This document shows positions 1-64,000 of a stretch of 64,000 bases of DNA, piece after piece (position 1 is the first letter of the stretch; the number at the start of each line of letters is the position of its first letter). The position numbers and the translations under genes were made by a program. Under the pieces are notes generated by a model that was not told the origin of the DNA, ran no database searches, and saw only the letters and a program-made list of their open reading frames with translations. The DNA is from Acidobacteriota bacterium (GTDB taxonomy: Bacteria > Acidobacteriota > Thermoanaerobaculia > Gp7-AA8). The stretch spans positions 64,001 to 128,000 of the forward strand of contig JAFATB010000002.1 of NCBI GenBank assembly GCA_019244185.1. The letters run 5' to 3'.

Positions 1-98
1 AATTCAACGCGCGTTCCGTCTGCCGTAAAGCGGCGGAACTCGTCGACGGGCAGGCGCCGCTCTTCGTTGAAGCACGGCACGACGATGATCAGATGCAC
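1..98 (-). CDS. glycosyltransferase family 2, N-terminal fragment (runs off window)
   Basis: Manual translation from GTG 98: MHLIIVVPCFNEERRLPVDEF..., typical GT2 'VVP.FNE' start motif. Confidence 0.75.
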   Translation of the reverse strand, partial: MHLIIVVPCFNEERRLPVDEFRRFTADGTRVE

Positions 99-130
99 GG
101 CGCGCCATTCTGCACTAACTTGCTCGCTGC

Positions 131-754
131 ATGACGTTGTGCACGATCGAGACTCCGACGCACGGCCGCTTCCTTCATGAAGCGCGCGATCCGCGGCGTT
201 TGCTCGTCGGCTTTCACGGCTACGGCGAGAACGCCGAGTTGCACATGGCGGAACTGCAGCAGATCCCGGGCGCGGAGTCGTGGTCGCTCGTCGCCGTGCA
301 AGCGCTGCATCCGTTCTACACGCGCAGCGAGCAGGTGGTGGCGAACTGGATGACGCGGCAGGATCGCGAGCTCGCGATCGCCGACAACATCGAGTACGTG
401 CGCCGCGTGCTCGCAACGCTGCCGTCGCCGCGTACGCTCGTCTTCCTCGGCTTCTCGCAAGGCGCCGCGATGGCGTCACGCGCCGCCGCACGCGTCGCGT
501 CCGCGCAAGGTCTCATTCTCCTCGGCGGCGACATTCCGCCGGAGCTCCGTTCCGACGACGCGATCCGCTGGCCGGCGACGCTCCTCGCGCGCGGCGTGCG
601 CGACGACTGGTACACGGACGCGAAACTCGAGAGCGACGCGGCGTTCCTCGAACCGCGCACGCGCGTCACGCGCTGCATCTTCGACGGCGGCCACGAATGG
701 ACGAGCGAGTTCCGCGCGTCGGCGGGGGAGTTTCTGCGCACCGTTGATCGTTGA
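131..754 (+). CDS. phospholipase/carboxylesterase (alpha/beta hydrolase)
   Basis: FHGYG oxyanion loop, GFSQG nucleophile elbow, D and GGH catalytic positions. Confidence 0.85.
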   Translation: MTLCTIETPTHGRFLHEARDPRRLLVGFHGYGENAELHMAELQQIPGAESWSLVAVQALHPFYTRSEQVVANWMTRQDRELAIADNIEYVRRVLATLPSPRTLVFLGFSQGAAMASRAAARVASAQGLILLGGDIPPELRSDDAIRWPATLLARGVRDDWYTDAKLESDAAFLEPRTRVTRCIFDGGHEWTSEFRASAGEFLRTVDR

Positions 755-766
755 TCAGTGGTTCGC

Positions 767-2590
767 ATGTCTGCCCGCCTCGAACGCCTGAAAGCGCGCC
801 TCAAAGAGTTGCCCGAGCGGCCCGGCGTATATCTGCACAAGAACGCGGAAGGGCAGGTCATCTACGTCGGCAAGGCGCGCAATCTGCGCAACCGCGTGAC
901 CTCGTATCTCGTCGGCCGCGGCGCACGCGACGCGAAGACGATGACGCTGATCAACGAGATCGACGCCATCGACTTCGTCACGACGAACAACGAACTGGAG
1001 GCGATCCTCCTCGAGAACAACCTCATCAAGGCGCACCAGCCGCGCTACAACATCCTTCTTCGCGACGACAAGAGCTATCCGTATCTCAAAGTCACGCTGT
1101 CGGAGGATTACCCGAGGGTCGTGTTCACGCGGAGAGTCGACCGGAAGAAGGGCGATCTGTTCTTCGGGCCGTTCTTCGCTGGAACGGCGCGGCGCATCCT
1201 CAAGCTCGTCGCGGATCAGTTCAAGCTGCGCAGCTGCGATCTCGACATCGACGAAGGCAAGAGCGCGCTGTCGCGACCTTGTCTCTACTACGACATGCAT
1301 CAATGTCTCGGCCCGTGCGTGGTCGGGCTGACGACGTCCGCGGAGTATCGCGAGATGGTCGACGACGTCGTGCTGTTCCTCAGCGGCAAGTCGAAAGAGC
1401 TGCAGGCGCGGCTCGGCGAGCGGATGTACCGCGCGGCGGAGCAGGAGAACTACGAGATCGCGACGTACTACCGCGACCTCATCCGCACCGTCGAGCGCAT
1501 TCAGGCCGAGCAGCAGGTGGAATCGGCGGAAGACGAGGACATGGACGTCTGGGGCCTGTACGAAGAAGGCAACGATGTCGCCGTGCAGCTCTTCGTCATC
1601 CGCGGCGGCAGCGTCGTCGATCGGCGCGAGCTCTTCTGGGAGAAGATCGAGGAGTACCAGCCGGGCTACTTCCTGAGCGAGATCCTGCAGCGCTATTATC
1701 AAGATAACTTATTCATTCCAAACGAGATCCTCATGCCGTTCGAGGTCGAGGATCGCGATCTCCTCCTCGAATGGCTGGCCTCGCAGGCGCAGCGAAAAGT
1801 CAACCTGCGCGTGCCGCAGCGCGGGCGCGGCGTCGACCGGCTCGAGCTCGCCAACCGCAACGCGCGCCTCTCGCACGAGTCGCGGTTCAAGAAGTCGCAG
1901 CAGGATCGGCTCGCGATTGCCGCCGAGCGCCTCGGCACGATCCTCGGCTACGGCGACCGCGCGATCCAGAAGATCGAGTCGTTCGACATCTCGAACATCC
2001 AGGGCACGGACTCCGTCGCCGGCATGGTCGTTCTCGACCGCGGCAAGTTCGACAAGAACCAGTACCGCGTTTTCAACATCAAGACCGTCATCGGCGCGGA
2101 CGACTTCCGCTCGATGGCGGAGGCGGTCGATCGCCGGTACCGGCGCTTGCTCGAAGAGAGCAAAGCGCTGCCGGACATGATCCTCATCGACGGCGGACGC
2201 GGCCAGCTCAATGCCGCCCTCGCGGCGCTCAACAAGCTCGGCGTCGAGGAGATCCCGATCGCGGGGCTCGCGAAGCGCGAGGAAGAGATCTACGTTCCCG
2301 ATCGCGAAGAGCCGATCCGGCTCGACCGTCACGATCCGGCGCTGCAGCTGCTGCAGATGGTGCGCGACGAGACGCACCGCTTCGCCGTGTCGTCGCATCG
2401 CCGCCGCCGCGCGAAGCGCACGCTGCACAGCGCGCTCGACGATCTGCCCGGCATCGGCGAGAAGCGCAAGCGGCTGCTGCTCGAACGCTTCGGCAGCGTC
2501 TCCGCGATCAAACAGGCGTCTGCACAAGACCTGATGCACGTCCTCGGACGAAAAGTGGGGCAGACGTTGTGGGATGAGCTGCACGAATAG
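767..2590 (+). CDS. uvrC: excinuclease ABC subunit C
   Basis: GIY-YIG (PGVY...IYVGKA), IESFDISN, LIDGGRGQ, RDETHRFA, C-terminal HhH. Confidence 0.97.
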   Translation: MSARLERLKARLKELPERPGVYLHKNAEGQVIYVGKARNLRNRVTSYLVGRGARDAKTMTLINEIDAIDFVTTNNELEAILLENNLIKAHQPRYNILLRDDKSYPYLKVTLSEDYPRVVFTRRVDRKKGDLFFGPFFAGTARRILKLVADQFKLRSCDLDIDEGKSALSRPCLYYDMHQCLGPCVVGLTTSAEYREMVDDVVLFLSGKSKELQARLGERMYRAAEQENYEIATYYRDLIRTVERIQAEQQVESAEDEDMDVWGLYEEGNDVAVQLFVIRGGSVVDRRELFWEKIEEYQPGYFLSEILQRYYQDNLFIPNEILMPFEVEDRDLLLEWLASQAQRKVNLRVPQRGRGVDRLELANRNARLSHESRFKKSQQDRLAIAAERLGTILGYGDRAIQKIESFDISNIQGTDSVAGMVVLDRGKFDKNQYRVFNIKTVIGADDFRSMAEAVDRRYRRLLEESKALPDMILIDGGRGQLNAALAALNKLGVEEIPIAGLAKREEEIYVPDREEPIRLDRHDPALQLLQMVRDETHRFAVSSHRRRRAKRTLHSALDDLPGIGEKRKRLLLERFGSVSAIKQASAQDLMHVLGRKVGQTLWDELHE

Positions 2591-2644
2591 GCGATAATCG
2601 CCGCGATCCGCGGGACGCGAATTGTCGAAAGGGTGGGAGCCTGC

Positions 2645-4738
2645 ATGCTCGAAGGCGAGATCAGCGAGATTCAACTCATCGAACGGCTCGTAGAGCTGTG
2701 GCGCGAGCAGTTCACGGGAGCGATCCGCTTCGAGAACGACGGTATCATCAAGATCGTCTACTTCAAGAGCGGCGACGTGCTCTCCGCGAGCACGAACGAT
2801 CGCGCCGACAGCGTCGACGAGATTCTGATGCGCGCGGGCAAGGTCTCCCGCGAGCACGTCAAGCAGGCGCTCGCGAAGCGGAAGGAAAGCGAGACGCTCG
2901 GCGACGCGCTCCTGAACCTCGGCTTCATCACCCGCAAGGAGCTGACGTGGGCGCGGCGCGTTCAGGTCGTCGGCGTCATCCGCTCGATCGCCGCGTGGAC
3001 GCACGGCTCGTTCACCATCGTCGCCGACTATCTGCCGAAGCGCGACGAAGGCACGCTCTTCCCGCTGCCGCAGCTCCTCGTCGAGCTGATCGTCACCGAA
3101 CAGGATCGTCCGCGTTTCGAGCGGGCGATGGACGGCGGCGACGCGATCTTCGCGAAGGCCGCCGACTTCGACGACGTCTTCCGGCGCCTCGGATTGAATG
3201 AGGACGCCGAGGCGATCGCCGCGCAGATCGACGGCGAGAAGACCGCCGCGCAGGTGGCGATCGCGTCGGGACGCGACACCTTCAATGTCTACAAGCTGCT
3301 CGAGGCGCTGGCGACGTTGGGCGTTTTGACGCGCACCGCAAACCCTCAAGCATCACCTCAGCTTTCGGCGGATGACTTTGCAACGGCAGGAGTTGCGGAC
3401 GCCTCGGAGATGTGGTCCGAGCCGCCGCAGCCCTCGGAGCCGCAGTTCGAGTTCGACGAGACGGAGACGATGGCGATGCCGGAACCGGCGCCACACGTGC
3501 CCGCCTACGAAACCTCGCCGGCGGTCACCGCGACGTCGGCGTGGGATGACGAGGACGAGCCGCCGGTGACGGCGAAGATGCCGGCGTGGGACACGCCGCC
3601 GCGCGAGCCGCTGGCGGTTCCGATCCCGGCGCAGATCGAGCCGCCCGCGGATGCGGACGAGGACCAGTGGGGCTTCGACGAGGCGCAGCTCGAGACGGCG
3701 CGCCGCGCGTCGGTGCCGCTGCGCGAGTCCGATCCGCCCGCCGACGATCTCGATCTCGTCGATCCGGCTGCCGCGCCGCCGCCGCGCACCGGACGTCGTT
3801 ACGGCTTCATCGTGACGGTTCTCGTGCTGCTGATTCTCGGCGGCGTTGGCTACGGCGCGTTCCTCTGGTGGCAGAGCCGCGACGCGCAGGTCGCCTCCTC
3901 GGAACCGCTCGCCGTGCCGCGTGCGCGAAGGATGCGCAAACCGGCCACGACGACGGCAGAGGCGAGCCTCGCGACGTCTGCGCCGACGACTACCGACGCG
4001 ACGAGCACCGCCACGCCAACGACGACGACGTTCACGCCGCAGTTGAGCGCGACGACGACCACGCCGCCGCTGAGCGCGGCCGCGACGACCGCCGCACCGG
4101 CGAACATCACGCGCAACGCCCCGTCATCCGTCGCGACGACGCCGGTGACGACGACGACTGCGCCGGCGTCGGCGGCGAACGCGCGTCAGCCGATGCGCGT
4201 GACCGCGACGCCTCCGGTGAGCACCGCCGTGCCGACGACGCATGCGGCGACGCCATCGCCCGCGCCTGCGGCTGCCAACACGCATCAACCGATGCGCGTC
4301 ACGGCCGCGCCGCCGGCGACGAACGGGCGCCCCACACCCGCAACGACTCCCGCCGCTACGCATCAGGCCACGCCAGCTTCCGCCACGCCCGCAACCGACA
4401 CGCAGCCGCTCCCGACCGTCACGCGCAAGGCGACGCCGGCAGCCGCGTCGCGCACGCGCGATCAGTACGACGCGATGGCGCGCGAGTACGCGGCGAATGC
4501 GACCGGCAACTACACCGTGCAGATCCAGATCCTCTGTCAGGAGTCGAATCTCGCCGGCGCGATTCGCAGCGGCGGCAGCAACGTCTGGTTCGTGCCGCAG
4601 ACGCTGGGCGGGCGCGCGTGCTATCGCGTGTTTTGGGGACGCTACCCGACGCGCGATGCGGCGCAGAGTGCGATGGCGTCGATCCCTTCCGCGCTGCGCG
4701 ACAAGAGCGCGGCGGTCAAAGCCGTGCCGAAGCACTGA
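2645..4738 (+). CDS. DUF4388/PATAN-like N-terminal domain, single TM, T/A/P-rich linker, C-terminal SPOR-like domain
   Basis: LEGEISEIQLIERLVELWREQFTGAIRF..IVYFKSGDV start; TM YGFIVTVLVLLILGGVGYGAFLWW; C-terminal YTVQIQ...YRVFWGRYPTRDAA. Confidence 0.7.
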   Translation: MLEGEISEIQLIERLVELWREQFTGAIRFENDGIIKIVYFKSGDVLSASTNDRADSVDEILMRAGKVSREHVKQALAKRKESETLGDALLNLGFITRKELTWARRVQVVGVIRSIAAWTHGSFTIVADYLPKRDEGTLFPLPQLLVELIVTEQDRPRFERAMDGGDAIFAKAADFDDVFRRLGLNEDAEAIAAQIDGEKTAAQVAIASGRDTFNVYKLLEALATLGVLTRTANPQASPQLSADDFATAGVADASEMWSEPPQPSEPQFEFDETETMAMPEPAPHVPAYETSPAVTATSAWDDEDEPPVTAKMPAWDTPPREPLAVPIPAQIEPPADADEDQWGFDEAQLETARRASVPLRESDPPADDLDLVDPAAAPPPRTGRRYGFIVTVLVLLILGGVGYGAFLWWQSRDAQVASSEPLAVPRARRMRKPATTTAEASLATSAPTTTDATSTATPTTTTFTPQLSATTTTPPLSAAATTAAPANITRNAPSSVATTPVTTTTAPASAANARQPMRVTATPPVSTAVPTTHAATPSPAPAAANTHQPMRVTAAPPATNGRPTPATTPAATHQATPASATPATDTQPLPTVTRKATPAAASRTRDQYDAMAREYAANATGNYTVQIQILCQESNLAGAIRSGGSNVWFVPQTLGGRACYRVFWGRYPTRDAAQSAMASIPSALRDKSAAVKAVPKH

Positions 4739-4760
4739 CGGCGGGCGAGGCGCGACGCCG

Positions 4761-5180
4761 GTGCCGTGGCTCATCGACGGCTCGAACGTGCTCGGCGGCG
4801 AGCGTTACGCCGATGACGCGAAGCGGCGGCTCGTGCGCTTGCTCGCGTCGTTCGCGCGCGCGAAACGGACGCGCGTCACCTGCGTCTTCGACGGTCCGGA
4901 GCCGCCGAGCTTCGCGCGCCATCTCGGCGCGGTGAGCGTCGTCTTCGGCGGTACGCGTTCGGCGGACGACGTCATCGCCGAGCGCGCGGCGAACGGCCGC
5001 GGTTGGAGTGTCGTCACGTCGGATCGCGGACTCGCCGCGCGCGTGCAGCGTCGGCAGGTGACGGTGGTTGCGCCGCGCGCGTTTCTGCGCGACATTGAGC
5101 TCACGGCGACGACCGAAGACGCGGGCGAGGAGGACTGGCTCGCGTATTTTTCCGATCCGAAAAACCGGGAGAAATTTTGA
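4761..5180 (+). CDS. NYN/YacP-like PIN-domain nuclease
   Basis: WLIDGSN, VFDG, SADDVI, VVTSDRGL acidic motifs. Confidence 0.8.
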   Translation: MPWLIDGSNVLGGERYADDAKRRLVRLLASFARAKRTRVTCVFDGPEPPSFARHLGAVSVVFGGTRSADDVIAERAANGRGWSVVTSDRGLAARVQRRQVTVVAPRAFLRDIELTATTEDAGEEDWLAYFSDPKNREKF

Positions 5181-5270
5181 TGTCGGCGCGCCGACATTGT
5201 TTCTAAGTGCTTAAATCAGAAGCAATTTAGCGGACGGAATTTCATGTCGGCGCGATGCTTTATCCTGTCC

Positions 5271-5655
<385 letters not shown>

Positions 5656-5677
5656 TTCCTTTGCTAGCATCCAGCGC

Positions 5678-6619
5678 GTGACGCTCATCCGGCCCCGCGC
5701 CCTCCCATCCAACGCCCACATCGCCGTTCTCGCCGCCTCGTCGCCGTCCGACGTCGCGCGCATCGAGTCCGGCGCGCGCGCCATCGAACAGCGCGGCCAT
5801 CGCGTGACGCTCGCCGCGAACATCGGCTCGCGCCACCGCGGCTATCTCGCCGGCAGCGACGCCAAACGCGTCGCGGAGATCAACCGCTTTCTCCGCTCCG
5901 ACGAATACGACGCGTACTTTTTCGCGCGCGGCGGCTACGGCGCGATGCGCATCCTCGACGATCTCGACTACGACGCCATCGCCGCGAACCCGCGCCCGAT
6001 CGTCGGCTTCAGCGACATCACCGCCATCCATCATGCGATGGCCGTTCGCGTCAACGTCGCCGGTCTGCACGGACCGATGGTGAACCTCGACTTCAACGAC
6101 GGACTCACACCCGACGTCGACGCGTGGCTCTGGTCGATGCTCGCCGGCGAGGCGCCGCTCGTGCGCGACTTCGCACGCGAAGACGTCGTCTGTGAAGGCG
6201 AAGCCGAAGGTCCGCTCTTCGGCGGCTGTCTCTCGCTCACCACCGCGCTCCTCGGCACGCCCTACGACTATTGGATCGACGGCGGCATCTGGTTCTGGGA
6301 AGACGTCGACGAGCCGCTCTACCGCATCGACCGTATGTTGACCCACTTACGGCTGTCTGGCAGAATGCCGCAAATCCGAGGTGTGGTCATCGGCACGTTG
6401 AAAAACTGCGGGAATGAGGCCGATTTACTGGCCTTTTTGCGCGAATTCTTCGGCGGCCTGTCCATCCCCGTCGTACGCAATCTGCCGTTCGGTCACCAGG
6501 GAAACAATCTCCTCATGCCGATCGGAGTTCCCGTTCGCCTGAGCACCGCTGAGCATACGTTGACGATCACCGAACCCGCGGTTGCGCTCCAGCCGGCGGC
6601 GAGGTCTCACCGCACATGA
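5678..6619 (+). CDS. ldcA: LD-carboxypeptidase (peptidase S66)
   Basis: ARGGYG, GFSDIT, GGCLS, WEDVDE, PFGH motifs. Confidence 0.9.
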   Translation: MTLIRPRALPSNAHIAVLAASSPSDVARIESGARAIEQRGHRVTLAANIGSRHRGYLAGSDAKRVAEINRFLRSDEYDAYFFARGGYGAMRILDDLDYDAIAANPRPIVGFSDITAIHHAMAVRVNVAGLHGPMVNLDFNDGLTPDVDAWLWSMLAGEAPLVRDFAREDVVCEGEAEGPLFGGCLSLTTALLGTPYDYWIDGGIWFWEDVDEPLYRIDRMLTHLRLSGRMPQIRGVVIGTLKNCGNEADLLAFLREFFGGLSIPVVRNLPFGHQGNNLLMPIGVPVRLSTAEHTLTITEPAVALQPAARSHRT

Positions 6620-7407
6620 AGGCTGTCTTCAAGACCACCGGCGGCGGCACCGGCCGCGATCCTCTCAAGGACGCGCAGCTGCTCTTCTCCGCCGGAGAAC
6701 GCATCTTCGCGCAGGGCGACCTCGGCACGGAGATGTTCATCATCCAGGAAGGCGAAGTGCAGATCGTCAAGCACATCGGCGGCGAATCGCACATCCTCTC
6801 GCGGCTCGAGAAAGGCGACTTCTTCGGCGAGATGGCGCTGCTCGAGGCGATGCCGCGCACCGCGGATGCCGTCGCCGTCACCGAGGTGCGCGCCGTCGCC
6901 ATCAACGGCTCGCGCTTCGACGAGATGCTGCGTAAGAACCCCGAAGTCGCCGTGCGCATCATCCGCAAGTACTCGAAGCGGCTGCGCGAGGCGAACGAAC
7001 TCCTCGAAAAGCTCGCCGGACGCGAAGTCGACGTCGATCATCTCGCGATGGACGCGACGGTTGTCGCTCCCGCCGAGAAAGCGACGCGCCATCGGCTCGT
7101 CGATCTCACCACCGGCACCGCGTTCTTCTTCAGCAACGCCGACGAGACGACCATCGGCCGCGCCGATCCGGTGACCGGGATTCTGCCCGACATAGATCTC
7201 ACGCCGGTCGACACGAACCGCTCCGTCTCGCGGCGTCACGCGAAGATCATCCGCTCCGGCGACTCGTACTACGTGCTCGAGGAAGTCGGCACCGTCAACG
7301 GCACGTACGTCAACGACCAGCGCATCCCCACCGGCGTGCCCGTGACGCTGCACAACACCGACCTGCTGAAGATCGGGCTCATCTCGATGAAGGCCGTCTT
7401 CGACTGA
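6616..7407 (+). CDS. cyclic nucleotide-binding domain + FHA domain protein
   Basis: GDFFGEMALL..PRTA cNMP cassette; IGR..VSRRHA..NGTYVN FHA motifs. Confidence 0.9.
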   Translation: MKAVFKTTGGGTGRDPLKDAQLLFSAGERIFAQGDLGTEMFIIQEGEVQIVKHIGGESHILSRLEKGDFFGEMALLEAMPRTADAVAVTEVRAVAINGSRFDEMLRKNPEVAVRIIRKYSKRLREANELLEKLAGREVDVDHLAMDATVVAPAEKATRHRLVDLTTGTAFFFSNADETTIGRADPVTGILPDIDLTPVDTNRSVSRRHAKIIRSGDSYYVLEEVGTVNGTYVNDQRIPTGVPVTLHNTDLLKIGLISMKAVFD

Positions 7408-7412
7408 TCGTC

Positions 7413-9485
7413 GTGCCGCTCGCGCCCGACACGCCGCTGCAGTTCGTCAAAGGCGTCGGCCAGGGTCGCGCCGCCGCGCTCGAAGCCGCCGGCCTCACCA
7501 CCGTTCGCGATCTCCTCTTCTTCTTCCCCTTCCGCTACGAAGACCGTCGCCATCCGACGCGCATCGCCGACCTCGGGCGTCGCATCGACACGCCCGTGCT
7601 CCTGCGTGGCCGCGTCACGTCGGCGCACGCGGGCGTCACGCGTTTCAAGCGGATGCGCATCTTCGAGGCGGTGCTCGACGACGGCACGGGCTCGGTCAAG
7701 CTGATCTGGTTCAATCAGGCGTATCTCGCCGAGCAGATCCAGCGCGGCGACCGCCTCTCGGTGTACGGCGCGCCGCGTTCGAGCGGCTATCGCGCGCTTT
7801 CGATCGAAAGTCCTGACTGGGAAAAGTTCGAAGGCGACGAGGACGATGAAGGCGCGATCGTCCCGATCTACTCCAAAGTCGGTAATCTGCAGCCGAAGTT
7901 CGTCCGGCGCCTCGTCGCGACCGCACTTGAAGCGTTACCTCAGCTTTCCGATCCGCTATCGGACGACCTGCGCGCGCGGCTCGGCGTCACGGATCTCCCT
8001 ACGGCCATCCGCGCGCTCCATCAGCCGCCGGAGCTCGACGACGCATTTCTGCGCCAGCGCTCGCCGGCGCACCTGCGCGTCATCCTGCAGGAGTTCTTCA
8101 CGCTGCAGCTCGCGTTGCGCGTGCGCCGCGTCGCGGAAGAAGTGGCGAAGAAGTCGCGGACGATCCGCGTCGACGACGAGCTGCGCGAGGAGGTACGGCG
8201 CATCCTGCCGTTCCAGCTCACGGGTGCACAGAAACGTGTGCTACGTGAGATCGCCGACGATTTGCAGAGCGACCGTCCGATGTACCGCCTGCTGCAGGGC
8301 GACGTCGGCAGCGGCAAGACCATCGTCGCGCTCATCGCCGCGGTGCTGATGATCCGCAACGGCCATCAGGTGGCGCTGCTGGCGCCGACCGAGATCCTCG
8401 TCGAGCAGCACTACCAGCGCATTCGTCAACTACTTGACCAAAGTGGAATCGTGCTCGCGCGCGCGACCGGCTCGATGGTCGCCGGCGAGCGGCGTACGCT
8501 GCTCGCCGGTCTGCGCACCGGCTACATCCAGCTGGTCGTCGGCACGCACGCGCTGCTCGAGGAGCGCGTCACGTTCCAGTCCCTCGGCCTGGCCATCGTC
8601 GACGAGCAGCATCGCTTCGGCGTCGAGCAGCGGCAGAAACTCTTCGCGAAGGGCGAGCTGCCGGACATCCTTGTGATGACCGCGACGCCGATCCCGCGGT
8701 CGCTCGCGCTGGCCATCTACGGCGACCTCGAGCTCTCCGTGATCGACGAGCTTCCGCCGGGACGCCAGCGCATCAAGACCGTCGTGCGTGCGTCGCACGA
8801 GGTCGAGCGCGTGTACGACTTCATCGACTCCGAGATCGACGCCGGCGCGCAGACGTACATCGTCTATCCGATCATCGAGGAGTCGGAGAAGACGAACCTC
8901 AAGCCGCTGTCGCAGGGCTTCGCGTCGATGCAGCAGCGCTTTCCGAACCGCCGCGTGGCGATGCTGCACGGGCGCATGAAGAGCGACGAGAAGGACGCGG
9001 TCATGCAGCGCTTCAAGCGCGGCGAGATCGATATCCTCGTCGCAACGACCGTCATCGAAGTCGGCATCGACGTCCCGAACGCGTCGATGATGCTCATCGT
9101 CGACGCCGACCGCTTCGGCCTCTCGCAGCTGCATCAGTTGCGCGGCCGCGTCGGACGTGGCGAGCGAAAGTCGTACTGTGTGCTCGTGCACGACGACACG
9201 ATCGCCGGCGAGGCGCGCGACCGTCTGCTCGCGTTCGAGCGTTCTCGAGATGGCTTCGACGTCGCCGAGCAGGACCTTCAGATCCGCGGCCCCGGCGAGT
9301 TCCTCGGCACGCGTCAATCCGGCGCGATGCGCTTCCGCTTCGGCAACATCGTCCGCGACTACGACCTCATGGAAAAGGCGCGCGACCTCGCCATCGCCGT
9401 GACCGCCGAGAGTCTGCCCCGTGCCGAAGAGACCGCGCGCGCACTCCTCGGCATGCCCGTGCCCGAGGCGACGGAACGCGACTGA
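7413..9485 (+). CDS. recG: ATP-dependent DNA helicase RecG
   Basis: LLQGDVGSGKT, DEQHRFG, TATPIPR, QLRGRVGRG. Confidence 0.97.
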   Translation: MPLAPDTPLQFVKGVGQGRAAALEAAGLTTVRDLLFFFPFRYEDRRHPTRIADLGRRIDTPVLLRGRVTSAHAGVTRFKRMRIFEAVLDDGTGSVKLIWFNQAYLAEQIQRGDRLSVYGAPRSSGYRALSIESPDWEKFEGDEDDEGAIVPIYSKVGNLQPKFVRRLVATALEALPQLSDPLSDDLRARLGVTDLPTAIRALHQPPELDDAFLRQRSPAHLRVILQEFFTLQLALRVRRVAEEVAKKSRTIRVDDELREEVRRILPFQLTGAQKRVLREIADDLQSDRPMYRLLQGDVGSGKTIVALIAAVLMIRNGHQVALLAPTEILVEQHYQRIRQLLDQSGIVLARATGSMVAGERRTLLAGLRTGYIQLVVGTHALLEERVTFQSLGLAIVDEQHRFGVEQRQKLFAKGELPDILVMTATPIPRSLALAIYGDLELSVIDELPPGRQRIKTVVRASHEVERVYDFIDSEIDAGAQTYIVYPIIEESEKTNLKPLSQGFASMQQRFPNRRVAMLHGRMKSDEKDAVMQRFKRGEIDILVATTVIEVGIDVPNASMMLIVDADRFGLSQLHQLRGRVGRGERKSYCVLVHDDTIAGEARDRLLAFERSRDGFDVAEQDLQIRGPGEFLGTRQSGAMRFRFGNIVRDYDLMEKARDLAIAVTAESLPRAEETARALLGMPVPEATERD

Positions 9486-9505
9486 CAGCCCTGCGGTTAA
9501 CCGCG

Positions 9506-11992
9506 TTAACTGGAGAGCGCCTCGTGCACCGTCTTCACCACCGTCATCGGATCGACCGGCTTCGGCAGGTGATAGTCGAAGCCGCCAGCGAGGATGCGGT
9601 CGCGGTCGGCGGGTGACGCGTACGCCGTGACGGCGATGGCGGGCAAGTGCTGCGACCCACGCTCTTCCGAACGGATGCGGAGCATGAGCGACATCCCGTC
9701 TTCGCCCGGCATGGCGATGTCGCTGACGACGACGTTCGGCTTCAGCGTCTCGAGCGACGCCACCGCCGCGGCGACGGAATCGACGGCTGTGACGCGCGCG
9801 CCGAAGCTCTGCAACGCCGCGCTGAGCATCAAGCGCGTATCGGTCTCGTCCTCGACGAGCAGCACCGAGACACCGTCGAGCTCGAGCGGCGAGCCGGCGA
9901 CTTCCACCGGCGCGGGTGAAGCCGCGCGCGCGGTCACCGGCAGCGTCAGCGTGAACGTCGCGCCGCATCCTTCGCCTTCGCTCTCCGCGATCACGCTGCC
10001 GCCGTGCAGCTCGACGATGCTCTTCACGATGGCGAGGCCGAGGCCGAGGCCGCCGTGCGCGCGCGAGCTGCCGCTGTCGGCTTGGCGGAAGCGCTCGAAG
10101 ATGTAGGGCAGGAACTTGCGCGGGATACCGTTGCCGGTGTCGCGCACGATGATTTGCACTTCGCCGCTTTCCGGCGCGTCGAGCCGCACCGCGACCGTGC
10201 CGCCGGACGGCGTGAACTTCACCGAATTCGAGAGCAGGTTCCACAGCACCTGCTGCAGCCGCGCGCCGTCCGCCACCGCGATGACCGGCGCCGTCGTGAG
10301 CGAGAGGTCGAGCTCGAGTTGTTTCGCGGCGAGACTCGGCCGCATCGCATCGATGGCCGCTTCGACGATCGCGCGCATGTCGACCGGTCCGACGTTGAGC
10401 TGCAGCTTGCCGGTGACGATGCGCGAGACGTCGAGGATGTCGTCGATGAGCTTCGCCTGCGCGCGCGTGCTGCGCTCGATCGTCTCGACCGCGAGCTGGA
10501 AATGCTCGGCCGCGAAATCGGTGCGCCGCAGCAGCGCGGCCCAGCCGAGCGTGGCCGTCATCGGCGTGCGGAGCTCGTGCGACAGCGTGACCAGGAACTC
10601 GTCCTTCGCGCGGTTCGCTTCCTGCGCCTGCCGGTACAAACGCGCGTTGTCGACGGCGTAGCCGGCGCGGCGACCGAGCTCGCAGGCGAGATCGAGATCG
10701 TCGTCATCGAAGCGGCGCTGCGGCTCGGAGGAGACGAGCGTGATCGCGCCGAGGCAGCGGCCGCCGGCGATGAGCGGTACGACCATGAACGACTCGGTGC
10801 CGAGCTCGCGCAGCGTGGCCACGACTTCCGGCCGGTCGGTGTACAGCGCCTCGGCGGCGGCGTAGTCGTATTCGCGAATGAGCCGCGGCTCGCGCGTGTC
10901 GATGACGTGGCGGATCAGACCCGAACGCTGCATCTGCGCGTCGTACGAGCGCATCTGCTCCATCGCCTCGCGCTTCGCCGGATCGTGGTGCAGGCCCGTA
11001 ACGCGCCGCACCTCGTTCTCGTCGATGACGTCGATCGTGCACCAGTCGGCGAGGTCCGGCACGACGAGCTGCGCGACGTGGCCGAGCGTGACCTCGTAGT
11101 CGAGCGACGACGACAGGATCGCGGAGACTTCGCTGAGGAACGCGTTGCGGCGCTCGGTCAGTTTCTGTTGCGTGATGTCGAGTGAGACGCCGCGCGTGAC
11201 CTCGAGGCCGTTCTCCAGTTTCTGCGCGAGCCGCACCTCGGACCACACGATGCGGCCGTCGCTGCGGCGCACGCGGTGATGGTGGATCTGCGGCTGCGCG
11301 GCGGAGACGAGGACGTCTTCCAGAAGAATGTCCGTCGTGAAATAAGGATTCGCGTACCACGCCGCCGGGCTGTAGCCGAGGAGCGATTCGATCTGCTCGC
11401 TGACGAAAGTGACGGTGTGGTCGCCTTCAGGTGGGCGCACCGACTCCCACACGACGCCGGGGATGTTTGCGACGAGCGTGTTCAGGCGATCGCGTTCGAG
11501 CGCGAGCGCGGCTTCCACGCGGACGCGCGCGACGCCGAATGCGATCTGTCCCGCGATCGTCTGCGCGAGCTCGATCTCGTTGTCGTCGCACGCGTGCGGC
11601 TCGGCGTAGTACAGCATGAACTTCCCGATGACGCCGCCGCGATACACCAGCGGAAAGAAGCCGAGCGCGCGAATCCCTTCAGATGCGAAGACGGGTTCGT
11701 AGCCGGCGAGCGAGGCGTCCGTCGTCACGTCCGCGACGCAGATCGGCCGCGCGTTTTCCGAACGCGGCGTCCACGGCGTGTGGCCGTTCACGGCGCGGCG
11801 GTAGTCGTCGGAGAGGCCACGCCACGCGACGAAGCTCATCACCTCGTGCTCGTCGAAGAGAAGCACGGACGCGCGCGCGACGGCGAGGGCTTCCTGCAGT
11901 GCGTCGAGCGCGGCGTCGTAGACTGCTTCCAGCGTCGTTGCACGGCTCAGGGCGTCGGTGAGATGTGCAACCGCGGAGAGACCGGTGGCCAT
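9506..11992 (-). CDS. hybrid sensor histidine kinase (GAF-PAS-GAF-HisKA-HATPase-REC)
   Basis: SHELRTP, NLLSNSVKFT, GGLGLGL, LVEDE/SDIAMP receiver. Confidence 0.92.
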   Translation of the reverse strand: MATGLSAVAHLTDALSRATTLEAVYDAALDALQEALAVARASVLLFDEHEVMSFVAWRGLSDDYRRAVNGHTPWTPRSENARPICVADVTTDASLAGYEPVFASEGIRALGFFPLVYRGGVIGKFMLYYAEPHACDDNEIELAQTIAGQIAFGVARVRVEAALALERDRLNTLVANIPGVVWESVRPPEGDHTVTFVSEQIESLLGYSPAAWYANPYFTTDILLEDVLVSAAQPQIHHHRVRRSDGRIVWSEVRLAQKLENGLEVTRGVSLDITQQKLTERRNAFLSEVSAILSSSLDYEVTLGHVAQLVVPDLADWCTIDVIDENEVRRVTGLHHDPAKREAMEQMRSYDAQMQRSGLIRHVIDTREPRLIREYDYAAAEALYTDRPEVVATLRELGTESFMVVPLIAGGRCLGAITLVSSEPQRRFDDDDLDLACELGRRAGYAVDNARLYRQAQEANRAKDEFLVTLSHELRTPMTATLGWAALLRRTDFAAEHFQLAVETIERSTRAQAKLIDDILDVSRIVTGKLQLNVGPVDMRAIVEAAIDAMRPSLAAKQLELDLSLTTAPVIAVADGARLQQVLWNLLSNSVKFTPSGGTVAVRLDAPESGEVQIIVRDTGNGIPRKFLPYIFERFRQADSGSSRAHGGLGLGLAIVKSIVELHGGSVIAESEGEGCGATFTLTLPVTARAASPAPVEVAGSPLELDGVSVLLVEDETDTRLMLSAALQSFGARVTAVDSVAAAVASLETLKPNVVVSDIAMPGEDGMSLMLRIRSEERGSQHLPAIAVTAYASPADRDRILAGGFDYHLPKPVDPMTVVKTVHEALSS

Positions 11993-12067
11993 GGGGACGT
12001 CGATTGTACGCCGCGCGACAACGTTGCTACACTGCGCCGTCCTAATCTGACCCGCCACGAGTCGCCT

Positions 12068-13075
12068 TTGAATTCATCCTCGCAAATCGTTCTCAGCGGC
12101 CTTCGCCCCACGGGGCGCGTCCACCTCGGCAACTACTTCGGCGCGGTGCGCAACTGGGTCGAACTGCAGGACCGCTATCGCTGCTACTACTTCGTCGCCG
12201 ACTGGCACGCGCTGACGTCCGATTACGCCGATCCGTCGAAAGTGCGGCAGGCGACGTTCGACGCCGTCGCCGACTATCTCGCCGCCGGTATGGATCCGGA
12301 GAAGGCGACGGTCTTCCTGCAGTCGGATGTGAAAGAGCACGCGGAGCTCCATCTGCTGCTCTCGATGGTCACGCCGCTGCCGTGGCTCGAGCGCGTGCCG
12401 ACGTTCAAGGATCAGCAGGCGCAGCTCGAGGACAAAGATCTCAACACCTACGGCTTCCTCGGATATCCGCTGCTGCAGACCGCCGACATCATTCTCTATC
12501 GCGCGGCGTACGTGCCGGTGGGTGAGGACCAGGCCTCGCATCTCGAGCTCTCGCGCGAGATCGTGCGGCGCTTCAACAACTTCTACGGTCCGGTCTTCCC
12601 CGAGCCGCAGCCGCTCTTCACCGCGACGCCGAAGGTGCCGGGGCTCGACGGGCGGAAGATGTCGAAGTCGTACGGCAACACCATCGGCCTCACCGCGAGC
12701 GCCGACGAGATCCGCGCGCTCGTCTCGACGATGTTCACCGATCCCAATCGCGTGCGCCGCAGCGATCCGGGCAATCCCGACATCTGCAACCTCTTCCAGT
12801 TCCACAAGCTCTTCTCGGACGACGCGACCATCGCGCGCGTCGATCACGAGTGCCGCACCGCGCAGATCGGCTGCGTGCAGGACAAGCGGCTGCTCGCCGA
12901 CATCATCATCGAGAAGCTGCGGCCGATCCGCGAGCGCCGCGAGGAGATCGACCGCAATCCGTCCATCGTGTGGGATACGCTGCGCGAAGGTGGGAAGCGG
13001 GCGCGCGAGCGCGCGGGCGAGACCATGGCCAGCGTGCGCGACGCGATGAAGATCGGATTCCCCGAGCTGCGATGA
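12068..13075 (+). CDS. trpS: tryptophanyl-tRNA synthetase
   Basis: SGLRPTG.VHLGNY, VPVGEDQ, KMSKS; start codon uncertain. Confidence 0.95.
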   Translation: MNSSSQIVLSGLRPTGRVHLGNYFGAVRNWVELQDRYRCYYFVADWHALTSDYADPSKVRQATFDAVADYLAAGMDPEKATVFLQSDVKEHAELHLLLSMVTPLPWLERVPTFKDQQAQLEDKDLNTYGFLGYPLLQTADIILYRAAYVPVGEDQASHLELSREIVRRFNNFYGPVFPEPQPLFTATPKVPGLDGRKMSKSYGNTIGLTASADEIRALVSTMFTDPNRVRRSDPGNPDICNLFQFHKLFSDDATIARVDHECRTAQIGCVQDKRLLADIIIEKLRPIRERREEIDRNPSIVWDTLREGGKRARERAGETMASVRDAMKIGFPELR

Positions 13076-13899
13076 GCGACGAAGAACGCCAGGAGAACGC
13101 CGCGGCGGCGGCCGCGCCGCCGTTCGACGACGAGCCGGAGGCGAGCGCGTATCAAATCACGCTGCCCGCGTTCCGCGGTCCGCTCGATCTCCTGCTGCAC
13201 CTCATCCGCAAGCACGAAGTCGACATCTACGACATCCCCATCGTCCTCATCACCAATCAGTACAACGCGTACCTCGACGCGATGACCGAGCTCGATCTCG
13301 ACATCGCCGCCGACTACATCTACATGGCCTCGCTGCTCATCAACATCAAGTCGCGCATGCTGCTGCCGCGCGACGAGACGGCGGACGAGCAGGGCGAGGA
13401 TCCGCGCAAGGAGCTCGTCGACCGCCTGGTCGAATACCAGCGTTTCAAGGCTGTCGCGGAGACGTTCGCGGAGCTCGACGTCGTGCGCATGGGCGTGTGG
13501 CCGCGGCCGCGCGTGCCGTTGCCCGGCGCGAACGAGCCGACGGAGCTCGATATGAGCGAGGTCGGCCTGTTCGATCTCATCGACGCGTTCCGCGGCGCGC
13601 TCGTGCGCTACCGCCAGAACCATCCGCAGTCGATCGAGCTGCAGCGTATCGTGCACAAGGTCTCGGAAAAGATGACCGAGCTGTACGTGAAGGTTCGCGA
13701 GAAGTCGCCGCTGCGCCTGCAGTGGTTTCTCGAAGGACGCGACCGCAACGAGCTGATCGCCGTCTTTCTGGCCACGCTCGAGCTCGTGCGCCTCGGCGGC
13801 ATCTCGCTGCGCCAGAGCGACACCTTCGGTGAGATTCTCGTCGCGGCGACGGAGACCGAGATCGACGCTGCGACGTTTGCGTTGTTCGACAACAGTTAG
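13072..13899 (+). CDS. scpA: segregation and condensation protein A
   Basis: FRGPLDLLLHLI, KSRMLLP, FLATLEL. Confidence 0.93.
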   Translation: MSDEERQENAAAAAAPPFDDEPEASAYQITLPAFRGPLDLLLHLIRKHEVDIYDIPIVLITNQYNAYLDAMTELDLDIAADYIYMASLLINIKSRMLLPRDETADEQGEDPRKELVDRLVEYQRFKAVAETFAELDVVRMGVWPRPRVPLPGANEPTELDMSEVGLFDLIDAFRGALVRYRQNHPQSIELQRIVHKVSEKMTELYVKVREKSPLRLQWFLEGRDRNELIAVFLATLELVRLGGISLRQSDTFGEILVAATETEIDAATFALFDNS

Positions 13900-13916
13900 T
13901 GAACGGAAATTTACGA

Positions 13917-14726
13917 ATGCCGATGGAACCCAGTGAGCTTCGCGCGGCCCTCGAGGCCATCCTCTTCGTCAGCAGCGATCCGGTGAAGGTCGACGACCTC
14001 GCCGAGTCGTTCGCGGATGAAGGGAAGGACGCCATCGCCGCGCAGCTCGACGAGATCCGCCGCGCGCTCGAGGAGCACGCCGGCGGCTTCATGCTCGAAC
14101 AGACCGCCGGCGGCTGGCGTCTGGCCACGCGCGCCGAGCACGACGTCGTGCTGCGCAAGTACTTCGCGAAGAAAGGCGAGAACCGGATGTCGATCGCCGC
14201 GCTGGAGACGCTGGCCATCGTCGCGTACCGGCAGCCGATCACCGCGCCGGAAGTCTCGGACATCCGCGGCGTCAACTCGACCGGCGTGCTGCGCACGCTG
14301 CTCGAGCGCCGCATGATCCGTGTCTCGGGACGCAAGAACGTCGTCGGCAGTCCGTTCCTCTATCGCACGACGAAAGAGTTCCTCGTGCACTTCGGCCTCA
14401 ACGACATCCGCGATCTGCCGGCGCTCGAGGAGTTCGGCGATCTGATCGGCGAGAACATCAACGACGATCTCGTCGCCGCGATCCACAACGCCGAGCTCGC
14501 GCCCGCGCCGGTTGAGGAAATGAGCGAAGAGGTCAGCGAAGAAGCGACGGAAGTCGCGGACGAGAATGCAGGCGAGGAGCATGCAGTCGTCGCGGAAGTG
14601 AGCGACGAATCGCGCGCGAACGGTGAGAACGAGTCGGGCAACGACGACAGCAACAGCGACAACACGAGCGTCGCACCCGAGGAAGTTCAGTTAGAATCGA
14701 GCGCCAGCGATCCAGTAGAAGAGTGA
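13917..14726 (+). CDS. scpB: SMC-Scp complex subunit ScpB with acidic tail
   Basis: LEAILF, ALETLAIVAYRQPIT, IRGVNS, TTKEFLVHFGL. Confidence 0.95.
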   Translation: MPMEPSELRAALEAILFVSSDPVKVDDLAESFADEGKDAIAAQLDEIRRALEEHAGGFMLEQTAGGWRLATRAEHDVVLRKYFAKKGENRMSIAALETLAIVAYRQPITAPEVSDIRGVNSTGVLRTLLERRMIRVSGRKNVVGSPFLYRTTKEFLVHFGLNDIRDLPALEEFGDLIGENINDDLVAAIHNAELAPAPVEEMSEEVSEEATEVADENAGEEHAVVAEVSDESRANGENESGNDDSNSDNTSVAPEEVQLESSASDPVEE

Positions 14727-15736
14727 TGGAACTCGAGCGACTGCAAAAGATCATCGCGCATGCCGGCTTCGCCTCGCGCAGGGAAGCGGAAACGATGATC
14801 CGGGAGGGGCGGGTCACGGTGAACGGCCGCGTCGTCACCGAGCTCGGAAGCCGCGCCGACGCCGCGCACGATCACATCAAAGTCGACGGGAAGCTCATCA
14901 CCCGCGCCGAGACGCATCGCTACATCCTGCTCTACAAGCCGCGCGAGGTGATGTCGACCGTCACCGATCCGGAAGGCCGCAAGACCGCGGTCGATCTCGT
15001 CAAAGGCGTCCGCGAGCGCATCTATCCGGTCGGACGTCTCGATTATCAATCCGAGGGCTTGCTGCTGCTGACGAATGACGGCGACCTCGCGTACAAGGTC
15101 TCGCATCCGAAGCACGGCAGCGTGAAGACCTATCACGTGAAAGTGCGCGGCGTGCCCGACGAGCGCATCATCGGCAAGCTCGAACGCGGCATCACCATCG
15201 AAGGCAAGCGCACCGTCCCGTGCGAGATCGCGCGGATGAAGACGACGGGACGCGGCGAGGACGAAGGCAACAGCTGGTACGAAGTGAAGCTGCGCGAAGG
15301 GCGCAACCAGCAGATCCGCAAGATGTTCAAAGCGGTCGGCCATCCCGTGTCGAAGCTGCGCCGCGTGGCCATCGGACCGATCGCCGATCCGAAGCTCGCC
15401 GCGGGCGACTGGCGCGAGCTCACGAAGTCCGAAGTGAAGATGCTCGCCACGATGCAGGAGATGCCGAAGCCGAAGCCGCGCCGCACGGCCGCGCATCCAT
15501 CGAAGAAGAAGACCACGGCGCCGGCGAAGCGCGGCGCGAGCCCGCGCGCGAAGACGCACGCCACCGCGCGACCCGCAGCCGGCGCATCGCGCGGCAAGAG
15601 CGCGAAGCCCGCGCACAAATCCGCCGCGCACAAGTCCGCGCAGCCCGCCGGTCGGATGCCCGTTCGCAAATCCAGCTCGCGAAAATCCGGCGGCGGACGC
15701 GGCACGGCCGCGCCGGCGCGTCGCGAGCGCGGATAG
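14726..15736 (+). CDS. rluB: 23S rRNA pseudouridine synthase B (S4 + RsuA domain, basic tail)
   Basis: ERLQKIIAHAG.ASRREAE, VGRLD, EGRNQQIRKM. Confidence 0.9.
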   Translation: MELERLQKIIAHAGFASRREAETMIREGRVTVNGRVVTELGSRADAAHDHIKVDGKLITRAETHRYILLYKPREVMSTVTDPEGRKTAVDLVKGVRERIYPVGRLDYQSEGLLLLTNDGDLAYKVSHPKHGSVKTYHVKVRGVPDERIIGKLERGITIEGKRTVPCEIARMKTTGRGEDEGNSWYEVKLREGRNQQIRKMFKAVGHPVSKLRRVAIGPIADPKLAAGDWRELTKSEVKMLATMQEMPKPKPRRTAAHPSKKKTTAPAKRGASPRAKTHATARPAAGASRGKSAKPAHKSAAHKSAQPAGRMPVRKSSSRKSGGGRGTAAPARRERG

Positions 15737-15742
15737 ACGCCG

Positions 15743-16432
15743 ATGGCGCCGCTCGACATGACGCCGCCGCTGATTGTCGCCATCGACGGCCCCTCCGGCG
15801 TCGGCAAAACCACCACCAGCAAGCGCGTCGCGCACGATCTGCAACTGCCGCACATCGACACCGGCGCGATGTACCGCGCCATCGGACTCGCCGCCGTGCG
15901 CCGCGGCATCAGCGTGCACGACGCGGACGCGCTCGAGCGCCTTACCGCGCAGACCACCATCGACTTCGTTCCCGGCGAGCCGCCGCACATCCTGCTCGAC
16001 GGCGAAGACGTCACGAGTCTCATCCGCACGCCGGAGATCAGCATGGCCGCGAGCCACGTCTCCGCCGTTCCCGCGGTGCGCCGCGCGCTCGTGCGCTTGC
16101 AGCAGGAACTCGGGCGCCGCAACGGCGGCGTGCTCGAAGGGCGCGACATCGGCACGAAAGTGTTTCCGGAGACGCCGCACAAATTCTTTCTGACGGCGCG
16201 TCCCGAAGTGCGCGCGCAGCGGCGCTACAAAGAGCTGATCGCGAAAAACCAGCCGGCCGATTACGACACTGTGCTCGCCGAGGCGGTGCAGCGCGACCGT
16301 CAGGACTCCACGCGGGCCGACTCGCCGCTCACCTTCGACGACAGTTATACGGTCATCGATACATCGGACCTCACAATGGACGAGGTGATCGCCCGCATTG
16401 TGGATCGTGTCCGTTGTTCCATCCTTCCTTGA
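15743..16432 (+). CDS. cmk: cytidylate kinase
   Basis: IDGPSGVGKTT, DTGAMYR, EGRDIGT. Confidence 0.95.
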   Translation: MAPLDMTPPLIVAIDGPSGVGKTTTSKRVAHDLQLPHIDTGAMYRAIGLAAVRRGISVHDADALERLTAQTTIDFVPGEPPHILLDGEDVTSLIRTPEISMAASHVSAVPAVRRALVRLQQELGRRNGGVLEGRDIGTKVFPETPHKFFLTARPEVRAQRRYKELIAKNQPADYDTVLAEAVQRDRQDSTRADSPLTFDDSYTVIDTSDLTMDEVIARIVDRVRCSILP

Positions 16433-16457
16433 CGTACCTAAGTAGCGCCGCTAAACT
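16429..16457 (+). promoter_or_regulatory. sigma70-type promoter for rpsA
   Basis: TTGACG-N17-TAAACT. Confidence 0.65.
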
Positions 16458-16552
16458 GCCGGTTCTCGGCGTGTATCAACAACTTAGCTGCTTTTGGTCC
16501 GCGCCGCGCCCGGTCCTTGCGACCGAAGATTGCGTAGGGGGTTCCCCAGTAC

Positions 16553-18277
16553 ATGGCGTCCAATGACGATCCGAAGAAACCGAACCAGCCGCGTCAGGCG
16601 GACACCAACCTGGAGAACCTCGGAATGGACGAGCTGCTCAATCTCTATGAGCGGCCCACACTCTCCGAAGGCGGCATCATCCGCGGCCGTGTCATCAAGG
16701 TCACGCCGTCCGACGTCGTCGTCGACATCGGCTACAAATCCGAAGGCCTGCTGCCTGTAGGCGAGGTCACGGGCTACGACGGCCAGGTGCGCGTCAAGCG
16801 CGGCGACGAGATCGAGGTCTACATCGAGCGCCTCGAAGACGCGTCGGGCTACGTCGCACTGTCGCGCGAGAAAGCGGCGCGCATGCGCGTCTGGGACGAT
16901 ATCGAGGCCGCGTACAAAGCCGATCAACCGATCAACGGCCGCGTCATCGACCGCGTCAAAGGCGGACTGCAGGTCGACGTCGGCGGCGTGAAGGCGTTCC
17001 TCCCGGGCTCGCTCATCGACACGAAGCCGGTCAAGAACCTCGACGCCATGCGCGGCCACGAGATGAACTTCAAGATCGTCTCGTTCGACAAGAAGCGCAG
17101 CAACGTCGTGCTGTCGCGCCGCGCCATCGTCGAGGTCGAGCAGGCCGCGGCGAAGAACGCCACGTTCGGCCGCCTCAAGGAAGGCGAGCTGACGCACGGC
17201 GTGGTGAAGAACATCACCGACTACGGCGTCTTCGTCGACCTCGGCGGCGTCGACGGCCTGCTGCACATCACCGACATCTCCTGGGGCCGCGTCACGCATC
17301 CGTCCGAATACTTCAACGTCGGCGACGAGATCGAAGTGGTCGTGCTGAAATTCGATCCCTCCGCGGAACGCGTCTCCCTCGGCTACAAACAGAAGTCGCC
17401 CGATCCGTGGTCCGACGTCGCCGACCGCTATCCGCTCGGCAGCCGCGTCAAAGGCCGCGTGGTCTCGCTCACCGATTACGGCGCGTTCATCGAGCTCGAG
17501 GAAGGCGTCGAAGGTCTCATCCACGTCAGCGAGATGTCGTGGACGAAGAAGATCCGCCATCCGGCCAAGATGCTCAACATCGGCGACGAGGTCGAGGCGG
17601 TCGTCTCTGACGTCAACGTCCCGAATCGCCGCATCTCGCTCTCGCTGAAAGCGCTCGAGCAGAACCCGTGGGACACGATCTCGGAGCGCTATCCGGTCGG
17701 CACCGTGATCGAGGGCCGCGTCCGGAACCTCACCGACTTCGGCGCGTTCGTCGAAGTGGAAGAGGGGATCGACGGCCTGATTCACATCTCCGACATGGCC
17801 TGGCACCGCCGCCTCAAGCATCCGAGCGAGGTGCTGAAGAAGGGCGACGTCGTGAAGGCGCGCGTCATCAATGTTGACGGCGACAATCAACGTTTGTCTC
17901 TTTCCGTGCGCGAGTTCCTCCCGAACGAATGGGACAACTACGCGCGCGAGCACAACCTCGGCGACGAGGTCATCGGCGTGGTCTCGAAGATCACTGACTT
18001 CGGTCTCTTCATCCGCCTCGCCGACGGCGTGGAAGGTCTCGCGCACGTCTCCGAGGTGCAGCGCGACAGCCGGCAGAAACTCGATAAGACATTTCATCCC
18101 GGCGAGGTGATGCGCGCGCGCATCATCAAGATCGACTCGAACGAGCGGAAGATCGGCCTCACCACGCGCGACGTCGAGCCGCTCACCGACGAGGAGCGCG
18201 AGCACTACGCGGCCGAGGCCGGCGCACATCACGACCACGCCGCGGCGGAAGGTCCGATCGAAGATCCGCAGAGCTGA
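16553..18277 (+). CDS. rpsA: 30S ribosomal protein S1
   Basis: six S1 repeats (DYGVFVDLGGVDGLLHITD etc.). Confidence 0.97.
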   Translation: MASNDDPKKPNQPRQADTNLENLGMDELLNLYERPTLSEGGIIRGRVIKVTPSDVVVDIGYKSEGLLPVGEVTGYDGQVRVKRGDEIEVYIERLEDASGYVALSREKAARMRVWDDIEAAYKADQPINGRVIDRVKGGLQVDVGGVKAFLPGSLIDTKPVKNLDAMRGHEMNFKIVSFDKKRSNVVLSRRAIVEVEQAAAKNATFGRLKEGELTHGVVKNITDYGVFVDLGGVDGLLHITDISWGRVTHPSEYFNVGDEIEVVVLKFDPSAERVSLGYKQKSPDPWSDVADRYPLGSRVKGRVVSLTDYGAFIELEEGVEGLIHVSEMSWTKKIRHPAKMLNIGDEVEAVVSDVNVPNRRISLSLKALEQNPWDTISERYPVGTVIEGRVRNLTDFGAFVEVEEGIDGLIHISDMAWHRRLKHPSEVLKKGDVVKARVINVDGDNQRLSLSVREFLPNEWDNYAREHNLGDEVIGVVSKITDFGLFIRLADGVEGLAHVSEVQRDSRQKLDKTFHPGEVMRARIIKIDSNERKIGLTTRDVEPLTDEEREHYAAEAGAHHDHAAAEGPIEDPQS

Positions 18278-18280
18278 CGC

Positions 18281-19321
18281 ATGACGGAGCTCGAGTCCTC
18301 GCAGCCGAACCCGGAGCCGCCCGCGCCCGAGCCGGCACAGCCCTCCGCGGCCTCGCAGAGCGCAACCGCGGCCAGCGCCGCGCCGCCGCAACCGCCGTGG
18401 CTCGCGCCGCCGCCGCCGCGCAAATCGCGCAAAGGCGTGTTCTTCTTCGGCGCGCTGAGCGGCTGCCTCTTCGCGTTCTTCGGCCTCGCGCTGCTGATCG
18501 CGCTCGGCGCGGCGTACGGCAGCGATTCCGGCGAGATGTCGATCGGCAACGACAAGATCGCCATCATCCCGATCGAAGGGGAGATCGTCGACGCGCGCGA
18601 CACGCTCGACGCGCTGCACAAGTACGCGAAGACGAGCTCCGTGCGCGGCATGGTCGTGCGCATCAACAGCCCCGGCGGCGCCATCGCGCCGTCGCAGGAG
18701 ATCTACTCCGCGATCCGCCGCGTGCATCTCGACACCGGCAAGCCGATCGTCGCCTCGCTCGACAGCGTGGCCGCGTCCGGCGGTTTCTACATCGCCTCCG
18801 CGTGCGACGAGATCGTCGCCAACCCCGGCTCGATCACCGGCTCCATCGGCGTGATCATGCAGTGGTTCGACATGAAGGACCTCGTACAGTGGGCGAAGCT
18901 CAAGCCCGAGACGATCACCAGCGGGCCGCTCAAAGATGCCGGCTCGCCGTACCGCGAGATGACCGACGCCGAGCGGCAGTATTTTCAGCACATCGTCACG
19001 GACCTGCGCGAGCAGTTCGTGCGCGACGTCGCGAATGGACGCAGACAGAAGATGAAGTACGCCGACGTGGACCGCATCGCCGACGGCCGCGTCTTCACCG
19101 GCGAGGAAGCGCTCCGCCTCAAGCTCGTCGATCGCCTCGGCACGATCGACGACGCCGTCGAAACCGCCGGCAAGCTCGCCGGCATCCACGGCGAGCCGGC
19201 GAAGATCTGGCCGCGCCGCAGGCAGGCCTCGCTCGTCGATCTCCTCAGCGGCGGCGACGCCGAGAGCATGATCGAGCGCGTCGTCAGCCGCAGGCTGCCG
19301 AAGTTTCTCTACAGGTGGTAA
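18281..19321 (+). CDS. sppA: signal peptide peptidase SppA (36K type, S49)
   Basis: RINSPGG, AASGGFYIA, GSIGV. Confidence 0.93.
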   Translation: MTELESSQPNPEPPAPEPAQPSAASQSATAASAAPPQPPWLAPPPPRKSRKGVFFFGALSGCLFAFFGLALLIALGAAYGSDSGEMSIGNDKIAIIPIEGEIVDARDTLDALHKYAKTSSVRGMVVRINSPGGAIAPSQEIYSAIRRVHLDTGKPIVASLDSVAASGGFYIASACDEIVANPGSITGSIGVIMQWFDMKDLVQWAKLKPETITSGPLKDAGSPYREMTDAERQYFQHIVTDLREQFVRDVANGRRQKMKYADVDRIADGRVFTGEEALRLKLVDRLGTIDDAVETAGKLAGIHGEPAKIWPRRRQASLVDLLSGGDAESMIERVVSRRLPKFLYRW

Positions 19322-19332
19322 GGGAGGCACAC

Positions 19333-19728
19333 TTGGACGAACAGCTTGATGATCTCGATCTCGACGAACAGGATCAGGACGATGCCGAGGACGACGGAGC
19401 GCCGGGCGCCGGCGTGATGACGAAGGCCGAGCTCGTCGACGAGGTCGCGCGCGTCGTGCAGCTCACCAAGAAACAGGCCGAGACGATCGTCAACATCGTC
19501 TTCGACTCCATCGTCGACTCCCTCCGCTCCGGCCAGAAGATCGAACTCCGCGGCTTCGGCAGCTTCCGCCTCCGCAGCCGCAAGTCGCGCACCGGCCGCA
19601 ATCCCAAGACCGGCGAGAAAGTGGAAGTGCCGTCCAAGAAGATCCCGTACTTCAAGCCGGGCAAAGAGCTGAAGGAACTGATCAACAAAGCGCTGGGTGA
19701 GGGCGGGGGCAGCGCGGTTGGCGAGTAA
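19333..19728 (+). CDS. ihfB: integration host factor beta/HU family protein with probable acidic N-terminal extension (core from ATG 19417)
   Basis: MTKAELV..IELRGFGSF..GRNPKTG..FKPGKEL; AGGGAGG SD before TTG 19333. Confidence 0.9.
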   Translation: MDEQLDDLDLDEQDQDDAEDDGAPGAGVMTKAELVDEVARVVQLTKKQAETIVNIVFDSIVDSLRSGQKIELRGFGSFRLRSRKSRTGRNPKTGEKVEVPSKKIPYFKPGKELKELINKALGEGGGSAVGE

Positions 19729-19733
19729 AAAGA

Positions 19734-19827
19734 TGAATGAAGAACGCAGAACGCAGAATGAAGAATTGAGAAAGGGTGACCGGGCGATTTCTTCATTCTT
19801 CGTTCTGCGTTCTGCGTTCTTCATTCA
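19734..19827. repeat. heptamer-based long inverted repeat
   Basis: TGAATGA AGAACGC AGAACGC AGAATGA AGAATTG ... TCATTCT TCGTTCT GCGTTCT GCGTTCT TCATTCA. Confidence 0.9.
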
Positions 19828-19830
19828 GCC

Positions 19831-20346
19831 GTGAATACCATCCTCTTCACTCCCTGGAGATATCCCTACTTGACCGCTCCGAAACCGTCGCAGCCGCACG
19901 GCTGCATCTTCTGCAACGCCGCGTCGGCGGAAGACACGCGGGAGACGCTGACGCTGTTTCGCAACGACGCGGCACTGGTGATGCTGAACCGCTATCCGTA
20001 CACGAACGGACATCTGATGGTCGCGCCGGTCGCGCATGAGGCACGGCTGTTCCAGTCGACCGATCAGTCGCTGCGTGCGCTCATTCGTTTGACCGCGGAA
20101 GCGCAGCGGATTCTGTCCGACGTCTACCGACCGGACGGCTTCAACGTCGGGATGAACTTTGGCGAAGTCGCGGGCGCCGGCGTCGCGGACCACTATCACC
20201 TGCACATCGTGCCGCGGTGGGGAGGCGACACGAACTTCATGAGCGTCACCGCGCAGACGCGCCTCGTGCCGGAGGAGCTCGAGGTGACGTTCGACAAGCT
20301 CACGCCGTACTTCACGAAGCTCGACGGAGCGTCCGTCTCCGCATGA
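19831..20346 (+). CDS. HIT family nucleotide hydrolase/phosphorylase
   Basis: CIFC, NRYPYTNGHLMV, HYHLHIVPRW. Confidence 0.92.
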   Translation: MNTILFTPWRYPYLTAPKPSQPHGCIFCNAASAEDTRETLTLFRNDAALVMLNRYPYTNGHLMVAPVAHEARLFQSTDQSLRALIRLTAEAQRILSDVYRPDGFNVGMNFGEVAGAGVADHYHLHIVPRWGGDTNFMSVTAQTRLVPEELEVTFDKLTPYFTKLDGASVSA

Positions 20347-20747
20347 ACGCGCGCGCGCTCACCTCGATGCTCCTCGCGCTCGCCGTTCCCGGCGCGGGCC
20401 ACTTCTACCTCGGCCGCCGCGGACGCGCAATCGCGTTCTTCTGCATCGTGGTGCTGCTGTTCCTCATCGGCCTCGCGGTCGACGGCTCGCTCTACACGCT
20501 CGCCGAAAGCAACGGTCAGTTGCTCAAGCGCCTCGCGGCGCTCGGCTCGATGGGCTCGGGACTCGTCTACGTGATCGCGAACGCGATGGGGCCGCACGGC
20601 GTCGTCACCTCGACGACGTTCGAGTACGGCGCGACCTTCATGCTCACCGCGGGGCTCATGAACCTGCTGCTCGTGCTCGACTGTTACGACATCGCCGTCG
20701 GCCGCAAGACCGCGTCCGATGCGCGAAGGAGCGACGCGGCCGCATGA
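20343..20747 (+). CDS. membrane protein (DUF6677-like)
   Basis: VPGAGHFYLGRRGR, EYG..F..AGLMNLL..D; three TM segments. Confidence 0.7.
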   Translation: MNARALTSMLLALAVPGAGHFYLGRRGRAIAFFCIVVLLFLIGLAVDGSLYTLAESNGQLLKRLAALGSMGSGLVYVIANAMGPHGVVTSTTFEYGATFMLTAGLMNLLLVLDCYDIAVGRKTASDARRSDAAA

Positions 20748-20929
20748 GCGTTCTCCGCAACCACGTCGTGCTGATGTTTCTCTACTCCGTCGCGACGGCG
20801 CTGTTTTTCGCGCTGCTGTGGCGCGAGACGCGGCGCGACCAGATCCGCCTCTTCGTGATCGTCTTCGTCGCGCTCTTCATCGGCGGCGTCGCCCTCGGCT
20901 GGGCGATGTTCCCGTTCCCGATCAAATGA
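20744..20929 (+). CDS. small two-TM membrane protein
   Basis: 61 aa hydrophobic ORF, ATGA overlap with upstream gene. Confidence 0.7.
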   Translation: MSVLRNHVVLMFLYSVATALFFALLWRETRRDQIRLFVIVFVALFIGGVALGWAMFPFPIK

Positions 20930-20942
20930 GAAGGCGGCCGCG

Positions 20943-22055
20943 GTGAAACTCGCCGTCGTCGCCGGCGAAGCCTCCGGCGATCTCCATGCCTCCGAGGTCA
21001 TTCGCGAGCTGCGCAAACGCGAGCCGGAGCTCGCGCTGTTCGGCATCGGCGGCGATCTCCTCGCGGCGGAAGGGATGGAGATTCTCCATCACGCGAAAGA
21101 CCTCGGCATCGTCGGACTCTTCAACGTGCTGCGGCACCTGCCGATGTTCCGGCGCGTGTTCCGCGAGCTGATCGAGCGCATCGAGCGCGAGCGGCCCGAC
21201 GTCGTCTTCCTCATCGACTATCCCGACTTCAACCTGCGCGTCGCGAAACGCTGCAAGGAGCTCGGGCTGCGCGTCGTCTACTACATCTCGCCGCAGATCT
21301 GGGCGTGGCGCACGGGACGCGTGCGGCACATCGCCAGGTACGTCGACCGCATGCTCGTGATCTTCCCGTTCGAGGAGACGTTCTACCGCGAGCATCAGGT
21401 GCCGGTGACGTACGTCGGACATCCGCTCATCGAACAGCTCGGCCATGTGACGAAGCCTCCGCGTCGCGGCGACGTGCTGCGCATCGCGCTGATGCCCGGT
21501 TCGCGGCGGATGGAAGTCGAGTCGCTGCTGCCGCCGATGCTCGACGCGATCGACGTGCTGCGCCGCGAGCGCGCGATCGACGCGTACATCATTCAGGCGC
21601 CGACGATCGCCATCGAGCTGCTGCAGCGCATCGTGGCGGAGAAGGGGATCGACGTGCCGGTTCTGCCGAACGCTGACAATGGTCGCGGCGAAGGCGTCGC
21701 GTCGGCGGACGTCTCGCTCTCATCCTCCGGCACCGCCACGCTCGAGTCGGCGATCCTCGGCACGCCCGTCGTCGTGATGTATCGCCTCAGCCGCGCCACG
21801 TACGCGCTTGCGAAAAAACTCGTGCGCCTGCCGCACTTCGGCCTCGTGAACATCGTCGCGGGAAAAGAAGTCGTCCCGGAGCTGATTCAGGAAGACGTCA
21901 ACGGCGAGCGGATCGCGGCGGAAGTGCGCAAGCTCGTCGAGCCGCGGCGTTACGCCGAGGTCACCGCGGAGCTCGCGCGCGTACGCGAGTTGCTCGGCGA
22001 GCCGGGCGCCGCGACGCGCGCCGCCGAAGAAATCCATAAGATGGGAGCGCGATGA
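20943..22055 (+). CDS. lpxB: lipid-A-disaccharide synthase
   Basis: AGEASGDLH, IDYPDFN, SPQIWAWR, PGSR, SGTATLE. Confidence 0.96.
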   Translation: MKLAVVAGEASGDLHASEVIRELRKREPELALFGIGGDLLAAEGMEILHHAKDLGIVGLFNVLRHLPMFRRVFRELIERIERERPDVVFLIDYPDFNLRVAKRCKELGLRVVYYISPQIWAWRTGRVRHIARYVDRMLVIFPFEETFYREHQVPVTYVGHPLIEQLGHVTKPPRRGDVLRIALMPGSRRMEVESLLPPMLDAIDVLRRERAIDAYIIQAPTIAIELLQRIVAEKGIDVPVLPNADNGRGEGVASADVSLSSSGTATLESAILGTPVVVMYRLSRATYALAKKLVRLPHFGLVNIVAGKEVVPELIQEDVNGERIAAEVRKLVEPRRYAEVTAELARVRELLGEPGAATRAAEEIHKMGAR

Positions 22056-23935
22056 AGCTCCTGCGCCGGCTGTACGGATATCTCGCCCGCTACAAAGCGT
22101 GGGCGGTGCTGGCGTTCGGCTCGATGCTGGTCTTCGCGGCGACGCAGACCATGCTCATGATCCTCGTGCGGCCGCTGTTCGACGAGGTGCTGACGCGCCC
22201 GACGGCGCGCGCCGCGGTGACTCGCACGGACACGGAACGGCAGGCGGTGCTCGACGCGGTGTTGAATCGCGATCGTCCGGTCGGCCAGCGCGGCGCGGTG
22301 ATCAACGCGTACGACCGCGCGCAGGCGCGCTGGGACGCGTGGTGGAACGGCAGTCCGTCGAAGAAGGCGCAGCGCGTGCTGATGGCGCTCTTCATCGTCT
22401 TCATGATCCGCGCGTTCACGTCGTTCTTCTCCGAGTACGCGTTTCAGAAAGTCGGACTCTCGACGGTGCGCGATCTGCGGAACGAGCTGTACGAGCGGAT
22501 CATCCAGCAGAGCCACCGCTTCTTCAGCGAGCGCAGCACGGGCGAGATGGTGAGCCGCGTGGTGTCGGATGCGGACGCGATCCAGGCCGCGGTGTCGACG
22601 CGCATGGGCGACTTGTTTCAGGAGTCGATCACGCTCCTCGGATTGATCGGCTTCATTTTCATTTCGAACACCGAGCTCGCGCTGATCAGCATGATCGCGG
22701 CGCCGGTGATCGTGCTCCCGGTCGTGCAGTTCGGACGGCGTCTGCGCCGCACGACGCATCGCTCGCAGGAGCGGATGGCGGACATCGCCACGCTGCTCGA
22801 GGAAACGATCCGCGGCGTGCGCATCGTGAAGGCGTTCACGATGGAGAACTTCGAGATCGGCCGCTTCCGCGAGGCCACGCGGAAACATCTCAGCTGGAAC
22901 CTCAAAGCGCAGCGCGTGCAGGCGCTCACCTCGCCGGTGATGGAGCTGCTGGCCGGCTTCTGCATGCTCGCGCTCTTCAGCTACGCGCATCGCCGCATCG
23001 CCAACGGCACGCTGACGACGGGGCAGTTCGTCAGCTTCCTCACCGCGCTCGCGGCGATGTACGCGCCGCTCAAGAAACTCAACAAAGTCAACCTCTCCGT
23101 GAACACCGCGCTCTCCGCGGCCGCGCGCGTGTTCGGCATGCTCGACATCGACAACGAAGTGAAAGAAAAACCGGACGCGGTCGTGATGCGCGGCGTCGGC
23201 GCGGGCGTGCGCTACGAGCACGTCAGCTTCGCGTACGGCAACGAGCCGGTGTTGCGCAACGTCGATCTCACCATCGCGCCGGGCGAGATCGTCGCGCTGG
23301 TCGGCGGCAGCGGCGCCGGCAAATCGACGTTCGTCAATCTGCTGCCGCGCTTCTACGACGTGAACGCCGGACGCATCACGATCGACGGCATCGACGTCCG
23401 CGACGCGACGTTGCAGTCGCTCCGCGGGCTCATGGGATTCGTCACGCAGGAAGTCGTGCTGTTCAACGACACCGTGCGCAACAACATCGCGTACGGCCGT
23501 GCCGACGCGGACGAGCGGCTCGTCATCGAGGCGGCGAAGGCGGCCAACGCGCACGACTTCATCAGCGCGCTGCCGCAGGGTTACGACACGCAGATCGGCG
23601 AGAGCGGCGTGCTGCTCTCCGGCGGCCAGCGCCAGCGCCTCGCCATCGCACGCGCGCTGTTCAAGGATCCGCCGATCCTCGTGCTCGACGAAGCGACCTC
23701 CGCGCTCGACACGGAATCCGAGCGGCTCGTGCAGCAGGCGCTGAACAACCTCATGCGCGGTCGCACGACGCTGGTCATCGCGCACCGGCTGTCGACGATC
23801 CGCAGCGCGCACAAGATCGTGGCGCTCGACAAAGGGCAGATCGTGGAGATGGGCACGCACGAGGAGTTGCTCGCGCGGCGCGGCGTGTATCGCAAGCTGC
23901 ACGATCTGCAGTTCGCCGATGAGGTCGCGGTCTGA
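22052..23935 (+). CDS. msbA: lipid A export ABC transporter MsbA
   Basis: ABC TM domain, GGSGAGKST, LSGGQRQR, LDEATSALD; adjacent to lpxB. Confidence 0.88.
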   Translation: MKLLRRLYGYLARYKAWAVLAFGSMLVFAATQTMLMILVRPLFDEVLTRPTARAAVTRTDTERQAVLDAVLNRDRPVGQRGAVINAYDRAQARWDAWWNGSPSKKAQRVLMALFIVFMIRAFTSFFSEYAFQKVGLSTVRDLRNELYERIIQQSHRFFSERSTGEMVSRVVSDADAIQAAVSTRMGDLFQESITLLGLIGFIFISNTELALISMIAAPVIVLPVVQFGRRLRRTTHRSQERMADIATLLEETIRGVRIVKAFTMENFEIGRFREATRKHLSWNLKAQRVQALTSPVMELLAGFCMLALFSYAHRRIANGTLTTGQFVSFLTALAAMYAPLKKLNKVNLSVNTALSAAARVFGMLDIDNEVKEKPDAVVMRGVGAGVRYEHVSFAYGNEPVLRNVDLTIAPGEIVALVGGSGAGKSTFVNLLPRFYDVNAGRITIDGIDVRDATLQSLRGLMGFVTQEVVLFNDTVRNNIAYGRADADERLVIEAAKAANAHDFISALPQGYDTQIGESGVLLSGGQRQRLAIARALFKDPPILVLDEATSALDTESERLVQQALNNLMRGRTTLVIAHRLSTIRSAHKIVALDKGQIVEMGTHEELLARRGVYRKLHDLQFADEVAV

Positions 23936-24545
23936 TGAAGCTCGTCTCCTTCATCGCCTCGCTCTTCATCCGCACGCTGCGCGCGACGCTGCGCATCCGC
24001 CACATCGACGCGCAGAACCTCGAACATCAGCCGCAGTACATCCTCGCGTTCTGGCACGCGCATCTGCTGCTCATGCTGCACTCGCGGTATCGCAAGCCGA
24101 TCTCGGTGATGATCTCGCAGTCGAAAGACGGCGAGTACATCGCGCGCGTGTTCGACTGGTACGGCGTCGACGCGGTGCGCGGCTCGTCGACGCGCGGCGG
24201 CACGGCGGCGCTGCGCGAGCTGCTGCGCGAGGCGCGCGCCGGCAAGAACATCGTCTTCACGCCCGACGGGCCGAAGGGTCCGGCGCGCGTGGCGAAGGAC
24301 GGCGTCGTCTACGCGGCGCGCGCGACCGGGTTGCCGATCGTCCCGGTGGCCTTCGCGGCGCAAAAAAAAAACTTCTCCGCTCATGGGACCGCATGGTCGT
24401 CCCGCTGCCGTTCTCGAAAGCGCTCTTCCTGTACGGATCGCCGATCGTCGTGCCGCGTGACGGTGACGTCGAGACGTGGCGCGGGCGCGTCGAGCAGGCG
24501 ATGAATCAGCTGGCCGACACGGCCGAACGAATGGTGAACGAATGA
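23935..24545 (+). CDS. DUF374/LpxJ-type acyltransferase split by a -1 frame change at A10 (24362-24371)
   Basis: Frame 1 carries FWH, SQSKDGE, RGSSTRGG, TPDGPKGP; -1 frame carries SWDRMVVPLPFSK, the family C-terminal motif. Confidence 0.85.
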
Positions 24546-25432
24546 TCCACAGCATGACCGGTTTCGGCCGCGCCGCGGGCGCGCTCTCGCCACGCTACTT
24601 CGCGACGGTGACGGCCAAGAGCGTCAACCATCGCTATCTCGAAGTCTCGGTGCGCCTGCCCGAGTATCTGTGGGATCTCGAGTCGGCGTTGCGCGCCGCG
24701 GCCTCCGAGGCGTTCTCGCGCGGCAAGCTCGACCTCAGCATCCGCGTGCAGCGCACGCAGCAGCCCGACTACAACGTGCGCATCAACGCGCAGATCGCGA
24801 ACACCGTGATCCCGCAGCTGCGCTCGATCGCCGAGGAACTGGGACTCGGCTCGTCGCTGACGGGTTCCGATCTCATGCGCGTGCCCGATCTGCTGCAGGT
24901 CGAAGCGCTCGATGCCGAGGTCACCGATGACGAGCGCGAAGCGCTCGTGCGCCTCGCGCGTGAGGCGTTCGCGCAGATGACGGCCATGCGCGCGCGCGAA
25001 GGCGAAACGTTGCGCGGCGACATCACCGCGCGCCTCGGCGCGATGCGCACGCTCTCCGCGCAGCTCTCCGCGCATCGCGATGACGTGCGCGCGGAACTGC
25101 TCGCGTCGTATCAGCAGCGCGTTCACGAGATCGCCGGCGCCGCGGGCGTCGAGGTGCCGCAGGAGCGCATCGCCCAGGAAGTGGTGATGATGGTTGAGAA
25201 GGGCGACATCGCCGAAGAGCTCACGCGTCTCGCGCATCACATCGAACAGAGCGAGAAGCTCGTCGATGCACGCGAGGCCGCGGGCAAGAAGCTCGACTTC
25301 ATCTCGCAGGAGATGATCCGCGAGATCAACACCATGGGCTCGAAGTCGCGCTCGGCGGCCATCCGAACGCTGGTTGTAGAATTGAAGACGGAGGTCGAGC
25401 GCATCCGCGAGCAGGTCCAGAATGTCGAGTAA
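24542..25432 (+). CDS. yicC: YicC/YloC family endoribonuclease
   Basis: SMTGFGR, SVNHRYL, GKKLDF..QE..RE.NT.GSK, REQVQNVE. Confidence 0.93.
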   Translation: MIHSMTGFGRAAGALSPRYFATVTAKSVNHRYLEVSVRLPEYLWDLESALRAAASEAFSRGKLDLSIRVQRTQQPDYNVRINAQIANTVIPQLRSIAEELGLGSSLTGSDLMRVPDLLQVEALDAEVTDDEREALVRLAREAFAQMTAMRAREGETLRGDITARLGAMRTLSAQLSAHRDDVRAELLASYQQRVHEIAGAAGVEVPQERIAQEVVMMVEKGDIAEELTRLAHHIEQSEKLVDAREAAGKKLDFISQEMIREINTMGSKSRSAAIRTLVVELKTEVERIREQVQNVE

Positions 25433-26108
25433 TTTCCATCCGGACGGGACGTTGTTCATCGTCTCGGGGCCGTCCGGCGCGGGCAAGACCACTCTCATCA
25501 ACGCGGTGCGCGAACGGCTGTCCGCCGTCAAGATCGAGCTCTATTTCTCCGTCTCGCACACGACGCGCAAGCCGCGCGCGGGCGAGCACGACGGCATCAA
25601 CTATCACTACGTCTCGGCCGACACCTTTCGCGACATGGTTGCGCGCGGGGAATTTCTCGAATGGGCCCACGTTCATGCCCACGACTACGGAACCTCGAAA
25701 GCCGAGGTCGTGGGCCGTCTGCTCGACGGCCAGGATGTGATCCTTGACATCGATTACCAGGGCGCGAAGCAGATCGCGGAGGACACGGACCTCGAGTCGC
25801 GGTCGCTGAGCGTCTTCATTTTCCCGCCGTCGCTGGACGTGCTCGAACAGCGGCTGCACTCGCGCGGTCTCAACAGCAACGACGAGATCGACCTGCGGCT
25901 GCGCAAAGCGATCGCCGAGATCGACGAGGGAAAAGGGTTTTACGACTACATCATCATCAACGACGATCTCGAGATCGCCACGGAATGCCTGAAGGCGGCG
26001 ATCATCGCCAAGAAACTGCAGACCAAAACCGCGCTCGATGCGATCCACAAGATGGCCGAGCGATTCAAAGAGGAGGATCGCAATGGAAGGACTGCCCGAG
26101 GGAATTGA
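25422..26108 (+). CDS. gmk: guanylate kinase
   Basis: SGPSGAGKTT, SHTTRKPR, YGTS. Confidence 0.96.
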   Translation: MSSNFHPDGTLFIVSGPSGAGKTTLINAVRERLSAVKIELYFSVSHTTRKPRAGEHDGINYHYVSADTFRDMVARGEFLEWAHVHAHDYGTSKAEVVGRLLDGQDVILDIDYQGAKQIAEDTDLESRSLSVFIFPPSLDVLEQRLHSRGLNSNDEIDLRLRKAIAEIDEGKGFYDYIIINDDLEIATECLKAAIIAKKLQTKTALDAIHKMAERFKEEDRNGRTARGN

Positions 26109-26298
26109 CAGCAAGTTCCGCTACGTGCTGCTGGTCTCGAAGCGCGCCGAACAGCTCATTCAGGGTGCGCAGCCGCGCACGAAGAGCCGTCACGCAAAGC
26201 CGACGCGCGTGGCCATGGAAGAAGTGGAGCGCAACCAGGTCAAGTGGCAGATGACGCCGCCGACCGAAGAGACCACCGCGCTGGAGACGAACGAGTAG
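26083..26298 (+). CDS. rpoZ: RNA polymerase omega subunit
   Basis: SKFRYVLLVSKRAEQL, KPTRVAMEE; gmk-rpoZ-coaBC synteny. Confidence 0.92.
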   Translation: MEGLPEGIDSKFRYVLLVSKRAEQLIQGAQPRTKSRHAKPTRVAMEEVERNQVKWQMTPPTEETTALETNE

Positions 26299-26316
26299 CG
26301 AATCGTTCGTAGCCGT

Positions 26317-27504
26317 ATGAACATCGTTCTCGGCGTCTCGGGCGGCATCGCCGCCTACAAGGCTCCCGAGCTGGTGCGCCGGCTCCGCGATGCGGGTGCT
26401 GACGTCCGCGTGATCCTGACGCCGAATGCGGCGCGTTTCGTTTCGCCGCTCTCTCTCGCCGCGGTCTCGAACCACGGCGTCATCGTCGAACAATGGGGCG
26501 ACGCCGGACACGGCGGCGTCGACCACATCGAGCTCGCGCGATGGGCCGAGCTCCTCTTCATCGCGCCGGCCACCGCGAACGTCATCGCCAAGCTGACCGC
26601 CGGCATCGCCGACGACGCGCTCACGACGTACGCGCTCGCGCATCGCGCGGAGCTCGTCATCGCGCCGGCGATGAACACGTTCATGCTCGCGCATCCCACC
26701 GTGCAGCAGAACATCGAGACGCTGCGCGCGCGCGGCGCCGGCATCATCGAGCCGGTCAACGGTCTGCTCGCGTGCGGCGAGGAAGGCGCGGGGAAGATGC
26801 CCGACGTGCCGCTGCTCGTCGAGCACATCCGCGGGCACTTTGCCTCGCGCGATCTCGACGGGAAGTCCGTGCTCGTCACCGCCGGACCGACGCGCGAGCC
26901 GCTCGATCCGGTGCGCTATCTCTCGAACCGCTCGTCGGGAAAGATGGGCTACGCGCTCGCGGAAGCGGCGCGCCGCCGCGGCGCGAACGTGACGCTCGTG
27001 ACCGGCCCGACCGCGTTGCCCGCGCCCGCCGGCGTCGCGCTGACGCGCGTCACGACCGCGGCTGAGATGCACGCCGCGGTGCTCGCCGCCGCGCCGCATC
27101 ATCAGATCGTGATCAAGGCCGCCGCCGTCGCCGACTTCGCCGCCGCGAACGTCGCCGATCAGAAGATCAAGAAGAGCGAGTCGAGCGACGAGCTGACGCT
27201 GCGGCTGGTGAAGAATCCCGACATCCTCGCCGACGTCGCGCGCGTCTCGCCGCGGCCGTTCATCGTCGCCTTCGCCGCCGAAACCGAAGCGGTCGAAGAG
27301 CAGGCGAGGGCGAAGCTGCAGCGCAAGGGCGCCGACCTCATCGTTGCGAACGACGTCGCGGACCGCACCATCGGCTTCGACTCCGATCAGAACGAAGCCC
27401 TGGTCATCGCGAAGGACGGCGAGGTCACGCGGCTCGCGAAAGCGGGGAAGCTGGCCATCGCCAATCGCGTGCTCGATATCGTCGTCGGCCGACTTGCCCG
27501 ATAA
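26317..27504 (+). CDS. coaBC: phosphopantothenoylcysteine decarboxylase/ligase
   Basis: GGIAAYK, PAMN, TAGPTRE.LDPVRYLSNRSSGKMG. Confidence 0.96.
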   Translation: MNIVLGVSGGIAAYKAPELVRRLRDAGADVRVILTPNAARFVSPLSLAAVSNHGVIVEQWGDAGHGGVDHIELARWAELLFIAPATANVIAKLTAGIADDALTTYALAHRAELVIAPAMNTFMLAHPTVQQNIETLRARGAGIIEPVNGLLACGEEGAGKMPDVPLLVEHIRGHFASRDLDGKSVLVTAGPTREPLDPVRYLSNRSSGKMGYALAEAARRRGANVTLVTGPTALPAPAGVALTRVTTAAEMHAAVLAAAPHHQIVIKAAAVADFAAANVADQKIKKSESSDELTLRLVKNPDILADVARVSPRPFIVAFAAETEAVEEQARAKLQRKGADLIVANDVADRTIGFDSDQNEALVIAKDGEVTRLAKAGKLAIANRVLDIVVGRLAR

Positions 27505-27514
27505 TCGTTCCCGC

Positions 27515-28186
27515 ATGACGGACGACGTCCTTTCCGAGCTCGCACTGCTCCGCGACCTCGGCTACACGCATCTCGATCTCCGTGTTTCCGTGCCGCTGCC
27601 GGCCGTCGTCGAAACGGCCGAAGCGGTCGACGAAGACCCGTGGATCGCGCTCAGCGCCGCCGCGCACGAATGCACGCGCTGCCGCCTCGCCGGCACGCGC
27701 ACGAACGTCGTCTTCGGGGTCGGCAACCGCAACGCGGACCTCATGTTCGTCGGCGAGGCACCCGGCCGCGATGAAGATCTCAAGGGCGAGCCGTTCGTCG
27801 GTCGCGCGGGGCAGCTCCTCACCGACATCATCAAGGCCATGAAGCTCACGCGCGACGACGTCTACATCGCAAACGTGATCAAGTGCCGGCCGCCCGAGAA
27901 CCGCAACCCCGAGCCCGACGAGCTCGACGCCTGCCGTCCGTACATTCGTCAACAGGTTGACCTCATCCGCCCGAAGGTCATCGTGGCCCTCGGCCGCTTC
28001 GGCCTGCAGAGCCTCACCGGCAAGTCGTACGGCATCACCGCCGTGCGCGGGCAGTGGCTCGAGTACAACGGCATCAAGCTCATGCCGACCTACCATCCCG
28101 CGTACCTGCTCCGCAATCCGGCGGGGAAGAAGGACGTGTGGCTGGACATGAAGAAGGTGATGGCGGAGCTGGGGATCGCGGTGTAG
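27515..28186 (+). CDS. uracil-DNA glycosylase family 4 (Fe-S)
   Basis: [30 protein letters not shown]. Confidence 0.92.
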
Positions 28187-30624
28187 TGCCCGGCGTCGCA
28201 CGCTATGCGCAGGTCGCGATTCCCGTCGCCGTCCACGACACGTTCACCTACGGCGTGCCCGATGCGCTCCGCGACGGCGTACGCCTCGGCGCGCGCGTGG
28301 AAGTGCCGTTCGGCGCGAAGCTGACGACGGGGTTCGTCGTCGGTCTGCTCGACGAAGTTCCCGCCGCTGCCGCGTCGGCGAAGCTGCGTCCGATCCGCGC
28401 GGTGCTCGACGAAGAAGAACCGGCGCTGATCCCCGAGATCATCGATCTCTGCCGCTGGGCCGCGGAATACTACATCGCGCCGCTCGGCGACATGCTGCGC
28501 GTCGCGCTTCCCGCGAACATGGCCGCGCGCGGACGACGGCAGGCGACGCTCGTCGCGACGCCGGAGATGATCGTCACCGCGCGCGACGCGAAGCAGATCC
28601 TGAAGACCGATCTGCCGCTGCTCGACGAGCTCGCGAAACGTCCGCTGCCGCTCGCGCAGATCTTCGAAGAGTTGCGCGTGCCGCGCACCGCGGTCGAGCG
28701 TCTGCGCGACGCCGGCATCATCACCGTCGGCGATCGGCTGCGCGATGCGGAAGGCGTCCGCTACGACCGCTTCGTCGTGCTCGACACCGCGCCGGAGACC
28801 TTGACGCCGAAGCAGCGCATCGCGGTCGACCTGCTGCAGGCGCGCGGCGGCGAGCTTTCCGTGCGCGCGCTCGAACACGCGGGCGTGAGCGCGGCGGTGC
28901 TCTCCGCCCTCGCGAAGAAGGAGATCGTGCGCATCGAACGGCGCGCGCGCCGGCACACGCTCGACGCGTTTCTCGCGGGACTCGAAGGCGTCGAAGCGGG
29001 CGAGATCCGGCATTCCGAGGAACAACAGGCGGCGATCGATCGCGTGCGCTCGTCGCTCGGCACGTTCGCGCCGTTCCTGCTCGAAGGTGTCACCGGCAGC
29101 GGGAAAACCGAGGTTTACATCGAGTTGATGCGAGACGTCGTGAAGCGGGGAGAGCAGGCGTTGCTGCTCGTGCCGGAGATCTCGCTCACGCCGGTGTTCG
29201 CATCGCGGCTGAAAGAACGCTTCGGCGAGCGCATCGCCATCCTGCACAGCAATCTCTCCGCGAGCGAGCGGTACGACCAATGGTGGCGCGCGCGCCGCGG
29301 GGAAGTCGACGTCGCGATCGGCCCGCGCTCAGCGCTCTTCACGCCGTTCCAGCGCCTCGGCCTCATCGTCGTCGACGAGGAAGGGGACGGCGCGTACAAG
29401 CAGGAAGAGTCGCCGCGCTACAACGCGCGCGATCTCGCCGTCGTGCGCGCGCAGTTCCGCAAGATCCCGGTCGTTCTCGGCTCCGCGACGCCGTCGCTCG
29501 AATCGCGCGAGAACGCCGCGCGCGGCAAGTACGAACTGCTCCTGATGCGCAAGCGCGTCGAGGCGCGGCCGCTACCGGACGTGGAAATCGTTGACTTGCG
29601 GCACGAGCGCGCGGAGAAGGAAGACAAAGGCTTCGTCATCTTCGGCGTGCCGACGAAAGAGACCATGCGCGCGACGTTCGACGCCGGCGAGCAGGTGATC
29701 GTCCTCATCAATCGCCGCGGCTACGCGCCGTATCTGCTCTGCCGCGAATGCGGCCACGAGTTCCGCTGCCGCGACTGCAGTGTGACGCTGACGGTACATC
29801 GCCGCCAGAACCTGCTCATCTGCCACTACTGCGGTCTGCGCAAGCCGATCCCGAAGGCGTGTCCGCTCTGCAACGGCGAGGTGCTGCAGCCGATCGGCTT
29901 CGGCACCGAGAAAGTGGAAGAGCGCTTTCACCGCGATTTTCCGGATGTTTCGGTCGAGGTGCTCGACCGCGACTCGACGCGGAAGAAGGGCTCGCTCGTG
30001 GCGATCCTCGATCGCTTCCGCCGCGGCGACACGCGCGCATTGATCGGCACGCAGATGCTCAGCAAGGGACATCACTTCCCGAACGTGACGCTCACCGCGG
30101 TGCTCAACGCCGACTCGATCCTCGGCTATCCCGACTTCCGTTCCGCGGAGAAGACGTTCTATCTGCTGACGCAGGTCGCGGGTCGCGCGGGACGCGGCGA
30201 GCTGCGCGGCAAGGTGCTGATCCAGACCGCGTTTCCGCAGCACTACGCGATCCAGCACGCGCTGCGGCACGACTACGAGGCGTTCTACGAATCGGAGATC
30301 CAGTTCCGCAAGACGTTTCACTATCCGCCGGTGACGTCGATGATCGCGATCCTCCTGCGAGGGGAGAACGTCGGCGACGTCGATCGCGCGGCGCGCGAAT
30401 GCGGGCGCATGCTCGAAGAGGCGGTCGAGCCGCTCGCGGGGACGCGGCTGCAGGGTCCCGCGCCGGCGCCGCTCGCGCGCATCAAAGGCGTGTGGCGCTA
30501 CCAGATTCTGCTGCGCTCACCGCAACGCGTCGCGTTGCGACGCGCGGTCGAGGCGGTGATGCTGCCGCGGAAGTGGAAAGGCGTCGACGTCGCCATCGAC
30601 GTCGATCCGCTGAACATCCTTTAG
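28186..30624 (+). CDS. priA: primosomal protein N'
   Basis: GVTGSGKTEVY, four CxxC, QVAGRAGRG, IDVDP. Confidence 0.96.
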   Translation: MPGVARYAQVAIPVAVHDTFTYGVPDALRDGVRLGARVEVPFGAKLTTGFVVGLLDEVPAAAASAKLRPIRAVLDEEEPALIPEIIDLCRWAAEYYIAPLGDMLRVALPANMAARGRRQATLVATPEMIVTARDAKQILKTDLPLLDELAKRPLPLAQIFEELRVPRTAVERLRDAGIITVGDRLRDAEGVRYDRFVVLDTAPETLTPKQRIAVDLLQARGGELSVRALEHAGVSAAVLSALAKKEIVRIERRARRHTLDAFLAGLEGVEAGEIRHSEEQQAAIDRVRSSLGTFAPFLLEGVTGSGKTEVYIELMRDVVKRGEQALLLVPEISLTPVFASRLKERFGERIAILHSNLSASERYDQWWRARRGEVDVAIGPRSALFTPFQRLGLIVVDEEGDGAYKQEESPRYNARDLAVVRAQFRKIPVVLGSATPSLESRENAARGKYELLLMRKRVEARPLPDVEIVDLRHERAEKEDKGFVIFGVPTKETMRATFDAGEQVIVLINRRGYAPYLLCRECGHEFRCRDCSVTLTVHRRQNLLICHYCGLRKPIPKACPLCNGEVLQPIGFGTEKVEERFHRDFPDVSVEVLDRDSTRKKGSLVAILDRFRRGDTRALIGTQMLSKGHHFPNVTLTAVLNADSILGYPDFRSAEKTFYLLTQVAGRAGRGELRGKVLIQTAFPQHYAIQHALRHDYEAFYESEIQFRKTFHYPPVTSMIAILLRGENVGDVDRAARECGRMLEEAVEPLAGTRLQGPAPAPLARIKGVWRYQILLRSPQRVALRRAVEAVMLPRKWKGVDVAIDVDPLNIL

Positions 30625-30659
30625 CGTTTCCGCGCGTCCAAGCAGAAAGGAGGCGGCTC

Positions 30660-31163
30660 ATGCATCTCGTTCTCGCCCTTCTGTTCGCGACCGCGGCCGA
30701 CAAGCTCCTCGTCAATCCGCGCATCGATATGGACGCGTATCTCCGCGCCGCGAAAGCGGCGGCCGCCGATCGCGTCACGCACCGCGTGTCCGAAGACGAC
30801 TTCCTGAAGATGGCCGCGGAGCCGGGCACGATCGTGCTCGACGCGCGGAGCCGCGCGCTGTTCGACCGGTTGCACATCAAAGGCGCGGTCAACCTGAGCT
30901 TCCCCGACATCGGCTACGCCTCGCTCGCCGAGACGATCCCCGACAAGAACACGCGCATCCTCATCTACTGCAACAACAACTTCGAGAACGACATCAAGGC
31001 GTTCCCGCTCAAGTCCGCGAACGCGTCGCTGAATCTCTCCACCTACATCGCGCTCTACAGCTACGGCTATCGCAACGTCTACGAGCTCGGTCCGCTGCTC
31101 GATGTGAACAATTCGAAACTGTCGTTCGAGGGCAGCGAACGGCCGCACGAAGGCGCGCAGTAA
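30660..31163 (+). CDS. secreted rhodanese-like protein
   Basis: signal-peptide-like N-terminus, LDARS, HIKGA, IYCNNN; AGGAGG SD. Confidence 0.8.
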   Translation: MHLVLALLFATAADKLLVNPRIDMDAYLRAAKAAAADRVTHRVSEDDFLKMAAEPGTIVLDARSRALFDRLHIKGAVNLSFPDIGYASLAETIPDKNTRILIYCNNNFENDIKAFPLKSANASLNLSTYIALYSYGYRNVYELGPLLDVNNSKLSFEGSERPHEGAQ

Positions 31164-31172
31164 CATGCGTGC

Positions 31173-32447
31173 ATGCTCGCTGCGATTCTGGTCGTCTCAC
31201 GTCTCCTCGGACTGATCTCCGGCCAACATCCGCTGCCGCTGCAAGTCGCTCCCGAGGTTCGCAAGATCGAGATTCTGCGCGACGGCAAAGTCGTCGAGAC
31301 GCTGAACGGCGAGCCGTGGAACGCGACCATCGACCTCGGCACCGAGCTCGAGCCGCAGGAACTGACGGTCGTCGCGTACGACGAGAAAGGCAACGAGCTC
31401 GCGCGCGACACGCAGAACGTCAACCTGCCGCGCCCGCCCGCGGAGGCGTTCATCGATCTCGACAAGAGCGGCTCGCGGATGAAGGCGACGGTGCGCTGGC
31501 AGCACATCAACGGCGAGAAGCCGATGTATCTCGCGCTGCGCCTCGACGGAAAGAAGATCTCGAAGGGCGACACGACCGTGACGCTGCCGAGTATCGACAT
31601 GAACGCGATGCACGTGCTCGACGCGGAGATTGGATTCCCCGGCGACGTCGTGGCGAAGAAGGAGCTCGTGTTCGGCGGTCTGTACGCCGACGAGGAGCCG
31701 ACGGAGCTGACCGGCATCATCGCGCGGCAGTCGGGCGAAGGCGCGGCCGATCCGACGAACTGCTTTCACATCGACGGCAAGCCGGTCGACGCGCGCGGCA
31801 TCGAGAAAGGCGAGGCGCTGGTCATCGTCGTGCGCGGCAGCGGCTTCGTGAACACGCGCAAGGCGCTGGCCGTGCCGCGGAAGCTGCAGGATGCGACGCC
31901 GGCGAGCGATTTCGATCTCGCAGACGCGAAGATGCGTCTCATCTTTCCGACGCCGCGCACGTTCCAGATGGGCAAGAACGAGCCGGTCGTGAACCTCTTC
32001 GACAAGACGCGCCTCTACGACGGCGACCAGGGTCTCTTCTGGCTGCTGACGAACGTCGGCGGTCCGGAGCCCGACTGGCCGCGCATCGCGGACGCGGTCG
32101 CGGTCGCGGGCGTGCAGGCGATGGTCGACGCGCGGCGCCGCGCGGTCGTGGTGCTGCTCGACGAGCCGATCGATCTCAGCCACCACAAAGGCATCGCCGT
32201 GCGGCGCTACCTCGAGCGCATCGGCGTGCCGCTGTACGTCTGGTCGCTGCGCGGCACGACGCCCGCGCTCGCCAGCGACTGGGGCACGGTCACGGACGTC
32301 TCGTCGTACGACAAGCTGCGCGCCGCGACGCGCGAGCTGCGCGACGATCTCGACCGCCAGCGCGTGGTGTGGCTGCGCACCGGGCCGCTCGAAGCGCTGC
32401 GCGCGGAAGCGAAGGGCTGCGCGCTGCAGCCGATCGTGCATCCGTAA
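31173..32447 (+). CDS. hypothetical secreted protein with Ig-like N-terminus and degenerate vWA-like C-terminus
   Basis: RIADAVAVAG..RRRAVVVLLD..GVPLYVWSL resembles vWA; typical codon usage. Confidence 0.6.
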   Translation: MLAAILVVSRLLGLISGQHPLPLQVAPEVRKIEILRDGKVVETLNGEPWNATIDLGTELEPQELTVVAYDEKGNELARDTQNVNLPRPPAEAFIDLDKSGSRMKATVRWQHINGEKPMYLALRLDGKKISKGDTTVTLPSIDMNAMHVLDAEIGFPGDVVAKKELVFGGLYADEEPTELTGIIARQSGEGAADPTNCFHIDGKPVDARGIEKGEALVIVVRGSGFVNTRKALAVPRKLQDATPASDFDLADAKMRLIFPTPRTFQMGKNEPVVNLFDKTRLYDGDQGLFWLLTNVGGPEPDWPRIADAVAVAGVQAMVDARRRAVVVLLDEPIDLSHHKGIAVRRYLERIGVPLYVWSLRGTTPALASDWGTVTDVSSYDKLRAATRELRDDLDRQRVVWLRTGPLEALRAEAKGCALQPIVHP

Positions 32448-32478
32448 CGCGGCGTTCCGCCGTGATGCGCGCGCCTCG

Positions 32479-32548
32479 CGTGCAGTTCGTGACGCCGCCG
32501 TGCAGTTCGTGATCCCGCGGGAACGCAGGCGCCGCCGCGCGCGTCTGA
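32479..32548 (+). promoter_or_regulatory. tandem direct-repeat operator plus ECF-sigma-like promoter
   Basis: CGTGCAGTTCGTGA at 32479 and 32499; GGAAC(32520)-N17-CGTCTGA. Confidence 0.55.
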
Positions 32549-32575
32549 TGGGATACGAATCGAAAGGAGACGTTC

Positions 32576-33046
32576 ATGAGAAACAAGTTGATGCTTGCCG
32601 CGATCGCCGTCGTCACCCTCGTCGCCGCGCTCGCGTTTGCGATGCCGCAGGAAGGACCTGAACCGGGTGGTCCGGGCGGTCCCGGCGGACGCCACGGCCG
32701 CATGGATTTCGTCGCCGCGTTCGGCGACAAGCTGAACCTCACCGACGCGCAGAAGGCGCAGATCGGCGGCATCCAGAAGGCGAGCCGCGACGCGAACGCG
32801 AAGTTCTTCGAGACTTCGCGCGCCACGATGGACGAATTTCGCGCCGCCCGCGACGCGAATGACACCGCCAAGCTCGACGCGCTCAAGCCAACGCTCGACG
32901 CGCAGCGCGCGCAGATGAAGCAGATCCGCGACGCCGAGATGGCCAAGATCAGCACCGTGCTGACGGCCGATCAGCGCACGCAGCTCGACGCACTGCGCAA
33001 GGAGCGCGAGTCGCACATGCGCGAGCATCGTCCGCACGACGAATAA
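32576..33046 (+). CDS. Spy/CpxP family periplasmic chaperone
   Basis: signal peptide, LNLTDAQ and VLTADQ (LTxxQ) motifs. Confidence 0.88.
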   Translation: MRNKLMLAAIAVVTLVAALAFAMPQEGPEPGGPGGPGGRHGRMDFVAAFGDKLNLTDAQKAQIGGIQKASRDANAKFFETSRATMDEFRAARDANDTAKLDALKPTLDAQRAQMKQIRDAEMAKISTVLTADQRTQLDALRKERESHMREHRPHDE

Positions 33047-33067
33047 GCCGCGCAGGAACGCGAATGA

Positions 33068-33102
33068 GAAAACGGCGGGCGAAGGCCCGCCGTTTTGTTT
33101 TT
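33068..33102. terminator. bidirectional intrinsic terminator
   Basis: AAAACGGCGGGC-GAAG-GCCCGCCGTTTTTGTTTTT between convergent genes. Confidence 0.85.
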
Positions 33103-33712
33103 AGGCGATCGGCTCGCGGCGCAGCGGCTCGCGCAGTTGCACGAGCCCTTCGTAGAGCCGCTCGTCGATATCCGGCTCGAACGTGCGCACGAGCGGCACG
33201 AGGCGCTGCACGATTTGGATGACCGTCAGCATCGCGGCCCAGAGCGGCTCGGCGTTCGAGCGTTCGAAGGTCTGGAAGGGGAGGCGCTTGCCGAACGTGT
33301 CGGCGTCGACGGCGGAGAGATTGCCGACGGCGTGATTGAGCGACCAGCTGATACGCTGGCCGAGGTCGTTGGGCGGGTGTTGGTTGCGCGAGCGGCGGGC
33401 GACGTCGGCGACGCGGTCGAGGGCGCGGCAGAGCGCGCGGAAAGCGGCCTCCATCTCGGGATGCCGCGGATCGCTCGCGGCGATGTCGCTGTAGACGAGC
33501 CAGAGCGCGTCGATGCGGCGGCGCAGGTCGCCGTCGAGCTTCTGCGCCATCCACGCCGCGGCGGGGATGTGGCGCATGCGCTCGTTGTGCGACCACGTTT
33601 CGAGCAGCGGCTCGTGCGTGTGCGCGAGCCCATGCTCGCCGGAGCCATGTTCAGTGGACACGGGCGTCGTACCGTCCGCGGTCGTCGTTCCGTCAGTTGC
33701 CAGCGTGGTCAT
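33101..33712 (-). CDS. hypothetical alpha-helical protein
   Basis: 203-aa ORF divergent from accA and ending at the terminator. Confidence 0.65.
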
Positions 33713-33733
33713 ATCTTTGTTAGGGTCACCGTC

Positions 33734-34684
33734 GTGAGCGCCGACCCCACGCAGTTTGAAGAGCCGATCCAGCGGATCCGGCGTCGCATCGAAGAGCTCT
33801 CCGCGATGGATGCGGAGCCCGCACAGCAGGCTGAGATCGCCGAGCTGCGGCAGAAGCTTACCAAAGTCTCCCGCGAAATCTACTCGAACCTCACCCCGTG
33901 GCAGAAGACGCTCGTCGCGCGTCATCCGCAGCGGCCGTACACGCTCGACTTCATCAGCATGCTGTTCGAGGACTGGACCGAAATCCACGGCGACCGCAAG
34001 TTCTCCGACGATCCGGCGATCGTCGCCGGCTTCGCGCGTTTCCGCGGGCAGCCGTGCTGCGTGATCGGACATCAGAAGGGGCGCAACACCAAAGAGAAGG
34101 TGATGCGCAACTTCGGTCAGCCGCGACCCGAAGGCTTCCGCAAGGCGCTGCGCGTCATGAAACTCGCGGAGAAGTTCAAGCTCCCGGTCTTCACCTTCAT
34201 CGATACGCAGGGCGCGTATCCCGGCCTCGGCGCGGAAGAACGCGGGCAGGCCGAGGCCATCGCGGTGAATCTGAGGGAAATGGCAGCGCTCGAAGTGCCG
34301 GTGATCGTCACGGTCATCGGCGAAGGCGGCAGCGGCGGCGCGCTCGCGCTCGGCGTCGGCGACCGCGTGCTCATGCTCGAGCACGCCGTCTACTCCGTCA
34401 TCTCGCCCGAAGGCTGCGCCGCGATTCTGTGGAAGAACGCCTCCGCCGCGCCCGACGCCGCCGCGGCGATGAAGATCACCGCGCAGGACCTCAAGAAGTT
34501 CGGCATCGTCGACGAGATCGTCCCCGAGCCGGACGGCGGCGCGCACGGTGATCCGAACGGTGCCGCCGAGCTCCTCGCGCCGTATCTCGAGCGCGCGATG
34601 CGCGACCTCGTCAAGCTCAAGCCGCCGCAGCTCGCGGAAGAGCGTTACAAGAAGTTCCGGCGGATGGGCGTGTTCGAGAAGTAG
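33734..34684 (+). CDS. accA: acetyl-CoA carboxylase carboxyltransferase alpha subunit
   Basis: [38 protein letters not shown]. Confidence 0.96.
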
Positions 34685-34703
34685 ATTCGACGCGGCATCC
34701 CAA

Positions 34704-35918
34704 ATGTTCACCGAGAACCTGAAAATCGCCCTTCGCGCCATCCGCGCGAACAAGATGCGTTCGATTCTCACGGTCCTCGGCGTGATGATCGGCGTCGCGG
34801 CGGTGATCGCGGTCGTCTCGATCGTGCAGGGCTTCCAGTACAAGATCTCGAACGACCTCAACCAGATCGGCGCGTCGTTCATCGAAGTGTTCCCGCAAGG
34901 CGACCGCCGCAATCCGTTTCAAGTGCCGGAGCTCACGATCGACGACGCGGCGGCGGTGCGGCGGCAGACGACGTCCATTCGCGACTTCACGCCGATCTTC
35001 GTCACCAGCGGCGAGACGCGGCACGGCGACGCGCGGCACTCCGTGCAGGTTTACGCCGTCAACCGCTCGTACCCGGAGATCGTCAACCACTGGGTCGACC
35101 GCGGCCGTTTCTTCACGCCGGTCGATGAAGAGCAGCGCAAGCGCGTCTGCGTCGTCGGCATCGAAGTCGTGAAAGAGCTCGAGCTCGGCGACGAGCCGAT
35201 CGGCAAGATCATCCAGATCGACGCCAACACCTTCACCATCGTCGGCGTACTCGAAAAAAAAGGCGGCTCGCTCGGCGGCAATCAGGACGACATCGTCATC
35301 ATCCCGTTCCCGACCGCGGTCGTGCTCTACGGCAGCCAGAACATGCGCGCGCTCGTGCTCGCGTTCCAGATGGACCAGAACGCCGATCTCGAGCTGACCA
35401 AGAACCAGGTCCGCGACGTCCTGCGCGCGCGTCACAACATCGCCAAGGAAAAGCCGGACGACTTCCGCATCCTCGCGCAGGAAGAGATCCTCGAAACCGT
35501 GTCGACCGTGCTCGGCTCCGTCACGTGGATCATGGGCGCGGTCGTCGGCGTGGCGCTCCTCGTCGGCGGCATCGGGATCATGAACATCATGCTCGTCTCC
35601 GTCACGGAGCGCACGCGCGAGATCGGCATTCGCAAATCGATCGGCGCGCGGCGGCTCGACGTGCTGATTCAGTTCGTCATCGAGGCGATCGTGCTCTCGT
35701 CGCTCGGCGGTCTCATCGGCATCATCGGCGGGTTTCTTCTGGCGACGCTCACGCGTTTCATCATCGGACGATGGATCGATCTGCCGCCGGTTCACACCCC
35801 GTTCTGGGCCATCGGAGGCGCGTTCGCCTTCTGCGGCTTCCTCGGCATCCTCTTCGGCATCTATCCCGCCGCGAAAGCATCGAAGCTCGATCCGATCGAA
35901 GCATTGCGTTACGAATGA
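34704..35918 (+). CDS. MacB/FtsX-type ABC permease
   Basis: RSILTVLG, GGIGIMNIMLVSVTERTREIG, DPIEALRYE. Confidence 0.92.
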   Translation: MFTENLKIALRAIRANKMRSILTVLGVMIGVAAVIAVVSIVQGFQYKISNDLNQIGASFIEVFPQGDRRNPFQVPELTIDDAAAVRRQTTSIRDFTPIFVTSGETRHGDARHSVQVYAVNRSYPEIVNHWVDRGRFFTPVDEEQRKRVCVVGIEVVKELELGDEPIGKIIQIDANTFTIVGVLEKKGGSLGGNQDDIVIIPFPTAVVLYGSQNMRALVLAFQMDQNADLELTKNQVRDVLRARHNIAKEKPDDFRILAQEEILETVSTVLGSVTWIMGAVVGVALLVGGIGIMNIMLVSVTERTREIGIRKSIGARRLDVLIQFVIEAIVLSSLGGLIGIIGGFLLATLTRFIIGRWIDLPPVHTPFWAIGGAFAFCGFLGILFGIYPAAKASKLDPIEALRYE

Positions 35919-35983
35919 GACACCGCATGGCCGCGGACCGAGGCATGCGAAATGGACGGAAGGCCATCCAGGGTTACACCAGC

Positions 35984-37825
35984 GTGCGCACAATCAGCCG
36001 GTTTTCTCTCCTTCTCTTCGGAATCGTTCTCACGTGGTCCGCGCTGGCCGCCGAGCGCATGCCGCTCGCGGAAGTGCAGAAGGGGATGAAAGGCTACGGC
36101 GTCACGTATTTCGAGCCGTCCCAGCCGGAGCGCTTCGACGTCGAGATCCTCGGCGTGCTCAACAACATCGGTCCGGGCCAGAACCTCATCCTCGCCAAAG
36201 TCGACTCGCCGACCGTGCGCCGCACCGGCATCGTGGCCGGCATGAGCGGCTCGCCGGTCTACATCAATGGCAAGGTCATCGGCGCGCTCGCGTACGCGTG
36301 GCAGTTCGCGTCGGAGCCGGTCGCCGGCATCACGCCGATCGAAGAGATGATGAAGATCGCGCGCGTGTCGACGCCGTCCAACGGCGGCGCGCTGCCGGCG
36401 GCCGCGGTCTCGCCGCGCATGAACGCGGTGGAGATGCTCTCGTCGCTCGCGAACTCCAAACCGGAAGCGGCGTTCGACAAGCTGATGAAAGGACTCGGCG
36501 CGCAGGCGGCGAGCACCGTCACCGGCGCGAAGCAGATCGCGCTGCCGATGTCGCTCTCGAGCTTCGCGCCCGAAACGATCCAGCGCTTCGCGCCGTATCT
36601 CGACGGCCTCGGCTTCGTGGCCGTGCCGAGCGGCGCGACGTCGACCTCGTCGTCGACCACCGATCCGAAATCCACCGTCAACAAGAAGCAGTTCGAGCCG
36701 GGCGATCCGGTCGCGGGCATCCTCCTCAACGGCGACTTCACCGTCGCCGCGACCGGCACCGTGACGTATGTCGACGGCGACCACATCTACGCCTTCGGCC
36801 ATCCGTTCCTCGACATGGGCGAGATCAACTTCCCGATGGCGACGTCCGAGACCGTGAGCGTGCTGCCGAGTCTCGCCAGCTCGTTCAAGTTCGCGAACAC
36901 CGGCAACGTCGTCGGCGCGCTGCGGCAGGACCGCGCCGCCGGCATCATGGGCGTCATGGGCAGCAGCGCGGAGATGATCCCCGTCGAGCTGACCATGAAC
37001 GGCGCCGGTCCCGCGCAGACGTATCACGTGCAGGTCGTGCGGCACTCGCGTCTCTCGCCGCTCATCCTGGCCATGGCCGCCGACTCCGTGATCGCCAACG
37101 CGCAGCGCGCCGCCGGCGAGCGCACCGTGATGCTCGAGTCCGAGATCAAGCTGAAGGGCTTCGACGAGCCGATCCGTCTGCGCGAAGGTTGGGCAGGCGA
37201 GCAGGCGCGCTCCGCGATTCCGCAGTACCTCGCCGTCGTCTCCGGATACCTCATGTCGAACGAATTCCGCCAGGCCGACGTCGAGAGCGTGAAGATCCAC
37301 CTGCGCCACTCCGACGAGCTCCGCACCGCGAAGCTGATGGAAGCGTCGCTCGTCACGCCGGACAAAGGCCGCGTCACCCCGGGCGACACCGTGAAGGTTC
37401 GCGCCGTGCTCAAGCCGTTCCGCGGCGAGTCGTTCGTCGAGACGTTCGACGTCAAGATCCCCGACGATCAGCCGGCCGGCGCCGCGTATCTCCTCGTCGG
37501 CAGCGGCTCGGTGATGAACGCCATCGACTTCACGCTCGTGCCGCCCGATCCGCGCACGCTCGAACAGGTGCTCGCCGTGCTGCAGCGTCTGCGTCCGTCG
37601 ACCGACCTCGCGGTCGGACTCTATTCGACCGGCGAAGGTGCGGTGACGTCGGGCGTGTATCTGCCGAGCCTTCCGCCGTCGATGACGGCCGTCATCAGCA
37701 ACGACACCTCGAACGGCGCGACCGCGCCGGTGAAGTACCATCCCGCAGGCCAGCAGGCCCACTCCCTCGGATACATCGTCGACGGCGCGCTCAAGATCGA
37801 CGTCGACGTCCAGCCCGCGATCTGA
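35984..37825 (+). CDS. SpoIVB peptidase S55 domain protein
   Basis: GIVAGMSGSPVY..GKVIGALAY, TPIEEM, AFGHPF; signal peptide; start approximate. Confidence 0.85.
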   Translation: MRTISRFSLLLFGIVLTWSALAAERMPLAEVQKGMKGYGVTYFEPSQPERFDVEILGVLNNIGPGQNLILAKVDSPTVRRTGIVAGMSGSPVYINGKVIGALAYAWQFASEPVAGITPIEEMMKIARVSTPSNGGALPAAAVSPRMNAVEMLSSLANSKPEAAFDKLMKGLGAQAASTVTGAKQIALPMSLSSFAPETIQRFAPYLDGLGFVAVPSGATSTSSSTTDPKSTVNKKQFEPGDPVAGILLNGDFTVAATGTVTYVDGDHIYAFGHPFLDMGEINFPMATSETVSVLPSLASSFKFANTGNVVGALRQDRAAGIMGVMGSSAEMIPVELTMNGAGPAQTYHVQVVRHSRLSPLILAMAADSVIANAQRAAGERTVMLESEIKLKGFDEPIRLREGWAGEQARSAIPQYLAVVSGYLMSNEFRQADVESVKIHLRHSDELRTAKLMEASLVTPDKGRVTPGDTVKVRAVLKPFRGESFVETFDVKIPDDQPAGAAYLLVGSGSVMNAIDFTLVPPDPRTLEQVLAVLQRLRPSTDLAVGLYSTGEGAVTSGVYLPSLPPSMTAVISNDTSNGATAPVKYHPAGQQAHSLGYIVDGALKIDVDVQPAI

Positions 37826-37880
37826 AGCGCGGCGCCGCCCGCGGCGCCGCGCGGTTCCACATCTCGAAAGGAAGTAGTCC

Positions 37881-40061
37881 ATGCGCCGACTCTTCAGTCT
37901 CGTCTCGGCCCTCTTCATCACCGTCTCCGCGTTTGCGGTCGCGCCGCAGTTCTGGCGCGTGCAGGCCGCGGAGGACTTTCTCGGCGGCGAGATGGAAGGC
38001 TTCGCCGTCACCTCGCGCGGCGAGCTGCGTCTCGCGCCCGCGCTGAAGAAGGTCGCCACCTTCACCGATCCCTTCGTCCTGTCGCAGACCGCCGCGCCGA
38101 ACGGCGACCGCTACTTCGGCACCGGCAACGACGGCAAGGTCTATCGCCTGCACGGCGATCAGCTCACGCTCTTCTACACGGCGCCCGAGCCTGAGATCTA
38201 CGCCGTCGCATACACGAACGGCGCGCTCTTCGTCGGCACCTCGCCGAACGGGAAGGTCTACCGCGTCGACGACGCCGGGAAAGGCGCGCCGTTCTACGAT
38301 CCCGCGCAGGCGTACATCTGGGCGCTGCAGCCGCTCGGCAACGGCGAGCTCGCCGTCGCTACCGGCGTCGACGGAAAGCTCTTCCGCGTTTCGGCGACGG
38401 GCCAGGGCACGCTGCTCTACGACGCGCCCGACACGCACATCCGCTCGCTCGCCGTGCGTCCGAACGGCACCATCCTCGCCGGCGCGTCCGGCAAGGGGCG
38501 CATCTACGAGATCGCGCGCGACGGCTCCGCGCACGCGCTGTTCGACTCGCCGCTCAACGAGATCACCTCGCTCTACGTCGACGCGAACGGCACCGGCTGG
38601 GCCGCGGGCGTGAGCAACGTGTTGCCGAGCAGCGCGCCCGCGAAAGGGCAGTCGAAGCAGGGCTCGTCGTCGTCCGGGTCTTCGTCGCAGCAACAGTCGG
38701 GCACGACCGCCGAGACGAAGAAGGAAGAACAGCCGGCCGGCACCGCCGAAGTCACCTTCACCTTCGACGACAGCGGCAACGCCAGTGCAGCGTCCACGGG
38801 CGGTGCGGCGGAGGTCTACCGCATCGATCCCGACGGCTTCGTCGACACCGTACGCAAGTTCGAGCGCGAGATGGTCTACGCCGTCAGCGGCGGGAGCGAC
38901 GGCAGCGTGCTCCTCGCCACGGGACCCAACGGCCGCGTGTACGCATTGAAGGATGGCGAGCTTTCCCTCCTCGGCGCCGTTCCGGAAAAACAGATCGTCT
39001 CCATCGGCGGAACTCCGGCCGTGATCACCACCACGAATTCCGGAGCCGTCTACCGGATGGAAGGCGGCAGCGCCGCGAATGCGGAGTTCCGTTCTGCCGC
39101 CAAAGACGTCGAGCACTTCTCGCGCTTCGGTAACTACCGCATCGAAGGCCGCAACCTCGGCAACGGCGCCGTGGCCATCTCCTTCCGCAGCGGCAACACC
39201 CGCACGCCCGACGCCACGTGGAGCGCCTGGTCGCCCGCGCAGACGACGCTCGACGGCAACGTCCCCGCACCCGCGGGCCGTTACGTGCAGTGGAAGCTCA
39301 ACATGCCCAAGGCGTCGAATGACGCCGCCGTCGACAGCGTGAGTGTCGCCTTCGTCAACCGCAACGTCGCGCCGTCGATCGACGCCATCTCCGTGCAGGA
39401 TCCAGCGGTCGTCTTCATCAGCTCCGCGTATCCCTCCGCGCCGCAGGTCGTCGAGGCGACGAACCCCGACGAGTACGGCATCTTCTCGAGCCTCGACAAC
39501 CCGCGCGACCGCACCAGCGCCGACCCCGGCAAGCGCGTCTACCGCAAGGGCTTCCGCACCATCACCTGGCGCGGCTCCGACGACAACAACGACGCGCTCC
39601 GCTACTCGCTCGCGTTCCGCCGGAAGGGGAGCGACCGCTGGCTGCGCCTGCGCGACAACATGGAAGAGACGCAGCTGAACTTCGACACCTCGCAGCTGCC
39701 CGACGGCCGCTACGAGCTGCGCCTCACCGTCACCGACGCCACCGACAATCCCGATCAGCCGCTCACCGACACGAAGGAAGGCGTCGAGTTCGACGTCGAC
39801 AACACCGCGCCGGTCGTCACCGCGAGCACGAGCGGCGACAAGGTCATCGTGCACGTCACCGACGCGCTCTCGCCGGTCGGCAAGGTCGAGTATTCGGCCG
39901 ACGCGCAGAAGTGGATCCGCCTCACGCCCGACGACGGCATCGCCGACTCGCGCAACGAGACCTACACGCTGCGCCGCGCCGATCTCGAAGGAAAGTTCGT
40001 CGTCGTGCGCGCCACCGACGCCTTCTTCAACGTCGCCACGCAGTCGATTCCTCTCCAGTAA
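37881..40061 (+). CDS. secreted beta-propeller + Ig/FN3-like protein
   Basis: signal peptide; repeated GT..GKVYR blades; SGNT..PD..WS.WS. Confidence 0.75.
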   Translation: MRRLFSLVSALFITVSAFAVAPQFWRVQAAEDFLGGEMEGFAVTSRGELRLAPALKKVATFTDPFVLSQTAAPNGDRYFGTGNDGKVYRLHGDQLTLFYTAPEPEIYAVAYTNGALFVGTSPNGKVYRVDDAGKGAPFYDPAQAYIWALQPLGNGELAVATGVDGKLFRVSATGQGTLLYDAPDTHIRSLAVRPNGTILAGASGKGRIYEIARDGSAHALFDSPLNEITSLYVDANGTGWAAGVSNVLPSSAPAKGQSKQGSSSSGSSSQQQSGTTAETKKEEQPAGTAEVTFTFDDSGNASAASTGGAAEVYRIDPDGFVDTVRKFEREMVYAVSGGSDGSVLLATGPNGRVYALKDGELSLLGAVPEKQIVSIGGTPAVITTTNSGAVYRMEGGSAANAEFRSAAKDVEHFSRFGNYRIEGRNLGNGAVAISFRSGNTRTPDATWSAWSPAQTTLDGNVPAPAGRYVQWKLNMPKASNDAAVDSVSVAFVNRNVAPSIDAISVQDPAVVFISSAYPSAPQVVEATNPDEYGIFSSLDNPRDRTSADPGKRVYRKGFRTITWRGSDDNNDALRYSLAFRRKGSDRWLRLRDNMEETQLNFDTSQLPDGRYELRLTVTDATDNPDQPLTDTKEGVEFDVDNTAPVVTASTSGDKVIVHVTDALSPVGKVEYSADAQKWIRLTPDDGIADSRNETYTLRRADLEGKFVVVRATDAFFNVATQSIPLQ

Positions 40062-40110
40062 GTGTGGAGCGGCGCGTGCGCGCGCCGCTCCTGCTCGTAT
40101 AATCGTGCGC

Positions 40111-41760
40111 GTGAGTCGTCGGATCCTCACGCTCCTTTTCACGATCGTGCTGTGTCTCGCCTGCAGGCGGACCGAGCAACGCGTGCAGACGCCGTTGCCG
40201 CCGGTCGACGACAACCAGCCCGTCGACGGCGGCACGCTGTACCGCCGCCTCGACGTCGACATCGCCAGCTTCAACCCGATCCTCGCCAGCAGCCGCTACG
40301 ACCGCTACGTCCAGGACTATCTCTTCACCTCGCTCATCCGGCTCGATCAGCATCTGCAGCCCGCGCCGGGACTCGCGACGTCGTGGGAGATCTCCGACGA
40401 TGGCCTGCTGTACACGTTTCACCTGAACAAGAAGGCGACGTTCTCCGACCACACGCCCGTGCGCGCCAGCGACGTCGTCTTCACGCTCGCGAAGATCGTC
40501 GATCCGAAGTCGGAAGCCGCGCAGATCGCCGGCGAGTTCGATCAACTCGACCTCTCGAAGACGCGCGCCGTCGACGACAACACCGTCGTCGTCGCGTTCC
40601 GCCAGCCGCTCGCCTCGCAGCTCGATCACTTCTTCGATCTGCTCGTCCTGCCCGAGCACGTCTACGGCAAGGGCGACTTCCGCAACGACTTCCTCGCGCG
40701 CGCGGTCGGCAGCGGCGCGTACGTCGTCGACCACCGCGTCCCCGGACGCGAGGTCGTGGTCACGCGCCGCGCGGACTACTGGGAAGATCCGCCGCACGTG
40801 CAGCGCGTCGTCTTCAAGATCATCAGCGATCACACCACGGCGTGGAACGCGCTGAAACGCGGTGAGCTCGACGAGACCATCGTCGCCTCCGACACGTGGC
40901 TCCGCGAGCACAACAACCCGCTGCTCACGAAGTCGATCGACTTCCAGCGCTTCTACACGCGCAACTACAACTACATCGCCTGGAACGGCCGCGATCCCGT
41001 CGTCAGGGACAAGCGCGTGCGCCGCGCCCTGGCGATGTGCATCCCCATCGACACGGTCATCAACGACATCTACCACGGCACCGCGCGCGCGATGAACGGG
41101 CCGTTCACGCCGGACGAATGGGCGTACAACGCCGCCGTGCCGGTGATCCGCTACGATCCCGAAGGCGCGAAGAAACTGCTCGCCGATGCCGGCTGGAGCG
41201 ACTCGAACGCGGACGGCGTCGTCGATCACAACGGCGCGCCGATGAAGCTGGAGATGATCATCTTCGCCGGCAGCGGCGCGACGTTCCAGTTCGCGCAGCT
41301 CGTGCAGTCCGAGTTCAAGAAGATCGGCGTGCCGCTCACGCTGACCGTGCTCGATGGCGCCGCCGGCATCCAGCGCATCCTCGGCGGCAACTACCAGGCC
41401 GCGTATCTCAGCTGGGACCTCGATCCCGATCCCGATCCGTTCACGCTCTTCCACTCCTCGCAGTTCCCGCCGCGCGGACAGAACTTCGTCTTCTACGCGA
41501 ATCCCGAGGCCGATCGCTTGATCGAGGCGGGGCGGCGGGAGATCGATCAGTCGAAGCGGAAAGACATCTACTACCAGCTCCACGCGTTGCTCGCCGACGA
41601 TCAGCCGTACACGTGGACGGTGCAGAGCTCCGCGAAGTGGGGCATCAACAAGCGCGTGCGCGGCGTCACGACGAGCCCCGGCTACGGCTTGTTCCTGTGG
41701 TATCCGGGGCCGTTCGGCTGGTGGGTCCATCCCGGCGCGCAACCCTCCGCGCGACGCTGA
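40111..41760 (+). CDS. peptide ABC transporter substrate-binding lipoprotein (family 5)
   Basis: lipobox LAC, PGLATSWEISDDGLLYTFHL, DVVFT. Confidence 0.92.
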   Translation: MSRRILTLLFTIVLCLACRRTEQRVQTPLPPVDDNQPVDGGTLYRRLDVDIASFNPILASSRYDRYVQDYLFTSLIRLDQHLQPAPGLATSWEISDDGLLYTFHLNKKATFSDHTPVRASDVVFTLAKIVDPKSEAAQIAGEFDQLDLSKTRAVDDNTVVVAFRQPLASQLDHFFDLLVLPEHVYGKGDFRNDFLARAVGSGAYVVDHRVPGREVVVTRRADYWEDPPHVQRVVFKIISDHTTAWNALKRGELDETIVASDTWLREHNNPLLTKSIDFQRFYTRNYNYIAWNGRDPVVRDKRVRRALAMCIPIDTVINDIYHGTARAMNGPFTPDEWAYNAAVPVIRYDPEGAKKLLADAGWSDSNADGVVDHNGAPMKLEMIIFAGSGATFQFAQLVQSEFKKIGVPLTLTVLDGAAGIQRILGGNYQAAYLSWDLDPDPDPFTLFHSSQFPPRGQNFVFYANPEADRLIEAGRREIDQSKRKDIYYQLHALLADDQPYTWTVQSSAKWGINKRVRGVTTSPGYGLFLWYPGPFGWWVHPGAQPSARR

Positions 41761-41769
41761 GCGCCCGCC

Positions 41770-42762
41770 ATGCGCGCGTACCTCGTCCGCCGCCTCCTGT
41801 ACGCGCTGCTCACCTTCGTCGGCATCACCATCGCGACCTTCACGCTGATCCACAGCGTGCCCGGCGATCCGGTCACGTTCTACGTCGGACGCGTGAACGT
41901 CGGTTCGCTCTCCGCGCAGACGCTCGCCGCGATCCGCCACGAGTTCCATCTCGACGAGCCGCTGCCGCGGCAGTATCTGCGGTGGCTGCGCGGCGCGGTC
42001 ACGCTCGACTTCGGACGCTCGATCCAGGACCGCCGCCCCGTGCGCGAGCGCATCCTCGAGAAGTTGCCGAACACCTTCGAGCTCAACTTCCTCGCGTTCC
42101 TGCTCGCCGCGGGACTCGGCATTCCGATCGGTTTGTGGAGCGCCGCGCACTCGGGCCGGCTCGCCGAGCGCGCATCGGCGGTCGGTTTCTTCCTCATCTA
42201 CTCGCTGCCGAGCTTCTGGGTCGCGCTGCTGCTCATCGAATGCTTCGCCGTCCGCTACGAGATCCTGCCGCTCCTCGGCCGCGTCTCCGACGACTACTTC
42301 GAGCTGAGCGCGTCCGCGCAGCTCGCCGATCGCATGCGCCATCTCGTGCTGCCGGTGCTGACGCTCGCGTACGCGCAGCTCGCGATCTTCGCGCGCTTCT
42401 CGAAGTCGGCGCTCACGGAAGTCATCCGCCAGGACTTCATCACCGCCGCGCGCGCGAAAGGCGCCGGCACCGCGGCCGTGCTGTGGCACCACGCGCTGCG
42501 CAACGCGCTCATCCCGCTCATCACGCTTCTCGGCATCACCATTCCGTATCTGCTCTCCGGCAGCGTCATCGTCGAGCAGATCTTTCAGTGGGACGGCATC
42601 GGGCTGCTCTACTACGACTCGATCCTCATGCGCGACTATCCGACGGTCATGGGGCTCACCGTGATGACGGCGATCGTCACGCTCTTCGCGAGCCTCTTCG
42701 CCGATGTGCTCTACGCATTCGCCGATCCGCGCGTGCGGCTGGGGGAGGAGGCGATGCCGTGA
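41770..42762 (+). CDS. peptide ABC permease (OppB/DppB)
   Basis: YLVRRL, PGDP, ARAKG, HALRNAL, DPRVR. Confidence 0.92.
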   Translation: MRAYLVRRLLYALLTFVGITIATFTLIHSVPGDPVTFYVGRVNVGSLSAQTLAAIRHEFHLDEPLPRQYLRWLRGAVTLDFGRSIQDRRPVRERILEKLPNTFELNFLAFLLAAGLGIPIGLWSAAHSGRLAERASAVGFFLIYSLPSFWVALLLIECFAVRYEILPLLGRVSDDYFELSASAQLADRMRHLVLPVLTLAYAQLAIFARFSKSALTEVIRQDFITAARAKGAGTAAVLWHHALRNALIPLITLLGITIPYLLSGSVIVEQIFQWDGIGLLYYDSILMRDYPTVMGLTVMTAIVTLFASLFADVLYAFADPRVRLGEEAMP

Positions 42763-43709
42763 TGTGGCGCCGCTTCCGCCGCAGCCGGCTCGCGCTGACG
42801 GCGCTCGCGTACATCGCGTTCATGACCTTCGTCGCCGCGCTCGCGCCGCTGCTCGCGAACCGCAAGCCGCTCCTCGCGCACGGCCCGTCCGGCTGGAGCT
42901 TCCCCGCGTTCGCGGATTACGTCACCGCCGATCCCGACATCGACCTGCCGCCGCGCGTGGAGACGTTCGCGCTGCGCGCGCCGATCCCGTATTCGCCGAA
43001 CTCGGTCGATCTGCCGTCGCGACTCGACGCGCCCGACCGCGCCCACTTCTTCGGCACCGACGACCTCGGGCGCGACATCCTCGCGCGCATGATTCACGGC
43101 GCGCGCGTGTCGCTCACCGTCGGCTTCTTCGCCACGCTCATCGCGGTGATCGTCGGCTCGTTGCTCGGCGCGGTGGCGGGCTACTACGGCGGCTTCGCCG
43201 ACTGGCTGGTCTCGCGCACGATCGAGCTCGTGCTCTGCTTCCCGTTCCTCTTTCTCGTCCTCGGCATCGTCGCGCTCTTCAAGCCGTCGCTCTACACGAT
43301 CATGATCGCGCTCGGGCTGACGTCGTGGACGCACGAGGCGCGCTACGTGCGCGGTGAGTTCCTGCGCATCCGCGACATCGACTTCGCGCAGGCCGCGCGC
43401 GCGAGCGGCGCACGCGACGCGCGCATCATCTTCCGTCATCTCCTGCCCAACGCGCTCGCGCCGGTGCTCGTCTCCGCAAGCTTCGGCGTCGCCGCCGCGA
43501 TCCTCACCGAATCCGCGCTCTCGTTTCTCGGACTCGGCGTGCCGCTGCCGACCGCGTCGTGGGGGAGCATCCTCTCCGCCGCGCACGAGCACATCGACGA
43601 CGCGTGGTGGCTCGTGCTCTTCCCGGGACTGGCGATCTTCACGACGGTCGCGTCGTTCAATCTGGTGGGGGAGCGGTTTCGCGACGCGCTGGATCCGCGC
43701 AGCGAGTGA
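42762..43709 (+). CDS. peptide ABC permease (OppC/DppC)
   Basis: FGTDDLGRD, ARASGA, RHLLPN, DALDPR. Confidence 0.92.
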   Translation: MWRRFRRSRLALTALAYIAFMTFVAALAPLLANRKPLLAHGPSGWSFPAFADYVTADPDIDLPPRVETFALRAPIPYSPNSVDLPSRLDAPDRAHFFGTDDLGRDILARMIHGARVSLTVGFFATLIAVIVGSLLGAVAGYYGGFADWLVSRTIELVLCFPFLFLVLGIVALFKPSLYTIMIALGLTSWTHEARYVRGEFLRIRDIDFAQAARASGARDARIIFRHLLPNALAPVLVSASFGVAAAILTESALSFLGLGVPLPTASWGSILSAAHEHIDDAWWLVLFPGLAIFTTVASFNLVGERFRDALDPRSE

Positions 43710-43727
43710 GCCCGCGCAGCGATCGAA

Positions 43728-44252
<525 letters not shown>

Positions 44253-44260
44253 TCAACGTC

Positions 44261-44289
44261 TTGACGATCGCGCGCGCCGAACCTATCAT
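44261..44289 (+). promoter_or_regulatory. sigma70-type promoter for the TPR gene
   Basis: TTGACG-N17-TATCAT. Confidence 0.6.
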
Positions 44290-44356
44290 GCAGACAATTC
44301 GAGTTGCGCCAGTTGATACGGCAGCCAGTGGTGAACGGGGTTAACGGGAGGGTGTG

Positions 44357-44806
44357 ATGCGGCAGCGAATACCGGTGAAACGCTCGAATGCGGCGCCCGA
44401 GCCCGCGCGGACGCAAACGCGAACGCAGAACCCGGCGAACAACATCCAGGCCGCGACCACCAACATGAAGGGGCGCCTCCTCTCCACGCTGCGCACCGTC
44501 CTTCCCGGGGCGTGGATCGTTCCGCGCGACAACGAGCTGATCACGCTCTACCGCCTGCGCTACAAGATGGCGATGGAAGACGAGAAGTACGACATCGCCA
44601 TGATCTTCCTCAACAAGATCCTCGAGCTCGATCCGATGAACCTCGAGGCCAAGCTGTGCAAGGGCGACATCTACCACCGCTGCCTGCACGACTACCCGAA
44701 GGCGATCGAGCACTACAACAAAGTCATCCGCCTCTCGACGCAGGACGACACGGTGCACACCCGCGCCCGCGCCGCGATGTCGGAGATCATGGAGATGCTT
44801 TCGTGA
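44357..44806 (+). CDS. TPR-repeat protein
   Basis: A..FLNKILELDP.N.EA..CKG.IY...DY.KAIEHY; GGGAGG SD. Confidence 0.8.
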   Translation: MRQRIPVKRSNAAPEPARTQTRTQNPANNIQAATTNMKGRLLSTLRTVLPGAWIVPRDNELITLYRLRYKMAMEDEKYDIAMIFLNKILELDPMNLEAKLCKGDIYHRCLHDYPKAIEHYNKVIRLSTQDDTVHTRARAAMSEIMEMLS

Positions 44807-44873
44807 ACGATGAACGATGAACCGGGCGCCGCGAGCCGGCGTTCATCGTTCATCGTTCAGCTCTCATCGTTCC
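44804..44873. repeat. heptamer-based inverted repeat between convergent genes
   Basis: TGAACGA TGAACGA TGAAC ... GTTCA TCGTTCA TCGTTCA. Confidence 0.85.
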
Positions 44874-45123
44874 CTTCGCTCTCCAGCACGTTGTACGCGC
44901 GCACCAGCTCGACGCGAAACCGCAATTGCTCGTCGTACTCCTCATCCGACCGCGCGAGCCGCAACTGCACGGCGAGCTTCGCCGCCGCGCGCCGCGCATC
45001 GCCGTGCGTGGGAAACGTCATCACCGCGGCGCGGTCGGGCTTCGTCAGAAATCGCGCGATGACCTTGCGCCCTTCGACGCGCACGAGCCGCCGCAGGAAC
45101 AGCGAGCTGCGGCGCTGACTCAC
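44857..45123 (-). CDS. small hypothetical protein
   Basis: 88-aa ORF with GTGA overlap on the ispB stop. Confidence 0.55.
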   Translation of the reverse strand: MSQRRSSLFLRRLVRVEGRKVIARFLTKPDRAAVMTFPTHGDARRAAAKLAVQLRLARSDEEYDEQLRFRVELVRAYNVLESEGNDES

Positions 45124-46127
45124 CGGTCGCGCTCGAGCACGAAGTCGAGGGCCAGCTCCAGCGTCTCTTTGGCGGCCGACGCGCCGAACGGCTCGAGTGC
45201 GATGCGCGCGCGATGCGCGTAGTCGCGCGCGATCTCCCGCGTCTGCTCGATCGTGTCGTAGCGCTCGGCGATCGCCAGCACCTCGGCGGGATCGAGTCCG
45301 TCGAACGACTTCCGCGCCGCGACGCGCGCGATGAGCTCGCGCTCGCGCGCGCTCGCATGCGGCGCCGCCAGGATCAGCGGCAGCGTGACTTTCCCTTCCT
45401 TGAGATCCGACAGCGCCGGCTTGCCGAGGACTTCCGTGCTCGACGTGAAGTCGAGGAGATCATCGATCAGCTGGAAGGTGATGCCGAGGTTGTAGCCGTA
45501 GTTGAAGAGCGCGGCCGCCTGCGACTCCGGCAGTTCGACGAGATACGCGGGGATCCGGCACGTCGCGCCGAAGAGCGCCGCGGTCTTGCGCGAGACGATC
45601 GAGAAGTAATCTTCAATCGAGAGATCGGTGCGACCGTTCTGTTCCGTGCCGAGGATCTCGCCTTCGATCATCTTGATCGTGGCGTCGGAGAGCAGGCGGA
45701 GGATGTCGAGATTCCCCTCGCCGAGCGCCATGTGCATCGAGTGCATGAAGATGTAGTCGCCGACGAGCACGGTGAGGTTGTTGCCCCAGCCGTAGTTGAC
45801 GGACGTTCTGCCGCGGCGCACGTCCGCTTCATCGATGATGTCGTCGTGGATCAGCGTGGCGGTGTGGATGAACTCCACGACCGCGCCGTACACGATGTCG
45901 CGGCGCCCCTCGTAGCGGAGCATCTTCGAGACGAGCAGCAGCAGGGCAGGGCGGAGGCGCTTGCCGCCGCCGCCGAGAATGTGCTCGCCGACGTCGCGGA
46001 TGGTCGCGATTTTCGAGAAGAAATTACGGCGCAGCTCTTCCTCGACCAGCTCGAGCTTCGGCGCGATGAGATCGAGAATCCGATCCGCATAAGCCGTCTG
46101 CCCGTTCAGCGTGCGAGGACCTGTCAC
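45120..46127 (-). CDS. ispB: polyprenyl (octaprenyl-type) diphosphate synthase
   Basis: GGKRLRP, HDDIID...RRG, FQLIDDLLD. Confidence 0.92.
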   Translation of the reverse strand: MTGPRTLNGQTAYADRILDLIAPKLELVEEELRRNFFSKIATIRDVGEHILGGGGKRLRPALLLLVSKMLRYEGRRDIVYGAVVEFIHTATLIHDDIIDEADVRRGRTSVNYGWGNNLTVLVGDYIFMHSMHMALGEGNLDILRLLSDATIKMIEGEILGTEQNGRTDLSIEDYFSIVSRKTAALFGATCRIPAYLVELPESQAAALFNYGYNLGITFQLIDDLLDFTSSTEVLGKPALSDLKEGKVTLPLILAAPHASARERELIARVAARKSFDGLDPAEVLAIAERYDTIEQTREIARDYAHRARIALEPFGASAAKETLELALDFVLERDR

Positions 46128-46160
46128 GGGACGAAGGATAGTCGATCGGACAGCATGCGC

Positions 46161-46655
46161 TCAACCGCGGTAGTTCGTGAACTGGAGCGGGATTCCGTAA
46201 TCGTTTTCCCGCACCAGCGCGATGGCCTTCTGCAGGTCGTCCTTGCTCCGTCCGACCACGCGCACCTGGTCGGACTGAATCGACGCCTGCACCTTCACCT
46301 TCGCGTCCTTGAGCGTCTTCACGATCGCTTTCGCCTTCTCGCTCTCGATGCCCTGCACGATCTTCGCGCGCTGGCGCACGGTGCCCATCGCCGCCGCCTC
46401 GATCTTGCCGTAGTCGAGCGACTTGAGCGCGACCTTCCGCTTCACGAGCTTGCTCTCGAGGATGTCGATGACGCTGCGCAGCTTCCCCTCGTCGTCGCTG
46501 GCGACGACCAGCTCTTCGCCGGTGAGCTCGATCGAGCTCTTGCTGCCTTTGAAGTCGAAGCGCTGCGCGAGCTCCTTCTGCGCCTGCTGCACCGCGTTCG
46601 CGACTTCCTGCATGTCCGTTTTCGAGACGACGTCGAACGAAAACTCCTGCGCCAT
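46161..46655 (-). CDS. yajQ: YajQ family cyclic di-GMP/nucleotide-binding protein
   Basis: SFDVVS, RFDFKGS, LQFTNYR. Confidence 0.95.
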   Translation of the reverse strand: MAQEFSFDVVSKTDMQEVANAVQQAQKELAQRFDFKGSKSSIELTGEELVVASDDEGKLRSVIDILESKLVKRKVALKSLDYGKIEAAAMGTVRQRAKIVQGIESEKAKAIVKTLKDAKVKVQASIQSDQVRVVGRSKDDLQKAIALVRENDYGIPLQFTNYRG

Positions 46656-46664
46656 GACCTTCCT

Positions 46665-47276
46665 CTAATCCGCGCGAATGACCTGCACGCCGGCAGGAGG
46701 ATCGAAGCGAAACAGCTCGGCCGGCGCGGCGCGGCGATGATATCCCGAGAAGTCGAACGACGTCTGGTTGCCCTCGCGGTCGGTGTACTCGATGCGCGAG
46801 ATGAGATGCGTCGACGGCGCGATCGTCACCGTCACGCTGCGCACGAGCGCGTTCGCATCGCGCGGCTGCAGCGTCGTCACGACGGAACCTCCGCGCGACT
46901 GCTCGCGCACGGCGAACGCGCGGTCGCGCGCGGCCGCATCGCCGAGCACGAGGAACGGCAGCTCGCGCCGCCGCGCTTCCGTCAGGCGTCCGACGGTGAC
47001 CTGCTTGTCGGCCGGCACGTAGAACCACGAGCTCGTGCCGTCGAAGACGAACAGCTTCTCCTCCGGACGTGCGTACGACCAGCGCATCATCGGCAGCGCG
47101 CCGAAGACGACCGAGCCGCTTTCGACCTGCGCGGTCTTGAAGCCTTTGGCGGTGAAGCGATGCGTGAAGCCCGCCTCCATGCCCGACATCGCCGTGGCGG
47201 CGCGGTCGAGCTCGAGCGGAGCAGCGGTGAGCGTCGTTGCGAAGACAGCTGCAGCGACGAAGGAAAGGATTCGCAA
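46665..47276 (-). CDS. lolA: outer membrane lipoprotein carrier LolA
   Basis: signal peptide, MRWSY..P, FDG, FRFDPPAGV. Confidence 0.85.
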   Translation of the reverse strand: MRILSFVAAAVFATTLTAAPLELDRAATAMSGMEAGFTHRFTAKGFKTAQVESGSVVFGALPMMRWSYARPEEKLFVFDGTSSWFYVPADKQVTVGRLTEARRRELPFLVLGDAAARDRAFAVREQSRGGSVVTTLQPRDANALVRSVTVTIAPSTHLISRIEYTDREGNQTSFDFSGYHRRAAPAELFRFDPPAGVQVIRAD

Positions 47277-47294
47277 GCGTGACCTCCTGTGGTC

Positions 47295-47651
47295 TTACAT
47301 CTTCTCGACTTCGATCGAGACGATGGCGGAGTTCACAACGAAGATCCGGTCGTTTTTGCTCCGGTCCTCGGGATAGAGGAAAAAGCCGTTGCGTTCCGGG
47401 TTGTACTGCGCGGTGCCCCGGATGATCTCGCCATCGTTGAACTCGATGGCAATCTGCATGCCGCTGGCGGCCTCGGCTTCCCCGTCGCCGGCGCGCGGAA
47501 AGAACACCGCCTTCAGCTGCGTGAACGGCACCTCGGCCGTTCCGCCGTCGTCGTAGTGCGCGAGCAGCACTTCGGTCGACGGATCGATCGGCGCCAGCGT
47601 CGCGCGTTCCGTGCGGCCGTCGCGGTAGCGAAGAACGACTTTGTCATCCAT
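47295..47651 (-). CDS. hypothetical protein (DUF6982-like)
   Basis: KVVLRYRDG, LKAVFF, F.DGE...G, GFFLYP. Confidence 0.65.
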   Translation of the reverse strand: MDDKVVLRYRDGRTERATLAPIDPSTEVLLAHYDDGGTAEVPFTQLKAVFFPRAGDGEAEAASGMQIAIEFNDGEIIRGTAQYNPERNGFFLYPEDRSKNDRIFVVNSAIVSIEVEKM

Positions 47652-47653
47652 TT

Positions 47654-48631
47654 TCAGAAGAGCTCGAGACCCCACAAGTCGTGGATGTGAATGATACCTT
47701 CGACGCGCCGCGCCTCATCCACGATGAAGAGCGAGGTGATCTTCCGCTGTTCCATCACCTGAAGCGCGGCCGATGCCAGCTCGCCCGCCGCGATCGTCAG
47801 CGGATCGTGCTTGAGCGAGTCGCCCGCCGTGCGGCGCAGCACCTCTTCGTCCTCCTGCAACAATCGCCGCAGGTCGCCGTCGGAGATCACGCCTTCGAGC
47901 GCGCCGTGCTCATCGACCACCGCGGTGATGCCGAAGCCCTTCTTCGACATCTCGTAGATGACGTCATGCATGCTCGCGTTCGCGCGCACGACCGGCACGT
48001 CGTCGCCGCGATGCATGAGGTCCTGCACGCGCAGGAAGCGCTTTCCGAGCTTGCCGCCCGGATGCAGGAACGCGAAGTCTTCTTCGCGGAAGCCGCGCCG
48101 CAGCAGCAGCGCCATCGCCAGCGCGTCCCCGAGGGCGAGCGTCGCCGTCGTCGACGCGGTCGGCGCGAGCCCGAGCGGACACGCTTCCTGTGAGATCGCG
48201 GCGGACAGATGATGATCGGCGCCGCGCGCGAGCGTCGACTGCGGATTGCCGGTGATCGCGATCATCGGCGCGCCGACGCGCTTGATGCTCGGCAGCACGC
48301 GAATGAGCTCCTCGGTTTCGCCGGAGTTCGAGATCGCGAGCACGACGTCGCCGCGCACGAGCATGCCGAGGTCGCCGTGAATGGCTTCCGTTGGATGCAT
48401 GAAGAACGACGGCGTGCCGGTGGACGCGAGCGTCGCGCTGACCTTCTTGCAGATGATGCCCGACTTGCCGACGCCCATCGTCACGACGCGGCCCGTGCAC
48501 GTGGCGACGCGCTCGACCGCGTCGATGAACGCCTGGTCGAGATGCTCGATGATGCCGAGGATCGCCGCGGCTTCGACTTCGAGCACGCGCCGCGCTTCGA
48601 CGATCGCGGGATGCGACGCAAGCTCCGTCAC
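47654..48631 (-). CDS. kdsD: arabinose-5-phosphate isomerase (KpsF/GutQ; SIS + CBS)
   Basis: GVGKSG, HGDLG, EACPLGLAPTAST, HPGGKLG. Confidence 0.94.
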   Translation of the reverse strand: MTELASHPAIVEARRVLEVEAAAILGIIEHLDQAFIDAVERVATCTGRVVTMGVGKSGIICKKVSATLASTGTPSFFMHPTEAIHGDLGMLVRGDVVLAISNSGETEELIRVLPSIKRVGAPMIAITGNPQSTLARGADHHLSAAISQEACPLGLAPTASTTATLALGDALAMALLLRRGFREEDFAFLHPGGKLGKRFLRVQDLMHRGDDVPVVRANASMHDVIYEMSKKGFGITAVVDEHGALEGVISDGDLRRLLQEDEEVLRRTAGDSLKHDPLTIAAGELASAALQVMEQRKITSLFIVDEARRVEGIIHIHDLWGLELF

Positions 48632-49554
48632 GCCTGCCTCGCCTTCATCTCCTGCGGCACGAGAGACTGATAGATGAAGTTCGTCGCCGGCGTGGCCACG
48701 CCGCGTTCGACGCCGAGGCGCACGATCGCGCCGAGCTGCGCCTCGAGCTCGGACGGCCGGCCGGCGAGGACGTCGCGCTGCAACGACGAGGTCGACTCCG
48801 GCGGCATCGCGTCGCACGTTGCCCAGATGCGCGCGACGGCGTCGGAGCCGAGGTCGACGCCGTGCGCCGCGGCGAGCGCCACGACTTCCTCGAGCGACGC
48901 GGTGACGATGTCGCGGATGCCCGGCACGATCCGCCACTGGCCAATCGGCACGCGCGTGAGCGCGCCGATGCCGCTCATCGGCGCGATGAAGAGGAACTTC
49001 GTCCACATCGCCTGATGAATGTCCGGCGGGATCTCCGCCTTGACGCCGGCGCGCACGAACGCTTCGAGCAGGCGATCGGCGCGCGCGCTGCGCGCGTTGT
49101 CGAGCTCTCCGAACATCACCGTCGGCTCGTACGCGATGTGGCGGATGTGCCCCGGCTCGACGATGAAGCTGACGATCGCGCAGAGGCCGCCGAGCACGTG
49201 CTCGCGGCCGACGACGTTCGCGAGCACGGTGGGGGAGTCGATGCCGTTCTCCAGCGGGACGACGGCCGTGTCCTCGCCGATGAGCGGCGCGAGCTGCGCC
49301 GCGGCCTCGGGGATCTGCCACGCTTTCACGGTGACGAGCACCGCGTCGACGGGACCGACGCTCGCGGCGTCGTCCGTGGCGTTGACATGGTCGAGCGTGA
49401 AATCGCCGGCGATGCTGTCGACGCGCAGGCCGCGCGTGCGCAGCGCGTCGAGCATGGCGCCGCGAGCGATGAACGTGGTGTCGACGCCCGCGTGCGCGAG
49501 CCGTCCGCCGAAGTAACCGCCAACGCCGCCGCAGCCGAGGACCGCGATCTTCAT
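48628..49554 (-). CDS. panE: 2-dehydropantoate 2-reductase
   Basis: GCGGVGGYFG, ENG, WTKF, SSLQRD..GRPSE. Confidence 0.9.
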   Translation of the reverse strand: MKIAVLGCGGVGGYFGGRLAHAGVDTTFIARGAMLDALRTRGLRVDSIAGDFTLDHVNATDDAASVGPVDAVLVTVKAWQIPEAAAQLAPLIGEDTAVVPLENGIDSPTVLANVVGREHVLGGLCAIVSFIVEPGHIRHIAYEPTVMFGELDNARSARADRLLEAFVRAGVKAEIPPDIHQAMWTKFLFIAPMSGIGALTRVPIGQWRIVPGIRDIVTASLEEVVALAAAHGVDLGSDAVARIWATCDAMPPESTSSLQRDVLAGRPSELEAQLGAIVRLGVERGVATPATNFIYQSLVPQEMKARQA

Positions 49555-49581
49555 GCGGCGTTTTCTATCACGGTTTGCTTT

Positions 49582-50100
49582 TCACGGTTTCCACGCGCCG
49601 CCGTGGCGATGCGCCTTCATCCACACCTCGTGCACGCCGCCCGCGTCGAGCATCTTCGCGATCCAGACGATCTGGCCGACGTGCGTCGAGAGATGCGAGA
49701 GCACGTTGACGACGTCCTCGATCACGAGGTCGTGCATCGCCGGCTCGGGCGACGGCTCGCTGAGCCGCGCGGGCGTCAGCGCGTCGAACGTGCGCACCGC
49801 GCTCGCGACCATCTCGTCGAACATCGCCAGCACGTCCTTCTTCGGCAGCGCGCGCCGCTCGGCGAATTCCGCGGCGCGGTCGCGCGTGAACGGGAAGCCG
49901 CCGATGTTGCGATTGAGGTAGAGATTGAGCGAGCCGGTGAGATGCAGCAGGAGGTTGCCGATCGAGTTCGAAGACTCGTTCGGCCTCCACCAGAGCTGTT
50001 CGTCCGTGAGTCCGGCGACGGCGGCGTGGATCTGTTCCGGGAAGACGCGGGTCACGCGCGTCCGGAGCGCATCGATGAGCGTTTGCAGAGTGTCGGTCAT
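49582..50100 (-). CDS. DinB/DUF1572 family protein
   Basis: NSIGNLLLHL.G, RDRAAEF, H...HVGQI. Confidence 0.85.
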   Translation of the reverse strand: MTDTLQTLIDALRTRVTRVFPEQIHAAVAGLTDEQLWWRPNESSNSIGNLLLHLTGSLNLYLNRNIGGFPFTRDRAAEFAERRALPKKDVLAMFDEMVASAVRTFDALTPARLSEPSPEPAMHDLVIEDVVNVLSHLSTHVGQIVWIAKMLDAGGVHEVWMKAHRHGGAWKP

Positions 50101-50204
50101 ATGGCGTGCCTCTATTTTGCGGTAGAATCGCGCCCTCCCGGCAACACGGCGCGATCCTTGCGTCGGATTCGACTCACTTCAACGCCAACGTCAAAAGGAC
50201 CTAC

Positions 50205-51815
50205 ATGAGCGAAATCGTATCCGCCACGAACACGGCTCCTGTCCGGCCCGCGGCCCATAAAACCGCATCCCGCCACGAGAAAACGCTGCCCGTCCATCCG
50301 AAGTCCGTCGTCTGGAATCCAACGCCCGAACAGCTGCGCGCGTTTGCGGCGGAGATGCCGAACGCCCGCGAGACGGAATTCGGGAACCTCAACGTCGCCA
50401 CGCGCGTCGTGTCGCGTTCGAAGCTCTCAACCTTCATCGCCACCGACACGCCCGAACAGCACTCCGATCAGACGATCTCGCGCGAAGAGTACGCGCGCGT
50501 CGCCAAGCTGCAGGACGACTACATCGCCACGCGCGACATGCTCGTCATCGAAGGCTACATCGGCAACGACCCGGAGTTCCGCGTCCCGGCGCGCCTCATC
50601 ATCGAGAAGTCGAACGCGAACATCGCCGCGATGCAGCACATCCTCTACTACCCGGCCACGCCCGCGGAGATCGCGGAATTCGAGCCGGCGCTGACCGTCA
50701 TCTACACGCCGAACCTGAAGGCGGACGGCTATCCCGACGAACGCCTCATCGCGGTCGACCTCGAGCACTACACGACGCGCGTCTTCAACTCGGATTACTT
50801 CGGCGAGTCGAAGAAGGGCGGTCTGCGCATGTGGAACAAGCTGGTGTACGAGCGCGGCGGTCTCGCGCTGCACGCCGGCTGCAAAGTGATTCCCGTCGAC
50901 GGCCAGCAGCGCGTCGGCCTGATCGTCGGCCTCTCCGGCACCGGCAAAACGACGACCACGTTCACGAAGCAGAACAACTCGCAGCCGGTGCAGGACGACT
51001 TCTGCGCGCTCATGCCCGGCGGCAAGATCTACGCGACCGAGAACGGCTGCTTCGCGAAGACGTTCGGCCTCAACCCGAACGACGAGCCGACGATCTATCA
51101 CGCCTGCGCGTCGACGCACGCGTATCTCGAGAACGTCTCGCAGAATGAAGAAGGCAAGATCGACTACTTCGACACGTCGTACACGCCGAACGGCCGCGCC
51201 GTCATCCGCATGGACGACATCGCTGGCGCCGCCGACGCGCGCGAGGTGAACAACGTCGACTTCCTGTTGATCCTCAACCGCAACGAGAACATCATCCCGG
51301 CCGTTGCGAAGCTCGAAGGTCCACTCGCCGCCGCCTACTTCATGCTCGGCGAAACGAAAGGCACCTCCGCCGGCGGCGCCGCCGAAGCCGGCAAGTCGCT
51401 GCGCGTCCCCGGCACGAACCCGTTCTTCCCGCTGCTGCATGCGTATCAAGGCAATCGCATGAATCAGCTGATGAAGGACAGCCCGATGGAGGTCTACCTC
51501 ATGAACACGGGCGCCATCGGCGGCGACGGCAAGCAGGAAGGCTCGAAGAAGGTGAAGATCCAGCACTCGTCGGCCGTCGTGAAAGCGATCGCCGAGGGGA
51601 CGATCAAGTGGGAACAGGACCCCGACTTCGGCTACCTCGTCGCCACCGAAGTCCCCGGCATCGACGACCCCGACTACCTCCAGCCGAAGAAGATGTACGA
51701 GCGGCAGGGAAGACTCGACGAGTACAACGCCCTCGTCGAGAAGTACAACAAGGACCGCCGCGACTACCTCCGCAAGTGGAAGGGCCTCGACGAAGAGATC
51801 GTGAACGCGATCTGA
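50205..51815 (+). CDS. pckA: phosphoenolpyruvate carboxykinase (ATP), divergent subtype
   Basis: YFGESKKG, GLSGTGKTT, QDD, ENGCFAKT, NGRA, NTG. Confidence 0.9.
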   Translation: MSEIVSATNTAPVRPAAHKTASRHEKTLPVHPKSVVWNPTPEQLRAFAAEMPNARETEFGNLNVATRVVSRSKLSTFIATDTPEQHSDQTISREEYARVAKLQDDYIATRDMLVIEGYIGNDPEFRVPARLIIEKSNANIAAMQHILYYPATPAEIAEFEPALTVIYTPNLKADGYPDERLIAVDLEHYTTRVFNSDYFGESKKGGLRMWNKLVYERGGLALHAGCKVIPVDGQQRVGLIVGLSGTGKTTTTFTKQNNSQPVQDDFCALMPGGKIYATENGCFAKTFGLNPNDEPTIYHACASTHAYLENVSQNEEGKIDYFDTSYTPNGRAVIRMDDIAGAADAREVNNVDFLLILNRNENIIPAVAKLEGPLAAAYFMLGETKGTSAGGAAEAGKSLRVPGTNPFFPLLHAYQGNRMNQLMKDSPMEVYLMNTGAIGGDGKQEGSKKVKIQHSSAVVKAIAEGTIKWEQDPDFGYLVATEVPGIDDPDYLQPKKMYERQGRLDEYNALVEKYNKDRRDYLRKWKGLDEEIVNAI

Positions 51816-51844
51816 CGTTTGCGCTACGAATGAGACGAGCGAAC

Positions 51845-51862
51845 GGCGGCCGCGAGGCCGCC
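51845..51862. terminator. GC hairpin between convergent pckA and toxin genes
   Basis: GGCGGCC-GCGA-GGCCGCC; weak U-tract. Confidence 0.45.
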
Positions 51863-51871
51863 CTTCGCGGT

Positions 51872-52177
51872 TCAGGTGAGTTGTTGGAGACGATCGCGCC
51901 AGTACGCGGGACGTCTTCGGTGATGGGCTACCGCCACGATCACGACTTCGTCCGCATCTGCCACGTAGATGACGTTGTACCGGAACGTCCGCAGCCCGAA
52001 CTTCCGCACGCGGCCGCCGATTACTGGTCCCGCCAGCGGCCGTCTCGCGATGAACTGCACGGCGTCGAGTAATGCGGCTTCGAAGCGCTCGCCGAGTCCT
52101 GCCCGCTGGCCGTCGAAGTACGCAATCGCCTCATCGACTTCCGCCTCGGCGACCCTGAGAAAGCGAACGTCGATCAC
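51872..52177 (-). CDS. RelE/ParE family type II toxin
   Basis: AEAEVDEAIAYF..GLGERF, FRYNVIY, VAVAHHRRRPAYW. Confidence 0.9.
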   Translation of the reverse strand: MIDVRFLRVAEAEVDEAIAYFDGQRAGLGERFEAALLDAVQFIARRPLAGPVIGGRVRKFGLRTFRYNVIYVADADEVVIVAVAHHRRRPAYWRDRLQQLT

Positions 52178-52404
52178 TTACGTCGCGCACGCAGCCGCGC
52201 GAACACTTCCTCGGCCGGAACGGCGTCCGCTCGACCCTCTTTGTACGCGCGGTACCGCCGCTCCGCTTCTTGCGCCCAGAGCTGGTCATTCTCTTCTTCG
52301 GAGATCTCTTCGAGGCTGTCGAGCAGTTGGCTCGCGAGGTCCGCACGCGCCGCGATCGGGAGCTCCAGCGCTTCCGCAGCGATATCTTTCAGCGGCCTGC
52401 TCAT
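52174..52404 (-). CDS. addiction module antitoxin (TIGR02574-like)
   Basis: ALELP...RA.LA..LLDSL, W..EAERR, VPAEEV; overlaps toxin start. Confidence 0.9.
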   Translation of the reverse strand: MSRPLKDIAAEALELPIAARADLASQLLDSLEEISEEENDQLWAQEAERRYRAYKEGRADAVPAEEVFARLRARRK

Positions 52405-52422
52405 GACGTCGATTGTAGCGGT

Positions 52423-54864
52423 TCAGGTCTCCACGTCGAGGAACAGATAGATCGCCGACAACGCGAACAGGATGTTCGCACTCCACGCGGACAGCAGCGG
52501 CGGCAGGTTGCCGACTTCGCCGAACTTCGTGAAGACGGCGTAGATCATCCAGTAGACGATGCCGACCACGAGCGCGATGCCGATGCCGTACAGCGCGCCG
52601 CGTTTGCCCATGCGGAACGCGAACGGCAGCGCGATCAGCGACATGACCAGGCTGATCACCGGCCACGAGGCCTTCGAGTACAGCTTCACCGACAGCTCGT
52701 CCGCGCCGTAGCCCGAGCTGCGCACGCTCTGGATGTAGCGCCGCAGCTGCGCGTACGTCATCTGATCCGGCGGCTTCACCTCGGTCGCGAAATCCTCCGG
52801 GCGCTCGGGATAGAACAGCGCCAGCGGCTGCGTGATCCGCGTGAACGTCGAGCGGCCATCGTCGCCGAACGAGCGCATCCAGCCGTCCTCGAACGCCCAC
52901 GCCTGGCCGTTCCACCGCGCGTGATTCGCGTAGACGCGCCGCGTCAGCCGGAACTCGGTCGGATGAAACTCGAAGACCTGTACCTGCGTCAGCTGCTTCG
53001 CGTTCTTGTCGTACGTGAGGAAGTTGATGAGGTATCGGCCCTTGCCGCGATACCAGAGCTTCTGTTGCGCGGCCGACGTCACCGGCGGCTTGCCTTGGAT
53101 CGTGCGCTTCAGTTCATCGACGCGCTGGTTCGAGTACGGAAGGATGAAGTCGAGGATGAAGTACGCGAGCACGCTGATGATCGCGGCGACGCAGACGATC
53201 GGCACCGCGATGCGATACAGCGACACACCGTTCGACTTGATGGCCGTGACCTCGTTGTTCTTCGACAGCACGCCGAACGTCACCAGCGTTGCCACCAGGA
53301 CCGAGATCGGCAGCGTCCAGTTCAGCACCTGGAAGATCTGGAAGCGGTAGTACGTGAGCAGCACGTCGAAGCCGATGTTGTTCTCGCGCACTTCCTTCGC
53401 GATCTCGGTGTAGTCGACGATGATGAACAGCGCGACCACCGAGATCAGCACCATCGCCAGGATCTTGAGGAACTCGCGCAGGATGTAGCGGTCGAGGATG
53501 TTCGGGAACGTGATGTCGAGCCGGTTGAGCACCGGCTCATCCTCGACCTGCGCGCCGCTCGAGACCGCGACGGCAGGCGAGCGCCGCGCGCGTTTCGCCG
53601 ACAACGCCCCGGCAATCCTCCGCACGATGCCGCCCTCGGGACGGCTGGAGAGCACATCGCGGTTCGCGCGGCTGAGCAGGTAGAACCCGAGAATCAGCAG
53701 CAGGACGTTCGCCGCCCACATCCCGACCGCCGGCGAGACTTTGCCCGTCGCGGCGAGATGCTCGCCGTTGTTGATCATCACGTAGTAGAAAAGGATGATC
53801 GCGATACTTAAAGAAAATCCTGAGCTTTTGCCGCCGCGGCGGTTCGTGATGCCGAGCGGCAGGCCGAGGATGCCGAAGGCGATGCAGGCGAACGGAATGG
53901 CGAACTTCTTGTGGATCTCGACGCGCGCGAGATTGCGCGTCATGCGGTCTTCTTCCTGCGTGCTGCGGCGGAGCTTCTGTTCCTCGTTGAGCAGCTCGCG
54001 CAGGTCCATCTCACGGAGAGAACGCGCGAGCTGATTGCCGGTGAACTCGGTGTTGATCGACGGCAGGCGGATGCGCTGCGAGGCGTTGCGGGTGAAGTCG
54101 TAGCGGTCGGGCCGGCGCGGATCCCAGATGTGCGTCTCCGCGCCCTGGAGGTTCATCCACACTTCCTTCGACGGCTTGAGGATGGAGAGATTGCCGGTCT
54201 GGGCGACGATGACACGCTGGCCGCCGCCGGTCTGCACGAGCGCGGACGAGTCGTCGTCGGTGTGCGGCGCCGTAATGTTGTTCGACATCTGCTGCGGCGT
54301 CGTGGCGTCGTGCGATTCGTCGGCGCGGTTGTCGGCGACGAACACACCTTTCCATTTGCCCGTCGCCGGATCCGTATCGTTCACGTAGATCATGAGGTTT
54401 TCGTACTGGTCGTAGAAGATCCGCGGCTGGATCGCTTTCTCGGCCGACGAGGTCATGAGCTCCGCGCGCAGCGCGACGAACTGCTGATTGCCTTTCGGCA
54501 TCACGAAATTGATGAGGTAGAGGCTCAGCAGGAAGACGAGCGTGCTGAAGAGAAAGACCGGGCGGTAGATCGTGCGCGTGGAGATGCCGAGCGCGCGCAT
54601 GGCCACGATCTCGGAGTCGGACGAGAGCCGGCCGATGGCGATGAGGATGCCGAAGAGCAGCGACATCGGCACGGTGAGCACGATGATGTGCGGCATCGAA
54701 TACAGGAGCAGCTTGCCGACGGCAGCGCCGGAGAGCGAGCGCCGGATGATCATGCCGGCCATGTCGAAGAGGCGCTGCATGAGGATGATGGAGGTGTAGA
54801 ACGCGAAGCCGAGAAGTGTCGGCCCGAGCATCTCCTTGAAGATGTAGCGCGTGAGGATCTTCAT
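52423..54864 (-). CDS. lptF: fused LptF/LptG LPS export permease
   Basis: two YjgP/YjgQ halves: ILTRYI..RLSSDSEIVAMRALG and ILDRYI..SKNNEVTAIKSNG. Confidence 0.93.
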   Translation of the reverse strand: MKILTRYIFKEMLGPTLLGFAFYTSIILMQRLFDMAGMIIRRSLSGAAVGKLLLYSMPHIIVLTVPMSLLFGILIAIGRLSSDSEIVAMRALGISTRTIYRPVFLFSTLVFLLSLYLINFVMPKGNQQFVALRAELMTSSAEKAIQPRIFYDQYENLMIYVNDTDPATGKWKGVFVADNRADESHDATTPQQMSNNITAPHTDDDSSALVQTGGGQRVIVAQTGNLSILKPSKEVWMNLQGAETHIWDPRRPDRYDFTRNASQRIRLPSINTEFTGNQLARSLREMDLRELLNEEQKLRRSTQEEDRMTRNLARVEIHKKFAIPFACIAFGILGLPLGITNRRGGKSSGFSLSIAIILFYYVMINNGEHLAATGKVSPAVGMWAANVLLLILGFYLLSRANRDVLSSRPEGGIVRRIAGALSAKRARRSPAVAVSSGAQVEDEPVLNRLDITFPNILDRYILREFLKILAMVLISVVALFIIVDYTEIAKEVRENNIGFDVLLTYYRFQIFQVLNWTLPISVLVATLVTFGVLSKNNEVTAIKSNGVSLYRIAVPIVCVAAIISVLAYFILDFILPYSNQRVDELKRTIQGKPPVTSAAQQKLWYRGKGRYLINFLTYDKNAKQLTQVQVFEFHPTEFRLTRRVYANHARWNGQAWAFEDGWMRSFGDDGRSTFTRITQPLALFYPERPEDFATEVKPPDQMTYAQLRRYIQSVRSSGYGADELSVKLYSKASWPVISLVMSLIALPFAFRMGKRGALYGIGIALVVGIVYWMIYAVFTKFGEVGNLPPLLSAWSANILFALSAIYLFLDVET

Positions 54865-55317
54865 GTCGCGGCTGGATCATCGCGGGATTGGTGCCTGGTC
54901 GCAAGGGCTGCCGCGGTTTCCCACGGTTTCCGCAGAGTCTCGTAAGATGGATTATGTTAAATATCGTGAGGGGTGGCGGTGGGGCGGGCGGCGGCGGATG
55001 CGGCGCCCGCTCCTCCGATGACCGACGCCTTGCCGCTTGGAAGATGACTCGGCCCCGTGTCGCTGCGAGCGCCGGCACGCGTGCGCGCGTGCTGCGCGGC
55101 ACGGCGCCGACGTGAACATGACCGGCGGCGCGGCCGACGATCGCGCCAAGAACGGCGTCACACCGCACGATCGCCAGCACGTCCAGCGTCGCGGGTCTTG
55201 AGCTTCATCGGACTCGAGCGCATCCGCGCGTGCCATGCGCTCGCGTGCGTTCGCCGACGCGCCGCTCGCTCGCACACCGCCGCCCGTACGAGTCGCACAA
55301 CGTGCGCCTCGCGCACC

Positions 55318-56268
55318 TCACGCCGCCGCGATCTCCAGCACATCCGCCAGCACGGCCGCGGCGGTCGGCATCGAGCCGGCGCCGCGGCCGCTGAGGCAGA
55401 TCTCGCCGACGGCGCGGCCGCGGATCACCACCGCGTTCTGTTCGTCGACAACGCGTGCGAGCGGATCGTTCGCTGGCAACGCGCGTGTCTCGACCGTCAG
55501 CTCGACGCCGCCATGCACCCGTGTTGCCTCGGCGACTTGGCGCAGTACGCGACCGTTTCTGCGCGCATGCTCGACGTCCGCCACCGTGATGCTCGCGATG
55601 CCATCGACGCGCGTACGCCGTGGCGGTGCGTCGAACGCAAGCTCGGCGAGAATGCGCAGCTTCTGCGCCGCGTCTTCGCCGCTGAGGTCGAGCGACGGAT
55701 CAGCTTCCGCAAACCCGCGCTCCTGCGCGCACGCGAGCGCCTCCGCCAAGGACAGTCCGGCTTCCATGCGCGTGAGCACGTAGTTCGACGTCCCGTTGAG
55801 GATGCCGCGGATCGACTCGATCGAATCGCCGGCGAGTCCGCGGCGCAATGCGCCGACGACGGGCACGCCGCCGCAGACGCTCGCCTCGAATCCGATCGCG
55901 ACGCCGCTGCGCGCCGCCGCCGCGAACAACTCGCCGCCTGCCGTCGCCAGCAGCGCCTTGTTCGCGGTCACGACATGCCGCCGGCGCGCGAGCGCGCGGC
56001 GCACGAACGCGGCGGCCGCGTGCACGCCGCCGACCGTTTCGACGACGACGTCGCAGGTGTCGTCGTCGATGACGTCCGTGGCCGCCGTCGTGAGGAGCGC
56101 GCGATCCGCGATCGCGCGCTCCTTGGCGGCGTCGCGCACGAGAATGCGCGTGATGGAAAGCTCGACGCCGTGACGCGCGCGAATCCGCGCGCCTTCGCGT
56201 TCGACGAGCTGCACGAAGCCGCCGCCGACGGTGCCGCAGCCGAGGAGACCGATGCGCACGCGTTTCAT
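55318..56268 (-). CDS. hom: homoserine dehydrogenase (short form, no ACT domain)
   Basis: GCGTVGGG, VTANKA, EASVCGGVP, GILNGTSNY, EADPSLD, GRGAG..PTA. Confidence 0.93.
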   Translation of the reverse strand: MKRVRIGLLGCGTVGGGFVQLVEREGARIRARHGVELSITRILVRDAAKERAIADRALLTTAATDVIDDDTCDVVVETVGGVHAAAAFVRRALARRRHVVTANKALLATAGGELFAAAARSGVAIGFEASVCGGVPVVGALRRGLAGDSIESIRGILNGTSNYVLTRMEAGLSLAEALACAQERGFAEADPSLDLSGEDAAQKLRILAELAFDAPPRRTRVDGIASITVADVEHARRNGRVLRQVAEATRVHGGVELTVETRALPANDPLARVVDEQNAVVIRGRAVGEICLSGRGAGSMPTAAAVLADVLEIAAA

Positions 56269-57452
56269 GCGACTCGCTCCTCGCCCGCCGCCGCGTCGCG
56301 GCGTACCGTACGCGCGAACGCCTGCTCGAGATCGTCGATGAGATCGCGCACGTCTTCGAGTCCGACCGACAGTCGGATCAGACTGTCGCTGATGCCGACG
56401 TTTCGGCGCACCTCCGGCTCGACGGACGCGTGCGTCATCGTCGCCGGATGGCAGAAGAGACTCTTCACCGAGCCGAGGCTCTCGGCGAGCGTCCAGAGGT
56501 GCGGGCGGCGGGTGAAGGCGCGCGTTTCTTCGAGCGTGGTGTCGAGCTCGAACGACACGATCGCGCCGAAGCGCGCCATCTGGCGGCGCGCGATCGCGTG
56601 TCCCGGCTCGTCGACGAGGCCGGGATAGTAGACGCGTCGCACGAGATCGTGTGCGAGGAGCCAGCGCGCGACCAGCTCGGCGTTCGAGCAATGCCGCTCC
56701 ATCCGCAAGCCGAGCGTCTTGATGCCGCGCAAGACGAGAAAGCAATCCTGCGGACCGGGCACCGCGCCGATGGCGTTCTGCAGGAACTTCAGCTCGTCGT
56801 AGAGTCCCTGATCGTTCGTGACCACGGCGCCGCCGAGGACGTCGCTGTGGCCGTTGATGTACTTGGTCGTCGAGTGCAGGACGAGATCGGCGCCGAGCGC
56901 GAGCGGCTGTTGCAGCACCGGCGTGGCAAACGTGTTGTCAACAACAGTGGTAATTCGGTTGGCACGAGCGATGGCAGAACACTTGGCGATGTCGGTGACA
57001 TGCAGCAGCGGATTCGACGGCGTCTCCAGCCAGAGCAGCTTCGTCTCGGGGCGGATGGCGGCGTCGATGTTCGCCGGCGACGTCGTATCAACGAACGTGA
57101 ACTCGATGCCGAAGCGCGCGAAGACTTTGGTGAAGATGCGCCACGCACCGCCGTAGAGGTCGCGCGTCGAGATGACGTGGTCTCCCCTGCTCAGCAGCGA
57201 AAGCACGGTGTGGATCGCGGCCATGCCGCTCGCGAACGCGAGGCCGTGGCGCGCGCCTTCGAGCGCGGCGAGGTTCTCCTCGAGCGCGGCGCGCGTCGGG
57301 TGACCGGTGCGCGCGTAGCAGAAGCCGTTATTTACGCCGGGCTCGGTCTGGCGGAAGGTCGAGGTCTGATAGATCGGCGTGGTGACGGCGCCGGTCGACG
57401 GATCGTCCGCCTGGCCGGCGTGAATGGCACGGGTATCGAAGCGGTAGGACAT
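56265..57452 (-). CDS. metB: cystathionine gamma-synthase/lyase (Cys/Met PLP enzyme)
   Basis: PIYQTSTF, ETPSNP, DNTFATP, HSTTKYINGHSD, SLGSVKSL; GGAGG SD. Confidence 0.88.
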   Translation of the reverse strand: MSYRFDTRAIHAGQADDPSTGAVTTPIYQTSTFRQTEPGVNNGFCYARTGHPTRAALEENLAALEGARHGLAFASGMAAIHTVLSLLSRGDHVISTRDLYGGAWRIFTKVFARFGIEFTFVDTTSPANIDAAIRPETKLLWLETPSNPLLHVTDIAKCSAIARANRITTVVDNTFATPVLQQPLALGADLVLHSTTKYINGHSDVLGGAVVTNDQGLYDELKFLQNAIGAVPGPQDCFLVLRGIKTLGLRMERHCSNAELVARWLLAHDLVRRVYYPGLVDEPGHAIARRQMARFGAIVSFELDTTLEETRAFTRRPHLWTLAESLGSVKSLFCHPATMTHASVEPEVRRNVGISDSLIRLSVGLEDVRDLIDDLEQAFARTVRRDAAAGEERVA

Positions 57453-57531
57453 TTGTTCCTCCGAACGCAAAGGTTCTGTGCGTGGCTGCGGGAGGGAAAG
57501 GCGCGGAGGGACCCGGGTCGGAAAACGCGGC

Positions 57532-57606
57532 TTACGCGTTCGCGCCCGGGCAACGCATCATCATTCGGCCCGAGAAGGTGAAGCTGTCGGTCGAACGGCG
57601 CGTCAT
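57532..57606 (-). CDS. putative Met-rich leader peptide MTRRSTDSFTFSGRMMMRCPGANA
   Basis: ATG 57606 to TAA 57532 with ATG ATG ATG CGT TGC; lies between promoter and metB. Confidence 0.75.
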   Translation of the reverse strand: MTRRSTDSFTFSGRMMMRCPGANA

Positions 57607-57617
57607 GTTGGCGCGGG

Positions 57618-57646
57618 AGAGTACGCGTGCGTCAGTCGCGTGTCAA
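57618..57646 (-). promoter_or_regulatory. sigma70 promoter of leader-metB-hom
   Basis: TTGACA (57646-57641)-N17-TACTCT (57623-57618). Confidence 0.75.
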
Positions 57647-58476
57647 GCGTCCGCTTCGAGCCGCTTGAGCAGCTCGCGCACGGCTTCGATCACTTCCGTC
57701 TTCTCGACGTTCGGCTTCTTGAACGCGAGATTGAGCGTGAACGGGAGCGATTTGTCCTTCAGCGCGAAGACGTAGTTCTTCGGACGCCCGGCTTTTTTCG
57801 GCTCCGGTTTCGCGGCCGTCTGCTTGCGCAGATCGTCGCGCGACAACTCCCCTGCCGCGAACGCGCGCACGACCTGCTCCATCGCTTCCTCGGAACCGGC
57901 GCGCGCGACCTGCACGAGGATGCTCTTGTTCGAGATGCCCGCCTCGCGGCACATCGCGCGGATGCGATCGGGAATGTCGTTGATGAGCAGCGTCTCGGTG
58001 ACCGTCGTGCGCGACTTGCCGATGACCTGCGAGATCTTCTCGTGCGTGTAGTCGAACTTCTGCTGCAGGATGGCGAGGCCTTCCGCTTCTTCGAACGGCG
58101 TCAGGTCCTTGCGCTGGATGTTCTCGATGAGCGCGATCTCGAGCTGCTCGCGATCGTCGACGTCGAGCTCGATGGCCGGAATCTCGTCGAGGCCCGCGAG
58201 CGTGGCGGCGCGGTAGCGGCGTTCGCCGGAGATGATCTGGTAGCGGTTCGGACCGATGAGGCGGACGAGGATCGGCTCGAGCACGCCTTTCTCGCGGACG
58301 CTCGCCGCGAGCTCTTCGATATTGCCGAGCTGCGTGCGCGGCTGTTCCGCGTTCGGCTCGATGAACTGCAGCGGCAGCATGGAGCCGATGTGGCGGCCGG
58401 AGCGGCGCGTGAGCTCCTCGACGTAATGCGAATCGTGGCGCATGACCGAGCGCTCGGGGAGTCCTCGTTTAGCCAT
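57643..58476 (-). CDS. parB: ParB/Spo0J family partition protein
   Basis: QPR, GVLEPILVR, GERRYRA, ENIQRKDL, HTH. Confidence 0.92.
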   Translation of the reverse strand: MAKRGLPERSVMRHDSHYVEELTRRSGRHIGSMLPLQFIEPNAEQPRTQLGNIEELAASVREKGVLEPILVRLIGPNRYQIISGERRYRAATLAGLDEIPAIELDVDDREQLEIALIENIQRKDLTPFEEAEGLAILQQKFDYTHEKISQVIGKSRTTVTETLLINDIPDRIRAMCREAGISNKSILVQVARAGSEEAMEQVVRAFAAGELSRDDLRKQTAAKPEPKKAGRPKNYVFALKDKSLPFTLNLAFKKPNVEKTEVIEAVRELLKRLEADA

Positions 58477-58492
58477 GGAAAACGCTCCGCGT

Positions 58493-58566
58493 TGAACGAT
58501 GAACGGTGAACGATGAACGATGCGATCGCTGAACGTCAGCGTTCGTCGTTCCGCGTTCATCGTTCG
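58493..58566. repeat. heptamer-based inverted repeat between parA and parB
   Basis: TGAACGA TGAACGG TGAACGA TGAACGA ... GCGTTCG TCGTTCC GCGTTCA TCGTTCG. Confidence 0.85.
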
Positions 58567-58583
58567 TGCTACGCAACAAAGGC

Positions 58584-59336
58584 CTAAACACGCGACAGCA
58601 ACTCCTCCGACAGCGAGTAGTACTCCATCGCGCCGCTCGATTTCGGCGCGAAGGTGAAGATCGATTCCTTGTACGCGGGACTCTCTTCGAGCCGGATCGA
58701 CTTCGTGATCACGGTGTTGAAGAGGCGGTCGCCGAAGACGTGGCCGATCTGATCGTGGATGTCTTTCGCGAGCGTCGTGCGCTTGTCGTGCATGGTGATG
58801 ACGACGCCGGCGAGTTGCAGATTCGGATTCGGCCGCGCCTTGATCTTCTCGATCGTCTCGAGCAGATCGTCGGTGCCTTCGAGCGCGAAATACGACGACT
58901 GGATCGGCACGAGGACGTGCGTCGACGCGACCAGCGCGTTGACGGTGATCATGCCGAGGGTGGGCGGCGTGTCGATGAAGATGTAGTCGTACTCGTTGAC
59001 GGTGTTCTTGAGACGGTCCTTCAGGCGGAACGGACCGTCGAGATCGCCGATCAGTTTCGACTCGAGCTTCGCGAGCGCGATGCGCGACGGCGCGAGAAAC
59101 AGGTTCGGAACGGGCGTCTCGATGATGACGTCGGGAAAGTCGAGCTCCTCGCTCACGAGCACGTCGTACATCGACTTCGTGACCGAGCGCGCGTCGACGT
59201 AGCTCATCGTCGAGTTGGCCTGCGGATCGAGGTCGATGAGGAGCGTTCGACCCTTGTTGGCACACGCCGCGGCGAGGTTGATCGTGGTGGTCGTCTTGCC
59301 GACGCCGCCTTTTTGGTTGGCAACGGTGATGATCAT
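58584..59336 (-). CDS. parA: ParA/Soj family ATPase
   Basis: NQKGGVGKTTT, DLDPQAN, IDTPP. Confidence 0.94.
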   Translation of the reverse strand: MIITVANQKGGVGKTTTTINLAAACANKGRTLLIDLDPQANSTMSYVDARSVTKSMYDVLVSEELDFPDVIIETPVPNLFLAPSRIALAKLESKLIGDLDGPFRLKDRLKNTVNEYDYIFIDTPPTLGMITVNALVASTHVLVPIQSSYFALEGTDDLLETIEKIKARPNPNLQLAGVVITMHDKRTTLAKDIHDQIGHVFGDRLFNTVITKSIRLEESPAYKESIFTFAPKSSGAMEYYSLSEELLSRV

Positions 59337-59364
59337 TGAACCGAAGGCGATTTTAGCAGCAGCG

Positions 59365-59853
59365 CTACATCTTGTACTTGCCGAGATCGTCCGGCTCGAG
59401 CGAGTCGAACCACTTCTTCATCTTCTCGCTCTGATCGTCGGAATCGGGGCTGATCGTCTGCGCCTGTTCGAGCACGGACTGCGCGACGTAGATCGGGGCC
59501 TCGACGCGCAGCGCGAGCGCGATGGCGTCGCTCGGACGCGCGTCGACTTCGAGCGTGCGGTCGCCGGTGATGATGCGGATCTGCGCGAAGAACGTCGAGT
59601 CGCGGAGGTCGTTGATGACGATGCGCGTCACGCGCGCGTCGAGCTGCGCGATCGTGTCGCGCAGGAGGTCGTGCGTCATCGGCCGCGGCGTGGCGATGTT
59701 CTCGAGCTGCAGCGCGATCGCGTTCGCCTCGAAGATGCCGACCCAGATCGGGAGAAAGAAACGGTCTTCCTCATCCTTGAGCACCACGATCGGCGAGTTC
59801 GAGACCGGATCGAGCATCAACCCCTTGATCGACATCGGAACGAGCTCGGTCAT
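59365..59853 (-). CDS. bifunctional nuclease family protein (DUF151)
   Basis: LPIWVG.FEA, RPMTHDL, DARPSDAIALA. Confidence 0.92.
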   Translation of the reverse strand: MTELVPMSIKGLMLDPVSNSPIVVLKDEEDRFFLPIWVGIFEANAIALQLENIATPRPMTHDLLRDTIAQLDARVTRIVINDLRDSTFFAQIRIITGDRTLEVDARPSDAIALALRVEAPIYVAQSVLEQAQTISPDSDDQSEKMKKWFDSLEPDDLGKYKM

Positions 59854-61148
59854 CGAACGGCCTCCCCGCGCAGCGTGTGGTGTTGTGCCGCATCGATACG
59901 CACGCCAAGGATACTCCCCAGCGGCGTGGCGGGGTCGCCGTGGAAATTCACGACCCAGAAGTCGTCCGTGCGTCCCGACAGCATCGACGCGTCGTTGCGG
60001 CTCGGACCTTCGACGAGCACCGGCACGACGCGGCCGCGATACGACGCGAGCCGCTCCCGCTTGTGCTCCTCGTGCAGGTCGAATAACCGCTGCAGGCGTT
60101 CCGATGCGATCGCATCGTCGAGCGGCGGACCGATGCGCACCGACGGCGTGCCGGGGCGCGGCGAATACTTGAACGCGAAGAGCGAGCCGTAACGCACCTC
60201 TTCGATGAGCGAGAGCGTCTCCTGAAAGTCCTCCTCGGTCTCGCCCGGGAAGCCGACGATGATGTCGGTCGAGAAGTGGATCTCCGGAATCGCGGCGCGG
60301 ATGCGGGCGATGGTCTCGAGATACTTCTCGCGCGTGTACAGCCGTTTCATGCGGCGCAGCACGCGTGACGAGCCCGATTGCACCGGCAGATGCAGGTAGC
60401 GCGAGATGTTCGCGTGGTCGCGCATCGCCGCGATCATCGAGTCGTTCACCTCGGCGGGATGCGAGGTCGTGAAGCGCAGCCGTGCGACTCCTTCGAGTTC
60501 CGCGGCCGCCGCGAGCAGCGCGCCGAAGTCGTTGCCGGTGATCGGGCAACGGTAGGCGTTGACGGTCTGGCCGAGGAGCTCGATCTCGACGCGACCGCTG
60601 TCGACGGCGGTGCGCACCTCGCGCAGCACGTCGTCAAACGGACGCGAGACCTCGCGGCCGCGCGTGGTCGGCACGATGCAGAACGTGCAGTTCTTGTTGC
60701 AGCCTTCGATGATCGTGACCCACGCCTTCGTCGGCGACGTGCGATCGATCGCGAACGCGTCGTATTTGCGATCTTCGGGAAACTCGACGGCGAGCCGCGT
60801 CCCGTGCTCGAGCACCTCGTCGAGATGGCCGACGTTGCCCGGTCCCATCACGAAGTCGACCCACGGCGCGCGTTCGAGGATGCGCTCCCCTTCCTGTTGC
60901 GCGACGCAGCCGCAGACGCCGATCTTCGCGCCGGTCTCGCGTTTCAGCTCACGCAGGCGGCCGAGGCGCGAGAAGACTTTCTGCTCCGCCTTGTCGCGCA
61001 CCGAGCACGTGTTGAGCAGGATGAGATTCGCCTGCGTTTCGTCGTCGACGCGCCGGTAGCCGCGCAGCTTGAGGTTGCCCGACAGCCGTTCGCTGTCGAG
61101 CTCGTTCATCTGACAGCCCCAGGTCTCGATGTAGTAGGTCTGGCTCAT
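59850..61148 (-). CDS. miaB: tRNA ms2i6A37 methylthiotransferase
   Basis: GCQMN..DSE, NTCSVR, GCNKNCTFC, DIIVGFPGE, TRAM domain. Confidence 0.96.
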   Translation of the reverse strand: MSQTYYIETWGCQMNELDSERLSGNLKLRGYRRVDDETQANLILLNTCSVRDKAEQKVFSRLGRLRELKRETGAKIGVCGCVAQQEGERILERAPWVDFVMGPGNVGHLDEVLEHGTRLAVEFPEDRKYDAFAIDRTSPTKAWVTIIEGCNKNCTFCIVPTTRGREVSRPFDDVLREVRTAVDSGRVEIELLGQTVNAYRCPITGNDFGALLAAAAELEGVARLRFTTSHPAEVNDSMIAAMRDHANISRYLHLPVQSGSSRVLRRMKRLYTREKYLETIARIRAAIPEIHFSTDIIVGFPGETEEDFQETLSLIEEVRYGSLFAFKYSPRPGTPSVRIGPPLDDAIASERLQRLFDLHEEHKRERLASYRGRVVPVLVEGPSRNDASMLSGRTDDFWVVNFHGDPATPLGSILGVRIDAAQHHTLRGEAVR

Positions 61149-61600
61149 TCGGGTTTCGCGGCGGCGAGCTCCGCGCGCGTGGCGTCGAGCTGCTTCTTCG
61201 TTTCCTCGAAGCGCCGCACGATCTCGGTGTCGCGCCGCTGCAGGTCGTTCTCGTCGTAGTAACTCTGTTCGATTTGCGAGAGCTGGATTTCGAGCTCCGT
61301 CACGCGCTTCTGGATCGCCTCGGCACGCGCGTCACCGGCAGCGCGCGCGCGGCGCGACGCTTCGAATTCTTCGGCCGACATTTGCGGCGGCAGCGGCTGG
61401 ACCGGCGGCAGCGATCCCGCGGGCCGCTCGATGAGCTTGCCCTTCGACTTCTTCACGTCGGCGTTCGTGATGACCTTCGTGCTGCTCTTCTTCCGCTGCT
61501 TGGCCTGCTTCGACGCCTCGACGAGTTTCGTCGTGTCGCTCGTCTGCGCAATGACAAGCGCGGCGTTCGACAGCAGCAGAAGGAGCGCGAGAGCTTTCAT
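61145..61600 (-). CDS. hypothetical secreted coiled-coil protein
   Basis: signal peptide, KVITNADV motif, heptad C-terminus; coupled to neighbours. Confidence 0.7.
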   Translation of the reverse strand: MKALALLLLLSNAALVIAQTSDTTKLVEASKQAKQRKKSSTKVITNADVKKSKGKLIERPAGSLPPVQPLPPQMSAEEFEASRRARAAGDARAEAIQKRVTELEIQLSQIEQSYYDENDLQRRDTEIVRRFEETKKQLDATRAELAAAKPE

Positions 61601-61974
61601 ACGCGGCCGTAGCGGTCTTCGAGGCGCACGACGTCATCGAGCTCCGGCGTCGACACCTCGGCCACATCGGTATCGGCGAGCGCTTCCATCCGGTGGATGA
61701 GGCGCGGCGGAATGTGGAACGACTCCCCCTTCCGCAGCATCAACTCGCGCCGGTCGCCGTCGTGCTCGATGGTCAGCCGCAGCTCGCCGTCGACAACGTA
61801 CAGCGTCTCTTCTTTCATTTCGTGGTACTGGAGGCTCAGCGATTCGCCGCGGTTGATGTGGAGGATCTTGCCGACGTACTTGTCCGTCTTCGCGAAGATC
61901 AGCTCGTAGCCCCACGGCTTCGCGACGTGCGTGATGTGATGGATCTCGAAGAGCTGTTCGTACTCGGGCGTCAT
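61597..61974 (-). CDS. cupin domain protein (mannose-6-phosphate isomerase type II C-terminal-like)
   Basis: KPWG.E, LSLQYH, HRM, DDVVRLEDRYGR. Confidence 0.85.
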   Translation of the reverse strand: MTPEYEQLFEIHHITHVAKPWGYELIFAKTDKYVGKILHINRGESLSLQYHEMKEETLYVVDGELRLTIEHDGDRRELMLRKGESFHIPPRLIHRMEALADTDVAEVSTPELDDVVRLEDRYGRV

Positions 61975-63755
61975 AGGGATTTGCTCGCCAGTCCTTCCGG
62001 AAAACGCATGGCCACGCTTTCGATGATGTACTCCTCGATCTCCTGCGCGGTCTTCTTCTGCAGCGCGCTCTCCGCGATGCGCTTGCAATCTTTGTAGCGC
62101 ACCGAGCGCACGACGTTCTTCAGCACGGGGATCGACGACGGGTTCATGGAGAAGATCTCCAGGCCGAGGCCGAGGAGCACGATCGCGTAGATCGGGTCGG
62201 AGGCCATCTCGCCGCACATCGAGACCGGGATGCCGGCGCGCTTGCCGGCGTCGATCACGCCTTTGATCAGCCGCAGCAGCGCGGGATGCAGCGGCTCGTA
62301 GAGATAGCTCACGTTCTCGTTGCCGCGGTCGATCGCGAGCGAGTACTGAATGAGGTCGTTCGTGCCGATCGCGAAAAAGTCCGCTTCCGTCGCGAGGAGG
62401 TCCGCGATCACGGCGGCGGACGGCACCTCGATCATGATGCCGATCTGCAGCTCGCGGTTGTACGGGATGCCCTCGGCGTCGAGCTCGAGACGGATCTCGC
62501 GCACGAGCGTCTTCACCTGACGCAGTTCCTGCACGCCGGAGACGAGCGGGAACATGATCTTGATCTTGCCGAACGCGGACGCGCGCAGCAGCGCGCGCAA
62601 CTGCGTCTTGAACATGTCGCGGTGCTGCATGCAGAGGCGCAGCGCGCGCAGGCCGAGGACGGGATTGTCTTCCTTCGAGCCCATCACCTCGCGCGCGAGC
62701 TTCTTGCCGCCGAGGTCGAACGTACGAATGACGCACCAGTTCGGCGCCGTGCCTTCGGCGAGCTTGCGATAGATGTTGAAGTGCTCTTCTTCCGTCGGCA
62801 GATCGGGACTGGTCGAGATGTAGAGGAACTCGGAGCGATAGAGGCCGATGCCTTCCGCGCCGAACTTCACCGCGTCGCCGACTTCCTCGATGAGCTCGAT
62901 GTTCGCCTGCAGTGAGACGCGATGGTTGTCCTTCGTCATCGCCGCGAGCTCGCGGTTCGTGAGGAGCTTCTGCTCGGCTTCCTCGTGACGCGAGACGCGG
63001 CTGCGGTACTCGGCGATCATCGCCTGCGTCGGGTTGATGAGGATCGTGCCCTCGTAGCCGTCGACGATCACGAGCTCGTCGTTGTCGACGATCTTCGTGA
63101 GGCGCGGCACGCCGATGACCGCGGGCATGAACAGCGACTTCGCGATGATCGACGTATGCGAGGTGCGTCCGCCGACTTCCGTCGCGAAGCCGACGATGGG
63201 GCGGCGGTTGAAGTGAATCGTGTCGGACGGCGTGAGGTCGTCGGCGATGATGATGACGTCGTGCGCGATCTCGGACAGATCGTGATGCGCGACGCCCTGC
63301 AGGTTGACGAGCACGCGCTCGGCGACGTCCTTCACGTCCGCCACGCGCTCGCGCAGGTAGTCGTCGTCGAAGCTGGCGAAGCGCGCCTGCAGCTCTTCCT
63401 GTACTTCCGCGAGCGCCCACTCCGCGTTGACTTGCTCGTTCTCGATCTTCTGCGCGACTTTGTCGGCGAACGATGCGTCGCCGACGATCATCGCGTGCGC
63501 CTCGAAGATCTGCGCGTACTCGTCGCCCATCGAGCGGCTGACTTTTGCCTTCAGCTCCAGGAGCTCGTCGCGCGTTTTCTCGAGCGACTCGAGGAAGCGC
63601 GTGACCTCGGCGGCCACTTCCTCGTCGCGGATCGGCACGCGGTACACCGACGCGACGCGCTTCTCGACGATGACGGCGCGGCCGATGGCGATGCCGGGCG
63701 ACACGCCGACGCCTTTGTAGGTCCGAATGTCGCTGCGGGTCTGAGCGGCCGGCAT
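61971..63755 (-). CDS. ptsI: PTS enzyme I
   Basis: GGRTSHTSI, GIGLYRSEF, RTFDLGG, IGTNDLIQY, CGEMA. Confidence 0.95.
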   Translation of the reverse strand: MPAAQTRSDIRTYKGVGVSPGIAIGRAVIVEKRVASVYRVPIRDEEVAAEVTRFLESLEKTRDELLELKAKVSRSMGDEYAQIFEAHAMIVGDASFADKVAQKIENEQVNAEWALAEVQEELQARFASFDDDYLRERVADVKDVAERVLVNLQGVAHHDLSEIAHDVIIIADDLTPSDTIHFNRRPIVGFATEVGGRTSHTSIIAKSLFMPAVIGVPRLTKIVDNDELVIVDGYEGTILINPTQAMIAEYRSRVSRHEEAEQKLLTNRELAAMTKDNHRVSLQANIELIEEVGDAVKFGAEGIGLYRSEFLYISTSPDLPTEEEHFNIYRKLAEGTAPNWCVIRTFDLGGKKLAREVMGSKEDNPVLGLRALRLCMQHRDMFKTQLRALLRASAFGKIKIMFPLVSGVQELRQVKTLVREIRLELDAEGIPYNRELQIGIMIEVPSAAVIADLLATEADFFAIGTNDLIQYSLAIDRGNENVSYLYEPLHPALLRLIKGVIDAGKRAGIPVSMCGEMASDPIYAIVLLGLGLEIFSMNPSSIPVLKNVVRSVRYKDCKRIAESALQKKTAQEIEEYIIESVAMRFPEGLASKSL

Positions 63756-63759
63756 CAAG

Positions 63760-64000
63760 TCATTCTACTTCGTCGAACTTGGCCTCGATGAGCTTCTCGA
63801 TGTCGTCGAGCGCCTGGCGTTCGTCCTCGCCGTCGGCGCGCAGCGTGATGACGGAGCCGCGGCCGGCGGCGAGCAGCAGGATGCCGAGGATCGACTTGCC
63901 GTCGACTTCCTCGTCGCCCTTGCGGATCTTGATGTCGGACTTGAAGCGCGCGGCGGTGTGCACGAGCTTCGCCGCGGCGCGCGCGTGCAGTCCGAGCTTG
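63760..64000 (-). CDS. ptsH: phosphocarrier HPr (5' end beyond window)
   Basis: KLGLHARAAAKLV, VDGKSILGIL. Confidence 0.93.
   Translation of the reverse strand, partial: KLGLHARAAAKLVHTAARFKSDIKIRKGDEEVDGKSILGILLLAAGRGSVITLRADGEDERQALDDIEKLIEAKFDEVE

Follow-up and report, generated by a model that had tools for sequence, protein, structure and literature searches.

A conserved Met-codon leader ahead of metB-hom in Acidobacteriota as a candidate terminator-free attenuator

Transcription attenuation through leader peptides is an established mechanism in the trpL, hisL, thrL, leuL, ilvL and pheL systems, in which cognate codons are embedded in a short upstream open reading frame (uORF) ahead of biosynthetic genes and alternative RNA pairings are formed. 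Methionine genes, in the textbook account, are controlled by SAM riboswitches, T-boxes and protein regulators, and Met codons reportedly occur in some Pasteurellaceae thr leaders. The leader described here shares its general layout with the classical attenuators but departs from them in lacking both an intrinsic terminator and a Shine-Dalgarno (SD) sequence for its uORF, in the amino acid concerned, and in the distance of only 5 nt between the last control codon and the first Watson-Crick pair of the hairpin that follows. It is closer to the mycobacterial polycysteine attenuators of the Ms5788A type (10.1101/834739), with which, as far as the accessible portion of that report goes, it has in common a (near-)leaderless short ORF with control codons near its end, the lack of a terminator, a place ahead of sulfur amino-acid genes, and a default-OFF duplex that would be relieved by ribosome dwell. 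According to the same portion, the mycobacterial leaders sense Cys through stretches of as many as eight codons, which themselves form pairs with the SD region, whereas the Met leader carries two to five Met codons, which are not the pairing strand, together with a separate hairpin at a fixed offset. A further parallel is offered by the dnaX and HIV stem-loops, which, in the accessible text of the two reports (PMC7282821, PMC8861025), start at +12 or +13, stay folded in front of an mRNA channel of 11 nt and hinder both translocation and the binding of A-site tRNA; the A-site effect is lost when the stem is extended (PMC8861025). The position of the first pair at +12 from the P-site codon is shared, in part through the construction of our search pattern; the Met leader differs in having no slippery sequence and in a hairpin that spans 31-76 nt. 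We consider it most likely that the family reported here represents ribosome-mediated attenuation akin to that of the mycobacterial polycysteine leaders, without a classical terminator and without a known riboswitch.

For Actinobacteria, the consulted part of PMC1262725 reports no conserved RNA elements upstream of Met operons, and Acidobacteria have almost no annotated attenuators in the part of PMC2965389 available to us. Our literature search, which included the accessible sections of PMC8632094 and PMC4833913, returned neither a Met-codon leader attenuator nor the present element, with the proviso that leader-gene tables could list members; a terminator-free Met-sensing design was not found described in the literature searched, in which subscription papers were thinly covered.

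In the window, by which we mean the whole stretch of 64,000 nucleotides that was analysed, parB and a gene for a Cys/Met PLP enzyme flank the leader, and hom comes next. Its parts, in the order of transcription, are as follows.

57641..57646, minus strand: -35 hexamer TTGACA, which shares the TGA stop codon of parB; TTGAC is present in 64 of the 69 relatives with a promoter match
57618..57623, minus strand: -10 hexamer TACTCT (TANNNT type), kept in relatives with a 17- or 18-nt spacer
57532..57606, minus strand: near-leaderless, SD-less uORF of 24 codons, found in 81 of 84 orthologue leaders
57565..57567, minus strand: rare Arg codon CGA, directly 5' of the first putative sensor Met; CGA in 77 of 81 leaders
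57556..57564, minus strand: putative Met-x-Met sensor codons (three ATG here); the last Met, 57558-57556, stands at a fixed distance to the hairpin
57545..57551, minus strand: 5' arm (B) of the putative gating hairpin, first Watson-Crick pair at 57550, CCCGGG at 57550-57545
57524..57540, minus strand: inner hairpin over the stop codon, variable in sequence and length among relatives
57511..57517, minus strand: 3' arm (D) of the putative gating hairpin, CCCGGG at 57517-57512; its GGG may alternatively pair with the adjacent C-rich segment
57505..57509, minus strand: segment E, anti-SD CCTCC; C[CT]TCC lies no more than 8 nt past D in 78 of 81 leaders
57463..57504, minus strand: C-rich, G-poor spacer, by base composition a possible Rho site or ribosome standby site
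57458..57462, minus strand: SD sequence GGAGG of metB, from sequence and alignment
56265..57452, minus strand: metB, in all likelihood a cystathionine gamma-synthase of the Cys/Met PLP family, from PRK07811 and the downstream hom; its ATG lies at 57452
55318..56268, minus strand: homoserine dehydrogenase (hom; PRK06349 at 361 bits), with a 4-nt overlap with the metB stop

An earlier note on this DNA, drawn up from the letters alone, had proposed a methionine-sensing attenuator on the basis of TTGACA-N17-TACTCT, an 11-nt gap, an SD-less 24-codon uORF with three ATG codons, an inner hairpin over the stop, two CCCGGG arms, CCTCC and the metB SD, and all of these elements are present where it had placed them. 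The -35/-10 spacer of 17 nt falls within the range seen in relatives, and the position of the -10 hexamer would leave a 5' UTR of only a few nucleotides. The uORF ATG is situated 8-12 nt past the -10 hexamer in 68 of 69 relatives (11 nt in the leader at hand), against 6-7 nt at other apparently leaderless genes of the same genome, a comparison that bears on whether the start is strictly leaderless. Reads from one weak RNA run gave no coverage of the leader, a result that weighs neither way. A scan for sigma-70 consensus promoters left the promoter of the uORF uncalled because the -10 hexamer fits the consensus at 3 of 6 positions only. The upstream context of this kept promoter differs among relatives, some of which have additional genes or arrays of repeats in the gap between parB and the promoter, with the promoter retained.

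The product of the first gene is, judged by its sequence, most likely cystathionine gamma-synthase; the best NCBIfam model, PRK07811, scores 511.1 bits, just under its cutoff of 513. Since JGI names many of its homologues gamma-lyase, the enzyme activity is predicted only. We call the gene metB because hom adjoins it (and follows it in most relatives), because a SAM riboswitch precedes two orthologues, and because a separate paralogue exists. The latter, 54% identical and located beside a cysteine-synthase-like gene, was without the leader at 10 of 10 loci. One genome (G035) possesses two metB copies with a leader of its own before each (L096 and L101).

Searching 124 family genomes yielded 84 distinct leaders of metB orthologues after identical ones had been merged, and 81 of these, all in the Thermoanaerobaculia family, contain M-x-M-x-x-P-(G/D/S) followed by a stop. 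Because both Met positions were required by the search pattern, the informative number is that of the three misses: one leader is cut by a contig end, and the other two (G088 and G002) carry SAM-I/IV matches. The loci from G091 and G036, both unpublished genomes, are counted within the 81 and one of them within the 69, and both were omitted from alignment A1, so that no claim depends on these two by themselves; the genomes are related, and the leader counts are not independent. The C-terminal core of the uORF is conserved as R-M-x-M-x-x-P-G-A-x-A-stop, and the N-terminus varies in length. The first ATG past the -10 hexamer, picked regardless of frame, is in frame with this core at 69 of 69 loci over 13 distances ranging from 21 to 78 nt; of the 82 loci entered into the frame test, 9 lacked a promoter match and 4 lacked the core as the script defined it. 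At the usual position the uORF terminates with TAG (48), TAA (24) or TGA (2). Met accounts for 272 of 1679 non-start uORF codons (16.2%), compared with 1.66% genome-wide; the conservation of a Met-codon uORF across orthologues, which the earlier note had put forward as a test, is borne out. No Met codon occurs 3' of the last sensor Met (+1 to +7); upstream, Met is found at -2 in all leaders and at -5 in 51 of 79. An independent check of the first Met is provided by a metagenome pattern that left this position unspecified: among the matches listed, and with four whole-genome loci uncounted, it is present in 50 of 50 hits with metB next. By comparison of these sequences, the uORF is real and conserved, and selection on its frame, stop and Met codons is shown by the same comparison. 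One locus, L051, has AGG at the usual start site of the uORF and an in-frame ATG further on.

Two details of the original proposal did not survive the alignment. The unit is Met-x-Met rather than three consecutive Met codons, its middle codon being ATG in 38 and GTG in 37 of the 81 metB leaders, and the Cys codon that had been singled out is TGC in only 10 of 81, with CGC (Arg) in 68; Cys as the sensed amino acid is rejected on this ground. A codon that is kept is CGA, which makes up 2.6% of Arg codons genome-wide, yet is present in 77 of 81 metB leaders; none was found in the second set of loci described below. Candidate reasons for this near-invariance are that the codon is decoded slowly, that it takes part in a short hairpin of alternative pairing, or that RNA polymerase pauses there. 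As a chance control, we considered 21,756 ATG-led ORFs of 15-35 codons in the source genome, of which 477 contain an internal M-x-M and 25 contain MMM; the full architecture of motif, stem and C-tract was encountered once among the 21,756, in the metB leader itself, from which the pattern had been derived.

The hairpin proposed by the earlier note holds up as an outer helix formed by the CCCGGG pair, not as the inner hairpin, which is variable. Covariation was assessed on 70 of the 81 leaders, those with long inserts or from unpublished genomes being set aside. Pairing in the outer helix amounts to 94.7%, three pairs are changed on both sides, and its score was reached by 0 of 500 shuffles, a figure that relatedness inflates. 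The expected covarying stems are thereby in place, and RNAalifold returned the same helix unprompted; in an optimised register, 7 of 7 positions are paired in 76 of 81 leaders. Compensatory changes in the partner arm accompany Arg, Cys or Ser at +2 and Gly, Ser or Asp at +4, and since the amino acids vary while pairing persists, a constraint on the RNA rather than on the peptide is favoured. Counted from the P-site codon of a ribosome whose A site contains the last Met codon, the first Watson-Crick pair is a C-G at +12 in 81 of 81 metB leaders and in 31 of 31 loci of the second set, an invariance that is partly preset by the CC at this offset in the search patterns; nearly all orthologous leaders matched the CC-containing pattern, and the second unit of the tandem leaders described below is equally spaced. 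Position +11 forms a G-U wobble in 69 of 81 metB leaders and is unpaired in 27 of 31 loci of the second set, and +10 is paired in 0 of 81. Folded as a single sequence, the leader itself is not unusual (z -0.59).

Downstream of arm D, the first 30 nt consist of 47% C and 11% G (66 leaders). Two anti-SD CCTCC motifs had been postulated; the first is conserved, and the second, together with its pairing, is not conserved in alignment A1. The duplex of segment E with its own SD reaches -13.2 kcal/mol, versus -8.7 kcal/mol for the next window, and in both sets of loci the C-tract is a better partner for its own SD than is the next window. Set against the SD sequences of other loci, the shuffle fractions are 0.005 for the metB set and 0.068, not significant, for the second set, in which CCTCC is not conserved. 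In keeping with the earlier note, no strong intrinsic terminator was found (0 terminator-like sites in the window region), and neither alignment A1 nor A2 contains a U-run directly past either helix.

The unit is not confined to metB. Among the matches listed, Met-x-Met plus hairpin precedes PF01837, a sulfur-incorporating homocysteine enzyme unrelated to metB, in at least two metagenome contigs. The PF01837 gene is present in 19 of 401 phylum genomes and, within the class to which G367 belongs, in 34 of 91; the loci probably belong to the class Candidatus Aminicenantes because close homologues carry that label. We read 34 genome loci plus the two metagenome contigs, three further matches being left out, and in 31 of these 36 loci a short ORF contains M-(I/T/C)-M and is accompanied by a perfect stem of 5-13 bp at the same offset. 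Each of the five loci without the unit apparently follows directly after another gene. Covariation is evident here as well, with 24 double changes versus 8.4 in shuffled sets among 23 of the 31 loci and a score reached by 0 of 500 shuffles. The middle codon is ATA (Ile) in 20 and ACA in 2 of the 31. Past the last Met, the codons show free variation, Arg stands in place of Pro in 5 of 31, and the stop is immediate in 2 of 31; the latter two loci, L402 and L451, have TGA right past the last Met with the hairpin spacing kept, and L451 starts with GTG. They may represent minimal leaders that occur naturally, or else errors of assembly. The unit moves between unrelated homocysteine enzymes.

A candidate relative, set apart by its pattern and counted separately from the 31 loci, was detected in the phylum of G676, in which an SD-led W-I-M-x-x-P variant plus hairpin precedes PF01837 in 7 of 70 upstream regions (L426, L429, L439, L434, L458, L462 and L475) and is absent from the other 63. 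Since six of these seven uORFs, of 32 or 48 codons, overlap the gene start (+4 or +17), their mechanism must differ. One PF01837 gene of the same phylum is preceded by a clear SAM-I riboswitch. Other uORFs ahead of PF01837 are rich in Met or in Met and Cys: that of L457 contains five Met and three Cys codons, and those of L411 and L430 are of similar kind, the latter located downstream of a terminator-like hairpin. Outside the family, no metB orthologue was found at E<=1e-142 among 251 class genomes, and the metB-type pattern occurs in 3 of 393 non-family phylum genomes, none of the three fitting the longer, stem-bearing pattern. Named records with the motif are Thermoanaerobaculia or Acidobacteria Gp7; hits outside Acidobacteriota, among the matches listed, were dismissed as chance matches in coding frames. 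As a regulatory marker, the element could point to Met genes in uncultured Acidobacteriota.

In three genomes of the genus g23 (L073, L075 and L087), a tandem leader lies about 540 nt upstream of metB. A Met-rich uORF1 is followed by a hairpin and then by a C-rich stretch whose letters can pair with the SD of a uORF2, which has 56, 99 or 103 codons and contains repeat insertions, is always in frame and ends with M-x-x-x-S-M-x-x-P and a second hairpin before metB.

The data lend themselves to the following regulatory scheme. A ribosome would start at the 5' end of the transcript and then arrive at Met-x-Met. Once the last Met codon occupied the A site, the hairpin would lie right at the entrance of the mRNA channel (+12). 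When Met-tRNA is plentiful, the ribosome would pass and leave, and the vacated RNA would refold, closing the hairpin and pairing CCUCC with the SD of metB (OFF), a state that Rho polarity may strengthen. When elongator Met-tRNA is scarce, the ribosome would dwell and fray or shield the base of the hairpin; the freed GGG would capture the anti-SD, and therefore, as proposed, translation of metB-hom would be turned ON. That initiation would continue under depletion of elongator Met-tRNA rests on selective-charging theory. Given the sequence record, ribosome dwell on the uORF very probably senses Met-tRNA supply. That the output is release of the metB SD through capture of the anti-SD, as modelled by folding, we hold to be an even call, and our judgement is equally divided over the entire scheme, in which the leader would act as a ribosome-mediated, terminator-free attenuator reading Met-tRNA supply. 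The g23 arrangement, read as a tandem relay, is coherent with the polarity in which a stall means ON.

Folding predictions lend this output modest support that varies with the footprint assumed. In the free RNA of 66 leaders, the probability of anti-SD:SD pairing is 0.79 and that of an unpaired SD 0.03; the pairing is weaker in the PF01837 set. Covering 15 nt with the ribosome stalled at the last Met lowers anti-SD:SD pairing from 0.79 to 0.51 and the mean SD opening energy by 1.4 kcal/mol (-1.4), SD opening becoming easier by more than 0.5 kcal/mol in 44 of 66 leaders and changing the opposite way in 12. If the footprint is set to 12 nt, the hairpin persists in the stalled state (P 0.80) and access to the SD does not improve; in the leader at hand the opening energy does not fall on stalling (7.3 vs 7.4 kcal/mol), and the SD is mostly paired in every modelled state. 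A footprint scan on 33 of the 66 leaders places the switch step at 3-5 nt into the arm. Removal of the 5' arm in the PF01837 set raises the D:E hairpin, in which the freed GGG pairs with the adjacent C-tract, from 0.01 to 0.44, and clean SD release is seen at some loci, with a mean change of 0.4 kcal/mol (9 up, 5 down of 30). The exposure of the metB SD by a stall, as predicted by the earlier note, is therefore seen as a mean gain at 15 nt, but not at 12 nt or in the leader itself; its core idea, a translated Met-codon leader that would control metB-hom without an intrinsic terminator, withstood every sequence comparison that it had called for, and its interpretation as a whole is partly supported. 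Folding did not support a simple classical arrangement, in which run-through to the stop would hide the SD more than a Met stall (mean -0.44 kcal/mol; of 66 leaders, 15 changed upward and 27 downward).

By analogy with the dnaX and HIV stem-loops, the hairpin might itself be an active part of the sensor that, at +12, competes with or slows the delivery of Met-tRNA, a suggestion that we regard as tentative and rather doubtful. Read in this manner, hairpin gating at +12 would mean that two Met codons suffice for a strong response, for which classical leaders require long runs of codons. The accessible part of PMC8861025 argues that folding is fully retained by hairpins at +12, and on that view the leader hairpin may stay closed during a stall, a point against the stall-ON output; and as extended stems lose the A-site effect there and the hairpins in our set span 31-76 nt, A-site docking may not occur here. 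If gating does operate, the leader would be a natural amino-acid sensor that works through the A site, is conserved across Acidobacteriota and, in one genus, is stacked to form a two-ribosome AND relay. The fixed +12 geometry permits a direct test of whether mRNA-entry hairpins are used to tune amino-acid sensing.

A different output is conceivable for the same Met-tRNA signal, although we deem it unlikely. With the classical polarity, a stall at any Met codon would keep the hairpin and block Rho, and upon run-through the hairpin would melt, the ribosome would leave, and Rho would load on the C-rich leader and terminate before or in metB. The geometry is suggestive in this respect, as every Met codon lies upstream of the hairpin and, with an 11-nt channel, the last Met is the last site that leaves it folded; upstream Met codons would stall the ribosome before the hairpin, for which the stall-ON polarity has no need. 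In L402 and L451, which stop right past the last Met, a ribosome that advanced by one more codon would open just the three closing pairs. Both the spacer and the N-terminal part of the uORF (45% C, 20% G) are rich in C and poor in G, and rho is found in the source genome; another rho-like gene there (C26:477087-478184) scores under the curated cutoff. Rho-dependent control has been proposed for terminator-less Cys leaders in the accessible text of PMC1262725; the mycobacterial case, however, was translational when tested, according to the available part of 10.1101/834739. Moreover, the hairpin-intact state is predicted with the anti-SD:SD duplex paired (0.70-0.79), which would be OFF, and termination by Rho leaves unexplained both the anti-SD conserved in 78 of 81 leaders and the SD-controlled uORF2 of the tandem.

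Three further explanations depart from Met-tRNA as the signal. A nascent peptide, R-M-x-M-R-R-P-G-A, could arrest the ribosome by binding SAM or Met while still inside the exit tunnel, with TnaC and the MTO1 region of plant cystathionine gamma-synthase as parallels. Its C-terminal residues look conserved in the metB set, R-x-P-G resembles arrest motifs such as RAPG, and the seven loci of the other phylum read W-I-M-x-x-P; yet residues +2 and +4 vary together with compensatory changes in the partner arm, the PF01837 set tolerates free codons, Pro-to-Arg exchanges (5/31) and a stop straight after the last Met (2/31), and conservation of residue identity independent of RNA pairing was not seen, which makes arrest very improbable. 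Should AUG-N3-AUG matter as RNA, in a riboswitch or protein-binding element of a new kind with the ORF incidental, one could understand why CGA undergoes no synonymous change, why the variant of the other phylum retains the letters AUGGAUHAUG and why SAM riboswitches occupy the same gene. The N-terminal length changes are nevertheless all multiples of 3, stop codons interchange, uORF2 of g23 is in frame at 56, 99 and 103 codons, and there is one conserved helix only, with a little-conserved loop sequence and no Rfam match; we consider this idea extremely improbable. A general sensor of translation speed, or of aspartate-family amino acids rather than Met alone, would accommodate a middle codon for Val, Ile or Thr (GTG 37/81; ATA 20/31, ACA 2/31) and the rare CGA upstream, and hom also feeds Thr and Ile synthesis. 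Met, however, is the sole residue fixed in both sets, and both targets make homocysteine, so that a broader specificity appears quite improbable.

Returning to the Met-tRNA attenuator, its relation to SAM riboswitches deserves consideration. As the earlier note had surmised, no known Met element is recognisable here: Rfam gave no credible match on the leader, which fits no SAM riboswitch or T-box covariance model, nor any match at the gathering threshold on two sets of 10 and 14 relatives, and SAM-I was found in 0 of 124 family genomes. The two metB orthologues of G088 and G002 match SAM-I/IV (RF01725) with 40.9 and 40.2 bits, just under the cutoff of 41.1. Because these riboswitch-like elements replace the uORF there, the sign of control should be repression when Met or SAM is high. 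SAM-I/IV, SAM-I (RF00162) and SAM-II thus serve the same genes or pathway as the uORF leader, but they are ligand-binding aptamers, and the leader fits none of their models. Members of the uORF family do without a terminator, have a start codon that would lie close to the 5' terminus, and alternate with SAM riboswitches in front of a given gene. The protein tree gave no order of riboswitch and uORF states because the L258 row is long and apparently frameshifted. Further SAM-I/IV matches in family genomes were noted at L255, L256 and L259.

In the source genome, the Met-x-Met unit is single-copy, so there is no regulon. SAM-II-like elements (RF01726; 38.1 and 40.4 bits, cutoff 44) precede two homocysteine methyltransferase genes at L263:2550-2611 (minus strand) and L264:1340-1400 (plus strand), on C23 and C14, with terminator-like hairpins downstream; no leader of this kind was seen at the metX-like gene. 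The pathway may accordingly be split, with SAM-II-like switches at the methylation step and ribosome sensing at de novo homocysteine synthesis. A third match to the Cys/Met PLP family lies inside a 943-codon open frame of the same genome (C1:18576-19679), and the window also encodes, at 52423-54864 on the minus strand, a fused LptF-LptG permease of 813 aa that scores above both curated cutoffs.
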